A stretch of DNA of 64,000 nucleotides. It comes from Patescibacteria group bacterium (GTDB lineage Bacteria > Patescibacteriota > Microgenomatia > JAMCZE01). The translations under genes and the position numbers were made by a program. Shown here in pieces: positions 1-64,000 of the stretch. The number at the start of each line of letters is the position of its first letter. The first letter of the stretch is position 1. Below the pieces are notes generated by a model. It was given only the letters and a program-made list of their open reading frames with translations. It made no database searches and had not been told where the DNA came from. The DNA lies in contig JAMCRP010000001.1 of assembly GCA_023380635.1 (NCBI GenBank), positions 341,200 through 405,199 of the forward strand, read 5' to 3'.

Positions 1-714
<714 letters not shown>

Positions 715-1026
715 TTATTTTACTATTGCTAGTATATTTTCCTGTTTCAAGAGAATCCAGTCTTCAAAACCAATTTTGATTTCGTCGCCACCCCATTTTT
801 TATAAAGAACTGTGTCTCCGACTTTAACCTGCATAGCAACAAATTTTCCATTTTCGTCAGTGGTACCTGGCCCAACCGCAACAACTTCAGCCATCTGAGG
901 TTTCTCTTGGGCTGTTTCTGGAAGGTAGATACCAGAAGCAGTTTTCTCTTCCGGGCGAAGAGGTTTAACTAAAACATTATCAAATAGTGGCTGGATATTT
1001 TGCTTGTTTTTGTTTGCTTTTGCCAT
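715..1026 (-). CDS. groES: Co-chaperonin GroES (10 kDa chaperonin)
   Basis: 103-aa product beginning MAKANKNKQNIQPLFDNVLVKPL, with a mobile-loop and beta-barrel pattern typical of GroES. Directly precedes groEL. Confidence 0.93.
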   Translation of the reverse strand: MAKANKNKQNIQPLFDNVLVKPLRPEEKTASGIYLPETAQEKPQMAEVVAVGPGTTDENGKFVAMQVKVGDTVLYKKWGGDEIKIGFEDWILLKQENILAIVK

Positions 1027-1032
1027 AGAAAA

Positions 1033-1059
1033 TTAGCAATCAAGTCTTATGAGTGCGAT
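1033..1059 (-). promoter_or_regulatory. CIRCE-like HrcA operator upstream of groES
   Basis: The + strand reads ttagcaatc-N9-gagtgcgat against the CIRCE consensus TTAGCACTC-N9-GAGTGCTAA. A TTGACA (rc of 1081-1086) lies upstream on the minus strand. Confidence 0.6.
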
Positions 1060-1115
1060 TGTAAAAAAGTTAATCCTCCTTGTCAAGACCTCGAAAAATA
1101 TTCTAGCATGGTTAA

Positions 1116-1820
1116 GTGACCAAATTTGCTGCCTCACTGGCCGTTTTTCTTCTTTTGGTTCTCACCGTTAAGCTCATTCCCCTGCATTTCGGCGCGACGG
1201 CTGCTAATAATAGTATTCTCAGTCCGAAAAGCTCACAGGCTCCGACTGACGAAACGGGCAACCGGCAAATTCCAGCGGAACAAAAAATTTTAGGCGACGC
1301 CGCAAACAAAACGTGCCACGGTTTTAATGATCTGGATATTTTAGTAGATAAATTCCATGGCTTGCCGGCTGACTACGCTCCAGCAGATTTAACGGAAGTT
1401 GAAGGTTTTCCGGTCCGGGCCGAAGCAGCAACTTATTTAACTAATTTGCTTGCGGCCATGCGCCGAAGGGGACTGGATATTACCATTGACTCTACCTATC
1501 GCACCTATAGCCAGCAAAAGACCATTTATGATCAGAGGCACCGGGGAAATTTAACCGCCGCTCCGGCTGGGTACTCCGAACACCAGCTGGGCACCGCGGT
1601 CGATTTTAATATTCTTTATCCCTCCGCCGCCTGGACCTGGCTGGACCAAAACGCCCAAAAATTCGGGTTTGTCATGTCCTACCGCTCTAACCAAATAACG
1701 CGCAGCGGCTACACTTTCGAACCCTGGCACTGGCGCTATGTGGGCGTCGATCTGGCCACAAAAATCCGTTATTCGTCGGCAATCCCTCAAAGTTTTTACC
1801 AACCTCTCGGCTGCCGATAA
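1116..1820 (+). CDS. D-alanyl-D-alanine carboxypeptidase / peptidase M15 (VanY-like) with N-terminal signal/TM
   Basis: M15 zinc-peptidase motifs are present: YRTYSQQ, SEHQLGTAVDF, EPWHWRY. The N-terminus is hydrophobic. Confidence 0.8.
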   Translation: MTKFAASLAVFLLLVLTVKLIPLHFGATAANNSILSPKSSQAPTDETGNRQIPAEQKILGDAANKTCHGFNDLDILVDKFHGLPADYAPADLTEVEGFPVRAEAATYLTNLLAAMRRRGLDITIDSTYRTYSQQKTIYDQRHRGNLTAAPAGYSEHQLGTAVDFNILYPSAAWTWLDQNAQKFGFVMSYRSNQITRSGYTFEPWHWRYVGVDLATKIRYSSAIPQSFYQPLGCR

Positions 1821-1825
1821 TCCCT

Positions 1826-1863
1826 ATTGACAAGAGTTAGCACTCATGGTATCTTAGTGCCAA
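1826..1863 (+). promoter_or_regulatory. Putative hrcA promoter (TTGACA-N17-TATCTT) with an overlapping CIRCE-like inverted repeat
   Basis: The sequence is ttgaca-agagTTAGCACTCatggtatctTAGTGCCAA. The left arm matches the CIRCE consensus perfectly; the right arm is degenerate. It sits ~75 nt upstream of the hrcA ATG. Confidence 0.55.
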
Positions 1864-1939
1864 TCTTGTTCACTGGTAGCTAGAGACTAGTTTCTAGTCA
1901 GAAAAACTAGCATCCAGTTTCCAGTAACCAGTATCCAGA

Positions 1940-2671
1940 ATGGAAGATTTGACTTCAAGACAAATTAAAATCCTCAAGCACATTATTGAGGAATACATCG
2001 AAACCGCCGAACCGGTGGGTTCGGAAAAGCTGGACAAAAAATTCGCCCTCGGTGTCTCCCCTGCCACTTTAAGAAACGAAATGGCCGCTTTAACGGACAA
2101 AGGTTATCTCAAACAGATCCATACCAGCGCCGGCCGCACTCCCACCCCCAAAGCCTTGCGTCTTTATGTTGCCAACTTAATGCAGCCTAAAAATCTTTCC
2201 GTTACCGACGAAGTCAAAATTAAGGAGAAGGTTATGGACTATAAAACCCAGTTTGAAAAAGCTTTGCGCGAAGCCACCCGGGAATTGGCTGCCACCACCC
2301 AATCTTTGGCCGTCGCGGCAGATTCTGACGGGGATATTTATTATTCTGGCACCGCCAACATTTTGGACATGCCGGAATTTTTTGATATCGATTTAACCCG
2401 CAACGTTTTGTCTCTGTTAGATCATTTTGATTATCTCAACAAGATTTTCGGCCAGGCTAATGACGATTCCGGCAAGATCACCCATGTCCTCTTGGGCGAA
2501 GATCTGGGCTCGGACTATCTCTCGTCCTGCGCTGTAGTTTTTCAGCACTTCGGGACTCCGGATAAACATCACGGCGCGATCGGCGTCGTCGGGCCTTACC
2601 GGCTCAATTATCCGCGGCTGGTCCCGGCCGTGAATTATTTTGGGGATTTACTTAATCAGTTGCTGGGATAA
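1940..2671 (+). CDS. hrcA: Heat-inducible transcription repressor HrcA (short form)
   Basis: The N-terminal wHTH begins LTSRQIKILKHIIEEYIETAEPVGSEKL. It is the first gene of an hrcA-grpE-dnaK-dnaJ arrangement. Confidence 0.85.
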   Translation: MEDLTSRQIKILKHIIEEYIETAEPVGSEKLDKKFALGVSPATLRNEMAALTDKGYLKQIHTSAGRTPTPKALRLYVANLMQPKNLSVTDEVKIKEKVMDYKTQFEKALREATRELAATTQSLAVAADSDGDIYYSGTANILDMPEFFDIDLTRNVLSLLDHFDYLNKIFGQANDDSGKITHVLLGEDLGSDYLSSCAVVFQHFGTPDKHHGAIGVVGPYRLNYPRLVPAVNYFGDLLNQLLG

Positions 2672-2674
2672 TTT

Positions 2675-3160
2675 ATGACCAAGGCTCAGGATCATAATCT
2701 GGAAAAAAAGATTGAAGAATTGGAAGCTCAGGTGGCGGAACTAAATAATAAGTATTTGCGTTCCCTGGCCGATTATCAAAATCTGGAAAAACAAACCCAG
2801 ACCTGGCGGGATGAATTTATCAAGTTTGCCAATCAGGGGTTAATCATAAAATTACTGGAAATTGTTGATGACTTGGAAAAAGCCCAGGAACATCTTCAGG
2901 ATGAAGGCCTGAAAATTATTATTGACAAAATGAAGACCATTTTTAAAAATAATGGATTAGAGGAAATTGAGGTTGCCGGGCAGGAATTCAACCCGGCGGA
3001 CATGGAAGCAGTTCAGGTTGAACCCGGAGAGGAAGACCACCAAGTTACCAGGATCTTACAAAAAGGGTATAAACTAAACGGGAAAATTATTCGGCCGGCA
3101 AAAGTGGTCGTCAGCACCACCACCCCAAGCAATAGCGAGGGGTCCCATAGCGATAGTTAG
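2675..3160 (+). CDS. grpE: Nucleotide exchange factor GrpE
   Basis: Coiled-coil N-terminus with the LRSLADYQNLEKQ motif and a C-terminal beta-domain. Lies between hrcA and dnaK. Confidence 0.88.
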   Translation: MTKAQDHNLEKKIEELEAQVAELNNKYLRSLADYQNLEKQTQTWRDEFIKFANQGLIIKLLEIVDDLEKAQEHLQDEGLKIIIDKMKTIFKNNGLEEIEVAGQEFNPADMEAVQVEPGEEDHQVTRILQKGYKLNGKIIRPAKVVVSTTTPSNSEGSHSDS

Positions 3161-3184
3161 TTATTTATTTAATTTTTAAAAAAT

Positions 3185-5092
3185 ATGGCCAAAATAATCG
3201 GCATCGATTTAGGTACCACTAACAGTTGCGTTGCAGTCATGGAAGGCGGCGCCCCAAAAGTTATTTATAGCGCTGAAGGCCGCAATGTCATCCCTTCTGT
3301 GGTCGATCCGATTACTCATGTCGTCGGCGATGTCGCCAAACGGCAGATGGTCCTTAAACCCAAAGAAACTATCTTTTCCATAAAGCGGCTTATGGGCCGT
3401 AAGTTTTCCGACCAGTCAGTGCAATATGATATTAAATGGTTGCCATACACGATTAAAGCCGGCCGGGACGACATGGCTGATGTGGAGGTTGGAGGCCGAA
3501 CCTTTACCCCGCAGGAAATTTCCGCCATGATCCTCCAGAAAATTAAAGCAGACGCCGAAAGCTATCTGGGCGGCAAAGTTACCCAGGCGGTGATTACCGT
3601 CCCCGCGTATTTTGACGATTCCCAGCGCCAGGCAACCAAACAAGCCGGGGAAATTGCCGGGCTGGAAGTGTTGCGGATTATTAACGAGCCGACGGCCGCG
3701 GCTTTGGCCTATGGCCTGGATAAGAAAAACGCCCACACTATTGCCGTTTATGACCTGGGCGGCGGCACTTTTGACATTTCCATCCTGGAGCTAGGTGAAG
3801 GAGTGTATGAAGTAAAGTCCACTAATGGCGACACTCATCTGGGCGGCGATGACTTCGACAAAAAGATTCTCGACTACATCGCCGACGAGTTTAAGAAAGA
3901 AAACCAGATCGATCTGCGTAAAGATCCGCAGGCCCTGCAAAGATTACGCGAGGCGGCGGAAAAAGCCAAGATCGAACTGTCTTCAGCCACCGAAGTGGAA
4001 ATTAATCAGCCCTTTATTACTCAGGGACCAAACGGCCCCCTGCATCTGACCATGAAACTGACCCGGGCTAAACTGGAACAGGTAGTTGATGACCTGATCC
4101 AAAAATCCCTGGAACCGGTCAAAAAAGCCCTCGCCGATGCCAATAAAAAAGTCGGCGACATTGACGAAGTGGTGCTGGTCGGCGGGATGACCCGCATGCC
4201 CAAAGTCGTCGAAGTGGTGTCGAAGTTCTTCGGCAAAGAACCAAACAAGAGTGTTAATCCGGACGAAGTCGTGGCCGTGGGAGCGGCGGTTCAGGGTGGA
4301 GTTCTTGGCGGCGAGGTCAAAGATGTCCTGTTACTGGATGTTACCCCGCTGACGCTGGGTATCGAGACGCTGGGCGGAGTCTCTACCCCGCTAATTGCCA
4401 GAAACACAACGATTCCGTCGTCCAAATCGCAGATTTTCAGCACGGCCGCGGACAACCAGACCCAGGTGGAAATTAATGTCCTCCAGGGTGAACGGCCGAT
4501 GGCCGCGGATAATAAATCCCTGGGGCGATTTGTCCTTGACGGGATTCCCCCGGCACCAAGAGGAGTGCCTCAAGTCGAGGTCACCTTCGATATTGATGCG
4601 AGCGGAATCCTCTCGGTCAAGGCCAAAGACAAGGCCACGGGTAAAGAGCAAAGCATCAAGATCACCGGTTCCACGGGTCTGTCCAAAGACGAAGTGGAAA
4701 AGATGACCAAAGAGGCGGAAATGCATGCTTCGGAGGACCAAAAGAAAAAAGAAGGCATTGAGGCGAAAAATAATGCCGACAGTCTGGTCTTTACCGCTGA
4801 AAAGACTCTCAAAGATGCCGGCGACAAAGTTCCGGCCGAGGTCAAAAAAGAGGTAGAAGACAAGATTACCGCCGTCAAAGAAGCCATGAAAGGCGAAGAT
4901 TTGGCCGCCATTAAGACCAAAGCCGATGACTTATCGCAATCCCTCCAGAAAATTGGCCAGGCAATGTACCAATCACAGCAGTCCGCCCAAGGCGGACCCG
5001 CCTCAGGCGGCCAGGCCGGACCGGATAGTCAGGAACAGCCAAAAGAAGAACCCAAGAAAGGCGGGACAGTAGAGGGAGAGGTTGTAGAGTAA
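3185..5092 (+). CDS. dnaK: Chaperone DnaK (Hsp70)
   Basis: Starts [14 protein letters not shown] and contains DLGGGTFD and the other Hsp70 signatures; 635 aa. Confidence 0.97.
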
Positions 5093-5111
5093 TCACGAAT
5101 ATACGAATTCT

Positions 5112-5160
5112 AGACAAATATACTAATATACGAATTAATTCGTAGATTTGTATATTACTT
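5112..5160. promoter_or_regulatory. Long imperfect palindrome centred on ACGAATTAATTCGT in the dnaK-dnaJ spacer (RNA stem-loop or operator), flanked by short direct repeats
   Basis: About 20-bp arms around gaattaattc with 2-3 mismatches. Direct repeats aatatacgaatt x2 (5099-5110, 5133-5144) and gatttgtatatta x2 (5152-5183) flank it. Confidence 0.4.
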
Positions 5161-5191
5161 TTGATTTGTATATTAGTGATTACTCTTTTTT

Positions 5192-6100
5192 ATGGCAGAT
5201 AAAGATTTTTACCAGACTTTAGGAGTTTCCAAAAACGCCACGGACGCGGAGATTAAAGCCGCTTACCGCAAAGCGGCTCTGCAATGGCATCCGGACCGTA
5301 ATAAAGCCCCGGAAGCCAGCGAGAAATTTAAAGAGGTGAACGAAGCGTACGAGGTTTTGTCGAATCCTCAAAAACGCCAAACCTATGATCAGTTTGGATC
5401 AGCTGCTTTTCAACAAGGCCAAGGCTTCCAAGGTAATCCCTTTGCCGGAGGTTTTGGTGGACAGGGCCAGCAAGGACCATTTACCTATTCGTATCGAACT
5501 TACGGCGGCAACGCCGGGGAAAATCCCTTTGAAGGCGCGTTTGGTGGCGGCTTTTCCGATCCGTTTGAGATTTTTGAACAGTTTTTCGGCGGCGGTTTCA
5601 CCGGGGGTCCCAGACGCCAAAGACGGCCGGCCTATCAATTGGAAATTTCTTTCATGGATGCCGTCAAAGGCGCGGAAAAACAGATTGAAATCAACGGCAA
5701 AGAAATGAAAATTAAAATCCCGGCTGGTGTCGATGAAGGCACCCGGGTCCGCTTTGGCAATTTCGATATTGTCTTATCTGTCAGACCAGATAAAACTTTC
5801 CAACGCGAAGGACCAAATATCTATGTTACGTCCGAAATTGATTATCCCAGCGCCGTTCTAGGGACGACTTTAGAGGTCCCGACTATTGATGGTCCGGTGA
5901 CTATTAAAGTACCGGCAGGAACACAACCGGATACCATGATTCGATTACGCGGCCGAGGCGTAAAGCTGCCAAACAGCAGCCATGTCGGTGACGAATATGT
6001 CCGCGTCAAAGTCAAAATCCCCTCTCGAGTTTCTTCCGAACAGCGCGATCTTCTCGAAGAACTGCGCAAATCCTCTAAAAAAAGAAGCGGGTGGTTTTAA
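5192..6100 (+). CDS. dnaJ: DnaJ-family co-chaperone, type II / CbpA-like (J-domain plus G/F-rich region, no CxxCxGxG zinc finger)
   Basis: J-domain YYQTLGVSKNATDAEIKAAYRKAALQWHPDRN with HPD, then a Gly/Phe-rich linker. No Cys repeats are present. Confidence 0.85.
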   Translation: MADKDFYQTLGVSKNATDAEIKAAYRKAALQWHPDRNKAPEASEKFKEVNEAYEVLSNPQKRQTYDQFGSAAFQQGQGFQGNPFAGGFGGQGQQGPFTYSYRTYGGNAGENPFEGAFGGGFSDPFEIFEQFFGGGFTGGPRRQRRPAYQLEISFMDAVKGAEKQIEINGKEMKIKIPAGVDEGTRVRFGNFDIVLSVRPDKTFQREGPNIYVTSEIDYPSAVLGTTLEVPTIDGPVTIKVPAGTQPDTMIRLRGRGVKLPNSSHVGDEYVRVKVKIPSRVSSEQRDLLEELRKSSKKRSGWF

Positions 6101-6104
6101 AGAA

Positions 6105-6135
6105 CAAGATTATCAAAAACGTTAATAATAACGTT
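6105..6135. terminator. AT-rich hairpin (aacgtta-ataa-taacgtt) between convergent dnaJ and the ORF at 6147-6506; possible bidirectional terminator
   Basis: A 7-bp inverted repeat seen directly in the convergent intergenic region. The stem is weak and there is no long U-tract. Confidence 0.3.
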
Positions 6136-6146
6136 ATTCGCGGGAG

Positions 6147-6506
6147 TTAGAATTGGCGGTTGAGAAAATCGGGGTTGAAAAGTTTAACTCGAGTTGACGG
6201 GCCGTCATAATTCACTGCCGATCCCGGCATTCCCGGAACCTCAAAAGCCCCCGTCTTTTCGGTAACATCATAATAACTTCCGCAGTAATTTACCGTTGCT
6301 CTATTCATAGATCCATAATCAGACCGATCTTTAATGGTCATCTCTTTTCTTAGGCCTCTAAATCTTATGTAAGCAAAATGGTTATCCCCGATTTCTACTA
6401 TACTTTTACCGATTCTTTTCGGCCTGACACCGTCCTTACCTCCGACACAAACATCAATCGGATGGCCTTCCGGCGCTCGGAACCTTGTTGTCATGTCGGG
6501 AATCAT
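6147..6506 (-). CDS. Hypothetical 119-aa protein (orphan, opposite strand to its neighbours)
   Basis: Intact ORF with AAGGAG 11 nt upstream of the ATG. No family recognised from the sequence. Confidence 0.45.
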   Translation of the reverse strand: MIPDMTTRFRAPEGHPIDVCVGGKDGVRPKRIGKSIVEIGDNHFAYIRFRGLRKEMTIKDRSDYGSMNRATVNYCGSYYDVTEKTGAFEVPGMPGSAVNYDGPSTRVKLFNPDFLNRQF

Positions 6507-6525
6507 ACCACAATCCGCCCACTCC

Positions 6526-6555
6526 TTGACGCGATGGTTTTACTAGTGTTACAAT
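6526..6555 (+). promoter_or_regulatory. Candidate sigma70-type promoter for nusA (TTGACG-N18-TACAAT)
   Basis: Hexamers seen ~60 nt upstream of the nusA ATG. Confidence 0.35.
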
Positions 6556-6616
6556 AAATCCAAGTTAGGTAGGAATTGCAGGTGGGAGAAATCCCGCCTT
6601 TTATTTTGATAAATTT

Positions 6617-7717
6617 ATGCCGGCACAAGTCCGATCAGAATTTGCTTTAGCTTTAAACCAAGTCGCTTCCGAGCGCAATATCTCGGTGGAGACGATTTTG
6701 GCTAACATTGAAGAAGCGATGCTTATGGCCTATCGCAAAGACCGGGCTATGTATGGCGAGGTCGTGGAAGTGGAACAGTTTGTCGCGTCCGTCGATTCGA
6801 ACACCGGCGAAGCCAGAATTTACCGTAAGAAAGAAGACGGCTCCCGGGGCGAAGATGTCACTCCACCGGGTTTTGGCCGGATTGCCGCCCAAACTGCTGG
6901 TCAAGTTCTCCGCCAAAAAATCCGCGAAGCGGAGAAAAAGGCTGTGATTGAAGATTTTTCGCAGCGAATCGGGACCGCTGTTTCCGGAATGGTGCTGCGC
7001 TTTGACGGACCAAATATTATTATCGATATCGGCCGGGCAGAGGCCGTCATGCCGCCTGCTGAACAAAATCCGGCGGAACACTATCGCTTAAACCAGAGAC
7101 TCATTTTTTACATTAAAGAAATCCGCGAATCGGCCCGGGGCCAGGAAGTGGTCGTTTCCCGCGCTTCCGAGAACCTGGTCGTTGAACTTTTCCGCAAGGA
7201 AGTGCCGGAATTCCAATCGGGCGCTGTCATAATTAAACTGATCGCCCGCGAAGCCGGCGGCCGCACCAAACTGGCCGTCGCCTCCACCCAATCCGGGGTT
7301 GATCCGGTCGGCGCGTCAGTCGGTCAAAAAGGCGTCCGGGTTCAGGCCGTCATTAACGAACTGGGCGGCAATGAAAAAGTGGATGTTATTCAATACACGG
7401 AAGATACTGCTGCTTTAATTGCTGCTGCTTTGGCTCCGGCCAAAGATATTGAAGTCATCTTAAACCAGGAAGAAAAAACGGCCATTGCCCTGGTCCCCGA
7501 CGATCAGTTATCTCTGGCCATTGGCCGGGAAGGCCAAAATGTCCGCTTGGCCGCCAAACTTCTGGGTGAATGGAAAATTGATATTAAAGGAAAAGCTGAG
7601 TATGCAAAGAAAGATGAAGTAAAAGCCGAAGGGACAAAAGACGAAGAAAAAAGAGAAGAGAAAAAAGCGGAAGTCGAGCAAAGCGCGAAAAGCGAGAATC
7701 AAAATGCAGCCGAGTAA
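6617..7717 (+). CDS. nusA: Transcription termination/antitermination factor NusA
   Basis: N-terminal domain, S1 and tandem KH domains, and a C-terminal acidic/lysine-rich tail. Immediately followed by infB. Confidence 0.92.
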   Translation: MPAQVRSEFALALNQVASERNISVETILANIEEAMLMAYRKDRAMYGEVVEVEQFVASVDSNTGEARIYRKKEDGSRGEDVTPPGFGRIAAQTAGQVLRQKIREAEKKAVIEDFSQRIGTAVSGMVLRFDGPNIIIDIGRAEAVMPPAEQNPAEHYRLNQRLIFYIKEIRESARGQEVVVSRASENLVVELFRKEVPEFQSGAVIIKLIAREAGGRTKLAVASTQSGVDPVGASVGQKGVRVQAVINELGGNEKVDVIQYTEDTAALIAAALAPAKDIEVILNQEEKTAIALVPDDQLSLAIGREGQNVRLAAKLLGEWKIDIKGKAEYAKKDEVKAEGTKDEEKREEKKAEVEQSAKSENQNAAE

Positions 7718-7729
7718 CGCCCAATTTCT

Positions 7730-9112
7730 ATGCAATCACGACCACCCATTATTGTCGTCCTGGGTCATGTTGATCACGGCAAAACTACCCTTCTGGATGC
7801 GATCCGCAGTGCAGATGTAGCTTCAAAAGAATACGGCGGAATTACTCAGGGCATCGGAGCATATCAGGTAGAAACTCCCGACGGAAAAAAACTTACCTTT
7901 ATTGATACTCCCGGCCATGAAGCCTTTTCCCAAATGCGTTCGCGCGGAGCCAATGTTGCCGATATCGCGATTTTAGTCGTGGCCGCTAACGATTCTGTCA
8001 TGCCGCAAACTGCCGAAAGCATCAAAATTATCCAGGCTGCTAAAATTCCCTACATCGTGGCTATTAACAAAATTGATTTGCCCGAAGCCAATTTTGACAA
8101 AGTCGTTAAAGATTTATTGCGCCATAACGTTCTTCTGGAAACTTACGGCGGCAGCGTACCCTTTATTAAAATTTCCGCCAAGAAAAAAGAAGGCATTAAA
8201 GAACTTCTGGACTTAATCGGCTTAGTCGCGGATATTGCCGAGATAAAAAGCGACCCTAACGGTCCGTTGGAATTTGCCGTAATTGAGTCAAAACTGGACA
8301 AAAACCGCGGACCGGTGGCGACACTGGTTATCCGAAGCGGCTCCCTGAAAGTCGGCCAGGAAATTACGATTGATAATCAGACCAGTAAAATCCGGGCGCT
8401 GATTGATTATCAGGGCAAAAATATTGCCGAAGCTGGGCCAGGCACACCGGTAGAAGTCTTAGGTTTACAGAAGGTCCCGCCGGTAGGTGCGGCCAAAGAA
8501 GCCAAACCTCAGGTTAAAGCGGAAGAAGGCGCGCTTAACTTGATTTTAAAAACGGATACTTTGGGTTCATTGGAAGCTCTCAGCGCCCAAATTCCGGCCA
8601 ATGTTAATGTTTTGCAGTCCGGAACCGGAGAAATCAGCGAGGCGGACGTTTTATTGGCCAAACCGACTAAAGCTATCATTCTTGGCTTTAATGTGAGGGT
8701 TGCTCCGGCTGCTACCAAGCTTGCCCAGACGGAAAAAGTCTTAGTGCGAACATACAAGATAATTTATGAACTTCTCGATGAGCTTAAAGACGCGGCGGCC
8801 GGGATGCTGGCGCCGGAAACAACAGAGGAAGTCTTGGGCACGGGAGAAATTATTGCCGAGTTTCCTTACGAAAAAATGCGCGTGGCCGGCACCAAAGTCA
8901 CTGACGGACGGGTGGCGCGAGGCGATTTGGTGCGGGTAACCCGCCGGGTTTCAGGAGAAAACACGGCTGTCGGCGAAAGCAAAATCAAATCCCTGCGAAC
9001 CGGCAAAGAAGAGACCAATAAGGTCGAAAAAGGTAAAGAGTGCGGGATTTTACTGGAGCCTCAAATTGACTTCCGGGCCGGAGATGATATAATGGCCTAT
9101 AGAATTGTATGA
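7730..9112 (+). CDS. infB: Translation initiation factor IF-2, compact 460-aa form starting at the G domain
   Basis: Begins [19 protein letters not shown], with DTPGHEAF and NKID motifs and IF-2 C1/C2 domains. No N-terminal extension. Confidence 0.92.
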
Positions 9113-10026
9113 CCAACGAGGACCTGCAACAAATTCAAAATTTAGTCGCCGGCGCCCGCCGGGTGCTTATCTTAACCCACACCAACCCTTCCGTCGACAC
9201 CATGGCTTCTACTTTAGCTTTATATCTGGCAATGGCTAAAATGGGCAAAGACGTGACCGTGGCGATGGAATCTCAACCTCTGGTCGAGGTCGCCAATTTG
9301 GTGGGTATCGATCAAGTTAAAACCAGCCTGGCCGGAAAGAATCTGTTGTTAACTTATAAACCTTACAACCTGGGCGATTTTGAAAAAGTCACCTATCTGG
9401 AAGACCAGGGTCAGGCCGGAACCCTGGATGACGCTTTCAAACTGACAATTACTCCGCGCGAAGGTTACGCCCCGGATCCGAAGAATTTTACCTTTAGCTT
9501 TACCGGTGCTGCCGCCGATTTGATTTTTACCGTGGAAGTTTTGGAACCGACCCAGCTGGGTCAGCTTTATGACGCCAATTTGCTAGCTTCAACCCCGATT
9601 ATTAACATCGATAATCATGATCCGAACAAAGATTACGGCAAATTTAATCTGGTTGAACCGGACGCCGCTTCCATCTCGGAAATCGTGACCTTTTTCCTGC
9701 GGGCCGTGAATGCGCAGATCGACACCGACATCGCCGGGAATTTATATCAGGGTATTCGGGCTGCCACCCAAAATTTCCAGTCACCGAAAGTGGCGGCTGC
9801 CACCTTTGAAGCCGCGGCTATCTGCCTGAGAAGCGCTAAACCCAAAACTGCTCCTCAGCAGCCGGCTGTTCAACCAAATATGAACCAAGTCCCACCTACC
9901 CAGGCCAATCCAGTCCAACCACAAAATATACTAAATACTAATAATCAGCAACCAGCGTCCAGTAACCAGGGCGTTCCTTCCGACTGGCTCGGCCCCAAAT
10001 CTTACAAAGGCACTTCAGTTAGTTAG
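9109..10026 (+). CDS. DHH-family (NrnA-like) protein with degenerate catalytic motifs and a Q/P/N-rich C-terminal tail
   Basis: VLILTHTNPSVDTMAST sits where NrnA has HxxPDGDxxGS, and IDNHDP where DHH is expected. It occupies the usual nusA-infB-(rbfA/nrnA) slot. Confidence 0.55.
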   Translation: MTNEDLQQIQNLVAGARRVLILTHTNPSVDTMASTLALYLAMAKMGKDVTVAMESQPLVEVANLVGIDQVKTSLAGKNLLLTYKPYNLGDFEKVTYLEDQGQAGTLDDAFKLTITPREGYAPDPKNFTFSFTGAAADLIFTVEVLEPTQLGQLYDANLLASTPIINIDNHDPNKDYGKFNLVEPDAASISEIVTFFLRAVNAQIDTDIAGNLYQGIRAATQNFQSPKVAAATFEAAAICLRSAKPKTAPQQPAVQPNMNQVPPTQANPVQPQNILNTNNQQPASSNQGVPSDWLGPKSYKGTSVS

Positions 10027-10035
10027 AAGCGCTTC

Positions 10036-10064
10036 TGGACAAGAAAATTAAGATAAGGTAAAAT
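10036..10064 (+). promoter_or_regulatory. Candidate rpsO promoter (TGGACA-N17-TAAAAT) giving a very short or leaderless transcript
   Basis: The hexamers end ~6 nt before the rpsO ATG. Confidence 0.35.
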
Positions 10065-10070
10065 ACAGAT

Positions 10071-10340
10071 ATGGCTTTACAGCTTGACGACAAGAAAAAG
10101 ATTATCGAGAAATTCTCGCAGGGCAAAGGCGATACCGGTTCTCCGGAAGTCCAGGTGGCCCTTTTAACTCAGAGAATTCAAAATCTTACGGAACATCTCA
10201 AAAAGCACAGCCACGATGTCCATTCGCGCCGGGGCCTTTTGACTATTGTGTCCAAGCGGCGCCGTCTGTTAAACTACCTCTCGAAGAAAGCAAACGATAG
10301 ATACACCAAAATCGTGGCTGCATTAGAGTTGACGAAGTAA
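10071..10340 (+). CDS. rpsO: 30S ribosomal protein S15
   Basis: 89 aa; [19 protein letters not shown] is a signature S15 sequence. Upstream of pnp as in most bacteria. Confidence 0.95.
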
Positions 10341-10378
10341 AAGAATTTTTCTTCTTCTTTGTCCACGAATAGAACTGA

Positions 10379-12625
10379 ATGAAAAAAAGTATCACGAAAA
10401 AGATTGAAGTCGCAGGACGCGAACTCTCTTTCGAAATTAATAAAGTGGCACCACAAGCTAACGCGTCGGTGATCGCCCGCTATGGCGATACTGAGGTTTT
10501 AGCCACTGTTATGCTTGGCGCCGAAAAAGCTTACAGTGATGGCGGAGCTCCGGTTACCGTCGATTTTGTGGAAAGGCTTTACGCCGGCGGCATCATTAAG
10601 GGTTCCCGCTGGGTCAAACGCGAAGGCCGCCCGACCGATGAGGCCATTTTAACCAACCGGTTGATTGACCGCTCCATTCGCCCGCTCTTCCCTAAAGACA
10701 TGGCTAACGAAGTTCAGATTATTGTGACTTTGCTTTCCACCGACAACGCCAACGATCATGATGTTTTGGCTTTAAATGCGGTCTCTATGGCTTTGGCTGT
10801 TTCCAACATTCCCTGGAACGGGCCGGTCGCGGCTGTCCGGATGGGATATGTTTCCAAAGATGATGCCGGGTATGTGGTTAATCCTCTGACCCCGGAAATG
10901 GAATTTTCTGATTTAGATTTGGTCGTTTCTTCCAGCGCCGACGGCGTCATTATGATTGAAGCCGGAGCCAAGCAGCTGCCGGAAGACAAAGCTAATACTG
11001 CCGTGGAAAAAGCCCTGGAAGAAGACCAAAAAATTGTGGAGTTTATTAAAGATATCCAAAAAGAAGCCGGCCAGGATAAATATCCCTACAAATCCATAGC
11101 TTTGGACGAGGACCTGATCCACGAAATTGAAAAAAAGCATGGCAAAGAAATTGAAGAGTTTGTCGAAATCAAAAGCCCGGAGAGTAAGATGGACGGCTCG
11201 AGAGTGGAAGAATATAAAAAGGCTTTAACTGAAGAGTACGCGGAAAATCCTAACAAAAACCAGATTCCCCAAATTGTCGATTATCTGTTTAAAAAAGCTT
11301 TGCGCAAAAAGACCCTGGAAACCAAAAAACGGGTTGACGGCCGGAAATTCGCGGATATCCGCCCGATTTCTGCCGAAGTAGGACTGCTTCCCCGCACCCA
11401 CGGTTCCGGCTTATTCCAAAGAGGCTTAACCCAAGTGCTCTCCGTGGTCACTTTGGCAAATCCTTCTCTGGAACAATGGATTGAGACGGCGGAAGGCATG
11501 GAAGAAAAAAGATACATTCATCACTATAATGCCCCGCCGTATTCTTCCGGTGAAGTGGGCCGCATTGGCGGTTTAGGCCGGCGGGAAATTGGCCACGGTG
11601 CCCTCGCTGAAAGAGCTTTGGAACCGGTCATCCCGACTGAGGAACAATTCCCTTACACCATCCGCGTGGTTTCTGAAGTCTTGTCACAAAACGGCTCGAG
11701 TTCTATGGGTTCGACCTGCGGCTCAACTTTGGCTCTGATGGATGCGGGTGTACCGATTTTGGCTCCCGTTTCAGGCGTGGCCATGGGTCTGATTGCCGAA
11801 AGCACGAGTGAATATGCGATTTTAACCGACCTGCGCGGTGAAGAAGATTTTTACGGCAACATGGATTTTAAGGTTGCCGGAACCGAAACAGGCATTACTG
11901 CCATTCAGTTGGACATTAAATTAAATGATAAATTCCGCGGCTTGACCATGAAAATGGTTAAGGAAATTTTGGCTCAAGCCCGCGAAGGCCGGCTGGAAAT
12001 CTTAAAGAAAATGCTCGTGGTAATTCCGGAAAGCCGTAAAGCGGTCAGCCAATACGCGCCGAAAGTGGTCACGATGAAAATCCCGGTAGACAAAATCGGG
12101 GAAGTCATTGGCCCGGGCGGCAAAAACATCAAAAACATTATCGCGACAACCGGCGCCGCCGTGGACATTGAGGATGACGGCACGGTGACCATTTCCGCCA
12201 TCGATGAAGCTGCCGTCGAACAGGCCAGAGCCTGGATTGACGGTCAAACAAGGGAACTGCAACCCGGCGAAGAATTTGAAGGCGAAGTAAAACGCATTTT
12301 ACCGTTTGGCGCTTTTGTCGAAGTTTTGCCCGGCAAAGAGGGTCTGGTTCATGTTTCGAGAATGACTTCCGGTTATGTGGGCAACCCGGAAGAAGTGGTC
12401 CACATTGGCCAGAAAGTGAAAGTCCGGGTCATGGAAATTGACGAAATGGGCCGGCTTAACCTGGCTATGTACTGGGGCCCGAAAGACGAAAACGCTCAAC
12501 CGCCAATGGGCCAGCAACCGGGTGGCTTCCGACCACGCGGCGGTTTTAGCGGACCAAGACGCAGTGGCTTCGGCGGCAGAGGCGGCTTTGACAGAAATCG
12601 CGGCGGAAGACGAGACCGATATTAA
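10379..12625 (+). CDS. pnp: Polyribonucleotide nucleotidyltransferase (PNPase) with a C-terminal RGG/RG-rich tail
   Basis: Two RNase PH domains, KH (IGPGGKNIK) and S1 domains. The tail reads GGFRPRGGFSGPRRSGFGGRGGFDRNRGGRRDRY. Confidence 0.95.
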   Translation: MKKSITKKIEVAGRELSFEINKVAPQANASVIARYGDTEVLATVMLGAEKAYSDGGAPVTVDFVERLYAGGIIKGSRWVKREGRPTDEAILTNRLIDRSIRPLFPKDMANEVQIIVTLLSTDNANDHDVLALNAVSMALAVSNIPWNGPVAAVRMGYVSKDDAGYVVNPLTPEMEFSDLDLVVSSSADGVIMIEAGAKQLPEDKANTAVEKALEEDQKIVEFIKDIQKEAGQDKYPYKSIALDEDLIHEIEKKHGKEIEEFVEIKSPESKMDGSRVEEYKKALTEEYAENPNKNQIPQIVDYLFKKALRKKTLETKKRVDGRKFADIRPISAEVGLLPRTHGSGLFQRGLTQVLSVVTLANPSLEQWIETAEGMEEKRYIHHYNAPPYSSGEVGRIGGLGRREIGHGALAERALEPVIPTEEQFPYTIRVVSEVLSQNGSSSMGSTCGSTLALMDAGVPILAPVSGVAMGLIAESTSEYAILTDLRGEEDFYGNMDFKVAGTETGITAIQLDIKLNDKFRGLTMKMVKEILAQAREGRLEILKKMLVVIPESRKAVSQYAPKVVTMKIPVDKIGEVIGPGGKNIKNIIATTGAAVDIEDDGTVTISAIDEAAVEQARAWIDGQTRELQPGEEFEGEVKRILPFGAFVEVLPGKEGLVHVSRMTSGYVGNPEEVVHIGQKVKVRVMEIDEMGRLNLAMYWGPKDENAQPPMGQQPGGFRPRGGFSGPRRSGFGGRGGFDRNRGGRRDRY

Positions 12626-12681
12626 ACCTTTCTTACTTCCTTCCTATTGCCCTATTAATGTTGTTATCTAATATTTTTCTC

Positions 12682-12861
12682 ATGGCTAAATACGGCAAGA
12701 AGGCGCAAAAAACCATTTCTAAGGTGATGCACCAGTATGGCTTGGGAGAACTGAAAATCGGCGGCCACAGCAACAAAAAGGTCAAAAGCCGTAAACAAGC
12801 CGTGGCCATAGGCATTTCCAAAGCCCGCGCCGAAGGCGACAAAGTCCCCCGGAAAAGATAG
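12682..12861 (+). CDS. Small basic conserved protein of unknown function (~59 aa; SRKQAVAIGISKAR motif)
   Basis: The ORF-track frame begins at 12658. The ATG at 12682 gives MAKYGKKAQKTISKVMHQYGLGELK...; the family name is not certain. Confidence 0.5.
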   Translation: MAKYGKKAQKTISKVMHQYGLGELKIGGHSNKKVKSRKQAVAIGISKARAEGDKVPRKR

Positions 12862-12886
12862 CGCTCCTTGATGATATACTGATTCT

Positions 12887-13918
12887 ATGGATAACCCTCA
12901 GACTGGAGAGATTGCTGTACTACAACAAAAGATAGGAAGCGTCCAACTACCGCCGGAGTTGCTGGAAAAAGCTAAAGGCATGGTCGAACGGCTCGACCGG
13001 ATCGCCAAAATGGGCGGAAATTATGTTGTGGAGTTTGATAACACCAACCGGTACATTGACTGGATCACTGCCCTGCCCTGGAACAAAAAATCAGACGACA
13101 TTCTCGATTTAAATCATGCTAAGGAATTACTAAACAAAAAACACTACGGCCTGCAAAGCGCCAAGGAAAGAATTTTAGAATATTTAGCCGTAAGAAAACT
13201 AAACCCTTCCGGCCGGGCGCCGATTATGGCTTTAATTGGTCTTGTTGGTACCGGCAAGACAACTTTAGCTTCTTCCGTGGCCGAAGCCATGGGACGCAAA
13301 TTTGAAAGAATTCCCTTTGGCGGCATTGGCGATGCGTTGTACCTGAGAGGACAATCAAGAGCCTACCCGGATGCCGAACCAGGAGCGATTATCAAAGCCC
13401 TGCGCCGGGCGGGCACCAAAAATCCCGTTATTTTACTTGATGAAATTGACCGCGTGGATGAGGCTGCCAGAGCTACAATTATGGGTGTATTAGTAGAACT
13501 ATTGGATCCCGGCCAAAATAGCGCCTACACGGACCATTTTCTCGATTACCCGTTTGATCTATCTGAAGTGCTTTTCATTGTGACCGCCAACAACTCGACG
13601 AATATTTCTACGGCAGTACTCGACAGACTAGAACTAATCTCTATGCCGTCGTACTCTGACGAAGAAAAAATCACTATTGGAAAAGATTTCGTCTTACCTA
13701 GAGCTTTGGAAGAAGCCAAACTGACTGCGGACAAACTTTCCATTGACCAGGCAGTTTGGCCCAAAATTGTCCGGCCGCTGGGTTTTGACGGCGGCATTCG
13801 GACTTTAGAGCGGACCATCAATAATATGGTTCGCAAAACCGCTTTACAAATAGTTTCGGGAGAAGTGCAGCAAGTAACTATTAATGAACAAAACCTGCCG
13901 CAATACCTGCCGCAATAA
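12887..13918 (+). CDS. Lon-like AAA+ ATPase lacking both the N-terminal LON domain and the C-terminal S16 protease domain
   Basis: Near-collinear with the Lon ATPase module: Walker A GLVGTGKTT, Walker B ILLDEIDR, and LDRLELI. The ORF ends at a TAATG overlap with the udg start, so no protease domain is encoded downstream. Confidence 0.8.
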   Translation: MDNPQTGEIAVLQQKIGSVQLPPELLEKAKGMVERLDRIAKMGGNYVVEFDNTNRYIDWITALPWNKKSDDILDLNHAKELLNKKHYGLQSAKERILEYLAVRKLNPSGRAPIMALIGLVGTGKTTLASSVAEAMGRKFERIPFGGIGDALYLRGQSRAYPDAEPGAIIKALRRAGTKNPVILLDEIDRVDEAARATIMGVLVELLDPGQNSAYTDHFLDYPFDLSEVLFIVTANNSTNISTAVLDRLELISMPSYSDEEKITIGKDFVLPRALEEAKLTADKLSIDQAVWPKIVRPLGFDGGIRTLERTINNMVRKTALQIVSGEVQQVTINEQNLPQYLPQ

Positions 13919-14553
13919 TGGATAAACAACAGAAACTAGAAGAAATAGCTAAAGAAATAGCTGCGACCAAAGGCGGACCGATGGAATCTTTTGGCAGTAA
14001 CCCGGTTCCCGGCGAGGGCAATCCGGACAGCGAAGTCCTGTTTATTGGGGAAGCTCCGGGCTTTCATGAAAACCAACAAAGACGGCCGTTTGTCGGCGTG
14101 TCAGGACAATTACTACGCAAGACCATGGCTGCCAACGGCTTTAACGAAAAAGATGTTTTTATTACCAATATTGTTAAGTTCCGGCCGCCGGAAAACCGCG
14201 ACCCGACTCCGCAGGAGATCGAGTATTTCCGGCCATTTCTTGATGAACAGATTGAAGTTATCGATCCAAAGTTTATCGTCACTCTGGGAAGATACTCGAT
14301 GTATAAATTCCTGGGGCAAGGAGCCAGCATCACCAGAATTCACGGCCAACCCAGGACTATAAAATGGAACGGCAAAACTCGTATAATATTCCCAATGTTC
14401 CATCCGGCCGCGGCCCTGCGCGATCCGCACGTGATGCAGACATTCAAAGACGATTTCGCCAAGCTAAAAGAGTTGGTAGACAAACACGAAGCGACACAAA
14501 AAACTGAAGCGAAGGAAGAGAAAAAAGATAGCGAGCAGCTCAAACTAGTCTAA
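13918..14553 (+). CDS. udg: Uracil-DNA glycosylase, family 4/5 type
   Basis: Carries GEGNPDSEVLFIGEAPG, RPFVGVSGQLL and ITNIVKFRPPENRDPT, which are family-4 UDG motifs. Confidence 0.85.
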   Translation: MDKQQKLEEIAKEIAATKGGPMESFGSNPVPGEGNPDSEVLFIGEAPGFHENQQRRPFVGVSGQLLRKTMAANGFNEKDVFITNIVKFRPPENRDPTPQEIEYFRPFLDEQIEVIDPKFIVTLGRYSMYKFLGQGASITRIHGQPRTIKWNGKTRIIFPMFHPAAALRDPHVMQTFKDDFAKLKELVDKHEATQKTEAKEEKKDSEQLKLV

Positions 14554-14556
14554 ATT

Positions 14557-14650
14557 AATAACCAAGAAACAAGAGACAAGAAACAAATCAAATTCAAATT
14601 ATTAAATATTAAATATTAGTTATTAGTTTGTATCTTGTTTCTTAATTATT
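14557..14650. repeat. Palindromic intergenic element copy A (arms aagaaacaagagacaagaaacaaa / tttgtatcttgtttctt around an AT-rich loop)
   Basis: Inverted repeat seen directly. It shares gtttgtatcttgtYtctt (17/18) and aagaaacaaatc with copy B at 38691-38745. Confidence 0.6.
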
Positions 14651-14666
14651 AGAATTTTTAAAGGAC

Positions 14667-16370
14667 ATGGCTTTTTTTAGCAGACCGAAACCAAAACAAC
14701 AAATGCAGACTTTCCAGGCTAAAGGCGAAAAACTGCGCATTATTTCCCTGGGCGGTGTCGATGTCACCAAAAACATGTATGTTTTTGAAACCGACCAGGA
14801 TATTATTATTGTCGATTGCGGTATCGCCTTTCCCGACGAAAATATGCCTGGGATCGATCTGATCATCCCCGACATCACCTACCTGAAGGATAAAAAGAAT
14901 AAGATCCGGGCGATGTTTTTAAGCCATGGCCACGAGGACCATCGCGGAGCCTTACCCTACATACTGCCGGAGTTACCACGAATTCCTATTTACGGCACAA
15001 AGTTAACCATCGGTCTTGCCCAGATTAAATGCGAAGAGGCCGGCATCAAGGCTGATTGGCGCGTTGCTGACTTAAAAAGTCCTATCCAGGCGGGCAGTTT
15101 TTCCGTCAGTTTTGTTCATGTCGCTCACTCAATTCCCGACTCCTCGAACCTGATTATTAAAACTCCGGCCGGTGTCGTCTATTACGGTTCTGATTTTAAG
15201 TTTGACTGGACCCCGGTTGACGGCTACCCAACGGAAGTGCAAAAGATTGCCAACGCCGGATATAACGGCGTGGAACTTTTAATGTCCGACTGCGTCCGGG
15301 TAGAAAAGTCCGGCTACACCCTCTCGGAACAAAAAATTGAGGAAACTTTTGAACAACAAATCCAAAAATGCCGGGGAAAGTTTTTTATTACAACAACATC
15401 ATCAAATATCAGCCGCATTCAACAGGCCGTCAATGTGGCCCAAAGACATAACCGCAAAATTGTTTTTGCCGGAAGAAGCATTGAACAAAACGCCGAGGTA
15501 GCCGTTCGCCTGGGCTATCTGACTTTGCCCAAAGACAAGATTATTCGGATTGAGGATGTTAGCCGCTATCCGGCAAACCAAATCATGGTTCTGGCGACCG
15601 GCTCTCAAGGACAGGACAATTCTGCTCTTTCTCGAATTGCCAACGGCGAACATAAGATAAAAATTAACGAAGGTGATGTGGTGGTCTTCTCTCAGGATCC
15701 GATTCCCGGCAGCGAATCGGCTGTCGACCAGCTGATTGACACCCTCATTAAAGCCGGAGCCGAAGTATATTATTCCGCCATCTTGGACGATGTCCATGTC
15801 TCCGGCCACGAAGCCGCGGACGGTTTGAAACTTATGCTTAATTTAGTCAAACCAAAATATGTCTGGCCAATTGGCGGCACCATTAGACATATTAAACACT
15901 ACGCCAAACTGGCGATCGATAGCGGCTATAAACCGGAACAGATTATTACTCCGTCCGAAGGCCAGATAGTTAACATCGAGAGTGGCAAAGCCAAAGTCGA
16001 CGGCTTTGTAGAAGTGAAAAATATTTTGATTGATGGTCTGGGCGTTGGTGATGTTGGCAATGTTGTTCTTCGCGACCGATTAACTATGTCCGCGGACGGA
16101 GTGGTTATGGTCATTGTGCCGGTAGAAAAAGCCACGGGCAAGATTGTGGGCAATGTGGATATTGTTTCCCGGGGATTTGTCTATATGAAAGAGTCAGATG
16201 AGCTAATCGGTGAAGCCAAACAAGTCGTCCGGGACACCCTCGCCGACCACCAAGGGCCCATGTCTGACTTCCGCTTTTTACGCCGACACATCACTGACCA
16301 TCTCGAGAAATTTCTCTTCGAAGCTACCCACCGCCGCCCCCTGATCCTTCCGGTAATTGTTGAAGTGTAA
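14667..16370 (+). CDS. rnj: Ribonuclease J (metallo-beta-lactamase / beta-CASP)
   Basis: HGHEDHRG motif, a beta-CASP region, and an RNase J C-terminal domain; 567 aa. Confidence 0.92.
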   Translation: MAFFSRPKPKQQMQTFQAKGEKLRIISLGGVDVTKNMYVFETDQDIIIVDCGIAFPDENMPGIDLIIPDITYLKDKKNKIRAMFLSHGHEDHRGALPYILPELPRIPIYGTKLTIGLAQIKCEEAGIKADWRVADLKSPIQAGSFSVSFVHVAHSIPDSSNLIIKTPAGVVYYGSDFKFDWTPVDGYPTEVQKIANAGYNGVELLMSDCVRVEKSGYTLSEQKIEETFEQQIQKCRGKFFITTTSSNISRIQQAVNVAQRHNRKIVFAGRSIEQNAEVAVRLGYLTLPKDKIIRIEDVSRYPANQIMVLATGSQGQDNSALSRIANGEHKIKINEGDVVVFSQDPIPGSESAVDQLIDTLIKAGAEVYYSAILDDVHVSGHEAADGLKLMLNLVKPKYVWPIGGTIRHIKHYAKLAIDSGYKPEQIITPSEGQIVNIESGKAKVDGFVEVKNILIDGLGVGDVGNVVLRDRLTMSADGVVMVIVPVEKATGKIVGNVDIVSRGFVYMKESDELIGEAKQVVRDTLADHQGPMSDFRFLRRHITDHLEKFLFEATHRRPLILPVIVEV

Positions 16371-16416
16371 AAATAGGCAGAGAAATGGTATATTGAAAGG
16401 GCATAATTTACTGCCT

Positions 16417-18570
16417 ATGAGCCGAAGGAGATCTCCGTTCAAGCTAAAACTTCGTAAACAGACAATCTATTCTATCGTTGCCCTGGGATTGTTCGGAACT
16501 GCGGTCTTAGTAGTTGTTTCCCTGATTCTTCCTGAGGGGAAAATTCTAAGCCGGATTAACGCTCTATTTTCGCTTTATTTTGGCTGGGGCCGGATTCTTT
16601 TAGTTTTTACTCTCCTGCAGCTGGCTTTAATGTTTGCCAAAATTAAAATTTCCCTGGCGAAGACCAATGCGGTTTTAGGATATTTCTTAATTGTCACCGC
16701 TCTTTTAGGCTTGTCACAATCGGGAAATTTTGGTACCAGTGTTTTTCAGACAATTTATACTCTCATTCCTCTAAGCATCATGGTCTTTTTCATCCTTTTG
16801 CTCTTAGCTCTTTTGGGCGCCACCATTCTTTTCCAACTTTCCTTTGGCGAAGTCGTCGAAATTATCGGCGATATCATTGGCGCCGTGGCCAAATTTTTCG
16901 CCCGGCCGGGCAAAAAACCCGCCCCGGTTTTTATTAAAGACAGTCAGGTTAAAGACCAGCCGGGAATTAATACTAAACCAGGCGCGCCGGCACCCACGCC
17001 GGCTCAGGGTCCAAAAATTAACACTCCACCGCCACTAACGGCCGCTGCTCAGCAACCGGAACGCATGATTCAAAATGCTCCTCCGACTGAAAACGGCGAA
17101 GCCAAAATCTGGGAATATCCGCCGCTGTCACTTTTATCCGACAGCGCCGGCGGCAAAGCTGACCGGGGAGACATTAAACACAACGCCACGGTTATCGAAA
17201 ACACTCTGGAGTCTTTTGGCATTACCGCCCATGTGGCCGAGGTCAATACCGGCCCGGCCGTCACCCAGTACGCCCTGGAAATTGCCCTGGGAACCAAATT
17301 ATCCAAGATTACCACGCTGCAAAATGATCTGGCTTTGGCTTTGGCAGCTCCGGGACAGTTGCGGATTGAAGCCCCGATTCCCGGCCGCAGCATGGTTGGG
17401 ATTGAAATCCCCAACCGTTCACCGGAGTTTGTCAGTATTCGAAAAATGCTGGAATCTGACGCCATGCAGCAGTCAAAGAGTAAATTGGCCGTTGCCTTGG
17501 GTCTGGATGTTTCCGGCAACCCCAAAGTAGCCGACATTGCCAAAATGCCGCATTTACTTATTGCCGGCTCTACCGGCAGCGGTAAATCGGTGGCCATTAA
17601 CGCTTTTCTCACTTCGCTTTTATACCGCAATTCTCCTTCGGAACTAAAACTGATTATGGTCGATCCGAAACGCGTGGAACTATCCTTATATAACGGTATT
17701 CCCCATCTGCTTACACCGGTTATTGTTGAAGTGGACAAGGTTCTGTCGGCTCTAAAGTGGGCGATTACCGAAATGGAGCGCCGGTATAAACTTTTCGCTT
17801 CAGTCGGTGTACGCAACTTGGAAGGTTACAACGAAATGGCCGGGTTCACCTCGCTACCGTACCTGGTAATTTTCATTGACGAGATGGCCGATGTTATGAT
17901 GTTTGCCCCGGTTGAGGTTGAAGATGCTATTTGCCGTCTGGCGCAAATGGCCCGGGCCACCGGAATTCACTTAGTTCTGTCCACCCAACGGCCAAGCGTT
18001 GATGTTTTAACCGGTTTAATAAAAGCCAATATTCCCGCCCGCATGGCCTTTAATGTGACCTCCATGATTGATTCACGGGTTATTATTGATACCCCCGGTG
18101 CGGAAAAATTACTGGGCAAAGGCGACATGCTCTATATTCCTCCGGATCAAAGCAAACCTAGCCGGATCCAGGGCGCGTTTGTTTCTGACGGTGAAGTTCA
18201 CAAGCTGGTTGATTGGCTCAAAAGCCGCGGTGAGCCGGTGCAATATACCGAAGAGGTTACTTCTATGCAGACAATCACTAAATCCGGACCGGGCGGCAAA
18301 CAAACAACCGCATCAGGAGGCGATCCTCTGGTCGATCAGGCAATCAGGATTGTTTGCCAGTATGACCGCGCTTCAGCGTCATTATTACAAAGAAAACTCT
18401 CCATCGGCTATGCCCGCGCCGCCCGCATCCTTGACACTTTGGAAGAATTAGGTATAGTGGGGCCGGGCGAAGGAAGTAAACCAAGAGATGTGTTGGTGAG
18501 AAACGCCGATGAATATTTCGCCAACCAAGGTCAAGCAACCACCACAGAGACTTCCTCCGAACCCGCTTAG
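16417..18570 (+). CDS. ftsK: DNA translocase FtsK/SpoIIIE (N-terminal 4-TM domain, Pro-rich linker, motor, gamma wHTH)
   Basis: Walker A GSTGSGKS, plus the FIDEMAD and TQRPSVDV motifs. The listed ORF uses a TTG at 16357; the first ATG is at 16417. Confidence 0.9.
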   Translation: MSRRRSPFKLKLRKQTIYSIVALGLFGTAVLVVVSLILPEGKILSRINALFSLYFGWGRILLVFTLLQLALMFAKIKISLAKTNAVLGYFLIVTALLGLSQSGNFGTSVFQTIYTLIPLSIMVFFILLLLALLGATILFQLSFGEVVEIIGDIIGAVAKFFARPGKKPAPVFIKDSQVKDQPGINTKPGAPAPTPAQGPKINTPPPLTAAAQQPERMIQNAPPTENGEAKIWEYPPLSLLSDSAGGKADRGDIKHNATVIENTLESFGITAHVAEVNTGPAVTQYALEIALGTKLSKITTLQNDLALALAAPGQLRIEAPIPGRSMVGIEIPNRSPEFVSIRKMLESDAMQQSKSKLAVALGLDVSGNPKVADIAKMPHLLIAGSTGSGKSVAINAFLTSLLYRNSPSELKLIMVDPKRVELSLYNGIPHLLTPVIVEVDKVLSALKWAITEMERRYKLFASVGVRNLEGYNEMAGFTSLPYLVIFIDEMADVMMFAPVEVEDAICRLAQMARATGIHLVLSTQRPSVDVLTGLIKANIPARMAFNVTSMIDSRVIIDTPGAEKLLGKGDMLYIPPDQSKPSRIQGAFVSDGEVHKLVDWLKSRGEPVQYTEEVTSMQTITKSGPGGKQTTASGGDPLVDQAIRIVCQYDRASASLLQRKLSIGYARAARILDTLEELGIVGPGEGSKPRDVLVRNADEYFANQGQATTTETSSEPA

Positions 18571-18582
18571 GAGATAACTTTT

Positions 18583-19215
18583 ATGACTACTGTTGGAGAC
18601 ATTCTGACTAATGCCCGTAACCGGAAAAAATTAACTTTAGAACAGGCGGAAAAAGCCACCAAAATCCGCCGGAAGTTTCTGGAAGCTCTGGAAAAAAACG
18701 AGTTCTCCAAACTGCCGCCGGGGACTTTTACTAAAGGCTTTATTAAAAATTACGCGGCTTTTTTAGGACTGTCCGTCGACGATACTCTGGCTTTCTACCG
18801 CCGCCAGGTTAACGAAGAAAAAATTTCCACCCTGCCAGTGAAAAATCCCGCTCCGCCGACGCCCAAGTCTCCTTTTTCTTCATTATCGTTTACCGGAGTC
18901 GGGGTCATGATCCTGGTAATTTTATTTTTTGTCTATTTGGTCTATTCCTACCTCAGTTTTGCCGGCTCTCCGGCCCTGGCTCTGGACACTCCGGCTAAAA
19001 ACGCCGTCGTTAACACCGACGAAATTGAAGTAACCGGAAAAACCGATCCCGACGCTACTTTAATGATTAATAATCAAGCCGTTAGTATTAACGAAAACGG
19101 AACTTTCAGCACTAAAATTGACTTGACACCCGGCCTCAACACCATTACTATTATTGCAAGCAACAAATTCCACCGGCAAACAACAATTACCCGGAATTTA
19201 CGCTTAGAAAAATGA
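18583..19215 (+). CDS. RodZ-like HTH (XRE-type) bitopic membrane protein with a C-terminal Ig-like domain
   Basis: N-terminus ILTNARNRKKLTLEQAEKATKIRRKFLEALE, a single TM, and an extracytoplasmic beta-rich domain. Confidence 0.6.
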   Translation: MTTVGDILTNARNRKKLTLEQAEKATKIRRKFLEALEKNEFSKLPPGTFTKGFIKNYAAFLGLSVDDTLAFYRRQVNEEKISTLPVKNPAPPTPKSPFSSLSFTGVGVMILVILFFVYLVYSYLSFAGSPALALDTPAKNAVVNTDEIEVTGKTDPDATLMINNQAVSINENGTFSTKIDLTPGLNTITIIASNKFHRQTTITRNLRLEK

Positions 19216-19222
19216 ACTGCCT

Positions 19223-19489
19223 ATGGTAGACGCAACCCAATTTCTTCTCGTTTTTGTCATCGTCATCATTACCGTTATGCTTTCGATTATCTGCGTGCAG
19301 GTGTATTTTATCCTGCGAGAGTTTCGCCAAACCCTGACGAAAGCTAACAAAGTTCTGGACGATACTGGGGTTATTTCCGAGTCCGTCAGCAAACCGATAA
19401 GCACTTTATCAACAATGCTATTAGGTGTGAAAGGCGGATCAGCCATTGTTAAAGCTTTAACAGAGAAAAGACCGAAGGAGAAAGACTAA
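19223..19489 (+). CDS. DUF948/YtxG-like small membrane protein
   Basis: N-terminal TM then a coiled tail. Immediately upstream of a YtxH-like gene, as in the Bacillus ytxG-ytxH pair. Confidence 0.5.
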   Translation: MVDATQFLLVFVIVIITVMLSIICVQVYFILREFRQTLTKANKVLDDTGVISESVSKPISTLSTMLLGVKGGSAIVKALTEKRPKEKD

Positions 19490-19490
19490 T

Positions 19491-19886
19491 ATGTCCGAAA
19501 ACAAAAGTAGCGGAGGCTTAATAACCGGCTTAGCCATCGGCGCGGCTCTTGGTGCCGGAATAACTTTTCTGTTCGGAACTAAAAAGGGCAAGGAAATCCG
19601 GGATAATGTCCGGGAAAAATATCCCGATTTTTTCGATCAACTGGAGGATGCTTTGGGAGATGTCCGGGAAAATCTCTCCGAAGAATATGAAACTGTCGTG
19701 GATGAAGTTCAGAAAGTTAAGGACGAAGTTTCCAGTATGACTATTGGTGAAGCTAGCGACGCCGCCAAAGATGCCGTCGTGGAGAAGGTGGACAAGCTCG
19801 GCGTAGCTGTCGCCTCGCTGGGCAAACAAATTGAAAAAGCTTCTGCTAAACCCCGTTTGTTTAAGGGTATAAAACGCCACAAATAG
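19491..19886 (+). CDS. YtxH-domain protein
   Basis: N-terminus GLITGLAIGAALGAGITFLFGTKKGKEIRD matches the YtxH Gly-zipper motif, followed by a coiled coil. Confidence 0.65.
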   Translation: MSENKSSGGLITGLAIGAALGAGITFLFGTKKGKEIRDNVREKYPDFFDQLEDALGDVRENLSEEYETVVDEVQKVKDEVSSMTIGEASDAAKDAVVEKVDKLGVAVASLGKQIEKASAKPRLFKGIKRHK

Positions 19887-19910
19887 CCTCAATTCGTGTA
19901 TAATTGACTC

Positions 19911-21608
19911 ATGACTCATTTGGAGCTACGAGATAAGTTTTTGGCGTTTTGGAAAGACCGCGGACACGGAGTTATTCCCAGCGCTAGCCTTGTACCGGAA
20001 AACGACCCCTCGGTTCTCTTTATTACGGCCGGTATGCATCCCCTGGTACCATACTTACTTGGTCAACCGCATCCTTCCGGTAAGCGTCTGGTTGATGTTC
20101 AAAAAGTTATCCGCACTGACGATATCGACGAAGTCGGTGATCCCATTCACCACACTTTTTTTGAAATGCTTGGCAATTGGTCTTTAGGAGATTATTTCAA
20201 GAAGGAGGCCATTGAGTGGTCCTATGAATTTTTAACAAAAGACTTAAAGCTTGACCCCAATAATTTAACAATTACCTGCTTCACCGGCGATAAAGATGCG
20301 CCTAAAGACGAATTTAGCGCTAAAGTTTGGGAGTCGTTGGGTATACCAAAAGACAGAATTAAGTTTTTAGGCAAAAAGGATAACTGGTGGGGCCCAGCAG
20401 GAGAAACTGGCCCATGCGGCCCCGATACCGAAATGCATTACAAAATGAATAGCGGCGAATTTTCTGAAATTTGGAACAACGTCTTTATGGAATATAACAA
20501 AACTACTGATGGAAAGTTTGAAAAACTGAAGCAACAAAATGTTGATACCGGAATGGGGTTAGAAAGAACTTTAGCTGTGGTTAACGGTTTTGACGATGAC
20601 TACCTTACAGAACTTTGGATGCCGGTCATCGAAAGACTGGAACAACTTTCAGGAAAAAAATATAAGCAAAACTTAAGATCATTTAGAATTATCGCTGATC
20701 ACATTCGCGCGTCTGTTTTTGCCATTTCCGATAGTGTTTTGCCGTCAAACAAACAACAAGGTTATATCCTTCGCCGTTTGATCCGTCGATCAGTTGTTCA
20801 GGCAAAGCAACTTGGAATCAATCCAGAAAGTTTAAACGAAATTGCCAGTATTTTTATTGAAATAATGTCCGGAGTTTACCCTGATCTTGTTTCGAACCGT
20901 GAGATGATCAGCAAAGTACTTTTAGAAGAAATCCAGCGGTTCGAAAAAACGTTAGATAAAGGTCTGCGGGAATTTGAAAAAATAAATACTATTACTGGTA
21001 GAGACGCCTTCAATTTATTTCAAACTTTTGGTTTTCCCTGGGAATTAACAGCAGAGCTGGCTAACCAGAAAGGACAAAAAGTTGATCAGGAAGAATTTAA
21101 AAATGAATTTCAAAAACATCAGGAGCTTTCAAGAACCGCCTCCGCCGGGATGTTTAGAGGCGGTTTAGTCGATCACTCCGAAACCGTAACCAGATATCAT
21201 AGTGCTACCCACCTTCTTCAGGCCGCGTTACGGCAAGTCTTGGGAGAACATGTTCATCAAGAAGGATCCAATCTTACCAGTGAACGCCTTCGCTTCGACT
21301 TTTCTCATCCGCAAAAACTGACTCCCGAAGAGATTAAACGGGTAGAAGATATTGTTAATGAACAAATTGCCAAAGGCCTGGAACAAAAAAAAGAAATTTT
21401 GACCTATGACGAATCGATCAAGTCAGGCGCGCTGGCGTTTTTCAAAGAAAGATATCCGGAAAAAGTAACGGTTTATTCTTTTGGAAATTTCAGCAAAGAA
21501 ATTTGCGGCGGCCCGCATGTGGCCAACACCAAAGAAATCGGAAGGTTTAAAATAATTAAGGAAGAAGCTGTTTCTGCCGGCATCCGGCGCATTTATGCCA
21601 AAATTTAA
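19911..21608 (+). CDS. alaS: Alanine--tRNA ligase, short form (catalytic plus editing domains, no C-Ala domain)
   Basis: Class II AlaRS motifs FFEMLGNWSLGDYFK and WWGPAGETGPCGPDTE. The editing domain has HSATHLL...CGGPHV. Only 565 aa. Confidence 0.9.
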   Translation: MTHLELRDKFLAFWKDRGHGVIPSASLVPENDPSVLFITAGMHPLVPYLLGQPHPSGKRLVDVQKVIRTDDIDEVGDPIHHTFFEMLGNWSLGDYFKKEAIEWSYEFLTKDLKLDPNNLTITCFTGDKDAPKDEFSAKVWESLGIPKDRIKFLGKKDNWWGPAGETGPCGPDTEMHYKMNSGEFSEIWNNVFMEYNKTTDGKFEKLKQQNVDTGMGLERTLAVVNGFDDDYLTELWMPVIERLEQLSGKKYKQNLRSFRIIADHIRASVFAISDSVLPSNKQQGYILRRLIRRSVVQAKQLGINPESLNEIASIFIEIMSGVYPDLVSNREMISKVLLEEIQRFEKTLDKGLREFEKINTITGRDAFNLFQTFGFPWELTAELANQKGQKVDQEEFKNEFQKHQELSRTASAGMFRGGLVDHSETVTRYHSATHLLQAALRQVLGEHVHQEGSNLTSERLRFDFSHPQKLTPEEIKRVEDIVNEQIAKGLEQKKEILTYDESIKSGALAFFKERYPEKVTVYSFGNFSKEICGGPHVANTKEIGRFKIIKEEAVSAGIRRIYAKI

Positions 21609-22041
21609 AACCAGCCGCTCATTCAAACGACCTGATTTTAACCCGACGGGCTTTCGGAAATTTCAAGACTTCCGGGCCAAAGAAAAATTTACTACCTGGT
21701 CGCAAAGCGCCGCGGCGGATAATTTTATCCGGCTTTTCATAATTGTGTGGTTTGTCCCTCTGCTTCTGGCAACGATTTTTGCAGCGTTTAATTTCCGCCT
21801 GCTTCCGAGCCAAATTCCGCTTTTCTACAGCCGTAACTGGGGTGAAGACCAGCTGGCGGCTAAAAGTTATATTTTTATTCCCCTGGCCGGAACTTTATTA
21901 TTGGGAATTTTCAATTTTGGCCTGGCAATTAACTTTCATGTCAATGACCGGGTTAGCTCCTACCTCCTCGGCGGTACTGCCGCCCTTGTTTCTCTTTTAG
22001 CTGCCATTACCACAGTAAATATTATTAATTTGATTAAATGA
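21595..22041 (+). CDS. Hypothetical integral membrane protein (148 aa)
   Basis: Several predicted TM helices; overlaps the alaS end and the next gene's start. No family recognised. Confidence 0.4.
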   Translation: MPKFKTSRSFKRPDFNPTGFRKFQDFRAKEKFTTWSQSAAADNFIRLFIIVWFVPLLLATIFAAFNFRLLPSQIPLFYSRNWGEDQLAAKSYIFIPLAGTLLLGIFNFGLAINFHVNDRVSSYLLGGTAALVSLLAAITTVNIINLIK

Positions 22042-23144
22042 ACTGGCCGCTTTTTAAAAACATTGCTTTCTTACCCCTCCTTATTTCTGCAATCTTAACT
22101 TTTATCTCAGTTCCAGCTGTCATCCAGATAGCAAACTATTTCGGCCTTATTGACGATCCGACAAAAAGACCTCACCCCGCCCACACTGAACAAAGAATTA
22201 TTCCCCGGGCTGGCGGATTGGCTTTGTATTTTGGATTAGTGCTGACAGCCGCGATGTTTATTCCGTTTGCCAAAGGAATTGTGGGTATTCTGCTGGGAGC
22301 GGGATTGTTGGTAGCCGTCGGTTTAATTGACGACTATCGTGATGTCCATCCGTATATTCGTTTCGGGGTAAATATTCTGGCGGCGATTCTGGCTGTCGCC
22401 GGCGGGGCTGGCATTGGTTTCATCACCAATCCAATAAGCGGCGGGGTCATGCATTTTGACACCATCCGCTGGTCTTTTGAATTCTTAGGAAAACACAGCA
22501 TCTTGCCGGTGGCTGATCTGCTGGCCATTATCTGGCTGGCCTGGTGTATGAATATGGTTGGCTGGAGTGGAGGTGTTGACGGACAGTTGCCTGGATTTGT
22601 AGCTATCTCCGCAGTTTTTATTGGTATCCTCTCGTTTAATCTGATTTCGATTGATAATTTCCCGGCCTGGACAGGAACCGCTCTGGCTTTCGTTACCGCC
22701 GGAAGTTACCTGGGATTTCTTCCCTGGAATTTTTTCCCCCAAAAGATTATGCCGGGCTATGGCGGTAAATCTCTGGCCGGGTTTTTATTGGGAACCTTGG
22801 CTATTCTCACTACGGCGAAACTGGGTACGGCAATTTTAGTGTTGGGTATTCCTTTAATTGATGCCATTTTTGTTAAGACTGCTGATCTTTTGTCAAAAAA
22901 GAATCCTATGATGGCCAGCCGCAATCATCTTCATCATCGACTCCTGGATGCCGGCTGGAGTAAGCGGCGGATTGCCTTGTTTTACTGGTTTGTCTCTGCT
23001 ATATTGGGGATAATTGCCCTGAATGTTAATGCCAAGCAGAAATTCTTTACTTTTCTGGTTGTCGCTATTGTTGTTGGAGGATTAATTTTATGGCTCAAAC
23101 TCTCTACTACCTTTTTCGGGAAGCCCGCCCCCGTCAATGGATAA
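22038..23144 (+). CDS. Polyprenyl-phosphate N-acetylhexosamine-1-phosphate transferase (MraY/WecA/TagO family)
   Basis: Polytopic protein with an IDDYRD motif and the C-terminal RNHLHHRLLDAGWS motif typical of WecA-like GPTs. Confidence 0.75.
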   Translation: MNWPLFKNIAFLPLLISAILTFISVPAVIQIANYFGLIDDPTKRPHPAHTEQRIIPRAGGLALYFGLVLTAAMFIPFAKGIVGILLGAGLLVAVGLIDDYRDVHPYIRFGVNILAAILAVAGGAGIGFITNPISGGVMHFDTIRWSFEFLGKHSILPVADLLAIIWLAWCMNMVGWSGGVDGQLPGFVAISAVFIGILSFNLISIDNFPAWTGTALAFVTAGSYLGFLPWNFFPQKIMPGYGGKSLAGFLLGTLAILTTAKLGTAILVLGIPLIDAIFVKTADLLSKKNPMMASRNHLHHRLLDAGWSKRRIALFYWFVSAILGIIALNVNAKQKFFTFLVVAIVVGGLILWLKLSTTFFGKPAPVNG

Positions 23145-24037
23145 AAAATCTGACAATTTTTGCCGCAATTTTTTTCACCGGCGAAATTCTTAATCCGCAA
23201 TTACTACTTACCAGCTTTGTCGCCTTTTTGGCTTTTTGCGCTGCTTCCTCTAGCATGTACATTTTTAACGATCTTCGTGATCTGGAAAAAGACCGGCTTC
23301 ATCCGTTTAAAAAGAATCGCCCTCTGGCTAGCGGAAAATTAAATCAAAAACTGGCAATTACCGCCGCAATCCTGGCCAGCATTATTGCCTTAATAATGGC
23401 GGCAACTATTAGCACCGCTTTCTTTTTTACGATAATTGCCTTTTATCTTCTGCAATTTTCCTACAGCATGTATTTGAAAAATGTCATCCTGCTGGATATT
23501 TTGGCCATTGCCGGAAGTTTTATTCTGCGGGTTTTTGCCGGAGAAATTGCCACCGGCTTTCATATTGATATCTGGTTATTCCTGACAGTTATTTCAGTCT
23601 CTTTGTTCTTGGCTATCGGTAAACGCCGGTCGGAACTGACTTTGCTTTCCGGCTGGAGCGGAACTGTTCCAATTAAAACCCGGGCAACCCTGTCCCGCTA
23701 CAGTGAAAAAATGCTTGATGTCTATATTTCGATGTTTGCCAACTCCGCCTGGATCACCTACGCGTTTTACACTTTTTTGCAGCGTCCCCCTATTTTGCGC
23801 CAGCGCATTGGCGACCTTTTTGACCAATATAATTTAGACGCGTTGCAGGGGAGAAAGTGGATCATGTTGACAATTCCGTTAGTCATTTATGGAATTATGC
23901 GCTACTTACAGTTAATTTATGAAAAGAATGAGGGCGAGTCGCCGGAGAAAGTTTTGTTGTCTGACAAAGCCCTGATCATTACCGCCACCGTTTTGGGTTT
24001 AATGCTCTTTACGACGATCTACGTTATCAATAAATAA
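23090..24037 (+). CDS. UbiA-family prenyltransferase, decaprenyl-phosphate phosphoribosyltransferase (DPPR synthase)-like
   Basis: Starts RPRQWIKNLTIFAA; NDLRDLEKDRLHP matches the NDxxDxxxD motif. GGAGG lies 9 nt before the ATG. Confidence 0.75.
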   Translation: MAQTLYYLFREARPRQWIKNLTIFAAIFFTGEILNPQLLLTSFVAFLAFCAASSSMYIFNDLRDLEKDRLHPFKKNRPLASGKLNQKLAITAAILASIIALIMAATISTAFFFTIIAFYLLQFSYSMYLKNVILLDILAIAGSFILRVFAGEIATGFHIDIWLFLTVISVSLFLAIGKRRSELTLLSGWSGTVPIKTRATLSRYSEKMLDVYISMFANSAWITYAFYTFLQRPPILRQRIGDLFDQYNLDALQGRKWIMLTIPLVIYGIMRYLQLIYEKNEGESPEKVLLSDKALIITATVLGLMLFTTIYVINK

Positions 24038-24861
24038 TCCTTTGCGACCCAACCTTCCTTATCTTTCCAGCGAATTTCCACCCAATTATCATTCTGCATC
24101 ATTACGGGGTACTTTTCGCCGGGATAAATTTTTCCTAATTCCTCAGCCGTGTAATCAGGAGTTTTTCTAACCCTGACAAAACCCAGCGGGTTGTCTTTAA
24201 CTGTTGCCGAACTTGAAGCGATCAAGGCGCTGGTTTCGGTTAAGTCTGAGCTGGGGCTGGCAATTAGTTCCGCGGTGGATTTGATTTGCCGCTGCGGTTC
24301 AAAGGTTAATTTGCGCAGTTTCACAATTGCATTTAGCCGGAAACCGGCAACGAGCCGGGCATGAATAATCTGATCAGCGTAACCGGACAAAGAAATGATT
24401 ACTACCTTGTCTCCCGAAGTTAGATCTTTAAAAACCGCCGAGGCCCGTCCTTTTTCCAAACCATCAATTGATACTGAAGCCCCGTCAGGATCAGAAACAA
24501 CAGCTAGCTCCGAAAAACGATCCGTCGGTAGCTTTTCCAAAGTCAGAATCTGGCCGGCAGAATCTTCTGGCAAAGAGGCCAGCTCTTGGCTGACATAAGT
24601 TAAAACTCCCGGCAATACTTTTACTTTATTTTCCCAAGCCTGAAGTTTTATTTGATATTCACCTGGCTTTATTTTTTCTGCCAGATATGGCGTTTTTCCC
24701 ACGGCTTTTCCGTCAATGACAACTTCAGTGCTAGGGATGGAATCGATCTGAAGTGATCCTAACTCCGGAGATTGTTTATCAGCCAAGTATTTTGCTCCCA
24801 CAACTGTGGCCATAAGGATGAATAATCCCAAGGCGATTAGAAGAACTTTTTTTGCGGCCAT
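24019..24861 (-). CDS. Secreted/anchored PEGA-domain protein with a C-terminal bacterial SH3 domain
   Basis: N-terminal TM, two PEGA-like repeats (VIDGKAVGKTPY, SIDGLEKGRASAV), and an SH3_3-like C-terminus. Confidence 0.6.
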   Translation of the reverse strand: MAAKKVLLIALGLFILMATVVGAKYLADKQSPELGSLQIDSIPSTEVVIDGKAVGKTPYLAEKIKPGEYQIKLQAWENKVKVLPGVLTYVSQELASLPEDSAGQILTLEKLPTDRFSELAVVSDPDGASVSIDGLEKGRASAVFKDLTSGDKVVIISLSGYADQIIHARLVAGFRLNAIVKLRKLTFEPQRQIKSTAELIASPSSDLTETSALIASSSATVKDNPLGFVRVRKTPDYTAEELGKIYPGEKYPVMMQNDNWVEIRWKDKEGWVAKDYLLIT

Positions 24862-24867
24862 TATCTA

Positions 24868-26367
24868 TTATTTGGCGGTTTCAGCCACCCGTAGCTCCCG
24901 GATGACCGTAATTTTAATTTGCCCCGGAAATTCCTTAATTTCCTGTTCAATTCGCTCTTTAATTTTAAAGGCAATGGCAGCTGCTTCGTTATCGTTAACT
25001 TTTTCCGGAGAAACCAGGACTCGAACTTCCCGCCCGGCTTGAAAAACCCAAGCCTCCGAAACTCCCGAAAAACTTTTACAAATCTCTTCCAGTTGTTTCA
25101 TGCGTGTCAAATATCTTTCCAGGTCTTCATATCTGGCTCCTGGCCGTGATCCGGAAATAGCGTCAGCCAGATAGACGATCATCGACTCAGCCGAAGAGAA
25201 AGGTTTTTCTTCATGATGCTCTTCGACACAGGCAATAACTTTCTCTGGAATGCCAAACTTGCGCAAAAACTGAGCCCCCAAGGCAGCATGTGATCCTTCC
25301 TCGGAATCAATAACTTTTCCGATGTCGTGAAGTAAACATCCCAGACGAACGATATTTACATCCGCACCGATTTCCTGCGCGATGGCAATCCCGATTTTTG
25401 TTTCTTCCGTGGTATGAACAATCATGTTCTGGCCATAAGAGAAACGGTATTTGAATTTTCCCAGGAGCTCCACAATCGGCCGCGGCAGATTATAGACTCC
25501 GACACTGTGGCATAATTTTTCCCCTTCATCCGCAATAATTCTTTCAATTTCCCGCTTAACCTGAGCTACCACTTCTTCTATTCTTGCGGGTTGGATTCTG
25601 GTATCCCGGATCAAGCGTTCCAGGGAAACCCGGGCAACCTCCCGACGGACAGAATCAAAACTGGAAAGTCTAATCACTCCTTCTTCATCTAGTTCTACAT
25701 CCACTCCGGTCGCTTTCTCAAAAGCCCGGATATTGCGGCCTTCCTTACCGATAATTCTTCCTTTAACTTCTTCATTAGGAACAGTCACTGTAGAAACGGT
25801 ATATTCCGCCACCAGGTCCGTGGCTCCATGGATCATTTCGGAAACAATAATTTCCCTGGCTTTAGTATCGGCCTCTTCTTTGGCTTCGTCTAAAACTGCC
25901 CTGATCATCTTTCCGGCTTCGCTTCGGGAACTCTCTTCGACGGCTGATAGAATTTTTTCTTTGGCTTCGTCAACGGACAGGCCGGCAATTTTTTGCAACC
26001 GCGCAAGCTGATCAGCTTTAATTTTTTCAACTTCTTCCCGGGTTTGTTCGGTCTGCTGCAGCTGCGAATTTAAGCTGGCCGTTTTTTGATCTAAAGCCTC
26101 TTCTTTCTGGGCCAGACGTCTTTCCAGTTCCACTACTTCCTGACGTAACCTCCTGGCTTCGTCCTCGGCCGCCGCCCGGATTTTAATGGCTTCTTCCTTG
26201 GCCGCAAAAACAATCTCTCTGGCCTGAGTTTCGGCTTCAAAAGCCGCTTTACCGTCAGTTTTCGGCTCAGGTTTAAGGGGCAAGGTTTTAGCGCTACCGG
26301 CTCTATTAACGATTTTGTGGGTTTTGTTATTCCCGACTGTTCGGGTTAATCGCGAAAAAAATGACAT
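24868..26367 (-). CDS. rny: Ribonuclease Y
   Basis: N-terminal TM/coiled coil, a KH domain, and an HD domain (LLHDIGK). Confidence 0.92.
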   Translation of the reverse strand: MSFFSRLTRTVGNNKTHKIVNRAGSAKTLPLKPEPKTDGKAAFEAETQAREIVFAAKEEAIKIRAAAEDEARRLRQEVVELERRLAQKEEALDQKTASLNSQLQQTEQTREEVEKIKADQLARLQKIAGLSVDEAKEKILSAVEESSRSEAGKMIRAVLDEAKEEADTKAREIIVSEMIHGATDLVAEYTVSTVTVPNEEVKGRIIGKEGRNIRAFEKATGVDVELDEEGVIRLSSFDSVRREVARVSLERLIRDTRIQPARIEEVVAQVKREIERIIADEGEKLCHSVGVYNLPRPIVELLGKFKYRFSYGQNMIVHTTEETKIGIAIAQEIGADVNIVRLGCLLHDIGKVIDSEEGSHAALGAQFLRKFGIPEKVIACVEEHHEEKPFSSAESMIVYLADAISGSRPGARYEDLERYLTRMKQLEEICKSFSGVSEAWVFQAGREVRVLVSPEKVNDNEAAAIAFKIKERIEQEIKEFPGQIKITVIRELRVAETAK

Positions 26368-26497
26368 AAATTCTTCAACTGTGGAAACAGAAGAAAAGAC
26401 CGGCAGTTACGCCAGCACTTTTTTTAGAAGCTCACGAATTTTGCTTAAAAGCTCGTTCAGGCTTGTCATATCTTCTTTTTCCAACTATAGAAATATT

Positions 26498-27106
26498 TTA
26501 CCGCGCGGCTCCCAATTTTGCAAGAACTTCTTCAACCGTGTCATAGTCAAATCCTCTCGAAATTAGAAACCGCATAATCTTTTCCCGCCACTTTTGCTCG
26601 CCCAGCTTTTCCTGAGACCATAGTTTTAGTTTCTTCTGAATTGCCCGCATGGCTTTCTCTCCTTCCGACTCTTTGTCTTTTGGTAATTTCACTTTGATGC
26701 CTTTACGAGCCAATTCCATTTCCAGCGCTCGTTTTCCTTTAGGTCTAAAAGTACTGCGTTGTTCTACCCACCAGGCCGCAAATTGTTCATCATTAATTTG
26801 TCCTATTTGTCTCAGTTTTTCCACCACGCCATCAATATCCTCTACTTTTTTTCTTTTCAGGTATTGGCGTATTTCGTATTCGGATCTCGGCCTAAACGAG
26901 AGAAAATTCAGAGAAGCATTAAACGCCTTTCCGAAATCGCTTTCCGCAATGATCTTATTTAAGTAGTCCTGAGAAATTTCTTGACCATTATATAAACCTA
27001 GTTTAACGATATCGTTCACATTCAGCCCGGTCGCAAATTTCCCATCGACATAAACACTAACCCGCTCCGGGTTTTTCTTCTGGTATTCCAGTTTAGTTAT
27101 TCGCAT
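26498..27106 (-). CDS. recX: Regulatory protein RecX
   Basis: Three-helix repeats with the YLxxRxRSExELRxxL pattern; adjacent to recA. Confidence 0.85.
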   Translation of the reverse strand: MRITKLEYQKKNPERVSVYVDGKFATGLNVNDIVKLGLYNGQEISQDYLNKIIAESDFGKAFNASLNFLSFRPRSEYEIRQYLKRKKVEDIDGVVEKLRQIGQINDEQFAAWWVEQRSTFRPKGKRALEMELARKGIKVKLPKDKESEGEKAMRAIQKKLKLWSQEKLGEQKWREKIMRFLISRGFDYDTVEEVLAKLGAAR

Positions 27107-27642
27107 AGAATTAGATATTCTGTATTGCCGGAGCCGCCTTTGATCGGTGACTCAGTTATTTTTCGAAATTTAAAACTATTAACAACTTCTTTCAAGTTCT
27201 CCTGGGGAATTATACCCCCGTGTTTAAGCGCCAAATCCTGGCGTTCATATTGTGGTTTTAACAGGGCAATTATTTTCCCGCCCGGCTTGAGAAATTCCCG
27301 GACTTTAGGAAGGATTTTATTCAGGGAAGTAAAAGTTACGTCTATCGTTACCAGGTCCACTTTATCCGGTAGAGTATCAAGGTACAATATATTCTGTCTC
27401 TCAATGACCACTACCCTAGGATCATTTCGCAGTTTCCAGGCAAACTCACCATAGGCCGTGTCCAACGCGTATACTTTGGCAGCACCGGATTGCAGTAAAC
27501 AATCTACAAATCCTCCTGTCGAACTTCCAACATCAAGTACGGTCATCCCCGTCACGTCCACCCCAAACTCCTTAAGAGCGTGTTCTAATTTCAATCCTCC
27601 TCTGGACACAAATTTCTTCTCGTCCATATTACGAACTAGCAC
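27097..27642 (-). CDS. tlyA: TlyA-family rRNA 2'-O-methyltransferase (FtsJ-like), no S4 domain
   Basis: VSRGGLKLEHALKEF, the LDVGSSTGGF SAM motif, and LKPQYE. Confidence 0.8.
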   Translation of the reverse strand: MLVRNMDEKKFVSRGGLKLEHALKEFGVDVTGMTVLDVGSSTGGFVDCLLQSGAAKVYALDTAYGEFAWKLRNDPRVVVIERQNILYLDTLPDKVDLVTIDVTFTSLNKILPKVREFLKPGGKIIALLKPQYERQDLALKHGGIIPQENLKEVVNSFKFRKITESPIKGGSGNTEYLILCE

Positions 27643-27901
27643 TAGAGTAACTTTTTAGACCGTATTGCCAAAATCTTTCTGAGATTATCCAGGTCAGAAT
27701 AACCATAATTACCGACATACCTGCCAACTTCCAGTCAAGAATATTTAATAGCGCCGTAACGGGAACATAAATTAATAACATAACCGGAAGTATAAAGAAA
27801 AAAATCATGATGAAATCTCTTATTAACCGAATCATAATACCCACACGATAGCTAAATGTAATTTGGTAAGACGCCTTGAAGAACTCCCAATATTTGCGCA
27901 T
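27629..27901 (-). pseudogene. 90-aa ORF resembling only the N-terminal part of an ABC-2 family permease; probable remnant
   Basis: MRKYWEFFKASYQITFSYRVG... is a typical ABC-2 permease start, but the ORF stops after ~2 TM helices. Confidence 0.3.
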
Positions 27902-27933
27902 GAAGTAATTATACGAGGCTTTTATGAAGCGTT

Positions 27934-29010
27934 CTACTCTTCTTTTCCGTTTTCTTCGCCGATGACGACTTTTTCGGAAGCGGCGCCGGCTTTCACTTTT
28001 TTATAGATCTCATCCTCAATTTGCTTGGCGACTTTTTTGTTTTCCACCAGGAATTCCCGGGCGGCTTCGCGACCCTGGCCCAGCATGGTGTCCTTATATT
28101 TAAGGAAAGCGCCGGATTTCTGGATCACATCCAGTTCCACGCCAACATCAATCAGACCATCTTCATATGACGGACCGGAAGCGGAATAGATGTTAAATTC
28201 AGCAACCCTGAATGGGGGAGCCACTTTGTTTTTGACAACTTTTACTCTGTGCCGGCTACCAATAACGGTGTCCCCTTCTTTAAGCTGTTCAATCTTGCGG
28301 ATATCCATCCGCACCGACGCGTAGAATTTCAAAGCCAGACCGCCGGTGGTCGTTTCGGGGTTGCCAAACATGACCCCGATTTTCTGGCGCAACTGATTAG
28401 TGAAAATGCAGATGGTCTTTGATTTATTAATTACTCCGGTTAGTTTGCGCAAGGCCTGAGACATTAATCTGGCCTGAAGCCCCATCTGGGAATCGCCCAT
28501 TTCGCCCTCAATTTCCGCCTTAGGAACCAGCGCGGCCACGGAGTCAATTACGACAACATCAATTCCTCCGGAGCGGATCAAAGTTTCAGCAATTTCCAAT
28601 GCCTGCTCGCCGGTATCCGGTTGGGAAATCAGAAGTTCGTTTAAATTAACTCCCAGTTTTTCCGCCCATTGCGGATCAAGAGCGTGTTCTGCATCAATAA
28701 AGGCTGCCGCGCCACCCACTTTTTGGGCCTGGGCAATTAAAGTCAGCATAAGAGTTGTCTTTCCGGAAGCTTCAGGACCGTAAATTTCGATAATTCTGCC
28801 CCGCGGCAAACCGCCCACACCCAAAGCCAAATCTACGGGAAGAATACCTGTCGGAATTACATCAGTGGTCATTTTCGGAGCGGCTTCGCCCATTTTCATA
28901 ATTGAACCCTTGCCGTACTGCTTTTCGATCTGGTCCATAGCCAGTCTTATAGCGGCCAATTTGGGATTAGCTCCGGCTGAAGAAGTGTCGTCTCCTGTTC
29001 CTCTTGCCAT
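27934..29010 (-). CDS. recA: Recombinase RecA
   Basis: GPESSGKTT-type Walker A (here EASGKTT) and L1/L2 loops; 358 aa. Confidence 0.97.
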
Positions 29011-29105
29011 ATCTAGTCGTGATTAAACACCAGCAGATTCTAAAAAGCAACCACTAAATTGTCTCGTTTTGGCAATCTTTTCGTGTCCTAGAGAAAAAGC
29101 CTATG

Positions 29106-29176
29106 TCGGGGAGCCGAGAATCGGACTCGGACTGCTAGACCCCCAGCCTAGCGCGCTACCACTACGCCACTCCCCG
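29106..29176 (-). tRNA. tRNA-Pro (anticodon GGG), 71 nt, CCA not encoded, atypical T-loop (UCCGAUU)
   Basis: Hand-folded from the reverse complement: acceptor CGGGGAG/CUCCCCG, D-arm GCGU-AGUGGUA-GCGC, anticodon arm CUAGG-CUGGGGG-UCUAG, T-arm CCGAG-UCCGAUU-CUCGG. Lies in the recA-rpsI spacer. Confidence 0.6.
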
Positions 29177-29211
29177 AAAGATATGATGATTTTATCATAC
29201 TGATAGGTAGA

Positions 29212-29679
29212 TTAACGCTTCGGAGAGGATTTCTTTTTGCGGGCGCCGGGAAGACCAGGCTTCTTCGGTTCTTTCATTCGCGGATCGCGGGTCATGTAAT
29301 CTTTCTTGCGAAGAATGGCCCGAAATTTCGGATCCACCTGCACTAAAGCCCGGGCAATGGCCAGAGTCGTGGCTCCCAATTGCCCAGTTAGACCGGAACC
29401 TTCCACAACGACAGTTGTGATAAACCGGCCGGCAGTGTTGGTGGTTCGAAAAAGTTCGCTGTATTGGCTTTTGGCAAAGGGATCGGGGAAATATTTTTCA
29501 ATGGGCTTACCGTTAACGAAAGTGTCGCCTTTTTCCAGTTTTTTGCCGTCGATGGTTACTTCAGCGGTTGCCGGATAGACCCGAGCCCTGGCGATAGCGG
29601 TTTTGCGCCGGCCCACACCAAAGTACCACTTGGTGGCTGATTCCTGTTCGTTGTTTTCTGTTTTTTTCTCTTTCGGCAT
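29212..29679 (-). CDS. rpsI: 30S ribosomal protein S9
   Basis: Conserved S9 core with the C-terminal ...ARKKKSSPKR. Confidence 0.93.
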   Translation of the reverse strand: MPKEKKTENNEQESATKWYFGVGRRKTAIARARVYPATAEVTIDGKKLEKGDTFVNGKPIEKYFPDPFAKSQYSELFRTTNTAGRFITTVVVEGSGLTGQLGATTLAIARALVQVDPKFRAILRKKDYMTRDPRMKEPKKPGLPGARKKKSSPKR

Positions 29680-29680
29680 A

Positions 29681-30040
29681 TTAGATAAACTTTAATCTGG
29701 CGATCCAGACGTCACGCAGTTTGTTATTCGGCAACATTCCCAACACCGCTTTGCGGATCACCTGTTCCGGCGCTGTATTTTTCATCGGCACTTTTTTCAA
29801 TCCTGCCGGGTAACCGCTAAAGCGAGTATAAACCTTTTTTTCCTGTTTTCTACCTGTCACTTTGATCGCTTTGGCGTTTTTAACCGTCACGAAATCGCCG
29901 CAATCTAAATGGCGGACAAAATAGGGTTTGCTCTTACCAACTAAAAGATTGGAGATTCTGGTCGCCAGCCGTCCCAGTACCTGGCCGGAAGCATCAACCT
30001 CATGCTTGTCGTGTTTAATGTCAGAAAGTTTTGTGTTCAT
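29681..30040 (-). CDS. rplM: 50S ribosomal protein L13
   Basis: N-terminal pattern WxxIDAxGQVLGRLA; precedes rpsI. Confidence 0.93.
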   Translation of the reverse strand: MNTKLSDIKHDKHEVDASGQVLGRLATRISNLLVGKSKPYFVRHLDCGDFVTVKNAKAIKVTGRKQEKKVYTRFSGYPAGLKKVPMKNTAPEQVIRKAVLGMLPNNKLRDVWIARLKFI

Positions 30041-30042
30041 GT

Positions 30043-30501
30043 TTATTTCTTAAGTGTCTTAGACTTCTTAACAGCCGGTTTTTTAGTTTCCGTCTTGGTT
30101 TCGGCTTTCGGTTCTTGTGCTTTTGATTCAGATATTGCCGCTTCCTTCTTTGGTTCAACTGATTCCACAAGCTCTAAGATCGCTAGTTCCGCCGCGTCGG
30201 ACATCCTTTGTCCCAGGCGAACTATCCGGGAGTAGCCTGAAGTGCGGGTAGTAAAAGCTTTGGTGTATTTATCAAAGAATTTGTCTGTCCCTAAATCTTC
30301 CACGGTTAACCTCCGGGCATTAACCGACCCTTCTTTGGCCCAGTTAATTAGTCTGTCCAAATCTCCTTGGACAGCTTTAGCCCGGGATAAGGTGGTTTGA
30401 ATTTTACCATGGTCTAAAACCGCCACCAGAAGACTGCGGTACAATCCCTTGGCCGCGTTAGTATCCCGGTGCAACTGGTTTCCAAAAACTCGGTGTTTCA
30501 T
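30043..30501 (-). CDS. rplQ: 50S ribosomal protein L17
   Basis: MKHRVFGNQLHRDTNAAKGLYRSL... matches L17; follows rpoA. Confidence 0.93.
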   Translation of the reverse strand: MKHRVFGNQLHRDTNAAKGLYRSLLVAVLDHGKIQTTLSRAKAVQGDLDRLINWAKEGSVNARRLTVEDLGTDKFFDKYTKAFTTRTSGYSRIVRLGQRMSDAAELAILELVESVEPKKEAAISESKAQEPKAETKTETKKPAVKKSKTLKK

Positions 30502-30507
30502 AATTAA

Positions 30508-31428
30508 TTAGACAGACAAGGCGACGCCTTTTTCGCGTAGCTTTTCTTCCACAATACCAAGAGATTTTCCGCCCAGGTTTTTCACCTTCAGCAGATCTTT
30601 TCTCGGCGTGCCCAAGAGCTGACCCACGGTTTCAATGCCCCCGTTTTTCAGGGCATTTTCCAGCCGGGTCGGCAGGTCCAGCTCTTCGATGAGCATTTTG
30701 AGAACATCATCCGAAACGGTCGGCGTGACTGCCACCGTGGTTTCGGAAATGTCCGCCTTTGGTTCGTAGATTTGCAGGAAATAGGAAGCCAAAAGCTTGG
30801 CTGCCTGTTTCAGCGCGTCATACGGAGCAATGGTACCGTCAGTCCAGATTTCGATGACCAAACGGTCAAGGTTAGTCTGGCGCCCAACCCGGGTCGACTC
30901 CTGGCGGTAATTCACCCGGACAACCGGAGTGAAAGTCGCATCCAGGGGAATAACCCCGATAACGCCACTGCGCCGCTCGTCAGCCAGAGAATAACCATAG
31001 CCCTTTTCGACCGTAATAGTGGCCGAGAGCTTGGCTTTTTTATCCGCCAAAGTCCCCAAATAGAGATCTTTGTTGGCTATTTCGACTGCCGAAGTATCTT
31101 CGATACTGGCCGCGGTCACTTCGCCCGGGCCGGTCGCTTCCAACCGGATCGTGGCCTTATCGCCGTCCAGGAGGCGAACCCGCAGTTTTTTCAGATTTAA
31201 GACAAACTCCACCACATCTTCCTGAAGGCCGGCAAGAGTTTGAAATTGGTGTTTCACACCATCAATGGTCACGCTGGTGACCGCCGCTCCCGGAAGAGAG
31301 GAATACAAAACCCTCCTTAAAGCATTGCCCAAAGTGTAGGCATAACCCGTTTCGAGGGGCTCAATCACAAACCGCCCGTAACTGTCGGTTTGTTCGTCAG
31401 TTTTGACTTTGAAAACCGGATCTAACAT
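30508..31428 (-). CDS. rpoA: DNA-directed RNA polymerase subunit alpha
   Basis: NTD with LGNALRRVLYSS, and an alpha-CTD. Confidence 0.95.
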   Translation of the reverse strand: MLDPVFKVKTDEQTDSYGRFVIEPLETGYAYTLGNALRRVLYSSLPGAAVTSVTIDGVKHQFQTLAGLQEDVVEFVLNLKKLRVRLLDGDKATIRLEATGPGEVTAASIEDTSAVEIANKDLYLGTLADKKAKLSATITVEKGYGYSLADERRSGVIGVIPLDATFTPVVRVNYRQESTRVGRQTNLDRLVIEIWTDGTIAPYDALKQAAKLLASYFLQIYEPKADISETTVAVTPTVSDDVLKMLIEELDLPTRLENALKNGGIETVGQLLGTPRKDLLKVKNLGGKSLGIVEEKLREKGVALSV

Positions 31429-31489
31429 GATTTTTTTCGCTAACTAAGCTTAAACTAAAAGCAAACTCTACCTTTTAATTTAAACTTAT

Positions 31490-32098
31490 TTAGCGGGAAT
31501 AAAACTCAATAATTAACTGCTCATCTACTTCCGTAGGAATGTCGTCCCGGCCCGGAATTTTTACCAACCGTCCGGCGGCAGCTTCTCTTTCAAAATAATC
31601 CGGAATCTTCGGTTCGGCTACTTCCAGCATTTTCTTTACTGCCGGCATTTCTAAAGCTTTCGGGGAAAGCGTCACGACTTCATTTAATTTCAGAGAATAT
31701 GACGGAATATTAACTTTTTTGCCGTTTATCAGCACATGACCATGGGAAACCAGTTGCCGGCCCATCGCCCTCGAAGGCACCAGACCCAGGCGATAAACAC
31801 TGTTATCCAGCCGGCGTTCCAGATTCTGCAAAAGGGCTTCGCCGGTTTTGCCGGGAACTTTTGCCGCAGCTTCATAATAGCGGCGGAACTGCTTTTCCAA
31901 AAGTCCGTAAACTCGTTTGGCTTTTTGTTTTTCCCGCAGTTGCAGGTAATACTCTGAGTGTTTACTCCGGCCGCCCTTGGGCCCATGAACTCCCGGCGGA
32001 ACCGAAAGTCTCCGGCCCAAAGAACCGCTGGCCTTATCCAGAATATTAGCGCCTTCGCGCCTGGCTAATCGATGTTTTGGTCCGGTATATCTTGCCAT
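31490..32098 (-). CDS. rpsD: 30S ribosomal protein S4
   Basis: MARYTGPKHRLARREG N-terminus and an S4 domain. Confidence 0.95.
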   Translation of the reverse strand: MARYTGPKHRLARREGANILDKASGSLGRRLSVPPGVHGPKGGRSKHSEYYLQLREKQKAKRVYGLLEKQFRRYYEAAAKVPGKTGEALLQNLERRLDNSVYRLGLVPSRAMGRQLVSHGHVLINGKKVNIPSYSLKLNEVVTLSPKALEMPAVKKMLEVAEPKIPDYFEREAAAGRLVKIPGRDDIPTEVDEQLIIEFYSR

Positions 32099-32100
32099 AG

Positions 32101-32508
32101 TTAAACCCTTCTTTTCTTCTTCGGCCTTGGCCCGTTATGGGCAATCGGCGTAACATCCGCGATTAAACTAATGTCAAAACCAATGGTTTTCAAAGCCCGT
32201 AAGGCGGCATCGCGGCCGGCTCCCGGACCTTTAATGTAGACTTCCACCTGACGCATCCCCTGATCCCAGGCTTTTCTGCCAACATTTTCTACGGTCGCGG
32301 TGGCCGCGTACGGTGTCGACTTTCTTGCTCCTTTGAAACCGTTACTACCGGAACTGCCGGCCATCAAAGTGTTCCCGGCAGCGTCAGTTACTGTTACCAA
32401 AGTATTGTTGAAAGTTGCCGTCACGTAAACCCTGCCGGAAGTAACTTCCTTGCCGGATTTCTTGGTCACCTTTTTTGTTTCTTTGGTTTCAGTTTTTTTA
32501 TCAGCCAT
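32101..32508 (-). CDS. rpsK: 30S ribosomal protein S11
   Basis: Conserved S11 core and C-terminal ...PHNGPRPKKKRRV. Confidence 0.95.
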   Translation of the reverse strand: MADKKTETKETKKVTKKSGKEVTSGRVYVTATFNNTLVTVTDAAGNTLMAGSSGSNGFKGARKSTPYAATATVENVGRKAWDQGMRQVEVYIKGPGAGRDAALRALKTIGFDISLIADVTPIAHNGPRPKKKRRV

Positions 32509-32522
32509 TTTTTATCTTATTA

Positions 32523-32951
32523 TTACTTTTTTGCTTCCGCTGCCGGCGCGGCTGCAGCTGTGCCAATTCCCAGCTTTTCCGCCATCTCTTTCTTGATCGC
32601 GCCAATAGTCACCCGCTTACCGCGTTTTGTCCGGGCGTTGGATTTTGTCCGCTGGCCCCTAACCGGCAAGTTACGGGTATGGCGGATCCCCCGATACGAT
32701 GCGATCTGCTTTAAGGCGGCAATATTGCCGTGAACTTCCGCCCGCAATTCACCTTCAACCTTGACAGTATCGATAGCTTTTTGCACCCGGTTAACTTCAT
32801 CTTCTGAAAGATCTTTAACCCGCTTCGCCGGATCAATTCCGGCAATTTTTAACAGGCTGCCGACATTTCTCCGACCAACACCATACAAGCGGGTGAGAGC
32901 AATATCGACGCGCTTATTGTTATCCAAATCGATTCCGGCAATTCTTGGCAT
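32523..32951 (-). CDS. rpsM: 30S ribosomal protein S13
   Basis: MPRIAGIDLDNNKRVDIALTRLYGVG start. Confidence 0.95.
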   Translation of the reverse strand: MPRIAGIDLDNNKRVDIALTRLYGVGRRNVGSLLKIAGIDPAKRVKDLSEDEVNRVQKAIDTVKVEGELRAEVHGNIAALKQIASYRGIRHTRNLPVRGQRTKSNARTKRGKRVTIGAIKKEMAEKLGIGTAAAAPAAEAKK

Positions 32952-32961
32952 ACTTTAAAAG

Positions 32962-33075
32962 TTATCCCTGGCGCTGTTTATGCTTCGGGTTTTCGCACAC
33001 GACATAAACCCGGCCTTTGCGCCGGACAATTTTGCATTTTTTACACCTTGGTTTAACACTAGCCTGTACCTTCAT
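32962..33075 (-). CDS. rpmJ: 50S ribosomal protein L36
   Basis: Hand-translated 37-aa [40 protein letters not shown] with the zinc ribbon. It is below the ORF-track size cutoff. Confidence 0.9.
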
Positions 33076-33079
33076 AAAC

Positions 33080-33304
33080 TTACTTAGTCCTGTACACAAT
33101 TCTTCCGCGATCGATGTCGTATTGAGTCATTTCCACTTTAACTTTGTCACCCGGAAGAATCCGGATATGGTTCATACGCATCTTTCCCGACATTGTGCAC
33201 AGAATCTCTCGTCCGTCTGACAGCTGTACTTTAAACATGGTGTTAGGCAAATTCTCCAGAACTTGCCCGTCGAATTCCATTGTGCCCTGATGTGCCATTA
33301 CCAC
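33080..33304 (-). CDS. infA: Translation initiation factor IF-1
   Basis: S1-like OB fold: [35 protein letters not shown]... The true start may be the ATG at 33298. Confidence 0.93.
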
Positions 33305-33370
33305 AAAAAAAGACAGCCCAAGGATCCCTTTTCTCTTAGGCTAAGAGGTATTATATATGGGATTAGCCCC

Positions 33371-34174
33371 TCAAGTCAATACTTTTGGACCCTTCTCAGT
33401 AATCGCCACCGTGTGCTCGAAAAGACCGGACGGAGAGTTATCCCGGGTAACAATAGTCCAACCGTCATCGCCGCCATAAACGACAGGGGACTCACCCCGG
33501 TTATAAATTACCTCCACCGCCAGGACCATTCCCGTCTTAATTTCCGGAGTATTTTCAATTCTTCCCCGCAGGTAGCAGGGAACTTCGGGGTCTTCATGAA
33601 GCGCCCGTCCGATCCCGTGGCCCACCAGTTGCTTAACCGGGCTGTAGCCACTGCCCCTGACTGTGTCTTCAATTGCTTTGGAAATATCCCCGATATGCTT
33701 GCCGGGACGGCACTCGCGAATAGCCTTGTTTAAAGCGCTGCGCCCAGTTTCCAGAAATTTTTGTATCTCTTTATCCTGAGTTTCCACCTGAATCGTCCAG
33801 CTGGCGTCTGAATGCCAGCCTTTGTAGACTACTCCGGCGTCCACCCCCACAATGTCTCCGTCCTGCAGTTTATAATCCGAGGGGATTCCGTGAACGACGA
33901 TATCGTTAACGCACATGCAGGTAGTAAAATAGTAACCCTTTTCCATTTTAAACGATGGCTTGCCGCCGGCGGCTAAAATTAATTCCTCGGCGTATTTATC
34001 CAGTTCCAAAGTTGTTATTCCCACGGCGGCTTTGGCCAAAACTTTTTTCATCACTTCGGCCAGAATTTTGCCGCTTTCTGCCATCAATTTAATTTCCTGC
34101 GGAGTTTTAATTTTTATCATCGAAATTTTTATCAATGAGGGCGGCCACTTCTGGAATTGTCCCGCTGCCATCAA
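33371..34174 (-). CDS. map: Methionine aminopeptidase type I
   Basis: Pita-bread fold with metal ligands (VGVDAGV, HGIGRALHE). The true start is probably the internal Met at 34120 ([10 protein letters not shown]...). Confidence 0.92.
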   Translation of the reverse strand: MMAAGQFQKWPPSLIKISMIKIKTPQEIKLMAESGKILAEVMKKVLAKAAVGITTLELDKYAEELILAAGGKPSFKMEKGYYFTTCMCVNDIVVHGIPSDYKLQDGDIVGVDAGVVYKGWHSDASWTIQVETQDKEIQKFLETGRSALNKAIRECRPGKHIGDISKAIEDTVRGSGYSPVKQLVGHGIGRALHEDPEVPCYLRGRIENTPEIKTGMVLAVEVIYNRGESPVVYGGDDGWTIVTRDNSPSGLFEHTVAITEKGPKVLT

Positions 34175-34676
34175 CTTCTGATAAAATTCCCTGGCGCCGA
34201 TAATAATCTAAAATTGGCTGAGTCTGCTGATGATAAATCCCTAACCTTGTTTTAATTGCCTCCGGGGTATCATCACTTCTGTTCTCTTTGCTTATTCTGG
34301 ACATCATCCTTTGGATACCCACTTCATCAGGAAGATTTATTAAAATTACTTTGTCCATTCTTTTACCGTTATTCTTTAACATCTCTTCAAAAGGGATCGC
34401 TTGTTCCATATTTCTCGGGTAGCCATCAAGAACAAAGCCATTAGCTGCTTGTGGACTCAAAAAATACTGTTTTAAACGAGCAAAGAGGATTTCGTCGGGA
34501 ATAAGTTCACCACGATTATAGTATTCCCAGGCCTTTCGGCCTTCTTCAGAATCTTCATTAATCAGCTGCCGGGCAATATCTCCGGAGGAGATTCTCAGTA
34601 GGTTAAGCTTTTTGGCCAGTAAATCTGCCTGTGTAGATTTTCCGGAACCTTGCGGTCCCATTACTGTGATATTCAT
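34107..34676 (-). CDS. adk: Adenylate kinase
   Basis: [11 protein letters not shown]-loop and LID/AMP-binding segments. Confidence 0.93.
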
Positions 34677-35956
34677 AGATATTTTTCGTAACTGCGGGAG
34701 ACCATCATGGTTTCAAATTGCCGAGCTGTTTCCAAAACAACCGAAACGACGATTAAAACTCCCGTGCCGCCAATAGTTAATGTGGCGACATTACTGACTC
34801 CCTGGACTAACGACGGAAGGACGGCTACTAATCCCAGAAAAATCGCTCCGGCTAAAGTAATTCTTGTAAGAATGTAGTTTAGATAGTTTGCCGTCGGAGT
34901 GCCTGGCCGAATGCCGGGAATAAAACCGCCATACTTTTGGATCTCTTCCGAAATCTTGGCCGGATTAAAAATAATAGCCGTGTAAAAATAGGTAAAACCT
35001 AAAACAAGAATAAAGTAAACGACATTGTAAACAAGGCTGGTAGGTTGAAAAGCCGCCGCTAAACTTTGGGCTATCCGGGAAATTTCCGGATTTGGGACTT
35101 GTCCCAGATACTGGCCGACCAAAGAGGGGAGTAAAACCAGGGAAACGGCAAAAATAATCGGAATAACTCCGGCTTGGTTGACCCGCAATGGCAAATAGGT
35201 CGACTGGCCGCCATACATTTTGTTACCCCGAACTCTTCGGGCATAGACAATCGGAATCTGACGAGTAGCTTCGTTTACCATAACAATGCCGGCAATAACC
35301 ACCAGCGCTATTGCCCCGAAAACGAAGATGTTTAGTAACTGGTCCCCCGTTACTACCGAAACCGTTTGGCCAATAATTACCGGAAACCGCCCGACAATGC
35401 CGCCAAAAATTAACATGGAAATGCCGTTGCCGATACCATATTCGGTAATTAGTTCCCCGAGCCACATTAAGAGCAAGGTTCCCGCTGTCAAGGTAAAAAT
35501 TAAGCCGATGAGCATCAGGGGATTAAGACCGGAAATAATATTTTGATTTTTTAAAAGCGCGTAAGTGCCCAGGGCCTGAAGAGTCGCCAGAGGAACGGTA
35601 ATCATTCTCGCGTACTGGTTTATCTTGGTTTGTCCTGATTCACCCTCCTTCGCTAGTTCTTCCAGCGACGGAAAAACCATTTGCAAAAGCTGCAAGATAA
35701 TCGTGGCGTTAATGTAGGGGTTTAAGCCCAGAGCCATAACCGAGAAGTTTGCCAACGTTCCCCCGGAAAAGATATCGAGTAGTCCCAGGAACTGATTGCT
35801 GGCAAAAAGACTTTTTAAAGCTGTAGCGTTAACTCCGGGAACGGGAATATGGGCAAAGAAGCGAAAAACAAAAAAGATCGCCGCCGTAAAAATAATTCTT
35901 CGGCGCAGCTCCGGCGTGTTCCAGGCGTTAATAAAAGTTTGCAGAATTCGGTTCAC
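34673..35956 (-). CDS. secY: Preprotein translocase subunit SecY
   Basis: 10-TM protein with SecY signatures ([17 protein letters not shown]). Confidence 0.95.
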
Positions 35957-35992
35957 GCTGTAATGATAGCATAATTAAGGAGGTTGGGGGAG

Positions 35993-36319
35993 TTAGGGAT
36001 TTTGAGAAGAGACAGTGTATAAAACACCCCTTGTTTTACCTACTTTTGCTATGTAGCCGTTATCAACCAAATATTTTAAATCATATCGAAGCAATCGGGG
36101 ATCAACGGCTAGAAAACGCCGATGGAGAAAGTCAGCAGAGACACTTTGATGGTCCTGAATCGTTTGAAAAATTTCCTGCCGCCGTGGTGATAACTCCTGT
36201 GAATTTCGGATTAGTTGGGCCGTTTCTACTAAAAGCTTGAGAATCTCTTTTTGTTTTTTGGGATACCTAAGTGACTTGAGGGATTTAAGTTTATCTTTTA
36301 TCAGGAGGCAATTATCCAT
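35993..36319 (-). CDS. Small winged-helix (wHTH) protein of unknown function inserted between rplO and secY
   Basis: 108-aa ORF in tight operon spacing; the C-terminal half (SADFLHRRFLAVDPRLLRYDLKYLVDNGYIAKVGKTRGVLYTV) looks like a winged HTH. Not L30. Confidence 0.5.
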   Translation of the reverse strand: MDNCLLIKDKLKSLKSLRYPKKQKEILKLLVETAQLIRNSQELSPRRQEIFQTIQDHQSVSADFLHRRFLAVDPRLLRYDLKYLVDNGYIAKVGKTRGVLYTVSSQNP

Positions 36320-36759
36320 TAAGCGATTTTACCACCGGCTTTTTCGATTTTCCTGACGGCACCTTTGGAGCAGGGAAGTTTGACTACCAAAGCTACTTTT
36401 AAATCCCCGTCGCCTAGGATTTTCACCTTATCAATATTCGTATCAATGATTTTGGCCGCCTGAAGAGATTTCAAGGTCACTTCCGTATTGGGCTTAAGAG
36501 AGTTCAGATATTTAACATTAACGATAAACGGCCGGTGATCGTTGTGGGATTTATTTTTGCCTTTGCCCCGGATTAACGGCAATCTTTTTAGCCATGAAGC
36601 TTGAAGGGAAGAACCGGCAAAAGTCAGCTTGACATTTTCCCGGGCTTTTTGTCCCTTGGTTCCCCGGCCGGCAGTTTTAACTTTACCACTACCGTGACCC
36701 CGACCCAAACGCTTGGCCGAACGAGTTTTCAGAGCTGGTAAGGTCGTCAGATTCGTCAT
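36319..36759 (-). CDS. rplO: 50S ribosomal protein L15
   Basis: Gly/Arg/Lys-rich N-terminus (GRGHGSGKVKTAGRGTKGQKAR). Confidence 0.93.
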   Translation of the reverse strand: MTNLTTLPALKTRSAKRLGRGHGSGKVKTAGRGTKGQKARENVKLTFAGSSLQASWLKRLPLIRGKGKNKSHNDHRPFIVNVKYLNSLKPNTEVTLKSLQAAKIIDTNIDKVKILGDGDLKVALVVKLPCSKGAVRKIEKAGGKIA

Positions 36760-36771
36760 AAGTATCTTAAA

Positions 36772-37230
36772 TTACTTAAGACCCTTAAGAGACTTAAGGG
36801 CTTCAAGTGTAGCATAAACATTATTGGCTTGATTATTCGTTCCCAAAATTTTGCTGCTTATATCATGAATTCCGGCAGCTTCCACCACAGCCCGAACCGC
36901 GCCCCCGGCGATGACTCCGGACCCGGCCGGAGCCGGCATTAACAGCACCTTGGCCGCCCCGAACTTTTTTTCCACCTGATGGGGGATTGTGGTTCCCCTC
37001 ATCGGCACGGTTATTAAATGCTTTTGAGCATAACTGACGGCTTTTCGGATTGAGCTTTGAACTTCCGGTCCCTGACCAAGCCCCACTCCCACTCTTCCCT
37101 TTTTATCTCCCACAACCACTAAAACACTAAAGCCGATTTTGTTGCCTCCCTGAGTTTTTTTGGAAACCCGGTTGACCTGAACGACTTTTTCTTCAAACTC
37201 TTTTGGTTCCTGATGAAAATTATTAGCCAT
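36772..37230 (-). CDS. rpsE: 30S ribosomal protein S5
   Basis: dsRBD plus S5 C-terminal domain. rplO follows directly with no rpmD (L30) between. Confidence 0.95.
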
Positions 37231-37235
37231 AACTT

Positions 37236-37541
37236 TTAGAAAACTAATCCGGCTTCTCTCGCGGCTTCAGCAAACTTTTTGACATTGCCGTGATATTTAT
37301 AACCAGCCCTATCAAAAACCACATTTTTAACTTTCAGCTTTGACGCTTTCTCCGCCAATTCTTTTCCGGCCACAGCGGCGTCGGTAATTTTATCGACTGA
37401 GACCAGGGTTTGTCCAGTCGCGTCGTTAATTAATTGGCCATAAATATACCTGTTTGACCGGAACACGACCAACCGCGGGGTTTCCTTTGTTCCCCGAATG
37501 GTCTTTTTAATTCTTGCCCGGCGATTATCTCTTTTGTTCAT
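37236..37541 (-). CDS. rplR: 50S ribosomal protein L18
   Basis: Recognised as L18 from the conserved core and spc-operon position. Confidence 0.93.
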
Positions 37542-37543
37542 AT

Positions 37544-38107
37544 CTACTTAGCTCCCGGCGCTCCGCCAACAGCTTTAGCTGCTTTCCCCGCTTTTCTTCT
37601 AACTACTTCCCCGATATATCTAATGCCCTTGCCTTTATAGGGTTCGGGGGGTCTGATCCGGCGAATCTGAGCGGCCGTCTCCCCAACCAATTGTTTATCA
37701 ACACCTTTAATGTTAATTTTTGTATTCTCGGTTACTTCAAAAGTAATTCCTGCCGGCGCCGGAAACTTCACCGGGTGGGAAAAACCGACATTCAAAACCA
37801 AAGTTGTTCCTTCCAGAGCCGCCCGATACCCTACTCCGACCAACTCCAATCCCTTGTTCCAACCCTGATTAACTCCCATAATGATATTTTCTACCAAAGT
37901 CCGGGTTAAACCGTGCAGCGATTTAGCTTTAGGCGTGTCCCCGGCCCGCTCCACCAAAACATCATTACCGGAAACAGTAATCTTAATTTCCGGCTTAATA
38001 TTCAAGGCCAATTCCCCTTTTGGACCCGCAGCTACCAGCCGGTGATCTTCCGTTTTAACGGTAACGCCGGAGGGAATTTTTACTGGTTTTTTGCCAATTC
38101 TGGACAT
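37544..38107 (-). CDS. rplF: 50S ribosomal protein L6
   Basis: Two L6 alpha/beta repeats. The likely start is MSRIGKKPVKIP (ATG at 38107); the ORF-track frame extends to 38146. Confidence 0.93.
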   Translation of the reverse strand: MSRIGKKPVKIPSGVTVKTEDHRLVAAGPKGELALNIKPEIKITVSGNDVLVERAGDTPKAKSLHGLTRTLVENIIMGVNQGWNKGLELVGVGYRAALEGTTLVLNVGFSHPVKFPAPAGITFEVTENTKINIKGVDKQLVGETAAQIRRIRPPEPYKGKGIRYIGEVVRRKAGKAAKAVGGAPGAK

Positions 38108-38111
38108 ATTT

Positions 38112-38495
38112 TTACCAAATTTCGCAAATAACTTCGCCGCCAACACCTGCTTTTTTGGCCTGTTTATTAGTCATTAAACCTTTTGGTGTCGAAATTATAG
38201 CTGTCCCCGCCCCGCCTAAAACTTTCGGCAAATTGGTATGGGCTGCGTAAATCCGAAGGCTCGGGCGGCTGATCCGCCTGATTTCTGTCAGTCCCGGTTC
38301 TTTACCGTTGTATTTTAAGGTTAAGATCAAGCTATTTTTCTCTTTCTTCACTTCTGATATATAACCGCTCTCTTTTAACAATTTGGCGAGACTTTCTTTC
38401 ATTTTGGACCAGGGAATTTCCACAGAAAGCCTTCCGGCCAGATAGCCATTTTTAATTCTGGAAATCATATCGGAAATCGGATCTATCATGACCAC
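38112..38495 (-). CDS. rpsH: 30S ribosomal protein S8
   Basis: [17 protein letters not shown] start. Confidence 0.95.
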
Positions 38496-38674
38496 GATGC
38501 CCGCAATACCCCCGGAATCTCCCCTTTATGGGCGAGCTCCCGGAAACAAAGCCGGCATAAACCGAACTTTCTCATATAACCCCTGGATCTTCCACACAAC
38601 CGGCACCGGTTATGAAACCGGACCGTGTATTTTTGTTTTTTTTGAAATTTAACGATATCGCTTGTTTTTGCCAT
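38486..38674 (-). CDS. rpsZ: 30S ribosomal protein S14 type Z (zinc-binding)
   Basis: 61-aa form with CRLCGR...CRLCFR. Confidence 0.93.
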
Positions 38675-38690
38675 CTTTATTAAATTCTAA

Positions 38691-38745
38691 GAAATAAGAA
38701 ACAAATCCTAATTGTTTGTATCTTGTCTCTTGGTTATTGGTTATT
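38691..38745. repeat. Palindromic intergenic element copy B in the rplE-rpsZ spacer
   Basis: taagaaataagaaacaaatc-ctaatt-gtttgtatcttgtctcttggttatt shares 17/18 nt plus the aagaaacaaatc motif with copy A at 14557-14650. It forms an imperfect hairpin. Confidence 0.6.
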
Positions 38746-39229
38746 ATTTTTGAAACGGCATACCTAACTCTTTAAGAAACGCCATTGCCTGGTCATTATC
38801 TCTGGCCGTTGTCACAATGGTGATTTCCAAGCCCCGTATTTTATCAATTTTTCCGTAATCTATCTCCGGGAAAACAATCTGCTCCTTAATTCCCAAAGTG
38901 TAATTTCCCTGCCCGTCAAGTCCGGAAACCGGCACTCCATGAAAGTCCCGAACCCGCGGCAAAGTGATATTAAATAACTTAGTCAAAAAATCCCGCATTC
39001 TTTTTCCCCGCAAAGTTACCATGACTCCGATTGGTTGGCCCTCGCGCAACTTAAAATTAGCGATAGATTTTTTGGCCAGACGAATAGCCGGTTTCTGGCC
39101 GGTAATCGCCGCCAGATCCGCTGAAATTATATCCAGGACCTTTTTATCAGTCAGCGCTTCTTTAGCACCCACATTCAAAACTACTTTTTGCAGTCTTGGT
39201 TTCGCCATGATGTTATCTGTTTTTGTCAT
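38744..39229 (-). CDS. rplE: 50S ribosomal protein L5
   Basis: Recognised as L5 from the conserved core and spc order. Confidence 0.95.
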
Positions 39230-39525
39230 ATTTCTTGCTCACACTTTCTGCAAATTCTCACCTTTTCTTTTTCGGTCACCTTAAAACCAACGCGGGTTAT
39301 CTGTTTACATTTCGGACAAATCAGAGCAACGTTGGCAATTGGCAGTGGCCGAGCAAAGTCGACGATGCCTCCCTTTTGTCCCTCGCTGCGCGGTTTTGAA
39401 TGGCGTTTGTAAATGTTTACTCCGGCAACGGCAACTCTTCCATCAAGAACTTTTTCCACGGTCCCCTCTTTCCCTCGGTCTTTCCCCGCCATAATTTTTA
39501 CTTTGTCGCCTTTTTTAAGTTTCAT
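39226..39525 (-). CDS. rplX: 50S ribosomal protein L24
   Basis: KOW motif with a C-terminal CxxC extension. Confidence 0.93.
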
Positions 39526-39526
39526 A

Positions 39527-39901
39527 TTAAAGTACCTCCGATGCCATCGAAACTATCTTATTAAATCCTTTATCTTTCAGTTCCCGAGCCACGGGGCCAA
39601 AAACCCTGGTACCGATTGGATCCAAATTATCCAAGCCGTTAATAACAACCGCAGCATTGTCATCAAAACGGATATAACTTCCGTCTTTGCGACGCTGCTC
39701 TTTATGAGTTCGGGCCACCACGGCAAAGACCATCTGGGAATCCTTAACCATTCCGTTCGGATCCGCCCCGTCAACAACGGCCCGAACGATGTCACCCATA
39801 TAAGAATATTTTCTTTTTGATCCGCCGTATAAATGGATAACCCGCAATTTGTGGGCGCCGGTGTTATCTGCTGGTTTTAAAATCGTCCTTCTTTGAATCA
39901 T
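39527..39901 (-). CDS. rplN: 50S ribosomal protein L14
   Basis: [16 protein letters not shown] start. Confidence 0.95.
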
Positions 39902-39905
39902 ATGA

Positions 39906-40133
39906 TTAAATTTTCTTTACCACCATAAAGTGTTTATTCTTGCTAAATGGTTTTGATTTAACAATTTCCACAGTATCCCCCTCTTTAATTCCTTCTATCT
40001 CGTTATGAGCTAACAGTTTTGTTTTGCGCCGCAATATCTTTTTGTATTTTGGGTGTTGGTAAATATATTCCACTGTCACCGCGACGGTCTTTGGCGTCTT
40101 TGCTGACAAAACAGTTGCTTTAAACGTTTGCAT
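39906..40133 (-). CDS. rpsQ: 30S ribosomal protein S17
   Basis: OB fold; operon position. Confidence 0.93.
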
Positions 40134-40326
40134 GTTCCAGTTCCTTTCTAATTGTTAATATCTGGGCTAAATTCTTTTTCAGATTTTTAGCCAGATTGGT
40201 ATTTTTACTGTGCCGCATCGAAAGTTCCATTTTGGTCTTGATAATCTCCGTCCTAGTTTTGGCAGCCATGGCTTCCAATTCTTCAACGGTCTTATTTTTC
40301 AAATCGTCTAAATCTTTTTGTTTCAT
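40120..40326 (-). CDS. rpmC: 50S ribosomal protein L29
   Basis: Helical 68-aa protein; operon position. Confidence 0.9.
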   Translation of the reverse strand: MKQKDLDDLKNKTVEELEAMAAKTRTEIIKTKMELSMRHSKNTNLAKNLKKNLAQILTIRKELEHANV

Positions 40327-40328
40327 AA

Positions 40329-40742
40329 TTATTCTTTGGTAATAAATTTTGTTTTTACTGATAGTTTGTGGCCGGCCCGGCGAATTGCTTCTTTAGCTGA
40401 TTCTTTGGAAATGCCACCCATTTCGAAAAGAATCAGTCCGGGTCTGACAGTCACCACATGTTCGGCCACCTCGCCCTTTCCCCCACCCTGGCGATGATCC
40501 AACGGCTGTTTGGAAATCGGTTTATCCGGAAATACCCGCATCCAAACCCGACCGCCCTTAGCCGTAAAGTGGGTCATGGCCTTGCGAGCTGACTCCAACT
40601 GGGCAGCACTCACCCAGCCGCGGGTTTCGGCCATAATAGCGTACTCGCCAAAAGCAATTGTGTTGCCTCGGCAAGCAAACCCAGCCATCTGACCCCGGAA
40701 GCCAGTGTGATGTTTTTCTCTTCTTGGTGCTAATAATGGCAT
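40329..40742 (-). CDS. rplP: 50S ribosomal protein L16
   Basis: Conserved L16 core. Confidence 0.95.
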   Translation of the reverse strand: MPLLAPRREKHHTGFRGQMAGFACRGNTIAFGEYAIMAETRGWVSAAQLESARKAMTHFTAKGGRVWMRVFPDKPISKQPLDHRQGGGKGEVAEHVVTVRPGLILFEMGGISKESAKEAIRRAGHKLSVKTKFITKE

Positions 40743-40748
40743 ATGTTT

Positions 40749-41417
40749 TTACTTATTTATCCAGACTTTAATTCCGATATACCCCGACCGGGTTCGTGCC
40801 GGAACGGAGGCAAAATCAATGTTTTCCTTAATTGAGCTAAACGGTAAAACTCCGGCCTGAACATGTTCCACCCGGGCAATCTCCGCGCCGTTAATCCGGC
40901 CCCCGAGCCGAATCCGAACACCTTTAGCCCCGGCCGCCATCACTTTTTCCAACGATTGTTTCAGAACTCTTTTAGCCGGCATTCTTTTAATCAGCTGATC
41001 AGCGATATTAACTCCCACCAGGTAGGCATCAAGGTTTGGTTCTTTAATCTGTTCAACTTTAATCTCCACTTTCGGCGCATTTTTTGTGTCCGAAGGACGC
41101 GAGCTTCGCTCATCGTTATCTTTAATGTGCAATAAATCTTTAGCCACGTATTTCTTCAGGTCTTCCAGGCCGGTTCCTCCGCGACCAATAACCACGCCGG
41201 GGCGGGAAACAAATAAGGTTAATCCCAAACGGTTAATCGACCTTTCAATCTCGACCCGGGAAATTCCGGCCGGACGCAACTTGGCCATTAGAGCCCGTCG
41301 GAGCTTTACGTCTTCAACCAAAAGGTCAGAATACCGACTCCGTGTCGCAAACCATCTTGAAGTCCAAGTGTAAACCGGACCAAGTCTAAAACCGATTGGA
41401 TGTATCTTGTTGCCCAT
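40749..41417 (-). CDS. rpsC: 30S ribosomal protein S3
   Basis: KH domain plus S3 C-terminal domain. Confidence 0.95.
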   Translation of the reverse strand: MGNKIHPIGFRLGPVYTWTSRWFATRSRYSDLLVEDVKLRRALMAKLRPAGISRVEIERSINRLGLTLFVSRPGVVIGRGGTGLEDLKKYVAKDLLHIKDNDERSSRPSDTKNAPKVEIKVEQIKEPNLDAYLVGVNIADQLIKRMPAKRVLKQSLEKVMAAGAKGVRIRLGGRINGAEIARVEHVQAGVLPFSSIKENIDFASVPARTRSGYIGIKVWINK

Positions 41418-41418
41418 A

Positions 41419-41739
41419 TTAGTCGGTTAAAACTACTTTAATGTGGGATGCTTTTTTATTAATGACGCCTCCGCCAAATCTGGCTCCATGGCTGGTATCG
41501 CGTCTTTTCATTTTTATGCCCTCGTCCACCAGAATGTTTTTAACCATTAAATTTTCTTTCCCTTTGGCATTGGCTACAGCCGATTTAATTACTTTAGCAA
41601 TCGGCGTGGAAGCACTTTTTGCCAAAAACTGCAGTTTATTCATTGCCATCGTTGCCGGCATACCTTTGACCACCGATGCTACCAGTCGCGCTTTTCGCGG
41701 AGCAACTCGGATATTTTTAGCGGTAGCTGTAAATTCCAT
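41419..41739 (-). CDS. rplV: 50S ribosomal protein L22
   Basis: Recognised as L22 from the conserved core and S10-operon position. Confidence 0.93.
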   Translation of the reverse strand: MEFTATAKNIRVAPRKARLVASVVKGMPATMAMNKLQFLAKSASTPIAKVIKSAVANAKGKENLMVKNILVDEGIKMKRRDTSHGARFGGGVINKKASHIKVVLTD

Positions 41740-41745
41740 AAGTTT

Positions 41746-42030
41746 TTAAGTTTTACTTAAGACTCGGGCAACCACTTTTCCGTGACCACGGAAAGTCCTC
41801 GTCGGAGCAAATTCTCCTAATCTGTGGCCTACCATAGCCTCGGTAACAAATACGGGAATGTGCACTCGACCATTATGGACACCAATGGTTACGCCGACAA
41901 ACTCCGGCGGAATCTGGCAATCTCTTGACCAGGTCTTAACCGGATTTTTATTTCCGGTATTTTTAGCCGCGATAACTTTGGCCAAAAGCTTCTGGTCAAT
42001 GTATGGTCCTTTTTTAGAACTTCTTGCCAT
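41746..42030 (-). CDS. rpsS: 30S ribosomal protein S19
   Basis: [12 protein letters not shown] start. Confidence 0.95.
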
Positions 42031-42033
42031 AAA

Positions 42034-42861
42034 CTACTTACCCCTTCTAGAAATTATATATTTATCGCTCCATTTTCCGTGTTTACGGGTTTTTAGTCCG
42101 CGGGCCGGTTTGCCCCAGGGAGTCTTCGGCTGTTTTAAGCCTTCACCGGAGCGCCCTTCACCACCGCCATGCGGATGGGTCCGCGGGTTTTGGGCCGTTC
42201 CCCGGACTTCGGGACGACGACCCATGTGCCGGGATCTTCCCGCTTTACCGATAACCACATTTTTCCAGTCAACATTCCCCACGACACCAACAGTAGCAAA
42301 ATTAGTCTTGAAAACTTTACGGGTCTCACCAGACGGGAGCTTAATGGTAACATAATCGCCCTCTTTAGCCAAGAGGGTTGCTCCGGTACCGGCTCCCCGG
42401 ACAATTTGGCCGCCACGCCCCGCTGTCAGTTCAATGTTATGAACTACAGTTCCAATAGGCATCCGGTCCAAGGGCAACGCATTGCCCAGTTTGGCTTCAG
42501 CGTTTACTCCGGCGGTAATGATATCGTTAACTTTTAGTCCTTCCGCGTGCAAAATGTAGCGTTTTTCGCCGTCAGCATATTGAACCAGAGCAATATTAGC
42601 GCTGCGATTAGGATCATATTCGATAGAAATGACCCTTCCGGCTACATCCAGTTTATCCCGTTTAAAATCAATCACCCGGTAATATCTTTTCTCCCGGCCA
42701 CCATGATGGCGCGCTGAGACCCTGCCCCCCGCGTCCCGTCCGGATTTCTTCGGCAGAATTTCTACCAGAGTTTTTTCCGGCGCGGTGACCGTTAAAACCG
42801 CCCGGTTATCCAATCCGGTCATAAACCTTCGCGATAGTGTTCCGCTCATTTTCTTAAGCAT
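42034..42861 (-). CDS. rplB: 50S ribosomal protein L2
   Basis: Conserved L2 core with GGGEGR. Confidence 0.95.
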   Translation of the reverse strand: MLKKMSGTLSRRFMTGLDNRAVLTVTAPEKTLVEILPKKSGRDAGGRVSARHHGGREKRYYRVIDFKRDKLDVAGRVISIEYDPNRSANIALVQYADGEKRYILHAEGLKVNDIITAGVNAEAKLGNALPLDRMPIGTVVHNIELTAGRGGQIVRGAGTGATLLAKEGDYVTIKLPSGETRKVFKTNFATVGVVGNVDWKNVVIGKAGRSRHMGRRPEVRGTAQNPRTHPHGGGEGRSGEGLKQPKTPWGKPARGLKTRKHGKWSDKYIISRRGK

Positions 42862-43162
42862 GGCTTACCTCCTGTCCGGCTGTATCAAATAAATCAATTT
42901 TTTGTTCTTTAGGTAATTCCACGATCGCTTTTTTCCAGTCGGTTTTTCGGGAAACTTCCCGGGTTTTTCGTGACAGGGATGTTTTGCCTTTGACGGTAAT
43001 AGTTTTGACCGACAATGGCGTAACACTAAAAGCTTTGGTAATTTCGGCCAGGATTTGCGCTTTGTTGGCTTCTTTAGTCACGGCAAAAGTATAGCGGTTG
43101 ACTGCCGCATCTTTCATGGATTTTTCCGTGACTACCGGTCTTAATAAAATATTACTCTTCAT
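42854..43162 (-). CDS. rplW: 50S ribosomal protein L23
   Basis: Recognised as L23 from the conserved core and operon position. Confidence 0.92.
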   Translation of the reverse strand: MKSNILLRPVVTEKSMKDAAVNRYTFAVTKEANKAQILAEITKAFSVTPLSVKTITVKGKTSLSRKTREVSRKTDWKKAIVELPKEQKIDLFDTAGQEVSHA

Positions 43163-43652
43163 AAATTTTCTCGGCTTTCATAACCTCATAAACGTTTAAC
43201 TGATTTTTTGGCATTATTGTTAGATTGGCAATGTTTCTTCCTGCCAGCCAAACCTTCGGGTTGTATTCTTTGGTAACCAGTAAGGTACTTTTCTTCGTGT
43301 CCAAGAGTTTCGCTAAAGTCTTCGTTTTACCATCGACTTTAGTTAAAGTTATTTTTTCCGCCTTTTTCAGTTTCAGCGCTTCTTCCAGAGCTTTCTGCTT
43401 CATTTGCTTAGACAATTTCAGGCTATAATCCCGCGGTTTAGGAGCAAAAGACACGCCGCCGCCAACAAAAATCGGAGCCTTCCGGTCGCCATGTCGCGCG
43501 CCGCCGGTGCCTTTTTGCTTATAAAGTTTTTTCCGGGTTCGATTTACTTCCGCCCGGGTTTTAGCATTTTGAGTCCCCTGCCTTTGGTTAGCTAGGTAAA
43601 CTCTAACTGCTTGCGCTATAAATTTCGCTGGGTTGTTTTTCTTTTCTGCCAT
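43152..43652 (-). CDS. rplD: 50S ribosomal protein L4
   Basis: Recognised as L4 from the conserved core and operon position. Confidence 0.92.
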
Positions 43653-43656
43653 GTTT

Positions 43657-44175
43657 TTATTCTTTAGTAATTTTAATTAATCCGCCTTTGTTCCCCGGAA
43701 CAAGACCTCTTATTAAGAGTAAATTCTCTTCTGGTTTTACATCGAATATCTGTAAACCGGTCACGGTTCTTTGGACATTCCCCATGTGTCCGGCCATTCT
43801 TTTTCCGCGGTAAACTCTTCCCGGAGTAGTTGACTGGCCGATGGAACCCGGATGTCGGGCCCGCACCGACTGGCCATGAGTCTTCGGACCGCCATGAAAA
43901 TGATGGCGTTTCATCACCCCGGCAAAACCTTTACCCTTTGATATACCGGTAACTTTTACTTTATCTCCCGCAACAAAAACATCGGAGGCTTTTATTGGCT
44001 CTCCGACGGTTAAAGTTTCTCCGAGTTCCCGAGTGTATTTACCAACAGTCACCTGACGGGAATTTTTAATGGCTAGAGGCTCGGCCTTTATCATGGTAAC
44101 CGGCACGCGGAAGCCTTCCTTATCATAGGCTTGTGACTGTCCGACTTTAAAACCGTAAAAAGTGTCCATAACCAT
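43657..44175 (-). CDS. rplC: 50S ribosomal protein L3
   Basis: Conserved L3 core. The ORF-track frame begins at a TTG (44178); the first ATG is 44175. Confidence 0.93.
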   Translation of the reverse strand: MVMDTFYGFKVGQSQAYDKEGFRVPVTMIKAEPLAIKNSRQVTVGKYTRELGETLTVGEPIKASDVFVAGDKVKVTGISKGKGFAGVMKRHHFHGGPKTHGQSVRARHPGSIGQSTTPGRVYRGKRMAGHMGNVQRTVTGLQIFDVKPEENLLLIRGLVPGNKGGLIKITKE

Positions 44176-44203
44176 CAAAAAAGCCCCGGACTAAGGGGGC
44201 TTT
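44172..44203 (-). promoter_or_regulatory. Stem-loop (AAAGCCCC-loop-GGGGCUUU) plus U-tract directly abutting the rplC start; terminator/attenuator-like
   Basis: Perfect 8-bp GC-rich stem, followed on the minus strand by UUUUG-AUG. No SD is present. Confidence 0.45.
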
Positions 44204-44277
44204 CAATTAGCTCCTCCCTACTTCCGACTACACTAGTTAGTGAGTTTAGGGCCTACTAACATTCAAATCCAATTTTA

Positions 44278-44586
44278 CTACATCTTGATCTCGATGTCCA
44301 CTCCGGCAGGAAGTTCGAGATGCATTAAGCTGTCGATGGTTTTGTCGGTGGGTTCAATGATGTCGATGAGGCGTTTGTGAGTTTTAATCCAGAAGTGTTC
44401 TTGGGAGTCTTTGTCGGTAAAGGGCGATTGGCCAACGGTGATATGGGAAGTTTCAGTTGGAAGAGGGATGGGACCCACAATGGAAGCGCCGGTCCTGATG
44501 GCGGCGTCTAAAATTTGCTGACAGGTCGAGTCCAAGACCCGACCATCATAAGCCTTTAACCGAACTCGAATTCGTCCTTTTGGCAT
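44278..44586 (-). CDS. rpsJ: 30S ribosomal protein S10
   Basis: [14 protein letters not shown]... is the likely start (ATG at 44586), with GGGAGGG 8 nt upstream. The ORF-track frame extends to 44610. Confidence 0.93.
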
Positions 44587-44624
44587 AAGGTTTTCCCTCC
44601 CGACCCCCAACCGTCAAGGTGCGA

Positions 44625-44660
44625 CTAAAAAAGCGGGCACCGATTTGTGATGCCCGCTTG
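44625..44660 (-). terminator. Rho-independent terminator downstream of tuf (9-bp stem aagcgggca/tgcccgctt plus U6)
   Basis: On the minus strand: AAGCGGGCAUCACAAAUCGGUGCCCGCUUUUUUAG, immediately after the tuf stop. Confidence 0.7.
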
Positions 44661-44673
44661 GGACTTATCAAAA

Positions 44674-45861
44674 TTAGGCGATAATTTTTGTGACCACTCC
44701 GGATCCCACAGTCTTGCCGCCTTCGCGAATGGCAAAGCGCATCCCATCCTCCATGGCAACCGGTTGAATGAGCTTGATTTTCATCTTCGCGTTATCTCCC
44801 GGCATCACCATTTCCACACCCTGCTCCAAGGTGACTTCCCCGGTCACATCCGTGGTGCGGATGTAGAACTGCGGGCGATACCCGGAAAAGAACGGCGTGT
44901 GACGGCCACCTTCTTCTTTGGCCAGGATATATACCTGAGCCTCGAACTCCGTGTGCGGCGTCACTGAGCCCGGTTTGGCAATCACCTGACCGCGCTCCAC
45001 CTGGTCTTTTTCCACGCCGCGCAAAAGCAGTCCGACATTATCGCCGGCCTGGCCTTCATCCAACTGTTTGCGAAACATTTCGACCCCGGTAACGACGGTC
45101 TTTTGAGTCGCTTTCAGACCAACGATTTCCATTTCTTCGTTAACCTTGACGACACCACGCTCGATTCTTCCAGTCACGACCGTGCCGCGGCCTTTGATCG
45201 AGAAAACATCCTCCACCGGCATCAGGAATGGTTTATCCAGTTCCCGAACGGGAGTGGGAATGTAGCTGTCGACCGCATCCATTAGCTCCATGATGTGTTT
45301 TTCCTGTTCGGCATCACCTTCCAAGGCTTTGAGGGCCGAACCTCGAATGATCGGCGCTTTGTCGCCGTCAAAACCATATTTGGTTAACAGCTCCCTAACT
45401 TCGACCTCAACCAAATCGAGTAGTTCCGGATCCGACACCATGTCGACTTTGTTTAAGAAGACGACAATGGCCGGCACATTAACCTGCTTGGCCAACAGCA
45501 AGTGCTCCCGGGTTTGAGCCATCGGACCATCAGCGGCGGACACGACCAAAATCGCGCCGTCAACCTGAGCCGCGCCGGTGATCATGTTCTTGATGTAATC
45601 GGCATGGCCCGGCATATCAATGTGGGCATAGTGCCGTTTCTCGGTTTCATACTCAACATGGGTGATATTAATCGTGACGCCACGGGCTTTTTCTTCCGGA
45701 GCGTTATCGATTTGATCGTAGGCCAAAGCTTTCGCAAAGCCTTTCTTGGCCAAAACGGTCGTAATGGCTGAAGTTAAAGTGGTCTTACCGTGGTCGACAT
45801 GACCAATGGTCCCAATGTTAACATGGGGCTTGGAACGAGTGAATTTTGCGGCATCTGCCAT
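44674..45861 (-). CDS. tuf: Elongation factor Tu
   Basis: [18 protein letters not shown] and NKVD motifs; 395 aa. Confidence 0.98.
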
Positions 45862-45931
45862 ATTCTTTTAATTTATTAATTGATAAATAACTAATAGAGC
45901 CAAAAGATGGCTCTCTTACGCGATTGTTACG

Positions 45932-45960
45932 ATTTTAAAGCAGAGCTCAAACGATTGCAA
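45932..45960 (-). promoter_or_regulatory. Candidate tuf promoter (TTGCAA-N17-TAAAAT) followed by a 5' hairpin (agagcca-tcttt-tggctct) and an AU-rich, SD-less leader
   Basis: Hexamers and a 7-bp hairpin (45895-45913) read on the minus strand upstream of the tuf ATG. Confidence 0.45.
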
Positions 45961-45968
45961 TAGGGAAA

Positions 45969-46262
45969 CTAGCAGGCGAAGACTTTATTCTCCAACCGCT
46001 TTAGCCTTGGCAAAATGTTCTTATCTATTTCCGTGTTTGTAGCCGTAACCGCATCGAAAAGGGTATCAAAACCCTCGGTCATCTCCTTATGCAAACTGTC
46101 TATTTTTGTGTTTAACCTAATATCAACGTCAGTGATTTGCTGCTTGATACCATCTAACTCGCCATAGATGCCGACTATCTTTCTGTCGATAGGCACCAGT
46201 TTTTGGTCAATTAATTTCCCGATATTTTCTAGCGTAAGGTCGTTTTTCTTCGGAGACTTCAT
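45969..46262 (-). CDS. Hypothetical 97-aa coiled-coil protein (island ORF)
   Basis: Intact ORF in a low-GC insertion between tuf and fusA. Heptad-like pattern, weak RBS, no family recognised. Confidence 0.4.
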   Translation of the reverse strand: MKSPKKNDLTLENIGKLIDQKLVPIDRKIVGIYGELDGIKQQITDVDIRLNTKIDSLHKEMTEGFDTLFDAVTATNTEIDKNILPRLKRLENKVFAC

Positions 46263-46373
46263 GTCATCATGATCTCACAACTTTTGCTTAAAAACAATCC
46301 ATCCAACTAAATTCTTATAATAGGATTACAAACACTTTACTTATTTGCTTCTGGCCTATAAACTGTAATAAAT

Positions 46374-46748
46374 ATGGCAACAAAGACACAAAAGATCGTA
46401 AAGGGAAAAGAAACCAACGTTAACGTATGGCTTGGTCTAATATTTTTTATTTCGATCGTCTACAAAATAATCGAGTCAAACCCCAGTGGCGCAATATCGG
46501 TAGTAGCGATTGGTATATCAGTAATCTGGAATTTAGTCAGCTCCCCAATTATTGTCTTAGCGATAATAGCTTCAATTTTCTTTGGAAACTGGCAAAACTG
46601 GTTTAAAACAGACATAGAAAAGGAGTACGACAAAGAGCAGATGGGTTGGCTGTTGAGTAAAATCGGAGATATTCTTAATTGGATATTTCTTCTTTATGGT
46701 ATTCAAATAGCGTTTATGATAATAAAAACGCTATGGAGACTAGCCTGA
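46374..46748 (+). CDS. Hypothetical 4-TM small membrane protein (island ORF, 124 aa)
   Basis: Four hydrophobic segments. Opposite strand to the operon, and the ATG directly follows a TGTAATAAAT -10-like element (possibly leaderless). Confidence 0.45.
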   Translation: MATKTQKIVKGKETNVNVWLGLIFFISIVYKIIESNPSGAISVVAIGISVIWNLVSSPIIVLAIIASIFFGNWQNWFKTDIEKEYDKEQMGWLLSKIGDILNWIFLLYGIQIAFMIIKTLWRLA

Positions 46749-46855
46749 AATAGCTTCGATAATTCCCCCGGAATCCTAAAATTCTTGAAGCTCCGAAACT
46801 TTAGCTAACGGAACTTGACCATACTGATTTAATTGATATATAAGGAGGTGATTAT

Positions 46856-46993
46856 ATGGACGACCAAGAAAAAATAAAGACTTCGATAACGGATTCAGGT
46901 GGAAACATCGATCCGGACAAATTGGCTTACATGCTCTACATGATCCAAAAGGAGTTAAAAGATCTTAACAAGATAGCGAACGTTGAGAGGTGA
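46856..46993 (+). CDS. Hypothetical 45-aa hydrophilic peptide (island ORF)
   Basis: Hand-translated MDDQEKIKTSITDSGGNIDPDKLAYMLYMIQKELKDLNKIANVER. AAGGAGGTG lies 5 nt upstream, with TTGACC-N16-TATATA further upstream. Confidence 0.45.
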   Translation: MDDQEKIKTSITDSGGNIDPDKLAYMLYMIQKELKDLNKIANVER

Positions 46994-47047
46994 GCTGTTC
47001 TTGGCAAATACCCGCAGGGAAAAGATCCTCTTTTTAGGGAGTAAGCA

Positions 47048-47140
47048 TTAGTCTCGTTTTACCCAGATACCATTTTTTATGATATATGGGCCATCGACGG
47101 GGCTCTGGCTTACGACCATGAGCAAAATCCAAAATACCAT
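47048..47140 (-). CDS. Hypothetical 30-aa peptide with a hydrophobic N-terminus (island ORF)
   Basis: Hand-translated MVFWILLMVVSQSPVDGPYIIKNGIWVKRD. GAGGAGGTG lies 7 nt upstream, preceded by a GC-rich structured ~240-nt leader. Confidence 0.35.
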   Translation of the reverse strand: MVFWILLMVVSQSPVDGPYIIKNGIWVKRD

Positions 47141-47381
47141 ACCTTTTCACCTCCTCTCGTAATTTTTAGTGGCTAACTGCCACCCTCCCCCGAGAGGGGT
47201 GCTTTCCCCTGCAGATTTTTACCTGCAACTTTTCAAAGTGCAATAAAAAAGCCAACCATAAAAGGTTGACTAAGTGGTTATATTTTGGCACTCTAACGGT
47301 TAGAGTGCAAGGCCAAAAATCGACGAAAAAAGAGCGAATTATTTAAGAATTACTTCTTCGCAACAATTTGTCAGTTGCTGG
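47141..47381 (-). other. Structured non-coding region downstream of the fusA stop (several GC-rich hairpins; candidate promoter TTGCAC-N16-TAAAAT; weak terminator caacc-uuuuau-gguug-GCUUUUUU)
   Basis: Stem-loops seen directly: gcactctaac-ggt-tagagtgc, gggg-aaagca-cccc, gtggc-agtta-gccac. No tmRNA, RNase P or SRP signature was recognised. Confidence 0.35.
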
Positions 47382-49493
47382 TTAACTCTGTCTCACAGTT
47401 CCTGATTTTGAAACCAGCTGTTCCTGGATGTTTCGCGGGACTTCTTCGTAGTGGGAAGCTTCCATGTAATAGGAAGCCCGGCCCTGGGTGATCGAGCGCA
47501 GTTTGGTCGCGTAGCCGGAAAGTTCGGCCAGCGGGACCATAGCCAAAATGATCGTGGCGTTACCCCGTTTAGAAGTGCCAAGTATCTGGGACCTTTTAGC
47601 GGATAAATCGCCGATAACATCACCCATGAATTCGTCGGGGGTGGTCACTTCGACCTTCATTATTGGTTCCAGAAGAACCATATCCGCCTTTTTACAAGCG
47701 TCCTGAAGAGCCATAGAACCCGCTATTTGAAATGCGACATCGGAGGAATCAACATCATGATAGGACCCGTCGTACAAAGTAACTTTAATATCGGTCATCG
47801 GATAGCCGGCCAAAATGCCGTTATCAGCGCATTCTTTCGAACCTTTTTCAACCGGCGGAATGAATTCAGCCGGGATGGCACCACCCTTGATGGCGTTCAC
47901 AAATTCCCAGCCTTCGCCGCGCGGTTTCGGTTCTACTTTCAGAAGAGCATGGCCATATTGCCCGCGGCCACCGGTCTGGCGGATATATTTCCCTTCGCCA
48001 TTGGCATCATGCTTAATAGTTTCTTTATAAGCGACTTGCGGTGCCCCAACATTAGTGTCGACACCCATTTCGTCTTTCATTCTTCTGACCCAAACTTCCA
48101 GTTGTAACTCTCCGACTCCGGCAATAATCGTCTGGCCGGTTTCTTTATCGCTTCTGACATGAACCGTCGGGTCTTCTTCCATAACCCGCTGTAGGGCATA
48201 GCCCATTTTCTCCTGATCGGATTTAGTCTTGGGTTCAATAGCCAAAGAAATAACCGGCTCGGGGAAAGTAATTCCTTCCAGAACAATCGGATGTTGCGGG
48301 TCAGAAAGAGTGTCGCCGGTGCGGGTATCTTTGAGACCAACTACCGCCACAATTTCTCCGGCGTAAGCTTCCTCGATATCTTCCCGGTTATTGGCGTGCA
48401 TCAACAACAGGCGGCCAATTCTTTCCTGCTGACCTTTAGTCGCGTTATAAACATAAGAGCCGGATTTGATAACTCCCGAATAGACCCGGACATAATAAAG
48501 TTTTCCCACATGCGGATCGAGTTGGGCCTTAAAGGCCAGACCGGTAAACGGCGCGTCGATTTTCTGTTCCCGAGTTTCTTCCTGACCGGTTTTCGGATTG
48601 GTCCCGGTAATGGCCGGTCTTTCCAACGGCGAGGGCAGATAGTCAACAATGGCGTCCAAAAGCGGCTGGACTCCCTTATTGCGAAGAGATGTTCCGGTGT
48701 ACATCGGCACCAGTTGGTAGGAAATAACCGCTTTGCGCAGTCCCGCTTTTAATTCTTCCAGACTTAATGTTTCGCCGTTGAGATATTTTTCCAGAAGAAC
48801 CTCATCGCTTTCGGCAATCTGTTCGACCAGTTGATGGCGATATTTATCGACTTCGGCTTTGTCCAATCCTTCCGGTATCTCTTTTTTGACCTCAAATTTG
48901 GCCCCAAGTTCGTCGCCGCCCCAAACATAGGCTTCTTCGGCCAATAAATCGTAAACACCCTTGAAGGTGTTCTCTACCCCGATTGGGAGTACCATTACCG
49001 CCGGTTTAACGCCTAATCTTTGTTTTACCGCCTCGACGGTTTTAAAGAAATTAGCCCCCAGTTTGTCGATCTTATTCACAAAAATAATCCGCGGGACTTT
49101 ATATTTATCCGCCTGCCGCCAGACAGTTTCCGTTTGTGATTGCACGGTCTCCTCAGCATCAAGAATCGTGACCGCCCCGTCAAGAACCCGCAAGGACCGT
49201 TCCACTTCCGCCGTGAAGTCTACATGACCCGGAGTATCAATAATGTTAATGCGGTAGTCACGCCAGAAAGTGGTCGTGGCGGCAGAGACAATGGTAATTC
49301 CCCGTTCCCGTTCCTGAGTCATCCAGTCCATCTGGGTCGAGCCTTCATCAATGTCTCCGATTTTGTAAGTTTTGCCGGTGTAATACAAAATCCGCTCGGT
49401 CGTGGTGGTTTTGCCCGCGTCAATATGAGCAATGATCCCGATGTTACGGACCTTGTCTAAAGAAACATTGCGATTTTTGGTGGTGTCAGCCAT
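47382..49493 (-). CDS. fusA: Elongation factor G
   Basis: [32 protein letters not shown] and G' domains II-V. The true start is probably MADTTKNR... (ATG 49493); the ORF-track frame reads through an upstream hairpin to 49541. Confidence 0.97.
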
Positions 49494-49527
49494 TTTTACA
49501 AAAAATTCGTGCCGAACTTCCGGCACG
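49494..49527 (-). promoter_or_regulatory. Hairpin (cgugccg-gaaguu-cggcacg) plus U6 immediately upstream of the fusA AUG; terminator/attenuator-like 5' structure
   Basis: On the minus strand: CGUGCCGGAAGUUCGGCACGAAUUUUUUGUAAAAAUG. No SD. Candidate promoter TTGGAT-N18-TATAAT at 49533-49562. Confidence 0.45.
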
Positions 49528-49571
49528 AGATAATTATACAAAATTAACTTCGCCTAATCCAAGTTAATCCG

Positions 49572-49740
49572 AATAAACATTCGTAGAAAGTCTGGCAGCT
49601 CTTCTTCTTTTTAATCTTCGTCTGCTCTTCTCGACAAGGTTACTCGGGGTAGGTATTTCCACAACCTGCAACTGTCTTTCTATGCCATCTTTATCAGTAA
49701 AAACAATTTTCTTAATGGTCGATTCGTTAGCTTCTGTCAT
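49572..49740 (-). CDS. Hypothetical 56-aa basic protein between rpsG and fusA
   Basis: Hand-translated MTEANESTIKKIVFTDKDGIERQLQVVEIPTPSNLVEKSRRRLKRRRAARLSTNVYSD. GAGGTGG lies 7 nt upstream, and the start is 4 nt after the rpsG stop. Confidence 0.35.
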
Positions 49741-49744
49741 ATTT

Positions 49745-50209
49745 TTACCACCTCAGGTGGGCAAAGACTTTGTTGGCTTCAGCCATTTTTTGAACCTGGT
49801 CACGCTTTTTTAAGGCGTTGCCGGTTCCGGCCAAAACATCATTCATTTCTGCCGACAGTTTTTCTGCGAAAGTATGGTATTCCTTATTTGAGCGGCTTCG
49901 GGCAGCCTCCAATAACCATTTGATGGCCAGATGGATTTTGCGGTCGCCTTTCACCTCTGTCGGAACTTGATACGAGGCACCTCCCACCCGGCGAGGCCGG
50001 ACTTCCATCTTCGGAGCAATGGTATTAATAACCGTTTCCAGGGTTTTTGCCGGCTCTTCAAACTTTTTAAAAGCTTCGTAGATTTGGGCGGCAGCCACAC
50101 TCTTTTTCCCGTTAAACATCGACTTGTTGATGAGTTTGGTCATCAATTTGCTGTTATAAACGGGATCCGGTGGTGTCTCTCTTTTGGTAATTTTTCTTGA
50201 TCTTGGCAT
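49745..50209 (-). CDS. rpsG: 30S ribosomal protein S7
   Basis: MPRSRKITKRETPPDPVYNS start. Confidence 0.95.
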   Translation of the reverse strand: MPRSRKITKRETPPDPVYNSKLMTKLINKSMFNGKKSVAAAQIYEAFKKFEEPAKTLETVINTIAPKMEVRPRRVGGASYQVPTEVKGDRKIHLAIKWLLEAARSRSNKEYHTFAEKLSAEMNDVLAGTGNALKKRDQVQKMAEANKVFAHLRW

Positions 50210-50215
50210 AAATTT

Positions 50216-50653
50216 TTAGGCAGCGGCTGCCGATTTGGGTCCGGTTTCGCCGGCCTTGGCACCATATTTACTGCGCGATTGTTTTCTTCCCACTACTCCG
50301 CCGGTATCAAACTTCCCGCGGACAATGTGGTATTTCACACCAGGCAAATCTTTTACCCGGCCGCCACGGACTAAAACTATCGAATGTTCCGCAAGAGTGT
50401 GGCCGACACCCTGGATGTAAGCCGTTACTTCCTGCTTATTGGATAAGCGGACCCGGGCGACTTTTCGCAAAGCCGAGTTTGGTTTTTTCGGCGTCATCGT
50501 TTTGACCACAGTACAGACTCCCCGCTTAAAGGGAGATTCAATATTTTCCATCTGCCGGTCCTTGGCGTTAAAAAATTTCCGCAGGGCTGTCGCCCGGACT
50601 TTTTTAGCCTTGGATTTACGGCCCTTTTTGATAAGCTGATTAATAGTTGGCAT
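50216..50653 (-). CDS. rpsL: 30S ribosomal protein S12 (145 aa, with an N-terminal-region insertion and a short C-terminal tail)
   Basis: [13 protein letters not shown]...[16 protein letters not shown]...[19 protein letters not shown]. Confidence 0.95.
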
Positions 50654-50657
50654 GGAA

Positions 50658-53600
50658 TTATTGCTCCAATCGGGCTCTTTCCGCGCTCGTCGGAATTAAG
50701 CGTCCAATTATAACATTCTCTTTCAGACCTGTCAGACTGTCATCGGCGCCGTGCAAAGCCGAATCGGACAAAACTTCGGTCGTGCGTTCAAAAGACGCGG
50801 CCGACAGCCAGGAGCTGGTATATAGTGCTGCCCGCGAAACCCCCAGCATGGTTACCTGAGCGGTCGCCGGTTCTCCTCCGGCAGCAATAACCCGGGCGTT
50901 TTCATCTTCAAAACGCACTTTTTCGGCAAATTCACCCGGCAGAAAAACGGTATCACCCGAAGTTTCGAGCCGGACCTTGTCCGACATCTTCCGGACAATA
51001 ACCTCAAAATGCTTGTCATTAATGGGAATCCCCTGGGATTCGTAAACCGCCTGCAACTCTTCGATTAAGTATTTCTGAGCACCAAACAATCCCCGGGCGG
51101 CCAGGACATCTTTAATATCCAGATAGCCGGAAGCCAGTTGTGTTCCGGCCGAAACCAAGTCGCCGTCACTGACTTTAAGCTGAGAAGTTAAAGGAATAAT
51201 GTATTCCCGTTCCTCAACCGGTTTGACACCATGGCTGCGAACCCGAACTTTGTAGCCGTCGGGCGTTTCGGTAACTTCAACTTTCCCGGCAATTTCGGCA
51301 ATCGGCGACAAAACCTTGGGCGAGCGGGTTTCAAAGAGCTCTTCTACCCGCGGCAAACCCTGAGTCACATCCGCCGCGACAGTACCTCCGGTATGCTTGG
51401 ATTTTAGCGTCAGCTGGGTTCCCGGTTCACCAATGGACTGAGCAGCCACAATCCCGACCGGCACGCCAATTTCCACCAGTTGGCGGCTGCTAAAGTCCCG
51501 GCCGTAACACTTCTGGCACAAACCGTACTTGGCTTTACATTTCAAGGGCGAACGGACCAAAACGGACTCAATCTTTTCTTTTTCAATTTCGGCGACGGCC
51601 GCTTCGTCAATTTCCGCGCCTGCGGCCACAATGGCTTTTTTGCCACTCTTGATATCAACGGCGGCTACCCGGCCCAAAATCCGGGAAGCAAACGAGGCAG
51701 GTCGGTTATCACTGCGGAAAATCTCAATACCATCGTCCGTTCGGCAATCCTCGAGCCGGATAATCATATCATGCGAGACATCCACCAGCCGGCGGGTCAA
51801 GTAGCCGGCATCGGCAGTTCTGATGGCAATATCAGCCAAACCTTTGCGGGAACCCCGGGTTCCGGTGACATATTCAAAAACAGATAAGCCTTCGCGGAAG
51901 TTTGTCTTGGTCGGAAGAGAAACAATTTTTCCGGTCGGATCTACCATCAGTCCCCGCATACCGGAAACCTGCTTAACATTATCCCGGCTGGATTTACCAG
52001 CACCGGATTCCAGAATCGTTTTAACCGGATTATCTTTGCCGTAAGCTTCCCAAGTTAGATCTGTCACTCTATCCGTTACCCGAATCCAAATATCAATCTG
52101 CAGCCGGCGCATTTCTTCAGCGGTAATTAAACCGGCTTTGTAATTTTCTTCCACTTCGGCTGCTTCCCGATCCCCTTCGGCAATAATTTCCTCTTTATTG
52201 GGAATCATGATCATGTCAAAGATTCCGACGGAAATACCGGAAGCCATTGAGCCGGAGAAACCAAGGTTTTTCAGGTTATCTAAAAGTTTAACCAGTTCAC
52301 TCTTTTCGACCAGATCCATCGCTTTGTTAAGGATAGACTTTAGTTTGCCGATGGTAATGGTTTCATTAATGTAACCAAGCTCTTTCGGAACAAATTCGTT
52401 AAGCATGATCCGACCCGCAGTGATTTCCATAGTCTGGTTTTCCTGGCGGACTTTAATTTTCTGGCGTAACTCAATCTTATGCTGTTGGTATGCAGTGATT
52501 ACCTCTGCAAAATCGGCAAAAATTGTCTCGCTGACGGGCAGTTTCTCGTCAATCGAAGTAAAGTAATAAATTCCCAGAATCATTTCTTTGTTGGGGAACG
52601 CCACCGGCATGCCGTCAGCCGGTTTAAGAAGATTATGCTCAGCCATCATCAGATTGACCGCTTCGCTCTTGGCGGCACTTGACAAGGGCACATGAACCGC
52701 CATTTGGTCACCGTCAAAGTCCGCGTTATAACCCGTACAAACCAGCGGGTGAACCTGAATAGCCGAGCCCTCAATCAGAACCGGATAAAAAGCCTGAATT
52801 CCCAGTTTATGCAGGGTCGGCGCCCGGTTTAAGAGAACCGGATGATTCTTGGTAATTTCTTCCAGAATGTCAAAAACTTCCGGAGTCCGTTTCTCCAAAA
52901 CATACTTGGCCGAGCGAACATTCGGGGAAGTTCCGCGCATAATAAGTTCCCGCAAAACGAACGGCTTAAACATTTCCAGCGCCATTTCCTTGGGCAATCC
53001 GCATTCAGACAAAGCCAGTTTCGGCCCGACGACAATGACCGACCGGCCGGAGTAATCGACCCGTTTTCCCAAAAGGTTCTGACGGAATCGCCCCTGTTTG
53101 CCCCGAAGCATGTCAGACAGACTTTTTAGCTCGTTTGTATTTGCCCGGGTACTGCTTCGCTGTGAAGCGTCAATTAACGCATCCACGGCTTCCTGAAGCA
53201 TCCGTTTTTCGTTACGAAGAATTATGTTCGGCGCACCCAAATCGATCAGGTGCTTGAGACGGTTATTGCGGTTAATAACCCGGCGGTATAAATCATTCAG
53301 GTCTGAAGTGGCGAACCGGCCGCCAGTTAACTGGACCATCGGCCGCAAATCCGGCGGGATTACCGGGAGCACCGACATAACCGTCCATTCCGGACGGATG
53401 GCGTTTCGGCGCATTCCGTCAATCACTCGTAGCCGCTTTGTGGCTTTAACTTTTTTCTGGCCGGTAGCTTCAACCAGTTCTTCCCGAAGGCTAGCCGCGA
53501 TTTTTTCCAGGTCCAGCTCTTTCAAAACTTTTTCGATGGCTTCGGCTCCCATTCCGACCTCAATAAAGTCGGCTGCGCCGTATTGGTCAAGCTTGAGATA

Positions 53601-54380
53601 TTCGTCTTCAGTCAGTTCCGAAATCTTTTTGACGCTTTTAACTAGATCTAAAAGAGTCCGGTAAATCTCGCCCAGGCGCTGTTTTTCCAGAGCGTTTTCG
53701 CTCTCCAGTTTGGCGATTTTTTGTTTGCTGGACAGTTCGATTTCCGAGATTGTCAGCCCCAACTGGTCTTTATCTTTAATCTTGGCTCTTTGCTCTTTGA
53801 TTTTCTCGTCACGCTCTTTTTCTTCTTCCTTCACCTGGCGATCAAAAGTCGTCGCCAACTCTTTTTGGCGCTCTTCCATGGTCTCTTTCAAAGTGGAAAT
53901 CGCTTCATCACGCTTGCTTTCATCCACACTCAAGACAAGGTAGGAAGCAAAGTAAACGACGTTTTCCAGTGCCTTTGGTGAAAGGTCCAGTATCAATGAC
54001 AACTTTGAAGGAGCTCCCTTAAAGTACCACACATGAACCACGGGAACCGCCAGGGAAATATGACCCATCCGTTCCCGGCGGACCTTTGACTGGGTTACTT
54101 CCACCCCGCACTTATCGCAGATAATTCCACGGTAGCGGATCCTCTTATATTTACCACAGTAACATTCCCAGTCCTTGGTTGGTCCGAAAATATTCTCACT
54201 GAACAGTCCGTCTTTCTCCGGCTTCAAGGTCCGGTAATTAATGGTTTCCGGTTTGGTTACTTCACCGTGCGACCACGCCAGAATCTGGGCCGGTGAAGCC
54301 AAAGTAATCTTCAAGCCCTTAAAGTCGACGATATTTGCCAGATTATCCTGCTGTGGTTTAGGATTGGTTAAATTATTCAT
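50658..54380 (-). CDS. rpoC: DNA-directed RNA polymerase subunit beta'
   Basis: Zinc finger [28 protein letters not shown] and the trigger-loop region; 1240 aa. Confidence 0.98.
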
Positions 54381-57300
54381 GGGTTTCCTCCTTTATCTCT
54401 TCTTCACTTTTTTCTTCTTCAAGATTTTCGCCTTTTTCATGCGCTTCATGGGCTGAAGTTTCGGCAACATCGGTTTTGGCCTCCAGAACTTCTTCCATTT
54501 CCTTTACTTCTTTATCAGTTTTTTCTTTCGTTGGCAATGGGGTAGTCGTGGTTTGGGTTGTAGTCACAACCCCGGTCGGATTTATAGCCAAGCCCAAACT
54601 TTGCAGTTCTTTCACCAGAACTTTGAATGATTCCGGTATGGAAGACTGCGGAATATCCGTTCCTTTAACGATAGCTTCAAATGCTTTGGCCCGTCCGACG
54701 ACATCATCGGATTTAATCGTCAGCATTTCCTGCAGAGTGTAAGCAGCCCGGTGCGCTTCCAGAGCCCAAACTTCCATTTCTCCCAACCGCTGACCACCCA
54801 TTTGAGCTTTACCGCCGAGAGGCTGTTGGGTTACCAGTGAGTACGGTCCGGTCGAGCGGGCGTGCGTCTTGTCCTCGACCATGTGAATGAGTTTGAGGAA
54901 ATAGCCCGTCCCCACAACTACCTTTTGAGCATAAGGATCACCGGTCCGTCCGTCATAGACAGTCACTTTGCCGTCGACCGGCAGCTTTGCTTCTTCTAAA
55001 GCTTTGACAATCCAGTCTTCAGCAATCTTTTCGAATACCGGCACGGCCACTCTTTTACCCGCTCCACTCATGGCCCAACCCAAGTGGGTTTCCAGAAGCT
55101 GACCCAAATTCATCCGGCCTAAAACCGACAACGGCGAAATAATAACGTCCACCGGAGTACCATCCGCCAGATGGGGCATATCCGCAATCGGCACAATCCG
55201 GCTGATAACCCCTTTGTTTCCGTGGCGCCCGGCAACTTTATCGCCGATCGAAATCTTTCTGAATTGGGCAACTTTTACTTTAATGAGTTTATTAGTTCCC
55301 GGCGGCAGCTCGTCTCCGACGCTTTTGTCCAGAATATTAATGCCGATGACTGTACCGCGTTCGCCGTGCGGCATGCGAAGCGAAGTGTCGCGTACTTCCC
55401 GGGCTTTTTCGCCAAAAATAGCGCGCAGAAGTCTTTCTTCCGCTGATAATTCTGTCTCGCCTTTCGGGGCAATTTTTCCAACCAGAATGTCCCCCGGCCC
55501 GACTTCCGCGCCAATGACCACAATTCCGGTTTCGTCCAGATTGGCCAGATCAGATTCGCCGACATTGGGAATGTCCCGGGTAATTTCTTCCGGTCCCAGT
55601 TTGGTATCCACCAGTTCGCACTCGTGTTCCTCAATGTGGATACTGGACAAAACATCATCGCGTACCAGTCTTTCGGAAATAATAACCGCATCTTCATAGC
55701 CATAGCCGTCAAAGTGCATGTAAGCAATCCGCAGATTAGCCCCCAGGGCCAGCTCGCCATGGTCCGAAGCCGGACCGTCAATAATAACCTGACCTGCTTT
55801 AACCTTGTCGCCGACTTTTACCAGAGTTCTTTGGGAATAACAGGCGCCGTTGGGGTTAGTCCGGTAGAATTTCGTCACTTTGTAGGTATCAGCCGTCTTT
55901 TCGCCAGTTTTAATCACGACTTTATCTCCGTCAGCAAAAGAAACTTCACCACCATGTTCGGCTTTAACCACCCAGCCCATGGCCCCCGCAACAGCATCTT
56001 CTACCCCGGTTCCGACAACCGGAGCCTGAGGACGCACCAAGGGCACGGCCTGAGCCTGCATATTTGAACCCATCAAAGCCCGGACACCATCATCATGCTG
56101 CAGGAACGGAATCAAAGAAGCCGCCGCCCCCACTACCTGTCGGGGAACTACATCGATTAAATCAGCTTCGTCAGTGTTTACTTCAATGAATTCACCTTTG
56201 TAGCGGACCGGCACCCGGCTGTCAGTAATGACTCCGTGACTGTCGATACCTACTCCGGCATGCGTAATTTTGGATTCGCGTTCGTCATCAGCGGCCAGAT
56301 AAACAATTTCGTCAGTTAAAGCTACTTTATTGCCGGTCTTTTTCAGTTTCCGGTACGGCGCCAGTAAAAATCCATACTCGTCAACCCGGGCGTAAAGGCT
56401 CATGTAAGTAACCAGGCCAATGTTTGGTCCTTCAGGAGAACGAACCGGACAAATCCGGCTGTACTGGGAAGAATTAATATCCCGAATTGAAAAAGAGGCC
56501 CGGTCCCGGGAAATTCCGCCGACACCCATGACAGTTAACCGACGCAGACTGTCGACTTCCGACAGCGGATTGGTCTGATCCAAAATTGACGAGAGCTGCG
56601 AAGTCCGGAAAAATTCGTTCACGGCCGAAATAATCGGCCGGGCGTTAACCACCTGGTTGGGCATCACCTTGGTTTTCGGATCCAGAAGGCTCATCCGCTC
56701 TTTAACCGCCCGTTCCAATCTCAAAAGCCCGTCACGGAAAGCGACATTGCCCACCAGTTCCCCAACCCGGCGCAGCCGCCGGTTACCCAGATTATCAATA
56801 TCGTCAGTGTAAGTGTCGGGATCGTTTTTTTGCAGGCGAATGAGGTATTTGATCGTCGCCACAATATCTTGCCGAGTAATAATCTGATTTTCCGGAATAT
56901 TGGGAACATTTAATCCCAGGCGTTTATTAATCTTATAGCGGCCGACTTTGCCTAAATTGTAGCGGCGCGGCTGGAAAAATAGCGAGGCAATATAGTCCAT
57001 GGCAGTTTCGGCCACCACCGGTTCGCCCGGGCGCATCTTTTTATAAATTTCCATGGCGCCTTCGGCGCTGCCGTGAGTCACATCTTTTTTAAGGGTAGCT
57101 TCAACCAGTTCGTCATCACCCAGAGCTCTTTTAATTTCTTCGTCAGAGCCAATGCCGATGGCCCGCAGGAAGGTAGTGACCGGGAATTTGCGCCGGCGGT
57201 CAATCCGGACAGAAATCACATTATTGCGGCTGATGTTAAATTCCAGCCAGCTTCCTCTCAGGGGCCGGACCTCCGAAAAATAAAGCATTCTGCCGGTGAC

Positions 57301-57777
57301 GGGATCAATGTCGCCCAGGAAATAGACACCCGCAGAACGAACGAGCTGGTGAATAACCGCCCGCTCAATGCCATTAATAATGAAGGTGCCCGAGGGAGTC
57401 ATTACCGGCACCTCGCCAAGGAATACTTCCTGAGAAGTGGTTTCGCCGGTTCGCTTATTGAGAAGGGTAGCTTGGACCCGGATCGGCATGTCAAAGGTAA
57501 CACCTTTCAGGGCTGCGGAGACCGCCGTGTATTTCGGCTCGCCGAAAGTGTATTTACCTAAGGATAATTCCCAGTTCTTGCCGGTGAAATCAGAAATGGG
57601 CGAAACTTCGGCTAAAAGTTCGCCGATACCCTCATCGAGAAATTGCTGATAAGATTCGCGGTGGATAGAAACGAAGTCTAACTGCGGTAAAGAAGGATAG
57701 GATTTACCCCAATAAAGCCGTTCTACGGGCTTGGAGTCGGAAATTTTCGCAGCCGGTTTTTGGTTTTTCTTGGCCAT
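54373..57777 (-). CDS. rpoB: DNA-directed RNA polymerase subunit beta, with a C-terminal acidic tail
   Basis: Conserved beta-subunit blocks throughout. The tail is ...[15 protein letters not shown]. The ORF-track start is TTG 57783; the first ATG is 57777 (MAKKNQKP). Confidence 0.98.
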
Positions 57778-57788
57778 CAACAAAAAGT

Positions 57789-57886
57789 GTCCCGAAGGAC
57801 TACAAAAACTAGCGAACCTACAATATGTTCGCCTAAAGACTTCTATTCAACTGAAGCTATTTTAGCAGAAAATCAGGTTTCGTCAA
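57789..57886 (-). promoter_or_regulatory. rpoB promoter candidate (TTGACG-N16-TGcTAAAAT) and 5' leader containing a GUCC-UUCG-GGAC tetraloop hairpin followed by a U-tract abutting the AUG
   Basis: Hexamers at 57859-57864 and 57881-57886 (minus orientation). The hairpin is at 57789-57800. No SD. Confidence 0.5.
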
Positions 57887-57894
57887 GAGGGAAA

Positions 57895-58794
57895 CTACTG
57901 GACATAATTAGCCACATTGGCGTTGTGTTCCTGGAGGGTTTTGGCAAAATGAGAGACGCCGTTTTTGTCGGCCACATAATATAAATAGTCGGTCTTGGCC
58001 GGATTAATCGCGGCCTGAATAGAAGCCAAGCCTGGATTACTGATTGGCCCTGGCGGCAAACCGGCATTTTGGTAGGTATTGTAAAGTGATTTAATTTTAA
58101 GATCGTCGAGAGTTAAATTCTGTTTCCAGTATCCAAGAGCATATTGGACTGTGGCATCAATATCCAAGGACATCCCTGCTTCCAGGCGGTTGTAAATGAC
58201 ACTGGCAATGAGTGGCCGGTCCTGTGGGTGTTTGGCTTCCCGTTCAACCATCGACGCGACAATTAGTTGTTGCGGGGTAACACTGGCGACTCTTGCGTCA
58301 AAAGTTTGCCGCATCAGTTGACGGACACTATCAATGGTGGCTGTCCGGGGAACCAAGTAAGTTTCAGGGAAATATTTTCCCTCTTCGTTCCAAGTACCAA
58401 CAGGCTCGGAAAGACCTTGTTTTTGCAGGTAACTAATGATTTCTGAACTTCGCCAGCCTTCAGGAATAGTAATTTTCACCTGTTCTTCCATGCCAAAAGT
58501 CAACGCTTTGGCAATTTCGGGAGTACTCATGGCCGGGGTAAGTTCAAAGGTTCCTGCCTGCGGATTTTTTTCCAGCCCCAGCCGGACCAAGAGAAAATAA
58601 ACAATCTGGTTACGAATAAGCCCTTTTTCTTTGAGGTTATTGGAAACTTCCCTGACGGTATCGCCTTTGGCGACCACAAAAGTCAGGTTAGTTTTGTCCG
58701 AAGTATTCACCGGCAGGAGGGAAACTTTCCACCAAAAAGCAGTCCCGATAACCAGAAGCACGAGGAGCCCGCCGGCCAGAATTAGCCTTTTCAT
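57895..58794 (-). CDS. mltG: Endolytic murein transglycosylase MltG (YceG family)
   Basis: N-terminal TM, then a YceG domain with GTFELTP and ...EREAKHPQDRPLIASVIYNRL. The true start is probably MKRLILAGG (58794). Confidence 0.85.
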   Translation of the reverse strand: MKRLILAGGLLVLLVIGTAFWWKVSLLPVNTSDKTNLTFVVAKGDTVREVSNNLKEKGLIRNQIVYFLLVRLGLEKNPQAGTFELTPAMSTPEIAKALTFGMEEQVKITIPEGWRSSEIISYLQKQGLSEPVGTWNEEGKYFPETYLVPRTATIDSVRQLMRQTFDARVASVTPQQLIVASMVEREAKHPQDRPLIASVIYNRLEAGMSLDIDATVQYALGYWKQNLTLDDLKIKSLYNTYQNAGLPPGPISNPGLASIQAAINPAKTDYLYYVADKNGVSHFAKTLQEHNANVANYVQ

Positions 58795-58798
58795 GGTT

Positions 58799-58978
58799 TC
58801 AGACCTCATCCATTTTGGCCCGACGGAATTTTCCACTTTCTTCAACATAAACCCGTTTGCATTTACAAATCACCATTTTCCCGTCTTTTTTACCTTTGGC
58901 CAGCGGCATACCGCAACCAACGCATTTGCCCTGGGAAAGTAACCACGCCTGAACGGGAGAAATTAAATTCTTAAACAT
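58799..58978 (-). CDS. Small zinc-ribbon protein (59 aa, CxxC...CxC)
   Basis: Hand-translated MFKNLISPVQAWLLSQGKCVGCGMPLAKGKKDGKMVICKCKRVYVEESGKFRRAKMDEV. It lies between yqgF and mltG. Confidence 0.4.
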   Translation of the reverse strand: MFKNLISPVQAWLLSQGKCVGCGMPLAKGKKDGKMVICKCKRVYVEESGKFRRAKMDEV

Positions 58979-58980
58979 GT

Positions 58981-59319
58981 TTACATGTTATCTAAGTAAC
59001 GCTGCAAAATCAAGGCCGCAGCCACAGCGTGCTGTTTTTGCTTATCTTTAGTTTTTATTCCGGCCGCTTCCACGCTGGTTAAAGTTTCGTCGACCGTTTC
59101 GATGGGCATTTTTGTCCAGGCCGCCAGCTTGTCGACAAAGACAAGGGTCTTTTTGGCCATGTTTTTCTCCGAAATACCCACCACCACTTTTTCAGGCTTT
59201 AGTCGTTCTACTTCTGCAAAAATATTTTTCGTGGGGACGGTTTTAAGCGGATCGGCCAAACTCCCTTCCGAAGTGGCTATACCGCACCAGCTTTCACCAT
59301 AATCTACTCCTAGAATCAT
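58981..59319 (-). CDS. yqgF: YqgF/RuvX-family putative pre-16S rRNA nuclease (Holliday-junction-resolvase-like)
   Basis: MILGVDYGESWCGIATSEG N-terminal motif. Syntenic with mltG as in Firmicutes. Confidence 0.75.
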   Translation of the reverse strand: MILGVDYGESWCGIATSEGSLADPLKTVPTKNIFAEVERLKPEKVVVGISEKNMAKKTLVFVDKLAAWTKMPIETVDETLTSVEAAGIKTKDKQKQHAVAAALILQRYLDNM

Positions 59320-60020
59320 ATCTGTATTAATTTAGCCCGGATAATGCCCCGTTTCCAGATTGTTCCCGGGGGAACGCAGGTGATTAAAGTGACATAAGAG
59401 GTATCGAATTTTTGCTCCAGAACGGAAATATCGTCCGGATCGACCACTTTTTTGTCAAAAACCTGATAATGGTAACGGACTCCGTCGGAATTAATATAAA
59501 TATCGTCACCTTCGTTTAAATCCATGAGAAAAGTAAAAATCCCGGAATAATTTGTCGGGCTGGCAAACTGGGGCAGCTCCGAATGGCCGAAAATAATGTT
59601 ATTCCCCCACTGCCCCGGCCCCGGTGAAGTCGGCCAGGCAACCAGAGATTTTTTTAGGTCTCCGCCAACTACAACATTAGCACCGTTTATTTTCAATTTC
59701 GGGATAGTGAGGGTATAGGCTTTCGCCACCGCTGACTGTGCCGCTAATACTTGACCTGAATTGGCAAACCAGGTAGAAGGATCATAAGATTGGTCCTCCT
59801 GCGCCCGGACTAACGGCCCAAAGGTCGAAGCCAACGGAGAAACTATTTTTGTACTTACCGACGGCATGACAAAGAAATACCACCCGACCACCGGCCAGGC
59901 TGCCTGAAAAATTAAAAAAATCCCTAAAACCAATAACAGGAGTGAGAAAATTCCGGCGGTTTTCGGATGCCGACGGGGAGGCTTAATTACCCGGGCCGGT
60001 CCTTTTACATAAGTGTCCAT
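59316..60020 (-). CDS. Sortase-family transpeptidase (N-terminal membrane anchor)
   Basis: Catalytic His (IFGHSE) and the TLITC Cys motif, plus a downstream Arg. Confidence 0.75.
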   Translation of the reverse strand: MDTYVKGPARVIKPPRRHPKTAGIFSLLLLVLGIFLIFQAAWPVVGWYFFVMPSVSTKIVSPLASTFGPLVRAQEDQSYDPSTWFANSGQVLAAQSAVAKAYTLTIPKLKINGANVVVGGDLKKSLVAWPTSPGPGQWGNNIIFGHSELPQFASPTNYSGIFTFLMDLNEGDDIYINSDGVRYHYQVFDKKVVDPDDISVLEQKFDTSYVTLITCVPPGTIWKRGIIRAKLIQI

Positions 60021-62281
60021 TAATCAGTTACCGTTTCCAATTTTAAGTTTTGAGCACGCCAGGGGAGGAAGTAATTAATAATACTTTGGAAAACCCGAGG
60101 CTTTGCTTCGATATCAACACTGTCAACCCCTGTCTGGGCCGTCAAAATTTCCGTCGCTTTAGTCGGGTTCTTCCCGACAATCTCCCGACTTAGTTGATCC
60201 AAATCCACCTGAGGCAGCATTGAAGCCGCCAGTTGAACATCCAAAACGGCGTTTCCTGATTTATCCAGCTTCGTCGATTTAATCTCGGGTTTAGCCGTAT
60301 CTTTGGCCAAATAGTAACCAGAGGGGACATCGCTGCCAAATTTTTCCAGGAATTTATCGGTCAAATCATCCCGGGAAACAGTTACCCCTTTAAAATTAAT
60401 TGTCAGATCGAGGCTGACCATATCGGCTTCAGCATCAACATCTTTAGAATAGCGTTTTTGAGTAATTTGCGAAGTTATGGCGTTAGGTAAAAGAGTCTGA
60501 CCGCTGTCCAGCTTGGTATTAAGATCGGCGGCAGCTTTTTGCTGCAGTTCCGCCGAAAGCGTCGCCAGCAGTCGATCCTGGTCGGCTTTTGTTACTACCG
60601 TCGCTTCGTGACTGTTACCTCCGGTTAAAGCCGCGTCATTTTTAGCCTGATAGGAACTGCTGGAAAAACTGCCAATGGTAAACAGAGTTCCGGCCGGCAG
60701 GTTATACTTATCCCCGATATCGGCCCCGGTAATCGCGGCGGTCGCAGTCACCTGAGAAGCTGCCCCCGAACCGGACGCCACGGATACATCACTGTTTAAA
60801 GTGAATTTTAATCCTTGCGGCGAGGTTAAAACGGTACCCGCCGAAAAGTTTTTGCTATCAGCCGTGCTATAAATTGTCACGCTGCCGTGCGCCTTGTCCC
60901 CGACCAGTTTGTTTCCCGTGGCCACGCTTTTCTTGGTTCCCATTTCTGACACGCTGACCATTTGTCCCGAAATTGTCGCTTCCATTTCCCGGTCAAAAGT
61001 TTCCGGTTTCAGATGAATAATTACCTTAGCCTGAGGCACCAGGTAGATTATTAATCCCCCGGCCACAAGAATCACCGCCAAGACCGCGGCCGCCAGAAAC
61101 ACCGGAACCGGCGGTTTTTTGGAAGAAAATGCCGGCGCGTTCACATTTACCATCTTTTTGTTTGGTTTCAGATTTTTAACCTGGGCCAAAATTTTTTCGA
61201 TCATAGGATTAAGACTGCCAAAAATTTTTTTAAAATTAACCTTAGGCATCATCTTGGGCGCTTCAGCCTTAAACGGCATCGCCGGAACCGCCCTTTCCTC
61301 ATGGGTCATCTCCTGTAATTTCCCGAAGTCTCCGTCGGTCACAAAACCGGCTTCTTCGGCAGTTACTTCTTCCAGCTCCGGTTCTATCCCTTCTTCCATT
61401 TCTTCAATTGCCTTTGCCTCCCGGACCTTTTCTTCTTCATTCTCTGCGTTATTTTTTCTTTCTTCTATCTTCTTTTCCGGCTCCCCTTCTTCCGCCGGGG
61501 CGCCCATCACATCAATTCTTCCTCCCATCTGTGTTCCTCCGGCAATGGCAATCGCTTTGACAATGAGGTCCCCGGACAAAACTTCTACCCGCGGGAAATG
61601 CAAAAAAGGTAAACTTTTTGTCCAGGGATGAGCCATGATTTTTTCTTCCAGAGTCTTAAGATCCCGGCGCCCATCATAAAGAATAATTCTGGCCGGAAGC
61701 ACCTCTACCTGGGTAAACCGGCGCAAGGCCACTTCGATTCCGGCAGCCAGATTATTTACTCCGTCCGCGCTTTCCGGAATCGGAATCGTTCCCAAATTTT
61801 TGCCGGCTCTAAAAAGCGTGACCCAGCCGTTATCTCCGTCCAGACCAACTAAAACCGCGGTTAACGGTGCTCCTTCCGTTTCTTTCAGATAGTTTTCCAA
61901 AGCTTCAAAAAGCTGGACATAACCCAGGGGTCGCAAATCAAGTTCCTTACAAAGTTTGCGTAAAAGCTGCAGTTTCTCAGTGATAATTTTTCCCTCATTA
62001 ATCCAATCCGGGCTAACCCCAAAAATAGTTTTGGCTGCCGGTAATTGCCTTTCTCCTAAAGCCGTCGAAACTGCCGCATCTGCTGCCGCAAGCAGTCCTT
62101 CATAACTTTGACTGTCAATCTTCTCGCCGCCGGTATTTTCCACCACCACCCGACCTTCCGAAACAGCCCAAACCGTGGCCAGAACCTCCGTCGAAGAAAT
62201 TTTTACTGCCAGATACTGCTCTGCCGACTCTGACCGGGCAGATTTCCCTCCCACGCGAGAAAGAACGGAACTTAAATCCAT
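60020..62281 (-). CDS. 753-aa fusion protein: degenerate PilM/FtsA-like actin-fold N-domain, acidic linker, single TM, ~350-aa Ser/Thr/Ala-rich extracytoplasmic domain
   Basis: The N-terminus resembles PilM/FtsA but lacks a canonical DxGxxxxK phosphate-1 motif. The TM is VPVFLAAAVLAVILVAGGLIIYL. Translationally coupled (ATGA) to the sortase gene. Confidence 0.45.
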   Translation of the reverse strand: MDLSSVLSRVGGKSARSESAEQYLAVKISSTEVLATVWAVSEGRVVVENTGGEKIDSQSYEGLLAAADAAVSTALGERQLPAAKTIFGVSPDWINEGKIITEKLQLLRKLCKELDLRPLGYVQLFEALENYLKETEGAPLTAVLVGLDGDNGWVTLFRAGKNLGTIPIPESADGVNNLAAGIEVALRRFTQVEVLPARIILYDGRRDLKTLEEKIMAHPWTKSLPFLHFPRVEVLSGDLIVKAIAIAGGTQMGGRIDVMGAPAEEGEPEKKIEERKNNAENEEEKVREAKAIEEMEEGIEPELEEVTAEEAGFVTDGDFGKLQEMTHEERAVPAMPFKAEAPKMMPKVNFKKIFGSLNPMIEKILAQVKNLKPNKKMVNVNAPAFSSKKPPVPVFLAAAVLAVILVAGGLIIYLVPQAKVIIHLKPETFDREMEATISGQMVSVSEMGTKKSVATGNKLVGDKAHGSVTIYSTADSKNFSAGTVLTSPQGLKFTLNSDVSVASGSGAASQVTATAAITGADIGDKYNLPAGTLFTIGSFSSSSYQAKNDAALTGGNSHEATVVTKADQDRLLATLSAELQQKAAADLNTKLDSGQTLLPNAITSQITQKRYSKDVDAEADMVSLDLTINFKGVTVSRDDLTDKFLEKFGSDVPSGYYLAKDTAKPEIKSTKLDKSGNAVLDVQLAASMLPQVDLDQLSREIVGKNPTKATEILTAQTGVDSVDIEAKPRVFQSIINYFLPWRAQNLKLETVTD

Positions 62282-62318
62282 TAACTCAGACTAGCACAAA
62301 TGGTACAATTCTTCAAAG

Positions 62319-63176
62319 ATGAAACACATTACCCAATCTGACGCCTGGGCCAGATTTCGGCTGAGCACTCCGAATGTCAAAAAAGTTCTGGAAATTGCCG
62401 GAACCAAAGTCTATTTCCACCGAATCCCCCATCTGCCTTTTACCGTGGCCTATATTCCCCGGGCTGATGTTAAAGTTGACGACCATCTGAAAAACCTTTG
62501 TCGCAAAGAAGGAGCTATCTATTTAAAAGTCGAACCTCTGACCGGCCCCGGCGGCGACGGCAAACCGATCCTGCCCCAACATACTATTTATATTGACCTG
62601 ACAAAATCCGAAGAAGACCTCCTAAAGAATATGCATGAGAAAACCCGCTATAACATCCGTCTGGCCGCAAAAAAAGGCGTGGTCGTAAAACAAAGTGACG
62701 ATCTTGAAACTTTCATGAAAATTTTGGAGAAAACGGAAGCCCGCCAGGGTTTTTACTCTCATTATCCCGACTACTACCGCAAGCTTTGGCAAATCATTAA
62801 ACCAATCATATTAATAGCTTATGTCGAAGATAAACCAGTGGCCGCCATCATGCTTTTTCATTATGACGAAGTTTTGTATTACCCCTATGGCGGCTCTGAT
62901 CCGAAATACCGGGAATACATGGCTCCCAATCTTCTTCATTGGGAAGCTATTAAACTGGGAAAAAAACTGGGCTGTAAAATTTACGATTTATGGGGAAGCT
63001 ATAAAAATTCCAAAGACGAATCCGATCCCTGGTGGGGCATTTACCGCTTTAAATCCGGTTTCGGCGGCTATGAAGTGAATTTCCCTCAGGCCATTGATAT
63101 CCCCTTATCTCCCTTATATCCCCTATATCCTTTAGTCGATAATTTTCGTTGGAAAATTCTGAAGATTCTTCGATGA
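62319..63176 (+). CDS. FemAB-family peptidoglycan aminoacyl/peptidyl transferase, paralogue 1
   Basis: Fem-family pattern: KTRYNIRLAAKKGV, YYPYGGS, WEAIKLGKKLGCKIYDLWG. Confidence 0.7.
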   Translation: MKHITQSDAWARFRLSTPNVKKVLEIAGTKVYFHRIPHLPFTVAYIPRADVKVDDHLKNLCRKEGAIYLKVEPLTGPGGDGKPILPQHTIYIDLTKSEEDLLKNMHEKTRYNIRLAAKKGVVVKQSDDLETFMKILEKTEARQGFYSHYPDYYRKLWQIIKPIILIAYVEDKPVAAIMLFHYDEVLYYPYGGSDPKYREYMAPNLLHWEAIKLGKKLGCKIYDLWGSYKNSKDESDPWWGIYRFKSGFGGYEVNFPQAIDIPLSPLYPLYPLVDNFRWKILKILR

Positions 63177-63985
63177 GCGCTCTTCGCCAATCAAAAAATT
63201 ATGCCAAATATATGGAGTCTTTGGGCTGGACTGTCGACCACGGCGCTTTTATTAAAAAACTGTGGTTTACATCAATCGTCAAAATTCAGCACCCTGACAA
63301 AATTGATTTGACACCTCTCAAAAAATACCACCCCTTTTTAATAAAAGTCGAACCCAACTTAAGTGACTTAAGTCACTTAAGTTCCTTAAGAAACTTAGGT
63401 TTCAAGCGTGACAACTGGCCGCTCATTCCTTCAAAAACTTTGGTCTTAAACCTTAACAAAATAAACCTTTCGAAGGATGTTCGTTACGAAATCCGCAAAG
63501 CCGAAAAAGCCGGACTAAAAGTTGAAGAATCAAAAGACCCGCAGCTGTTTTACAAAATTCTTCAGGAAACCATGAAGATTGGTAAATGGTCTGTCCCGAT
63601 TAAAAAAGAGGTTATCAATCTCTGGAAAAGTTTTCAGCCAAACAACTCTGTCCTATTAATTGCCCGTAACGTTATTAATAACGTTACTAATAACGTTCCT
63701 GCTGCTGGTTGTCTTTTGGTTTGGAATGGCGACACGGCCCACTACATGTACGCCGCCAATACTGCCGAAGGCCGCAAATGCGGCGCTGCTTATCTCACTC
63801 TTTGGGAAGCCATTAAATTTTGTCAAAAGAAAAAACTAAAGTATTTGGATTTGGAAGGCATTTATGACGAACGCTATCCATCATCGACCAAAAACTGGCA
63901 AGGTTTCACGGCATTTAAAAAACAATGGGGCGGAAAAGTTGTCGAATATCCCGGAAGCTATTCGAAGTATCGTCTACCCACATAA
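63173..63985 (+). CDS. FemAB-family peptidoglycan aminoacyl/peptidyl transferase, paralogue 2
   Basis: VRYEIRKAEKAGLKV, HYMYAANT, WEAIKFCQKKKLKYLDLEG. ATGA overlap with paralogue 1; the ORF-track frame begins at 63149. Confidence 0.65.
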   Translation: MSALRQSKNYAKYMESLGWTVDHGAFIKKLWFTSIVKIQHPDKIDLTPLKKYHPFLIKVEPNLSDLSHLSSLRNLGFKRDNWPLIPSKTLVLNLNKINLSKDVRYEIRKAEKAGLKVEESKDPQLFYKILQETMKIGKWSVPIKKEVINLWKSFQPNNSVLLIARNVINNVTNNVPAAGCLLVWNGDTAHYMYAANTAEGRKCGAAYLTLWEAIKFCQKKKLKYLDLEGIYDERYPSSTKNWQGFTAFKKQWGGKVVEYPGSYSKYRLPT

Positions 63986-64000
63986 CATTTTAAACTCGCA

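Follow-up and report, generated by a model that had tools for sequence, protein, structure and literature searches.

The window analysed here, a stretch of 64,000 nucleotides of patescibacterial DNA, holds a gene, referred to below as X, whose product resembles the motor part of the Lon protease. The locus raises the question of whether such a protein is a genuine member of the Lon lineage or the remains of one and, if it is genuine, what a Lon motor might do in the absence of a protease. The features on which the answer rests are collected in Table 1.

Table 1. Features of gene X and its neighbours, in coordinates of the 64-kb window
Feature	Position	Strand	Basis or remarks
pnp (PNPase)	10379..12625	+	Pfam domains; conserved upstream neighbour
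Gene X, whole	12887..13918	+	343 aa, ATG start; stand-alone LonA-type module: three-helix bundle, AAA+ NB domain, Lon lid
N-terminal three-helix bundle	12896..13072	+	aa 4-62; equals LonA helices alpha8-alpha10 (C-terminal part of HI(CC), alias NTD3H)
Walker A GLVGTGKTT (aa 118-126)	13238-13264	+	G118, G121, G123, K124, T125 invariant 82/82 + 120/120
Remodelled pore loop 1, LRGQSRAYPDAEPG (aa 153-166)	13343..13384	+	Alignment against LonA and family
Walker B VILLDEIDR (aa 181-189)	13427-13453	+	D185, E186 invariant in both subfamilies
Remodelled pore loop 2, RVDEAARATIMGV (aa 189-201)	13451..13489	+	Alignment against LonA and family
Sensor-1 Asn235	13589..13591	+	Invariant 82/82 + 120/120; aligned with EcLon N473
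Trans-acting arginine finger Arg247	13625..13627	+	Invariant 82/82 + 120/120; aligned with EcLon R484
Lon lid (small alpha domain)	13658..13876	+	aa 258-330; Pfam Lon_lid; holds sensor-2 Arg305 and family signature
Sensor-2 Arg305	13799-13801	+	Within lid; invariant in both subfamilies
TAATG stop/start overlap X/udg	13916..13920	+	Read directly; X TAA = 13916-13918, last A shared with udg ATG
udg (uracil-DNA glycosylase superfamily)	13918..14553	+	Pfam UDG E=2e-35; facultative neighbour
rnj (RNase J)	14667..16370	+	Pfam RNase_J_b_CASP, RNase_J_C; conserved downstream neighbour

Architecture of X

The original prediction described X as a Lon homologue without the LON N-terminal and S16 protease domains, collinear with the helical region and ATPase of Lon, and this description is borne out by Pfam, TIGR00763, the PDB matches and tblastn. 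X spans LonA residues ~245-580, and encompasses the LonA-type three-helix bundle, the AAA+ nucleotide-binding (NB) domain and the Lon lid, with the alignment running from query residue 5 to 341. The only Pfam matches are AAA (aa 114-250) and Lon_lid (aa 275-327, E=1.8e-8), and neither Lon_C (PF05362) nor the LON N domain (PF02190) is matched. The NCBIfam model TIGR00763 ('lon') gives 333.8 bits over model positions 255-572 of 795, below its cut-off of 608, and NF008053 gives 259 bits, below its cut-off of 891. Matches in the PDB are to LonA/LONP1 exclusively, the top one being B. subtilis LonA (3m6a, E=2e-81). When E. coli Lon (EcLon) is compared by tblastn with the six frames of the window, Lon residues 246-579 alone find a counterpart, at 38% identity (E=3e-73). 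An AF2 model of X (pLDDT 90.1, pTM 0.83) superimposes in Foldseek on LonA/LONP1 chains with TM scores of 0.80-0.90. In this model the helices of the bundle occupy residues 4-17, 23-41 and 47-62; the bundle aligns to EcLon 247-300, as well as to 6n2i, 3m6a and 4ypl, and lies directly ahead of the AAA+ module, as the C-terminal part of HI(CC) does in LonA (domain definition in PMC6722904).

Compared with LonA (E. coli Lon, B. subtilis LonA, Meiothermus taiwanensis LonA and human LONP1; MEROPS S16), X shows 38-45% identity over the bundle, NB domain and lid. It shares the fold, Walker A and B, sensor-1, the arginine finger, sensor-2, the PS1-beta-hairpin base loop and the Lon-specific lid, but has no counterpart of the LON N domain, the long coiled-coil part of HI(CC) or the S16 Ser-Lys protease domain. 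Its closest structural equivalent is 6n2i, an E. coli Lon fragment (residues 235-584) obtained by limited proteolysis, which has nearly the same boundaries as X (aligned to Lon 244/246-580) and matches the model with TMq 0.88 and TMt 0.89. The fragment, which binds ADP, crystallises as an open helical hexamer (PMC6722904). However, 6n2i was made in the laboratory and has the pore loops of LonA, whereas X is a natural gene product in which both the pore loops and the lid have been remodelled.

LonB, LonC and LonBA belong to the same superfamily and likewise have no LonA N domain, but their AAA+ module is fused to S16, which X lacks, and it is X that carries the LonA-specific bundle. LonC, with its degenerate ATPase and active protease, is the mirror image of X. 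There is no transmembrane insertion in X akin to the membrane insertion in the AAA+ module of LonB, the alignment to LonA being collinear, and the NCBIfam models for LonB and LonC are absent from the matches of X. Current databases list the protein either as 'AAA family ATPase' or under the incorrect name 'ATP-dependent Lon protease', which is found among JGI names.

It had also been claimed that no protease could be encoded downstream, and the P domain of EcLon is indeed absent from all six frames of the window. Searched with tblastn, EcLon 1-245 (N region) and 585-784 (P domain) give no match better than E=0.4 in the 64 kb, and neither is found in 1.37 Mb of flanks, taken as +/-10 kb round X in 84 orthologous loci; a lone weak match in one of these (L018, E=0.04) lies inside rnj and is spurious. 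X begins at EcLon ~244, the ORF upstream encodes a DUF6496 protein, and the X ORF ends ~15 aa past the lid. The N-terminal extensions of some homologues (P0140-142, P0312, P0336 and others) were considered as relict LON domains, but are Q/P/N/S-rich low-complexity tails with no Pfam match.

These limits bear on the idea of a split Lon, in which X would be the ATPase subunit and the S16 domain, encoded elsewhere in the genome, would dock in trans. The C-terminus of X coincides exactly with the LonA lid/protease junction, whose conserved segment is kept (...[FY]-L-P, with N336 invariant); the window, moreover, covers 64 kb of a contig that is at least 559 kb long. The parts of a split gene normally lie side by side, though, and the lack of S16-like sequence in the flanks of the 84 loci argues against such an arrangement, as do the pore loops and lid described below.

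The X family in the Patescibacteria

Relatives of X are encoded in 266 GTDB species representatives. Subfamily A comprises 82 complete orthologues from independent assemblies of Microgenomates, with ORFs of 311-420 aa, and subfamily B comprises 120 proteins from WWE3 and other Patescibacteria that end no more than 4 aa past the query C-terminus. Since the 82 + 120 orthologues have their C-termini within 0-6 residues of one position and retain the catalytic residues, the view that X is not a frameshift pseudogene holds. The same ends in 202 independently assembled orthologues rule out an assembly error at 13.9 kb that hides a protease domain. Among sequences with the family signature, the exceptions are the divergent P0163 and P0181, which continue 72 and 193 aa further, respectively. 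The possibility that short homologues are contig-end fragments was also considered: those with LonA motifs (P0172, P0183, P0201, P0218, P0233 and P0256) continue 84-244 aa past the lid and are true LonA, complete or truncated.

X is under strong purifying selection. Its pN is 0.10-0.18 against a pS of 0.76-0.83, the two being quoted in place of a dN/dS estimate because synonymous sites are saturated. Median identity in the same loci is 57% for X, 54% for PNPase, 45% for RNase J and 48% for IF-2, a comparison biased by the choice of loci through their similarity to X. The notion that a full-length lon gene is decaying here, or has been cut short by faulty assembly, draws on the truncated architecture and on nothing else. 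With pN far below pS, invariant catalytic residues, the same ends in more than 200 orthologues from independent assemblies and an intact UDG gene that starts at the X stop codon, its probability is negligible. X is a housekeeping-grade gene kept in the Microgenomates/WWE3 branch of the CPR (Patescibacteria). No account of a LonA module without its protease, or of Lon in CPR/Patescibacteria, turned up in literature searches.

The ATPase machinery and the pore loops

The Walker A (GLVGTGKTT) and Walker B (LLDEIDR) motifs are intact, as first reported, and a check of the arginine-finger and sensor residues revealed no loss of ATPase residues: K124, D185/E186, N235, R247 and R305 are invariant in 202/202 family members. 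Within Walker A, L119 and T126 are family-specific and replace the P and S of LonA. In the PS1-beta-hairpin base loop, D207 is conserved in 100% and P208 in 98-100% across both subfamilies. The roles of this pre-sensor-1 loop and of the trans arginine finger are taken from M. taiwanensis LonA (MtaLonA), in which R484 has been seen experimentally as the finger (PMC8503904). In sequence, X has both hallmarks of the ring-forming HCLR clade, the base loop and a trans-acting arginine finger.

The pore loops are a different matter. In LonA, the pore-loop-1 Tyr is conserved in 62/62 sequences and sits in the motif HRRTY[VI]GAMPG, which in the X family has become QSRxx[PAS][DE]AEPG, so that Y-[VI]-G is changed to x-P-[DEG]-A-E-P-G. 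At the former Tyr position, subfamily A (n=82) has F22/R21/Y17/H16, giving F/Y in 39/82 and Arg or His in 37/82, and subfamily B (n=120) has I27/L21/F21/V13/D10. The hydrophobic-Gly pair that follows is replaced by Pro and then by Asp/Glu in subfamily A or mostly Gly in subfamily B. The window protein has Tyr160 here, as Y160-P-D. In pore loop 2, the position that is aromatic in LonA (F/Y; Trp431 in MtaLonA) is occupied by A58/T11/S6 in subfamily A and by Leu in all 120 members of subfamily B; the LonA G-D-P is also replaced, and M199 is invariant in both subfamilies. The LonA combination of a pore-loop-1 Tyr-[VI]-Gly with an aromatic pore loop 2 is therefore not found in the X family, in which the pore-loop-1 Tyr is not conserved and the pore-loop-2 aromatic is lost. 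Both aromatic motifs have been replaced family-wide by new motifs that are themselves conserved.

The lid has likewise acquired a signature of its own, W291...R296-P297-L298-G299-[FY]-D301, in which W291, P297, G299 and D301 are invariant in both subfamilies; LonA has [LI]...Y-T-R-E at these positions, against W...RPxG[FY]D in the X family. With the LonA surface of the lid not preserved, and with both aromatics for feeding the protease chamber lost across the family, the split Lon becomes quite improbable.

The same residues weigh on the proposal that X is a canonical stand-alone unfoldase or disaggregase which, in the manner of ClpX or ClpB, would thread polypeptides through a central pore and then release them. 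The LonA HI(CC)+AAA+ region has been related to ClpB H1/M+NBD2 by Rotanova et al. (PMC6722904). ClpB/Hsp104 NBD2 and ClpX, which are stand-alone ATPases of the same AAA+ (HCLR) clade as X, keep an aromatic pore-loop motif, whereas the X family does not; the matches of X to the ClpA and AAA_2 models are weak. The residues replaced in X are, in MtaLonA (Tyr397 and Trp431), substrate contacts that are required for degradation (PMC8503904). With F or Y at pore loop 1 in just 39/82 of subfamily A and F in 21/120 of subfamily B, the hydrophobic-Gly pair gone and the pore-loop-2 aromatic turned into Ala or Leu, threading of this kind is unlikely, even though nothing is missing from the ATPase machinery or the oligomer-dependent residues, the family descends from a translocase and the window protein retains Tyr160. 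Protease-dead Lon/Pim1 keeps chaperone-like activity, which also counts in favour of an unfoldase. More broadly, AAA+ protease lineages have elsewhere been retained for their motor or chaperone function once proteolysis was lost: plastid FtsHi, for example, is a proteolytically inactive relative of AAA+ proteases, and Lon/Pim1 has a chaperone activity that does not depend on its protease. In these cases, however, a dead protease domain is retained, whereas in X the protease has been cleanly deleted along with the N domain. The original prediction had offered a stand-alone unfoldase/chaperone or a regulatory ATPase: the stand-alone module stands, and the unfoldase option is weakened by pore-loop aromatics that are not conserved in the family.

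Genomic setting and a proposed role

The gene order around X, rpsO-pnp-X-(udg)-rnj-ftsK, is deeply conserved, as part of the syntenic block nusA-infB-rpsO-pnp-X-rnj-ftsK. On the same strand, pnp lies upstream in 70 of 81 loci and rnj downstream in 73, at less than 1 kb in 68 of these, with median same-strand gaps of 128 nt between X and pnp and 66 nt between X and rnj. The intergenic gaps of the window contain no terminator-like site, and X is probably co-transcribed with pnp and rnj. The pnp-X-rnj order also occurs in WWE3, where the identity of X falls to 41-51%, and X stays within ~6 kb of pnp in three rearranged loci (L042, L051 and L087). The TAATG overlap with the start of udg noted earlier is real, the last A of the TAA being the first letter of the ATG at 13918. 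This coupling is a local detail, udg intervening between X and rnj in 16/81 loci, and also in two WWE3 loci (L086 and L088). A role as the ATPase of a defence system was considered and rejected: PADLOC gives weak generic AAA matches only (DolB, E=5e-10), and the neighbours are core housekeeping genes.

The position between pnp and rnj, on the same strand and with short gaps in most of the 81 Microgenomates loci and in WWE3, suggests a motor linked to nucleic acids, in which X would be an ATPase accessory of RNA decay by PNPase and RNase J, or of UDG-linked DNA repair, and would remodel the enzymes or their nucleic-acid substrates. LonA itself binds nucleic acids, and the proximity to pnp in the rearranged loci and the Arg or His at the former Tyr position in 37/82 point in the same direction. 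Yet the block is syntenic throughout, and adjacency may be mere inherited gene order. Furthermore, X is acidic (pI 5.6, net charge -4), so that bulk charge gives no support, the rebuilt pore loop has a conserved Asp/Glu, and Pfam identifies no nucleic-acid-binding domain. On balance, we regard such a role as very doubtful.

The explanation that we favour, and consider somewhat probable, is that X is a LonA-derived, oligomeric, ATP-hydrolysing but non-proteolytic remodeller with a non-canonical substrate grip. Both the LON domain that recognises substrates at the N terminus and the S16 protease at the C terminus have been lost from it. The protein would assemble into a Lon-like hexameric ring or spiral: an oligomer is suggested because the invariant trans arginine finger and PS1-beta-hairpin base loop make sense only in one, and a hexamer because E. 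coli Lon 235-584, its equivalent, forms an open hexamer in crystals. Much of the stability of the LonA hexamer comes from the protease ring, and the protease-less X may therefore assemble weakly or need a partner. With the energy of ATP hydrolysis, X would act on one or more clients, remodelling, holding or releasing them but not degrading them. The grip would come from the new lid surface and from pore loops rebuilt with acidic residues and Pro, in a manner that would differ from the canonical Tyr staircase that threads a polypeptide into a protease chamber. As the window protein and about half of subfamily A have Y/F at the pore-loop-1 position, the family may have some threading ability.

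A bolder proposal, and a long shot, is that LonA was turned, in a whole branch of the CPR (Microgenomates, WWE3 and relatives), into an AAA+ motor that has neither a protease nor aromatic pore loops, its gene fixed in place between those for PNPase and RNase J. X might then act as the ATP-driven remodelling subunit of a minimal degradosome-like apparatus for RNA decay, or of some other housekeeping complex without proteolysis, and Lon proteolysis might be missing altogether from these organisms.

Lon is defined as an AAA+ motor fused to a protease in one chain, and the lineage-wide conservation of X breaks this definition. The label 'ATP-dependent Lon protease' that several pipelines apply is an annotation error for X, and reconstructions of CPR proteostasis may therefore wrongly credit these organisms with Lon proteolysis. 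Lacking the protease, the N domain and the canonical pore-loop Tyr, X represents a natural experiment on the Lon motor alone. It is also tractable, being small, confidently modelled and matched to an E. coli fragment that has already been crystallised, and it is therefore a good target for learning how pore-loop chemistry sets AAA+ function. Finally, its conserved position between pnp and rnj suggests a directly testable client.

Domain content and fold of X

In X, the Lon homologue reduced to its AAA+ module, Pfam recognizes an AAA domain (aa 114-250), a Lon_lid domain (aa 275-327) and nothing else. The LonA equivalog model TIGR00763 is matched only over positions 255-572 of 795, with 333.8 bits where the cut-off is 608. 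Sequence matches in the PDB are all LonA or LONP1 chains, led by B. subtilis LonA 3m6a (E=2e-81), and span query residues 5-341; E. coli Lon, compared with the whole window by tblastn, aligns over Lon 246-579 only, at 38% identity. The original prediction of a collinear match to the helical region and ATPase of Lon is thereby upheld, as are the intact Walker motifs and the TAATG overlap with udg (a uracil-DNA glycosylase superfamily gene), in which the last base of the TAA stop of X is the first of the udg ATG. The predicted lack of a LON domain and an S16 protease domain also stands, as tblastn with the E. coli Lon N region (1-245) and protease domain (585-784) gave no hit below E=0.4 in the six frames of the window.

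Coordinates of X, its motifs and other features of the window
Feature	Position (nt)	Strand	Remarks
X ORF	12887..13918	+	ATG start; 343 aa
Walker A	13238-13264	+	GLVGTGKTT, within X
Walker B	13427-13453	+	VILLDEIDR, within X
udg (UDG superfamily)	13918..14553	+	Pfam UDG, E=2e-35
DHH-family phosphoesterase	9109..10026	+	overlaps infB end; between infB and rpsO
DUF6496 ORF	12658..12861	+	67 aa; Pfam E=1e-18; between pnp and X
rnj-ftsK overlap	16357..16370	+	14 nt; TTG start of longest ftsK ORF
RNase Y	24868..26367	-	RNase_Y_N + KH + HD
RecA	27934..29010	-	
752-aa ORF	60020..62281	-	weak Baseplate_J-like match, E=4e-6, aa 460-559

The AlphaFold2 model of X, for which 54 homologues were used, has high confidence (mean pLDDT 90.1, pTM 0.83). 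In it, three N-terminal helices (aa 4-17, 23-41 and 47-62) are followed by an alpha/beta nucleotide-binding domain and then by a helical lid. The top Foldseek matches in the PDB are exclusively LonA/LONP1 chains (TMq 0.80-0.90), and 6n2i, a fragment of E. coli Lon (residues 235-584), matches end to end (TMq 0.88, TMt 0.89). That fragment was obtained by limited proteolysis and takes in the C-terminal portion of the HI(CC) domain together with the AAA+ module. It binds ADP, and its packing is that of an open helical hexamer (PMC6722904). X, a natural protein, thus has nearly the same extent as a LonA unit known to fold autonomously.

X has the AAA+ domain, lid and three-helix bundle of LonA, but lacks the protease domain, the N domain, the pore-loop Tyr motif and a score above the curated cut-off. 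The described Lon subfamilies all keep a fused protease (PMC9569914). X is therefore a LonA derivative that falls within none of them.

A family of protease-less relatives

The best 120 database relatives of X, all from Microgenomates-type CPR bacteria, share 62-100% identity with it and measure 328-378 aa. A scan of GTDB species representatives returned 266 relatives, the best 80 loci of which (54-86% identity) belong to Gottesman-, Levy-, Shapiro-, Ames-, Woese-, Beckwith- and Daviesbacteria and to unnamed Patescibacteria. The orthologous loci yielded 82 complete ORFs of 311-420 aa (subfamily A). Many loci come from TPA MAG records (L006-L012, L015, L018, L029 and others) that bear the title 'uncultured Gammaproteobacteria' or 'Pseudomonadales'. 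The CPR-specific gene stands in them in the gene order usual for Microgenomates, and the records look taxonomically mislabelled.

An exhaustive representative search found the closest full-length LonA proteins, from Clostridiales and Negativicutes, to be only 43-45% identical to X, and also brought to light a second protease-less subfamily (B), 41-51% identical to X. Subfamily B is marked by GLQGVGKT[ST], by D-K rather than D-R after Walker B, and by a two-residue insertion in pore loop 2. A search seeded with one of its members gave 120 proteins of 320-628 aa, found in candidate division WWE3 and in other Patescibacteria. Their C-termini lie at most 4 residues past that of X. The longer family members carry low-complexity, Q/P/N/S-rich N-terminal tails that are not LON domains. 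In seven proteins (P0140, P0141, P0142, P0310, P0312, P0336 and P0346) these place 100-335 aa ahead of the three-helix bundle; such tails, extremely Q/P/N/S/T-rich and without any Pfam match, may act as flexible tethers or recognition regions in place of the LON N domain. The top scores of the exhaustive search were proteins of 900-3900 aa (P0121-P0134, P0150); in the five scanned (P0121, P0122, P0123, P0128 and P0129), two or three Lon-type AAA+ modules stand in tandem ahead of a single Lon_C protease domain, an unfamiliar 'multi-AAA Lon' architecture.

The protease and N domains are absent from X both in cis and nearby, neither a Lon N nor a Lon P domain being found within 10 kb on either side of the 82 orthologues (1.37 Mb in total). 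Judged from these 10-kb flanks, a split Lon, in which X works with a protease acting in trans, is improbable.

Catalytic residues, pore loops and selection

The 82 subfamily-A sequences were aligned with 62 LonA sequences, and the 120 of subfamily B separately to X. The Walker A residues G118, G121, G123, K124 and T125, the Walker B residues D185 and E186, and the sensor-1 N235, trans arginine finger R247 and sensor-2 R305, which the original prediction had singled out for checking, are invariant in 202/202 members. The base loop of the PS1-beta-hairpin (D207/P208) is at least 98% conserved. In Meiothermus taiwanensis LonA (MtaLonA) the equivalents have been shown to act in ATP binding and hydrolysis across the interfaces between subunits (PMC8503904).

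Pore-loop residues in LonA and the two protease-less subfamilies
Position	LonA (62)	Subfamily A (82)	Subfamily B (120)
Pore-loop-1 Tyr	Y 62/62	F22, R21, Y17, H16	I27, L21, F21, V13, D10
Next two residues	[VI]-G	Pro 51/82, then Asp/Glu 78/82	Pro 67/120 or Glu 37/120, then Gly 74/120 or Glu/Ala/Asp
Pore-loop-1 motif	HRRTY[VI]GAMPG	QSRxx[PAS][DE]AEPG	x-x-x-A-E-P-G (A163 111/120, E164 118/120, P165 and G166 120/120)
Pore-loop-2 aromatic	F/Y (Trp431 in MtaLonA)	A58, T11, S6	L 120/120

The alignments show both pore loops to be rebuilt family-wide. The substrate of MtaLonA is contacted by Tyr397 and Trp431, both of them needed for its degradation (PMC8503904); that X is a canonical threading unfoldase, as its ATPase residues would allow, seems unlikely. 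Both subfamilies share an AEPG motif missing from LonA, with G166 present in every member and E164 in almost all (77/82 and 118/120), further invariant positions absent from LonA (M199, W291 and N336), and invariant lid residues P297, G299 and D301 (LonA counterparts Y-T-R-E). On the strength of these shared derived characters, the protease-less family probably arose once.

Pairwise codon comparisons (pN 0.10-0.18; pS 0.76-0.83, saturated) indicate strong purifying selection. Across the same loci X matches its housekeeping neighbours in conservation, with a median identity of 57% (PNPase 54%, RNase J 45%, IF-2 48%, FtsK 56%, S15 61%), in a comparison biased by the choice of loci for similarity to X. 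Mean identity between family and LonA (38%) is close to that among LonA sequences (41%), so the ATPase core has not been freed from constraint. A pseudogene or artefact is refuted by the 82 complete ORFs and the 120 subfamily-B proteins, the purifying selection and the retained catalytic residues; the original claim that X is no frameshift pseudogene is borne out by complete orthologues of like length and low pN.

Gene neighbourhood and probable function

The window reads dnaK-dnaJ-nusA-infB-DHH-rpsO-pnp-DUF6496-X-udg-rnj-ftsK, all on the forward strand. Among 81 non-redundant loci, pnp (PNPase) lies upstream of X on the same strand in 70 (median gap 128 nt) and rnj (RNase J) downstream in 73 (median gap 66 nt; within 1 kb in 68), with udg between X and rnj in only 16. 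Two WWE3 loci (L086, L088) have the same pnp/X/rnj arrangement, udg included; X is detached in L087, a complete genome, and in the Woesebacteria loci L042 and L051, with pnp still no more than about 4-6 kb away. In a simple scan of the window, the pnp-to-rnj gaps showed no terminator-like site and the stretch just before X showed none resembling a promoter, weakly consistent with co-transcription with pnp and rnj.

The DUF6496 ORF occurs, among 84 orthologous loci, only in L001, from the same organism as the window, and was thus inserted between pnp and X only recently. The infB-DHH-rpsO arrangement is kept in most orthologous loci; in many bacteria rbfA/truB occupy this interval. The ftsK start is called later in L001 (725 aa against 737 aa). 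The genes for RNase Y and RecA lie about 11-15 kb further downstream, which brings three major RNases (PNPase, RNase J and RNase Y) within 16 kb of one another. The 752-aa ORF may encode a phage-tail or contractile-system-like protein in this CPR genome.

Since the entire block is syntenic, the adjacency of X to two RNases is suggestive rather than compelling. An RNA-decay or nucleic-acid-linked motor is a doubtful proposition, tempered by the acidity of X (pI 5.6) and by the failure to detect a nucleic-acid-binding domain in it.

Sequences of this family are already public under generic or misleading names ('AAA family ATPase' at NCBI or 'ATP-dependent Lon protease' at JGI for the best 120 relatives). 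The literature searched describes neither such a protein nor Lon in CPR bacteria, an absence that is no proof. X is a natural, complete and catalytically equipped protein of the LonA lineage, made up of a three-helix bundle, AAA+ domain and lid. It would function as an oligomer, given the invariant trans arginine finger and the hexameric packing of the equivalent E. coli fragment, and would hydrolyse ATP, as a putative non-proteolytic remodeller that may grip its client in a non-canonical way.

Follow-up and report, generated by a model that had tools for sequence, protein, structure and literature searches.

The window, a 64,000-nt stretch from a Patescibacteria (CPR) bacterium with a small genome, encompasses an str locus in which the gene order rpsL, rpsG, fusA, tuf is intact and followed by the S10 operon. 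The last two genes of this series are separated by a gap of 1,520 bp (45862..47381), whose GC content (0.381) is below that of tuf (0.529), fusA (0.492) and the window as a whole (0.469), the deficit arising at the first two codon positions and in the spacers. The initial annotation of this DNA had described a low-GC interval of about 1.5 kb with four small ORFs on both strands, two near-perfect Shine-Dalgarno (SD) sequences amid mostly SD-less core genes, and a hairpin-rich stretch of some 240 nt. All these elements were recovered here, and their positions are compiled in Table 1 together with those of the predicted expression signals.

Table 1. Features of the fusA–tuf gap and its flanks, numbered by position in the window
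Feature	Position	Strand	Remarks
tuf	44674..45861	-	Flanks the gap on one side
Hairpin AGAGCC-atctttt-GGCTCT, then U-rich tract	45896..45914	-	17 nt past the tuf −10 box; terminator-like site
Predicted tuf promoter, TTGCAA-17 nt-TAAAAT	45932..45960	-	Begins 9 nt past the ORF97 stop codon
ORF97 (M1403_02245), 97-aa all-helical coiled coil	45969..46262	-	Homologues, synteny, model
Predicted ORF97 promoter region	46263..46317	-	−35 TTGTTT (46297..46292), 17-nt spacer, −10 GATCAT (46274..46269), 6 nt to ATG
Genome-specific filler, 1,064 bp	46318..47381		No DNA similarity to any relative
ORF124 (M1403_02250), orphan 124-aa small membrane protein	46374..46748	+	Divergent from ORF97
SD AGGAGGTG (46843..46850) and ORF45 (46856..46993), 45-aa hydrophilic peptide	46843..46993	+	
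SD AGGAGGTG (47155..47148) and ORF30 (47140..47048), 30-aa peptide	47048..47155	-	Convergent with ORF45
Predicted structured leader of ORF30	47141..47210	-	Small inner hairpin enclosed by pairing of CACCCCUCUCG with the ORF30 SD (CGAGAGGAGGUG)
Terminator-like hairpin AGGGGTGCTTTCCCCT plus GCAGATTTTT	47195..47220	+	Sequence prediction
Intrinsic-terminator-like hairpin, 8 pairs, then TTTTTATT	47250..47271	-	About 110 nt past the fusA stop; also in the 256-nt fold
Perfect 10-bp palindrome, GCACTCTAAC-c-GTTAGAGTGC	47288..47308		Repeat search and folding
fusA	47382..49541	-	Flanks the gap on the other side

The canonical bacterial str operon is rpsL-rpsG-fusA-tuf, and the window keeps this order while differing from it in the distance between its last two genes. 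Adjacency of fusA and tuf, initially assumed for almost all bacteria, stands for most of them but not for this phylum: in a sample of 80 loci, gaps were mostly shorter than 200 nt outside CPR, whereas they exceeded 400 nt in 10 of the 13 CPR-labelled loci (median ~540 nt, up to 4.5 kb). A 4.7-kb gap was also found at L013, a locus whose non-CPR label is doubtful. A scan of genome contigs with tuf recovered mostly distant phyla (at most 81% identity), which supplied outgroups but not close relatives. In the literature we found no relevant report of CPR fusA–tuf insertions or of CPR ribosome-associated novelties.

We compared, as the initial annotation had proposed, the equivalent junctions of relatives. 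A sensitive blastn search with the gap matched every fetched locus only in the ORF97 region and at the tuf 5' end, if at all; the remaining 1.06 kb had no similarity in any sampled relative. Beside the conserved parts, each genome fills the slot in its own way. Where the window carries ORF124, ORF45 and ORF30, L003 has an AAA_14/DUF4143 ATPase (PDC-S01, a PADLOC candidate defence gene, which takes up this slot in L013 too, a more distant locus), L006 a pair of small membrane proteins, L011 a soluble ORF of 129 aa, and L098 a 107-aa ORF between inverted repeats. The slot of L010 is an ORF-free stretch of 168 nt, and those of L007 and L093 measure 45 nt; REP-like palindromes lie in the slots of L010 and L098. 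A 273-aa alpha/beta hydrolase sits there in L099–L101, which lack ORF97, and two other CPR junctions (L041 and L046) contain weak Phd/YefM-like ORFs. The locus thus resembles hypervariable intergenic islets in its conserved flanks, in contents that differ from one relative to the next (ATPase, small membrane proteins, hydrolase or nothing) and in lower-GC cargo mostly of unknown function. It departs from them in lying inside the most conserved translation operon, in having no integrase, tRNA or repeat boundary, and in hosting a long-lived, position-fixed occupant, ORF97.

ORF97 was initially counted among the orphan small proteins, a description that holds for ORF124, ORF45 and ORF30 but not for this one, which belongs to a family of about 30 Patescibacteria proteins. 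The search of 1.84 billion proteins yielded 18 representatives at E ≤ 1e-10, and after clustering at 90% the family counts ~28 members; all of its proteins are predicted to form a single long helix, and the only source names among them are Patescibacteria or Microgenomates. ORF97 matches the family profile at 2e-34, its similarity spanning the full length and including the family motifs MKSxxxxxTLxNIGKLIDQKL, VGIYGELDGxKQQ, GFDxVxDG and EPRIKxLExKVFA. A metagenome search with the family alignment A1 added one further locus, while a distant match (P0028, E = 3e-5) adjoining rplU and ftsW was not counted as a member. In all nine other lineages found via ORF97 (junctions L003, L005/L092, L006, L007, L008–L010, L011, L093 and L098) the homologue sits between fusA and tuf, as the immediate upstream neighbour of tuf and in the same orientation, a proportion subject to ascertainment bias, as nearly all these contexts were located by the ORF97 search itself. 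Pairwise identities of ORF97 and fusA correlate (Pearson 0.86, Spearman 0.75; 21 pairs) and resolve the same three sub-clades, although ORF97 diverges much faster. Its dN/dS of 0.17–0.25, where computable, denotes purifying selection. Together, these comparisons suggest that ORF97 has been inherited vertically in the clade, yet it appears dispensable because the nearest relative reached by a route other than ORF97 (the single such relative) carries the hydrolase instead.

Structure prediction rendered ORF97 as a single long helix (residues 11–96, pLDDT 85). PDB sequence searches with ORF97 and the family profiles retrieved coiled coils of a generic kind (from spike HR1, apolipoprotein and TRIM25) and one CPR hypothetical protein (7o97, E = 1e-3). 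Family members gave sub-threshold matches to the Pfam families Baculo_PEP_C, NPV_P10, DUF1664 and Apolipoprotein, with which ORF97 shares a long amphipathic helix of heptad and hendecad spacing. The similarity to these generic coiled-coil families is compositional: the gathering score is not reached and the ORF97 motifs are missing there. As a working guess, ORF97 could be an oligomeric coiled coil with a structural or scaffolding role.

We then inspected the junction for expression signals; all promoters, terminators and leaderless starts described here are predictions from sequence, and a consensus scan of the region detected no excess over shuffled DNA of either promoter-like (3 vs 3.9) or terminator-like sites (3 vs 1.9). 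The ~110 bp adjacent to tuf correspond to a conserved putative promoter and leader. The promoter motif, (T)TTCCCxC-TTGCAA-N17/18-TA(A/T)AAT, is kept in L003, L005, L006, L007, L008 and L011, plus the ORF97-less L099. The hairpin downstream of it recurs at the same position, with differing stem letters and followed by GTTATTT, in L003, L005, L006, L007, L011, L098 and L099. These leaders were compared as per-sequence folds anchored on the promoter, the alignment being poor and MAFFT with RNAalifold returning no consensus structure. Promoter and hairpin are conserved across the compared slots, and the hairpin would form a stem-loop of the tuf 5' leader that probably serves also as the stop signal for ORF97 transcripts. 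For fusA, too, the sequence itself suggests a separate promoter with a leader hairpin, of the same design as at tuf.

The region upstream of ORF97 is also conserved, its promoter block GATTGTTTTTAATCAAAAGTTGTGGGATTATGGnAATATG being found in L003, L005 and L011 and partly in L006 and L007. In leaderless-mRNA genes, the −10 element ends ~6–7 nt before the start codon and the SD is absent. A −10-like box stands exactly 6 nt 5' of the start codon in nine window genes, ORF97 among them, which points to a leaderless-type start and a native-style promoter for this gene. The initial annotation had regarded conservation of the ORFs at this junction across the lineage, with core-like composition, as evidence against its reading; ORF97 shows this combination, and the other three ORFs do not.

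These three ORFs occupy the genome-specific filler. ORF124 has 3–4 hydrophobic segments and an AF2 model of four helices (pLDDT 72, pTM 0.33); among 5.8 billion proteins it retrieved only itself, its model had no structural match in the PDB by Foldseek, and it does not resemble the small membrane proteins of the L006 slot. ORF45 and ORF30 have no homologues in the relatives or in the family libraries. Sparse sampling accounts in part for this absence, as even the nearest genomes are only 89–92% identical in fusA. Both peptides are short enough to occur by chance and may not be genes; nothing besides their SDs speaks for genuineness. At the ORF45 site, a gene was called on a Logan contig. There are exactly two copies of AGGAGGTG in the 64 kb; both fall in the gap, one 5 nt before the ATG of ORF45 and the other 7 nt before that of ORF30, whereas just 5 of 57 other gene starts examined in the window have an SD core of at least 5 nt. 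Given that 29 of 100 shuffles of the 64 kb contained at least two copies, what sets these sites apart is not their number but that they cluster and how they are spaced from the ATGs.

Folding of the 256 nt 3' of fusA gave −83.6 kcal/mol, compared with −60.1 ± 4.6 for shuffles (z = −5.1). Within this region, the minimum-free-energy and centroid structures of the ORF30 leader agree (−29 kcal/mol, z = −4.1), and the SD is predicted to be sequestered by the fold. Rfam yielded no covariance-model match to the structured stretch at gathering scores, and at E ≤ 10 only noise (Phe_leader, 21 bits where the cutoff is 55; ar15, 15 bits where it is 40). The ORF30 leader is not conserved elsewhere among the sequences compared.

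We consider it likely that the gap, rather than being a single unit, represents a hypervariable slot within an str operon whose transcription is fragmented; in the present genome this slot would comprise three layers. The first would consist of native signals: the terminator-like hairpin 3' of fusA, the clade-conserved tuf promoter with its leader hairpin, and the promoter-plus-hairpin of fusA itself. ORF97, a clade-specific coiled coil of ~100 aa transcribed from its own leaderless-type promoter, would be the second, always as the tuf-proximal occupant. The third would be the 1.06-kb filler with ORF124, the 45-aa peptide and the convergent 30-aa peptide under its SD-locking hairpin; our working guess for this segment is a lineage-specific small-membrane-protein cassette. 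Since fusA, ORF97 and tuf would each have start signals of their own, insertions that land past the stop codon of fusA and ahead of the tuf promoter should exert no polar effect on tuf, so that cargo could be gained and lost quickly. Separate transcription of fusA and tuf thus probably makes insertions harmless. Of this reading, the comparison demonstrates the anatomy, the synteny, the co-divergence, the cargo turnover and the missing homologues, whereas promoter and terminator activity, leaderless translation, insulation and any biochemical role are inferred.

The filler may alternatively be decaying, non-functional DNA left by past cargo turnover, with ORF45, ORF30 and perhaps ORF124 unexpressed and the hairpins representing leftover terminators or REP-like palindromes. 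The complete lack of homologues, the short ORFs compatible with chance, and relatives whose slot is empty (45–168 nt) or holds REP-like palindromes are consistent with this scenario. We nonetheless find it rather unlikely: an ORF of at least 124 aa arose in 16 of 2,000 shuffles of the insert, a 124-codon frame with four hydrophobic helices being improbable by chance; GC3 exceeds GC2 in every gap ORF, as in real genes of the same genome; and the only two AGGAGGTG sites of the 64 kb are both correctly spaced to ATGs.

The reading initially put forward took the whole 1.5 kb as a single accessory module gained by horizontal transfer (toxin/immunity, of an abortive-infection-like kind, or a phage remnant) that splits fusA from tuf. 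The low GC of the gap, its three orphan ORFs and two perfect SDs in a genome that seldom uses them speak for it, as do PDC-S01 and the Phd/YefM-like ORFs at other junctions. What survives of the single foreign island is the 1.06 kb absent from sampled relatives; ORF97, conserved upstream of tuf and co-diverging with fusA, is native, as is the tuf promoter region. Composition does not bear out a foreign origin either. GC3 values of ORF97 (0.541), ORF124 (0.400), ORF45 (0.543) and ORF30 (0.516) all lie no more than 1.4 sd from the core value (0.48 ± 0.058) and show no sign of recent transfer. Hallmarks of mobile islands (integrase or transposase domains, a flanking tRNA, terminal repeats) are missing at the gap: the sole tRNA of the window lies at 29105, and a repeat search for direct or inverted flanking repeats disclosed only short chance matches. 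Nor did database searches provide positive evidence for any of the proposed functions. Pfam, NCBIfam and PHROGs gave only sub-threshold coiled-coil and transmembrane noise on the island ORFs, the six ORFs tested against PADLOC-DB had no match at E ≤ 1, blastn and tblastn against 50,697 phage records returned nothing, and IMG/VR held no relative of ORF124 or of the ORF97 family. No type II toxin-antitoxin domain was detected in window ORFs with Pfam, NCBIfam or PADLOC, and PDC-S01 itself is absent from the window, where no ORF resembles it. A single acquired module is therefore improbable. We hold in similarly low regard the bolder proposal that the Patescibacteria fusA–tuf junction is a dedicated, insulated landing pad within the translation super-operon that captures small accessory or defence-like cargo time and again beside very highly expressed genes, in which ORF97 would be a clade-specific partner of an elongation factor or the ribosome, and ORF124, ORF45 and ORF30, with the SD-locked micro-ORF under antisense control, a new small membrane-acting module.

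Type I toxin-antitoxin systems combine a small hydrophobic toxin (helix of ~18 residues or more), an SD-sequestering mRNA fold and an overlapping antisense RNA. ORF30 is alike in its small size, in a strong SD within a predicted hairpin and in its convergent, overlapping layout. Occlusion of its ribosome-binding site is predicted in silico, the SD pairing with CACCCCUCUCG in both predicted structures. On the plus strand, the hairpin at 47195..47220 would stop the ORF124–ORF45 transcript once it had run antisense through ORF30; because this terminator-like site lies past ORF30, the transcripts would overlap fully, and antisense overlap of ORF30 by the ORF124–ORF45 unit is possible. ORF30 could thus be a type-I-toxin-like gene controlled by antisense read-through, making the filler an addiction or stress module. 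The stable leader and the hydrophobic N-terminus would fit, but the hydrophobic run (MVFWILLMVV, the rest being polar) spans only ~10 residues, fewer than a membrane helix needs. Moreover, ORF30 has no homology to known toxins, nor its RNA to Rfam antitoxins, a 30-codon ORF is expected by chance, conservation is lacking, and no convincing promoter was recognized, the by-eye candidate TTGCAC-16-TAAAAA being weak. We accordingly judge this interpretation very unlikely.

Weakest of all is the notion of ORF97 as a clade-specific translation accessory factor (for instance one that partners EF-Tu or the ribosome), retained in its place before tuf so that the two are expressed together, for which its invariant fusA–tuf position in 10 lineages including the window, purifying selection and native-type predicted expression signals could be invoked, but which is highly improbable for a very narrow family of generic coiled coils that has no informative similarity, evolves much faster than fusA, is replaced by a hydrolase in the closest independently sampled relative and, with the putative tuf promoter downstream of ORF97, would not require co-transcription with tuf.

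With the hypervariable slot as the favored reading, one Patescibacteria clade would apparently have the textbook rpsL-rpsG-fusA-tuf unit split into pieces with a promoter each, and the predicted leaderless starts and promoter-plus-hairpin modules concern a phylum nearly devoid of transcript mapping. The comparison also delineates a small family of uncharacterised coiled-coil proteins whose genomic position is fixed, and teaches that low GC and orphan status alone do not amount to foreign origin when annotating these genomes. Cargo turnover at the fusA–tuf junction is faster than family-level divergence, and apparently so at the rpsG–fusA junction, where additional ORFs were found as well.

The 1,520 bp that separate fusA from tuf in the window (45862..47381), which lies on a 559-kb contig of a Patescibacteria (CPR) genome, have a GC content of 38.1%, against 49-53% in both genes and 46.9% in the whole window, and hold four small ORFs named by their length in residues (ORF97, ORF124, ORF45 and ORF30; see table). 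The motif AGGAGGTG occurs twice in the whole 64 kb, both times inside the gap, 5 and 7 nt ahead of the ATGs of ORF45 and ORF30, respectively, while an SD core of at least 5 nt precedes just 5 of the 57 other gene starts in a window census outside the island. The 256 nt 3' of the fusA stop fold much more strongly than shuffled sequences (z = -5.1). The initial annotation had thus described the gap correctly, from size and low GC to ORFs, SD sites and folded stretch, and the structural oddity is real, but its reading as a single AT-rich foreign four-ORF module does not hold, as ORF97 is native by sequence comparison; the fusA-proximal 1.06 kb (46318..47381, hereafter filler) are genome-specific. 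Its premise of a normally contiguous fusA-tuf pair fails for this phylum, with gaps >400 nt in 10 of 13 CPR-labelled loci of a tuf-anchored sample (maximum 4.5 kb), and toxin/immunity, abortive-infection or phage-remnant functions gained zero positive support. The gap is better described as a hypervariable slot, transcriptionally insulated if the transcription units proposed below hold, in a fragmented str operon; its load in the window is a clade-specific coiled-coil gene (ORF97) plus a genome-specific orphan cassette.

Features of the fusA-tuf slot, its neighbours and corresponding loci (L numbers) of other genomes
Feature	Locus	Position	Strand	Remark
tuf	window	44674..45861	-	flank of gap
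tuf leader hairpin	window	45914..45896	-	
tuf putative promoter	window	45960..45932	-	TTGCAA-17-TAAAAT, directly 3' of ORF97 stop
ORF97	window	45969..46262	-	NCBI M1403_02245
ORF124	window	46374..46748	+	NCBI M1403_02250
ORF45	window	46856..46993	+	
ORF30	window	47048..47140	-	convergent with ORF45
Terminator-like site	window	47195..47220	+	beyond ORF30
fusA	window	47382..49541	-	other flank of gap
fusA hairpin	window	49527..49499	-	CGTGCCG-gaagtt-CGGCACG + T6
fusA putative promoter	window	49562..49533	-	TTGGAT-18-TATAAT
Orphan ORF, 58 aa	window	49564..49740	-	between rpsG and fusA
Low-GC ORF, 108 aa	window	35993..36319	-	between rplO and secY
Starts 6 nt after -10-like box (examples)	window	10071, 12887, 19911, 27901, 35956, 36319, 46262, 62281		
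Hydrolase (Abhydrolase_6), 273 aa	L099	8120..8941		also L100, L101
AAA_14/DUF4143 ATPase	L003	5793..7052		PADLOC candidate PDC-S01, 3e-108
Two small membrane proteins	L006			
Soluble ORF, 129 aa	L011			
107-aa ORF between ~35-nt inverted repeats	L098	~1770..2470		
REP-like palindromes, 168 nt	L010	~2215..2383		without ORF
45 nt only	L007, L093			
AAA_14 + DUF4143 ATPase	L013	5919..7124		PADLOC candidate defence family PDC-S01, E = 7e-127
Small ORF, Phd/YefM-antitoxin-like N-terminus	L041	9533..9841		Pfam sub-threshold, E = 6e-4
Small ORF, Phd/YefM-antitoxin-like N-terminus	L046	9579..9830		Pfam sub-threshold, E = 3e-3
Phd/YefM-like small ORF	L075	4361..4693		by-eye resemblance only
Phd/YefM-like small ORF	L023	8963..9334		by-eye resemblance only

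Homology, synteny and substitution patterns indicate that ORF97 is native, vertically inherited and truly coding. A search of 5.8 billion proteins recovered 28 clusters of homologues, and one of 1.84 billion gave 18 representatives at E <= 1e-10; all are 73-162 aa long and carry Patescibacteria or Microgenomates as their only organism names. In every retrieved context (L003, L005/L092, L006, L007, L008-L010, L011, L093 and L098; 89-96% identity to the window in tuf and 82-89% in fusA) the homologue lies between fusA and tuf on the same strand, adjoining tuf upstream. Pairwise ORF97 identity follows that of fusA (Pearson 0.86, 21 pairs; both give the same three sub-clades), dN/dS is 0.17-0.25 in pairs with unsaturated synonymous sites only, and GC3 (0.541) is a little over the core mean (0.48 +/- 0.058), the low overall GC arising at codon positions 1 and 2 of a protein rich in Lys/Asp/Ile/Asn. 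The AlphaFold model (33-sequence alignment) is a single unbroken helix at residues 11-96 (pLDDT 85). Short repeats, varying in number among members, separate the family motifs MKSxxxxxTLxNIGKLIDQKL, VGIYGELDGxKQQ, GFDxVxDG and EPRIKxLExKVFA, and Pfam, NCBIfam and PDB returned nothing beyond sub-threshold coiled-coil similarity; an oligomeric coiled-coil scaffold is our best, low-confidence guess.

All these contexts had been ascertained via ORF97 itself, which is a bias. As a check, we turned to the 90% fusA cluster to which the window itself belongs and retrieved the contigs of one member, L099-L101 from three samples (identity to the window 96.8% in tuf and 91.6% in fusA), L099 being the closest independently sampled relative. 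There, the gene of a 273-aa alpha/beta hydrolase takes the position of ORF97, adjoining the conserved tuf promoter on its upstream side, and hmmsearch --max (E <= 10) detected no ORF97 homologue at the junction. This lack of a counterpart argues that ORF97 is a long-lived yet dispensable occupant of the slot.

The gap resembles the DNA of relatives in two places only, around ORF97 and at the 5' end of tuf, with zero matches to 46318..47381. Slot contents are unlike even at 91-94% fusA identity, and turnover is therefore fast relative to sampling. The inverted repeats of L098 (CTTGTCATTGCGAGCGAATGCGAAGCAATCTTC and its complement) and the similar palindromes of L010 may be mobile agents seeding the slot. 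Most other phyla have fusA-tuf gaps <200 nt. The cargo of the wider sample is mixed: PDC-S01 (L013, whose gap measures 4.7 kb and whose non-CPR label is doubtful), a pilin-like TQ/SpaA protein, a PLP-dependent enzyme, a tRNA-binding-domain protein, weak Phd/YefM-like ORFs, beside which no partner toxin was seen (L041, L046, L075, L023), and numerous orphans. PDC-S01-matching ATPases occupy the junction in two separate CPR lineages (L003, L013). Among several MAG records, L012-L014, L016 and L027 have the tuf closest to the window (79-82%), and gene order in L043 and L075 looks CPR-like; the labels of all seven (Gammaproteobacteria, Pseudomonadales, Vitreimonas, Bordetella, Bdellovibrionales) look doubtful. 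Though unsurprising in kind, the finding serves CPR genome annotation and supplies promoter and leaderless predictions open to testing.

A ~40-nt block 5' of the ORF97 start, kept in relatives, reads as a putative promoter (-35 TTGTTT, 17-nt spacer, -10 GATCAT, 6 nt, ATG). Its -10-to-start spacing recurs at 8 other window genes, including rpsO and secY, giving 9 window genes, ORF97 included, with a TAnnnT -10-like box whose end lies exactly 6 nt ahead of the start codon. This suggests leaderless transcripts as the native initiation mode in this genome and, together with SD rarity, widespread leaderless translation. The putative tuf promoter conforms to (T)TTCCCxC-TTGCAA-N17/18-TA(A/T)AAT, shared with L003, L005, L006, L007, L008 and L011 and present in L099 straight after the hydrolase gene; a short hairpin with a genome-specific stem and then GTTATTT follow, and in L008 the -10 box lies 6 nt from the tuf ATG. 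This predicted promoter is the conserved boundary of the slot. The same layout precedes fusA, with a canonical terminator-like hairpin just 5' of the ATG at 49493, the start used by NCBI; the TTG start that would give a longer protein, of 719 aa, is probably incorrect. Each hairpin would terminate the upstream transcript and cap the following one, and fusA, ORF97 and tuf would form three separate transcription units.

Within the filler, ORF124 yielded no homologues anywhere searched and no family or structural matches. Predictions give it four helices and 3-4 hydrophobic segments, an ORF of its length arose in 16 of 2,000 dinucleotide shuffles, and it is probably a real small membrane protein. 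The ORF45 peptide is hydrophilic, its perfect SD being the sole argument for a gene. GC3 of ORF124, ORF45 and ORF30 (0.40, 0.54 and 0.52) is inside the core range, and composition is therefore no evidence for recent transfer. Neither flanking repeats nor mobility genes nor phage similarity were found at the filler. A stable predicted hairpin (z = -4.1) pairs the SD of ORF30 with CACCCCUCUCG upstream of it and, given the terminator-like site, a convergent ORF124-ORF45 transcript would run antisense across ORF30, a layout resembling type I toxin-antitoxin loci. We give this reading low weight because the hydrophobic run of ORF30 spans only ~10 residues and the ORF has neither homology nor a convincing promoter. 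For the filler, a small-membrane-protein cassette, perhaps in part non-functional, is our best guess.

The 58-aa orphan between rpsG and fusA has a highly basic C-terminus (KSRRRLKRRRAARL). Relatives carry DUF3800 (L003) or an opposite-strand orphan ORF of 420-425 aa (L099-L101) at this junction, which therefore looks variable too. Inside the spc operon, the 108-aa ORF has no match among the fetched relatives and shows weak winged-helix similarity (AgaR/DeoR N-terminal).
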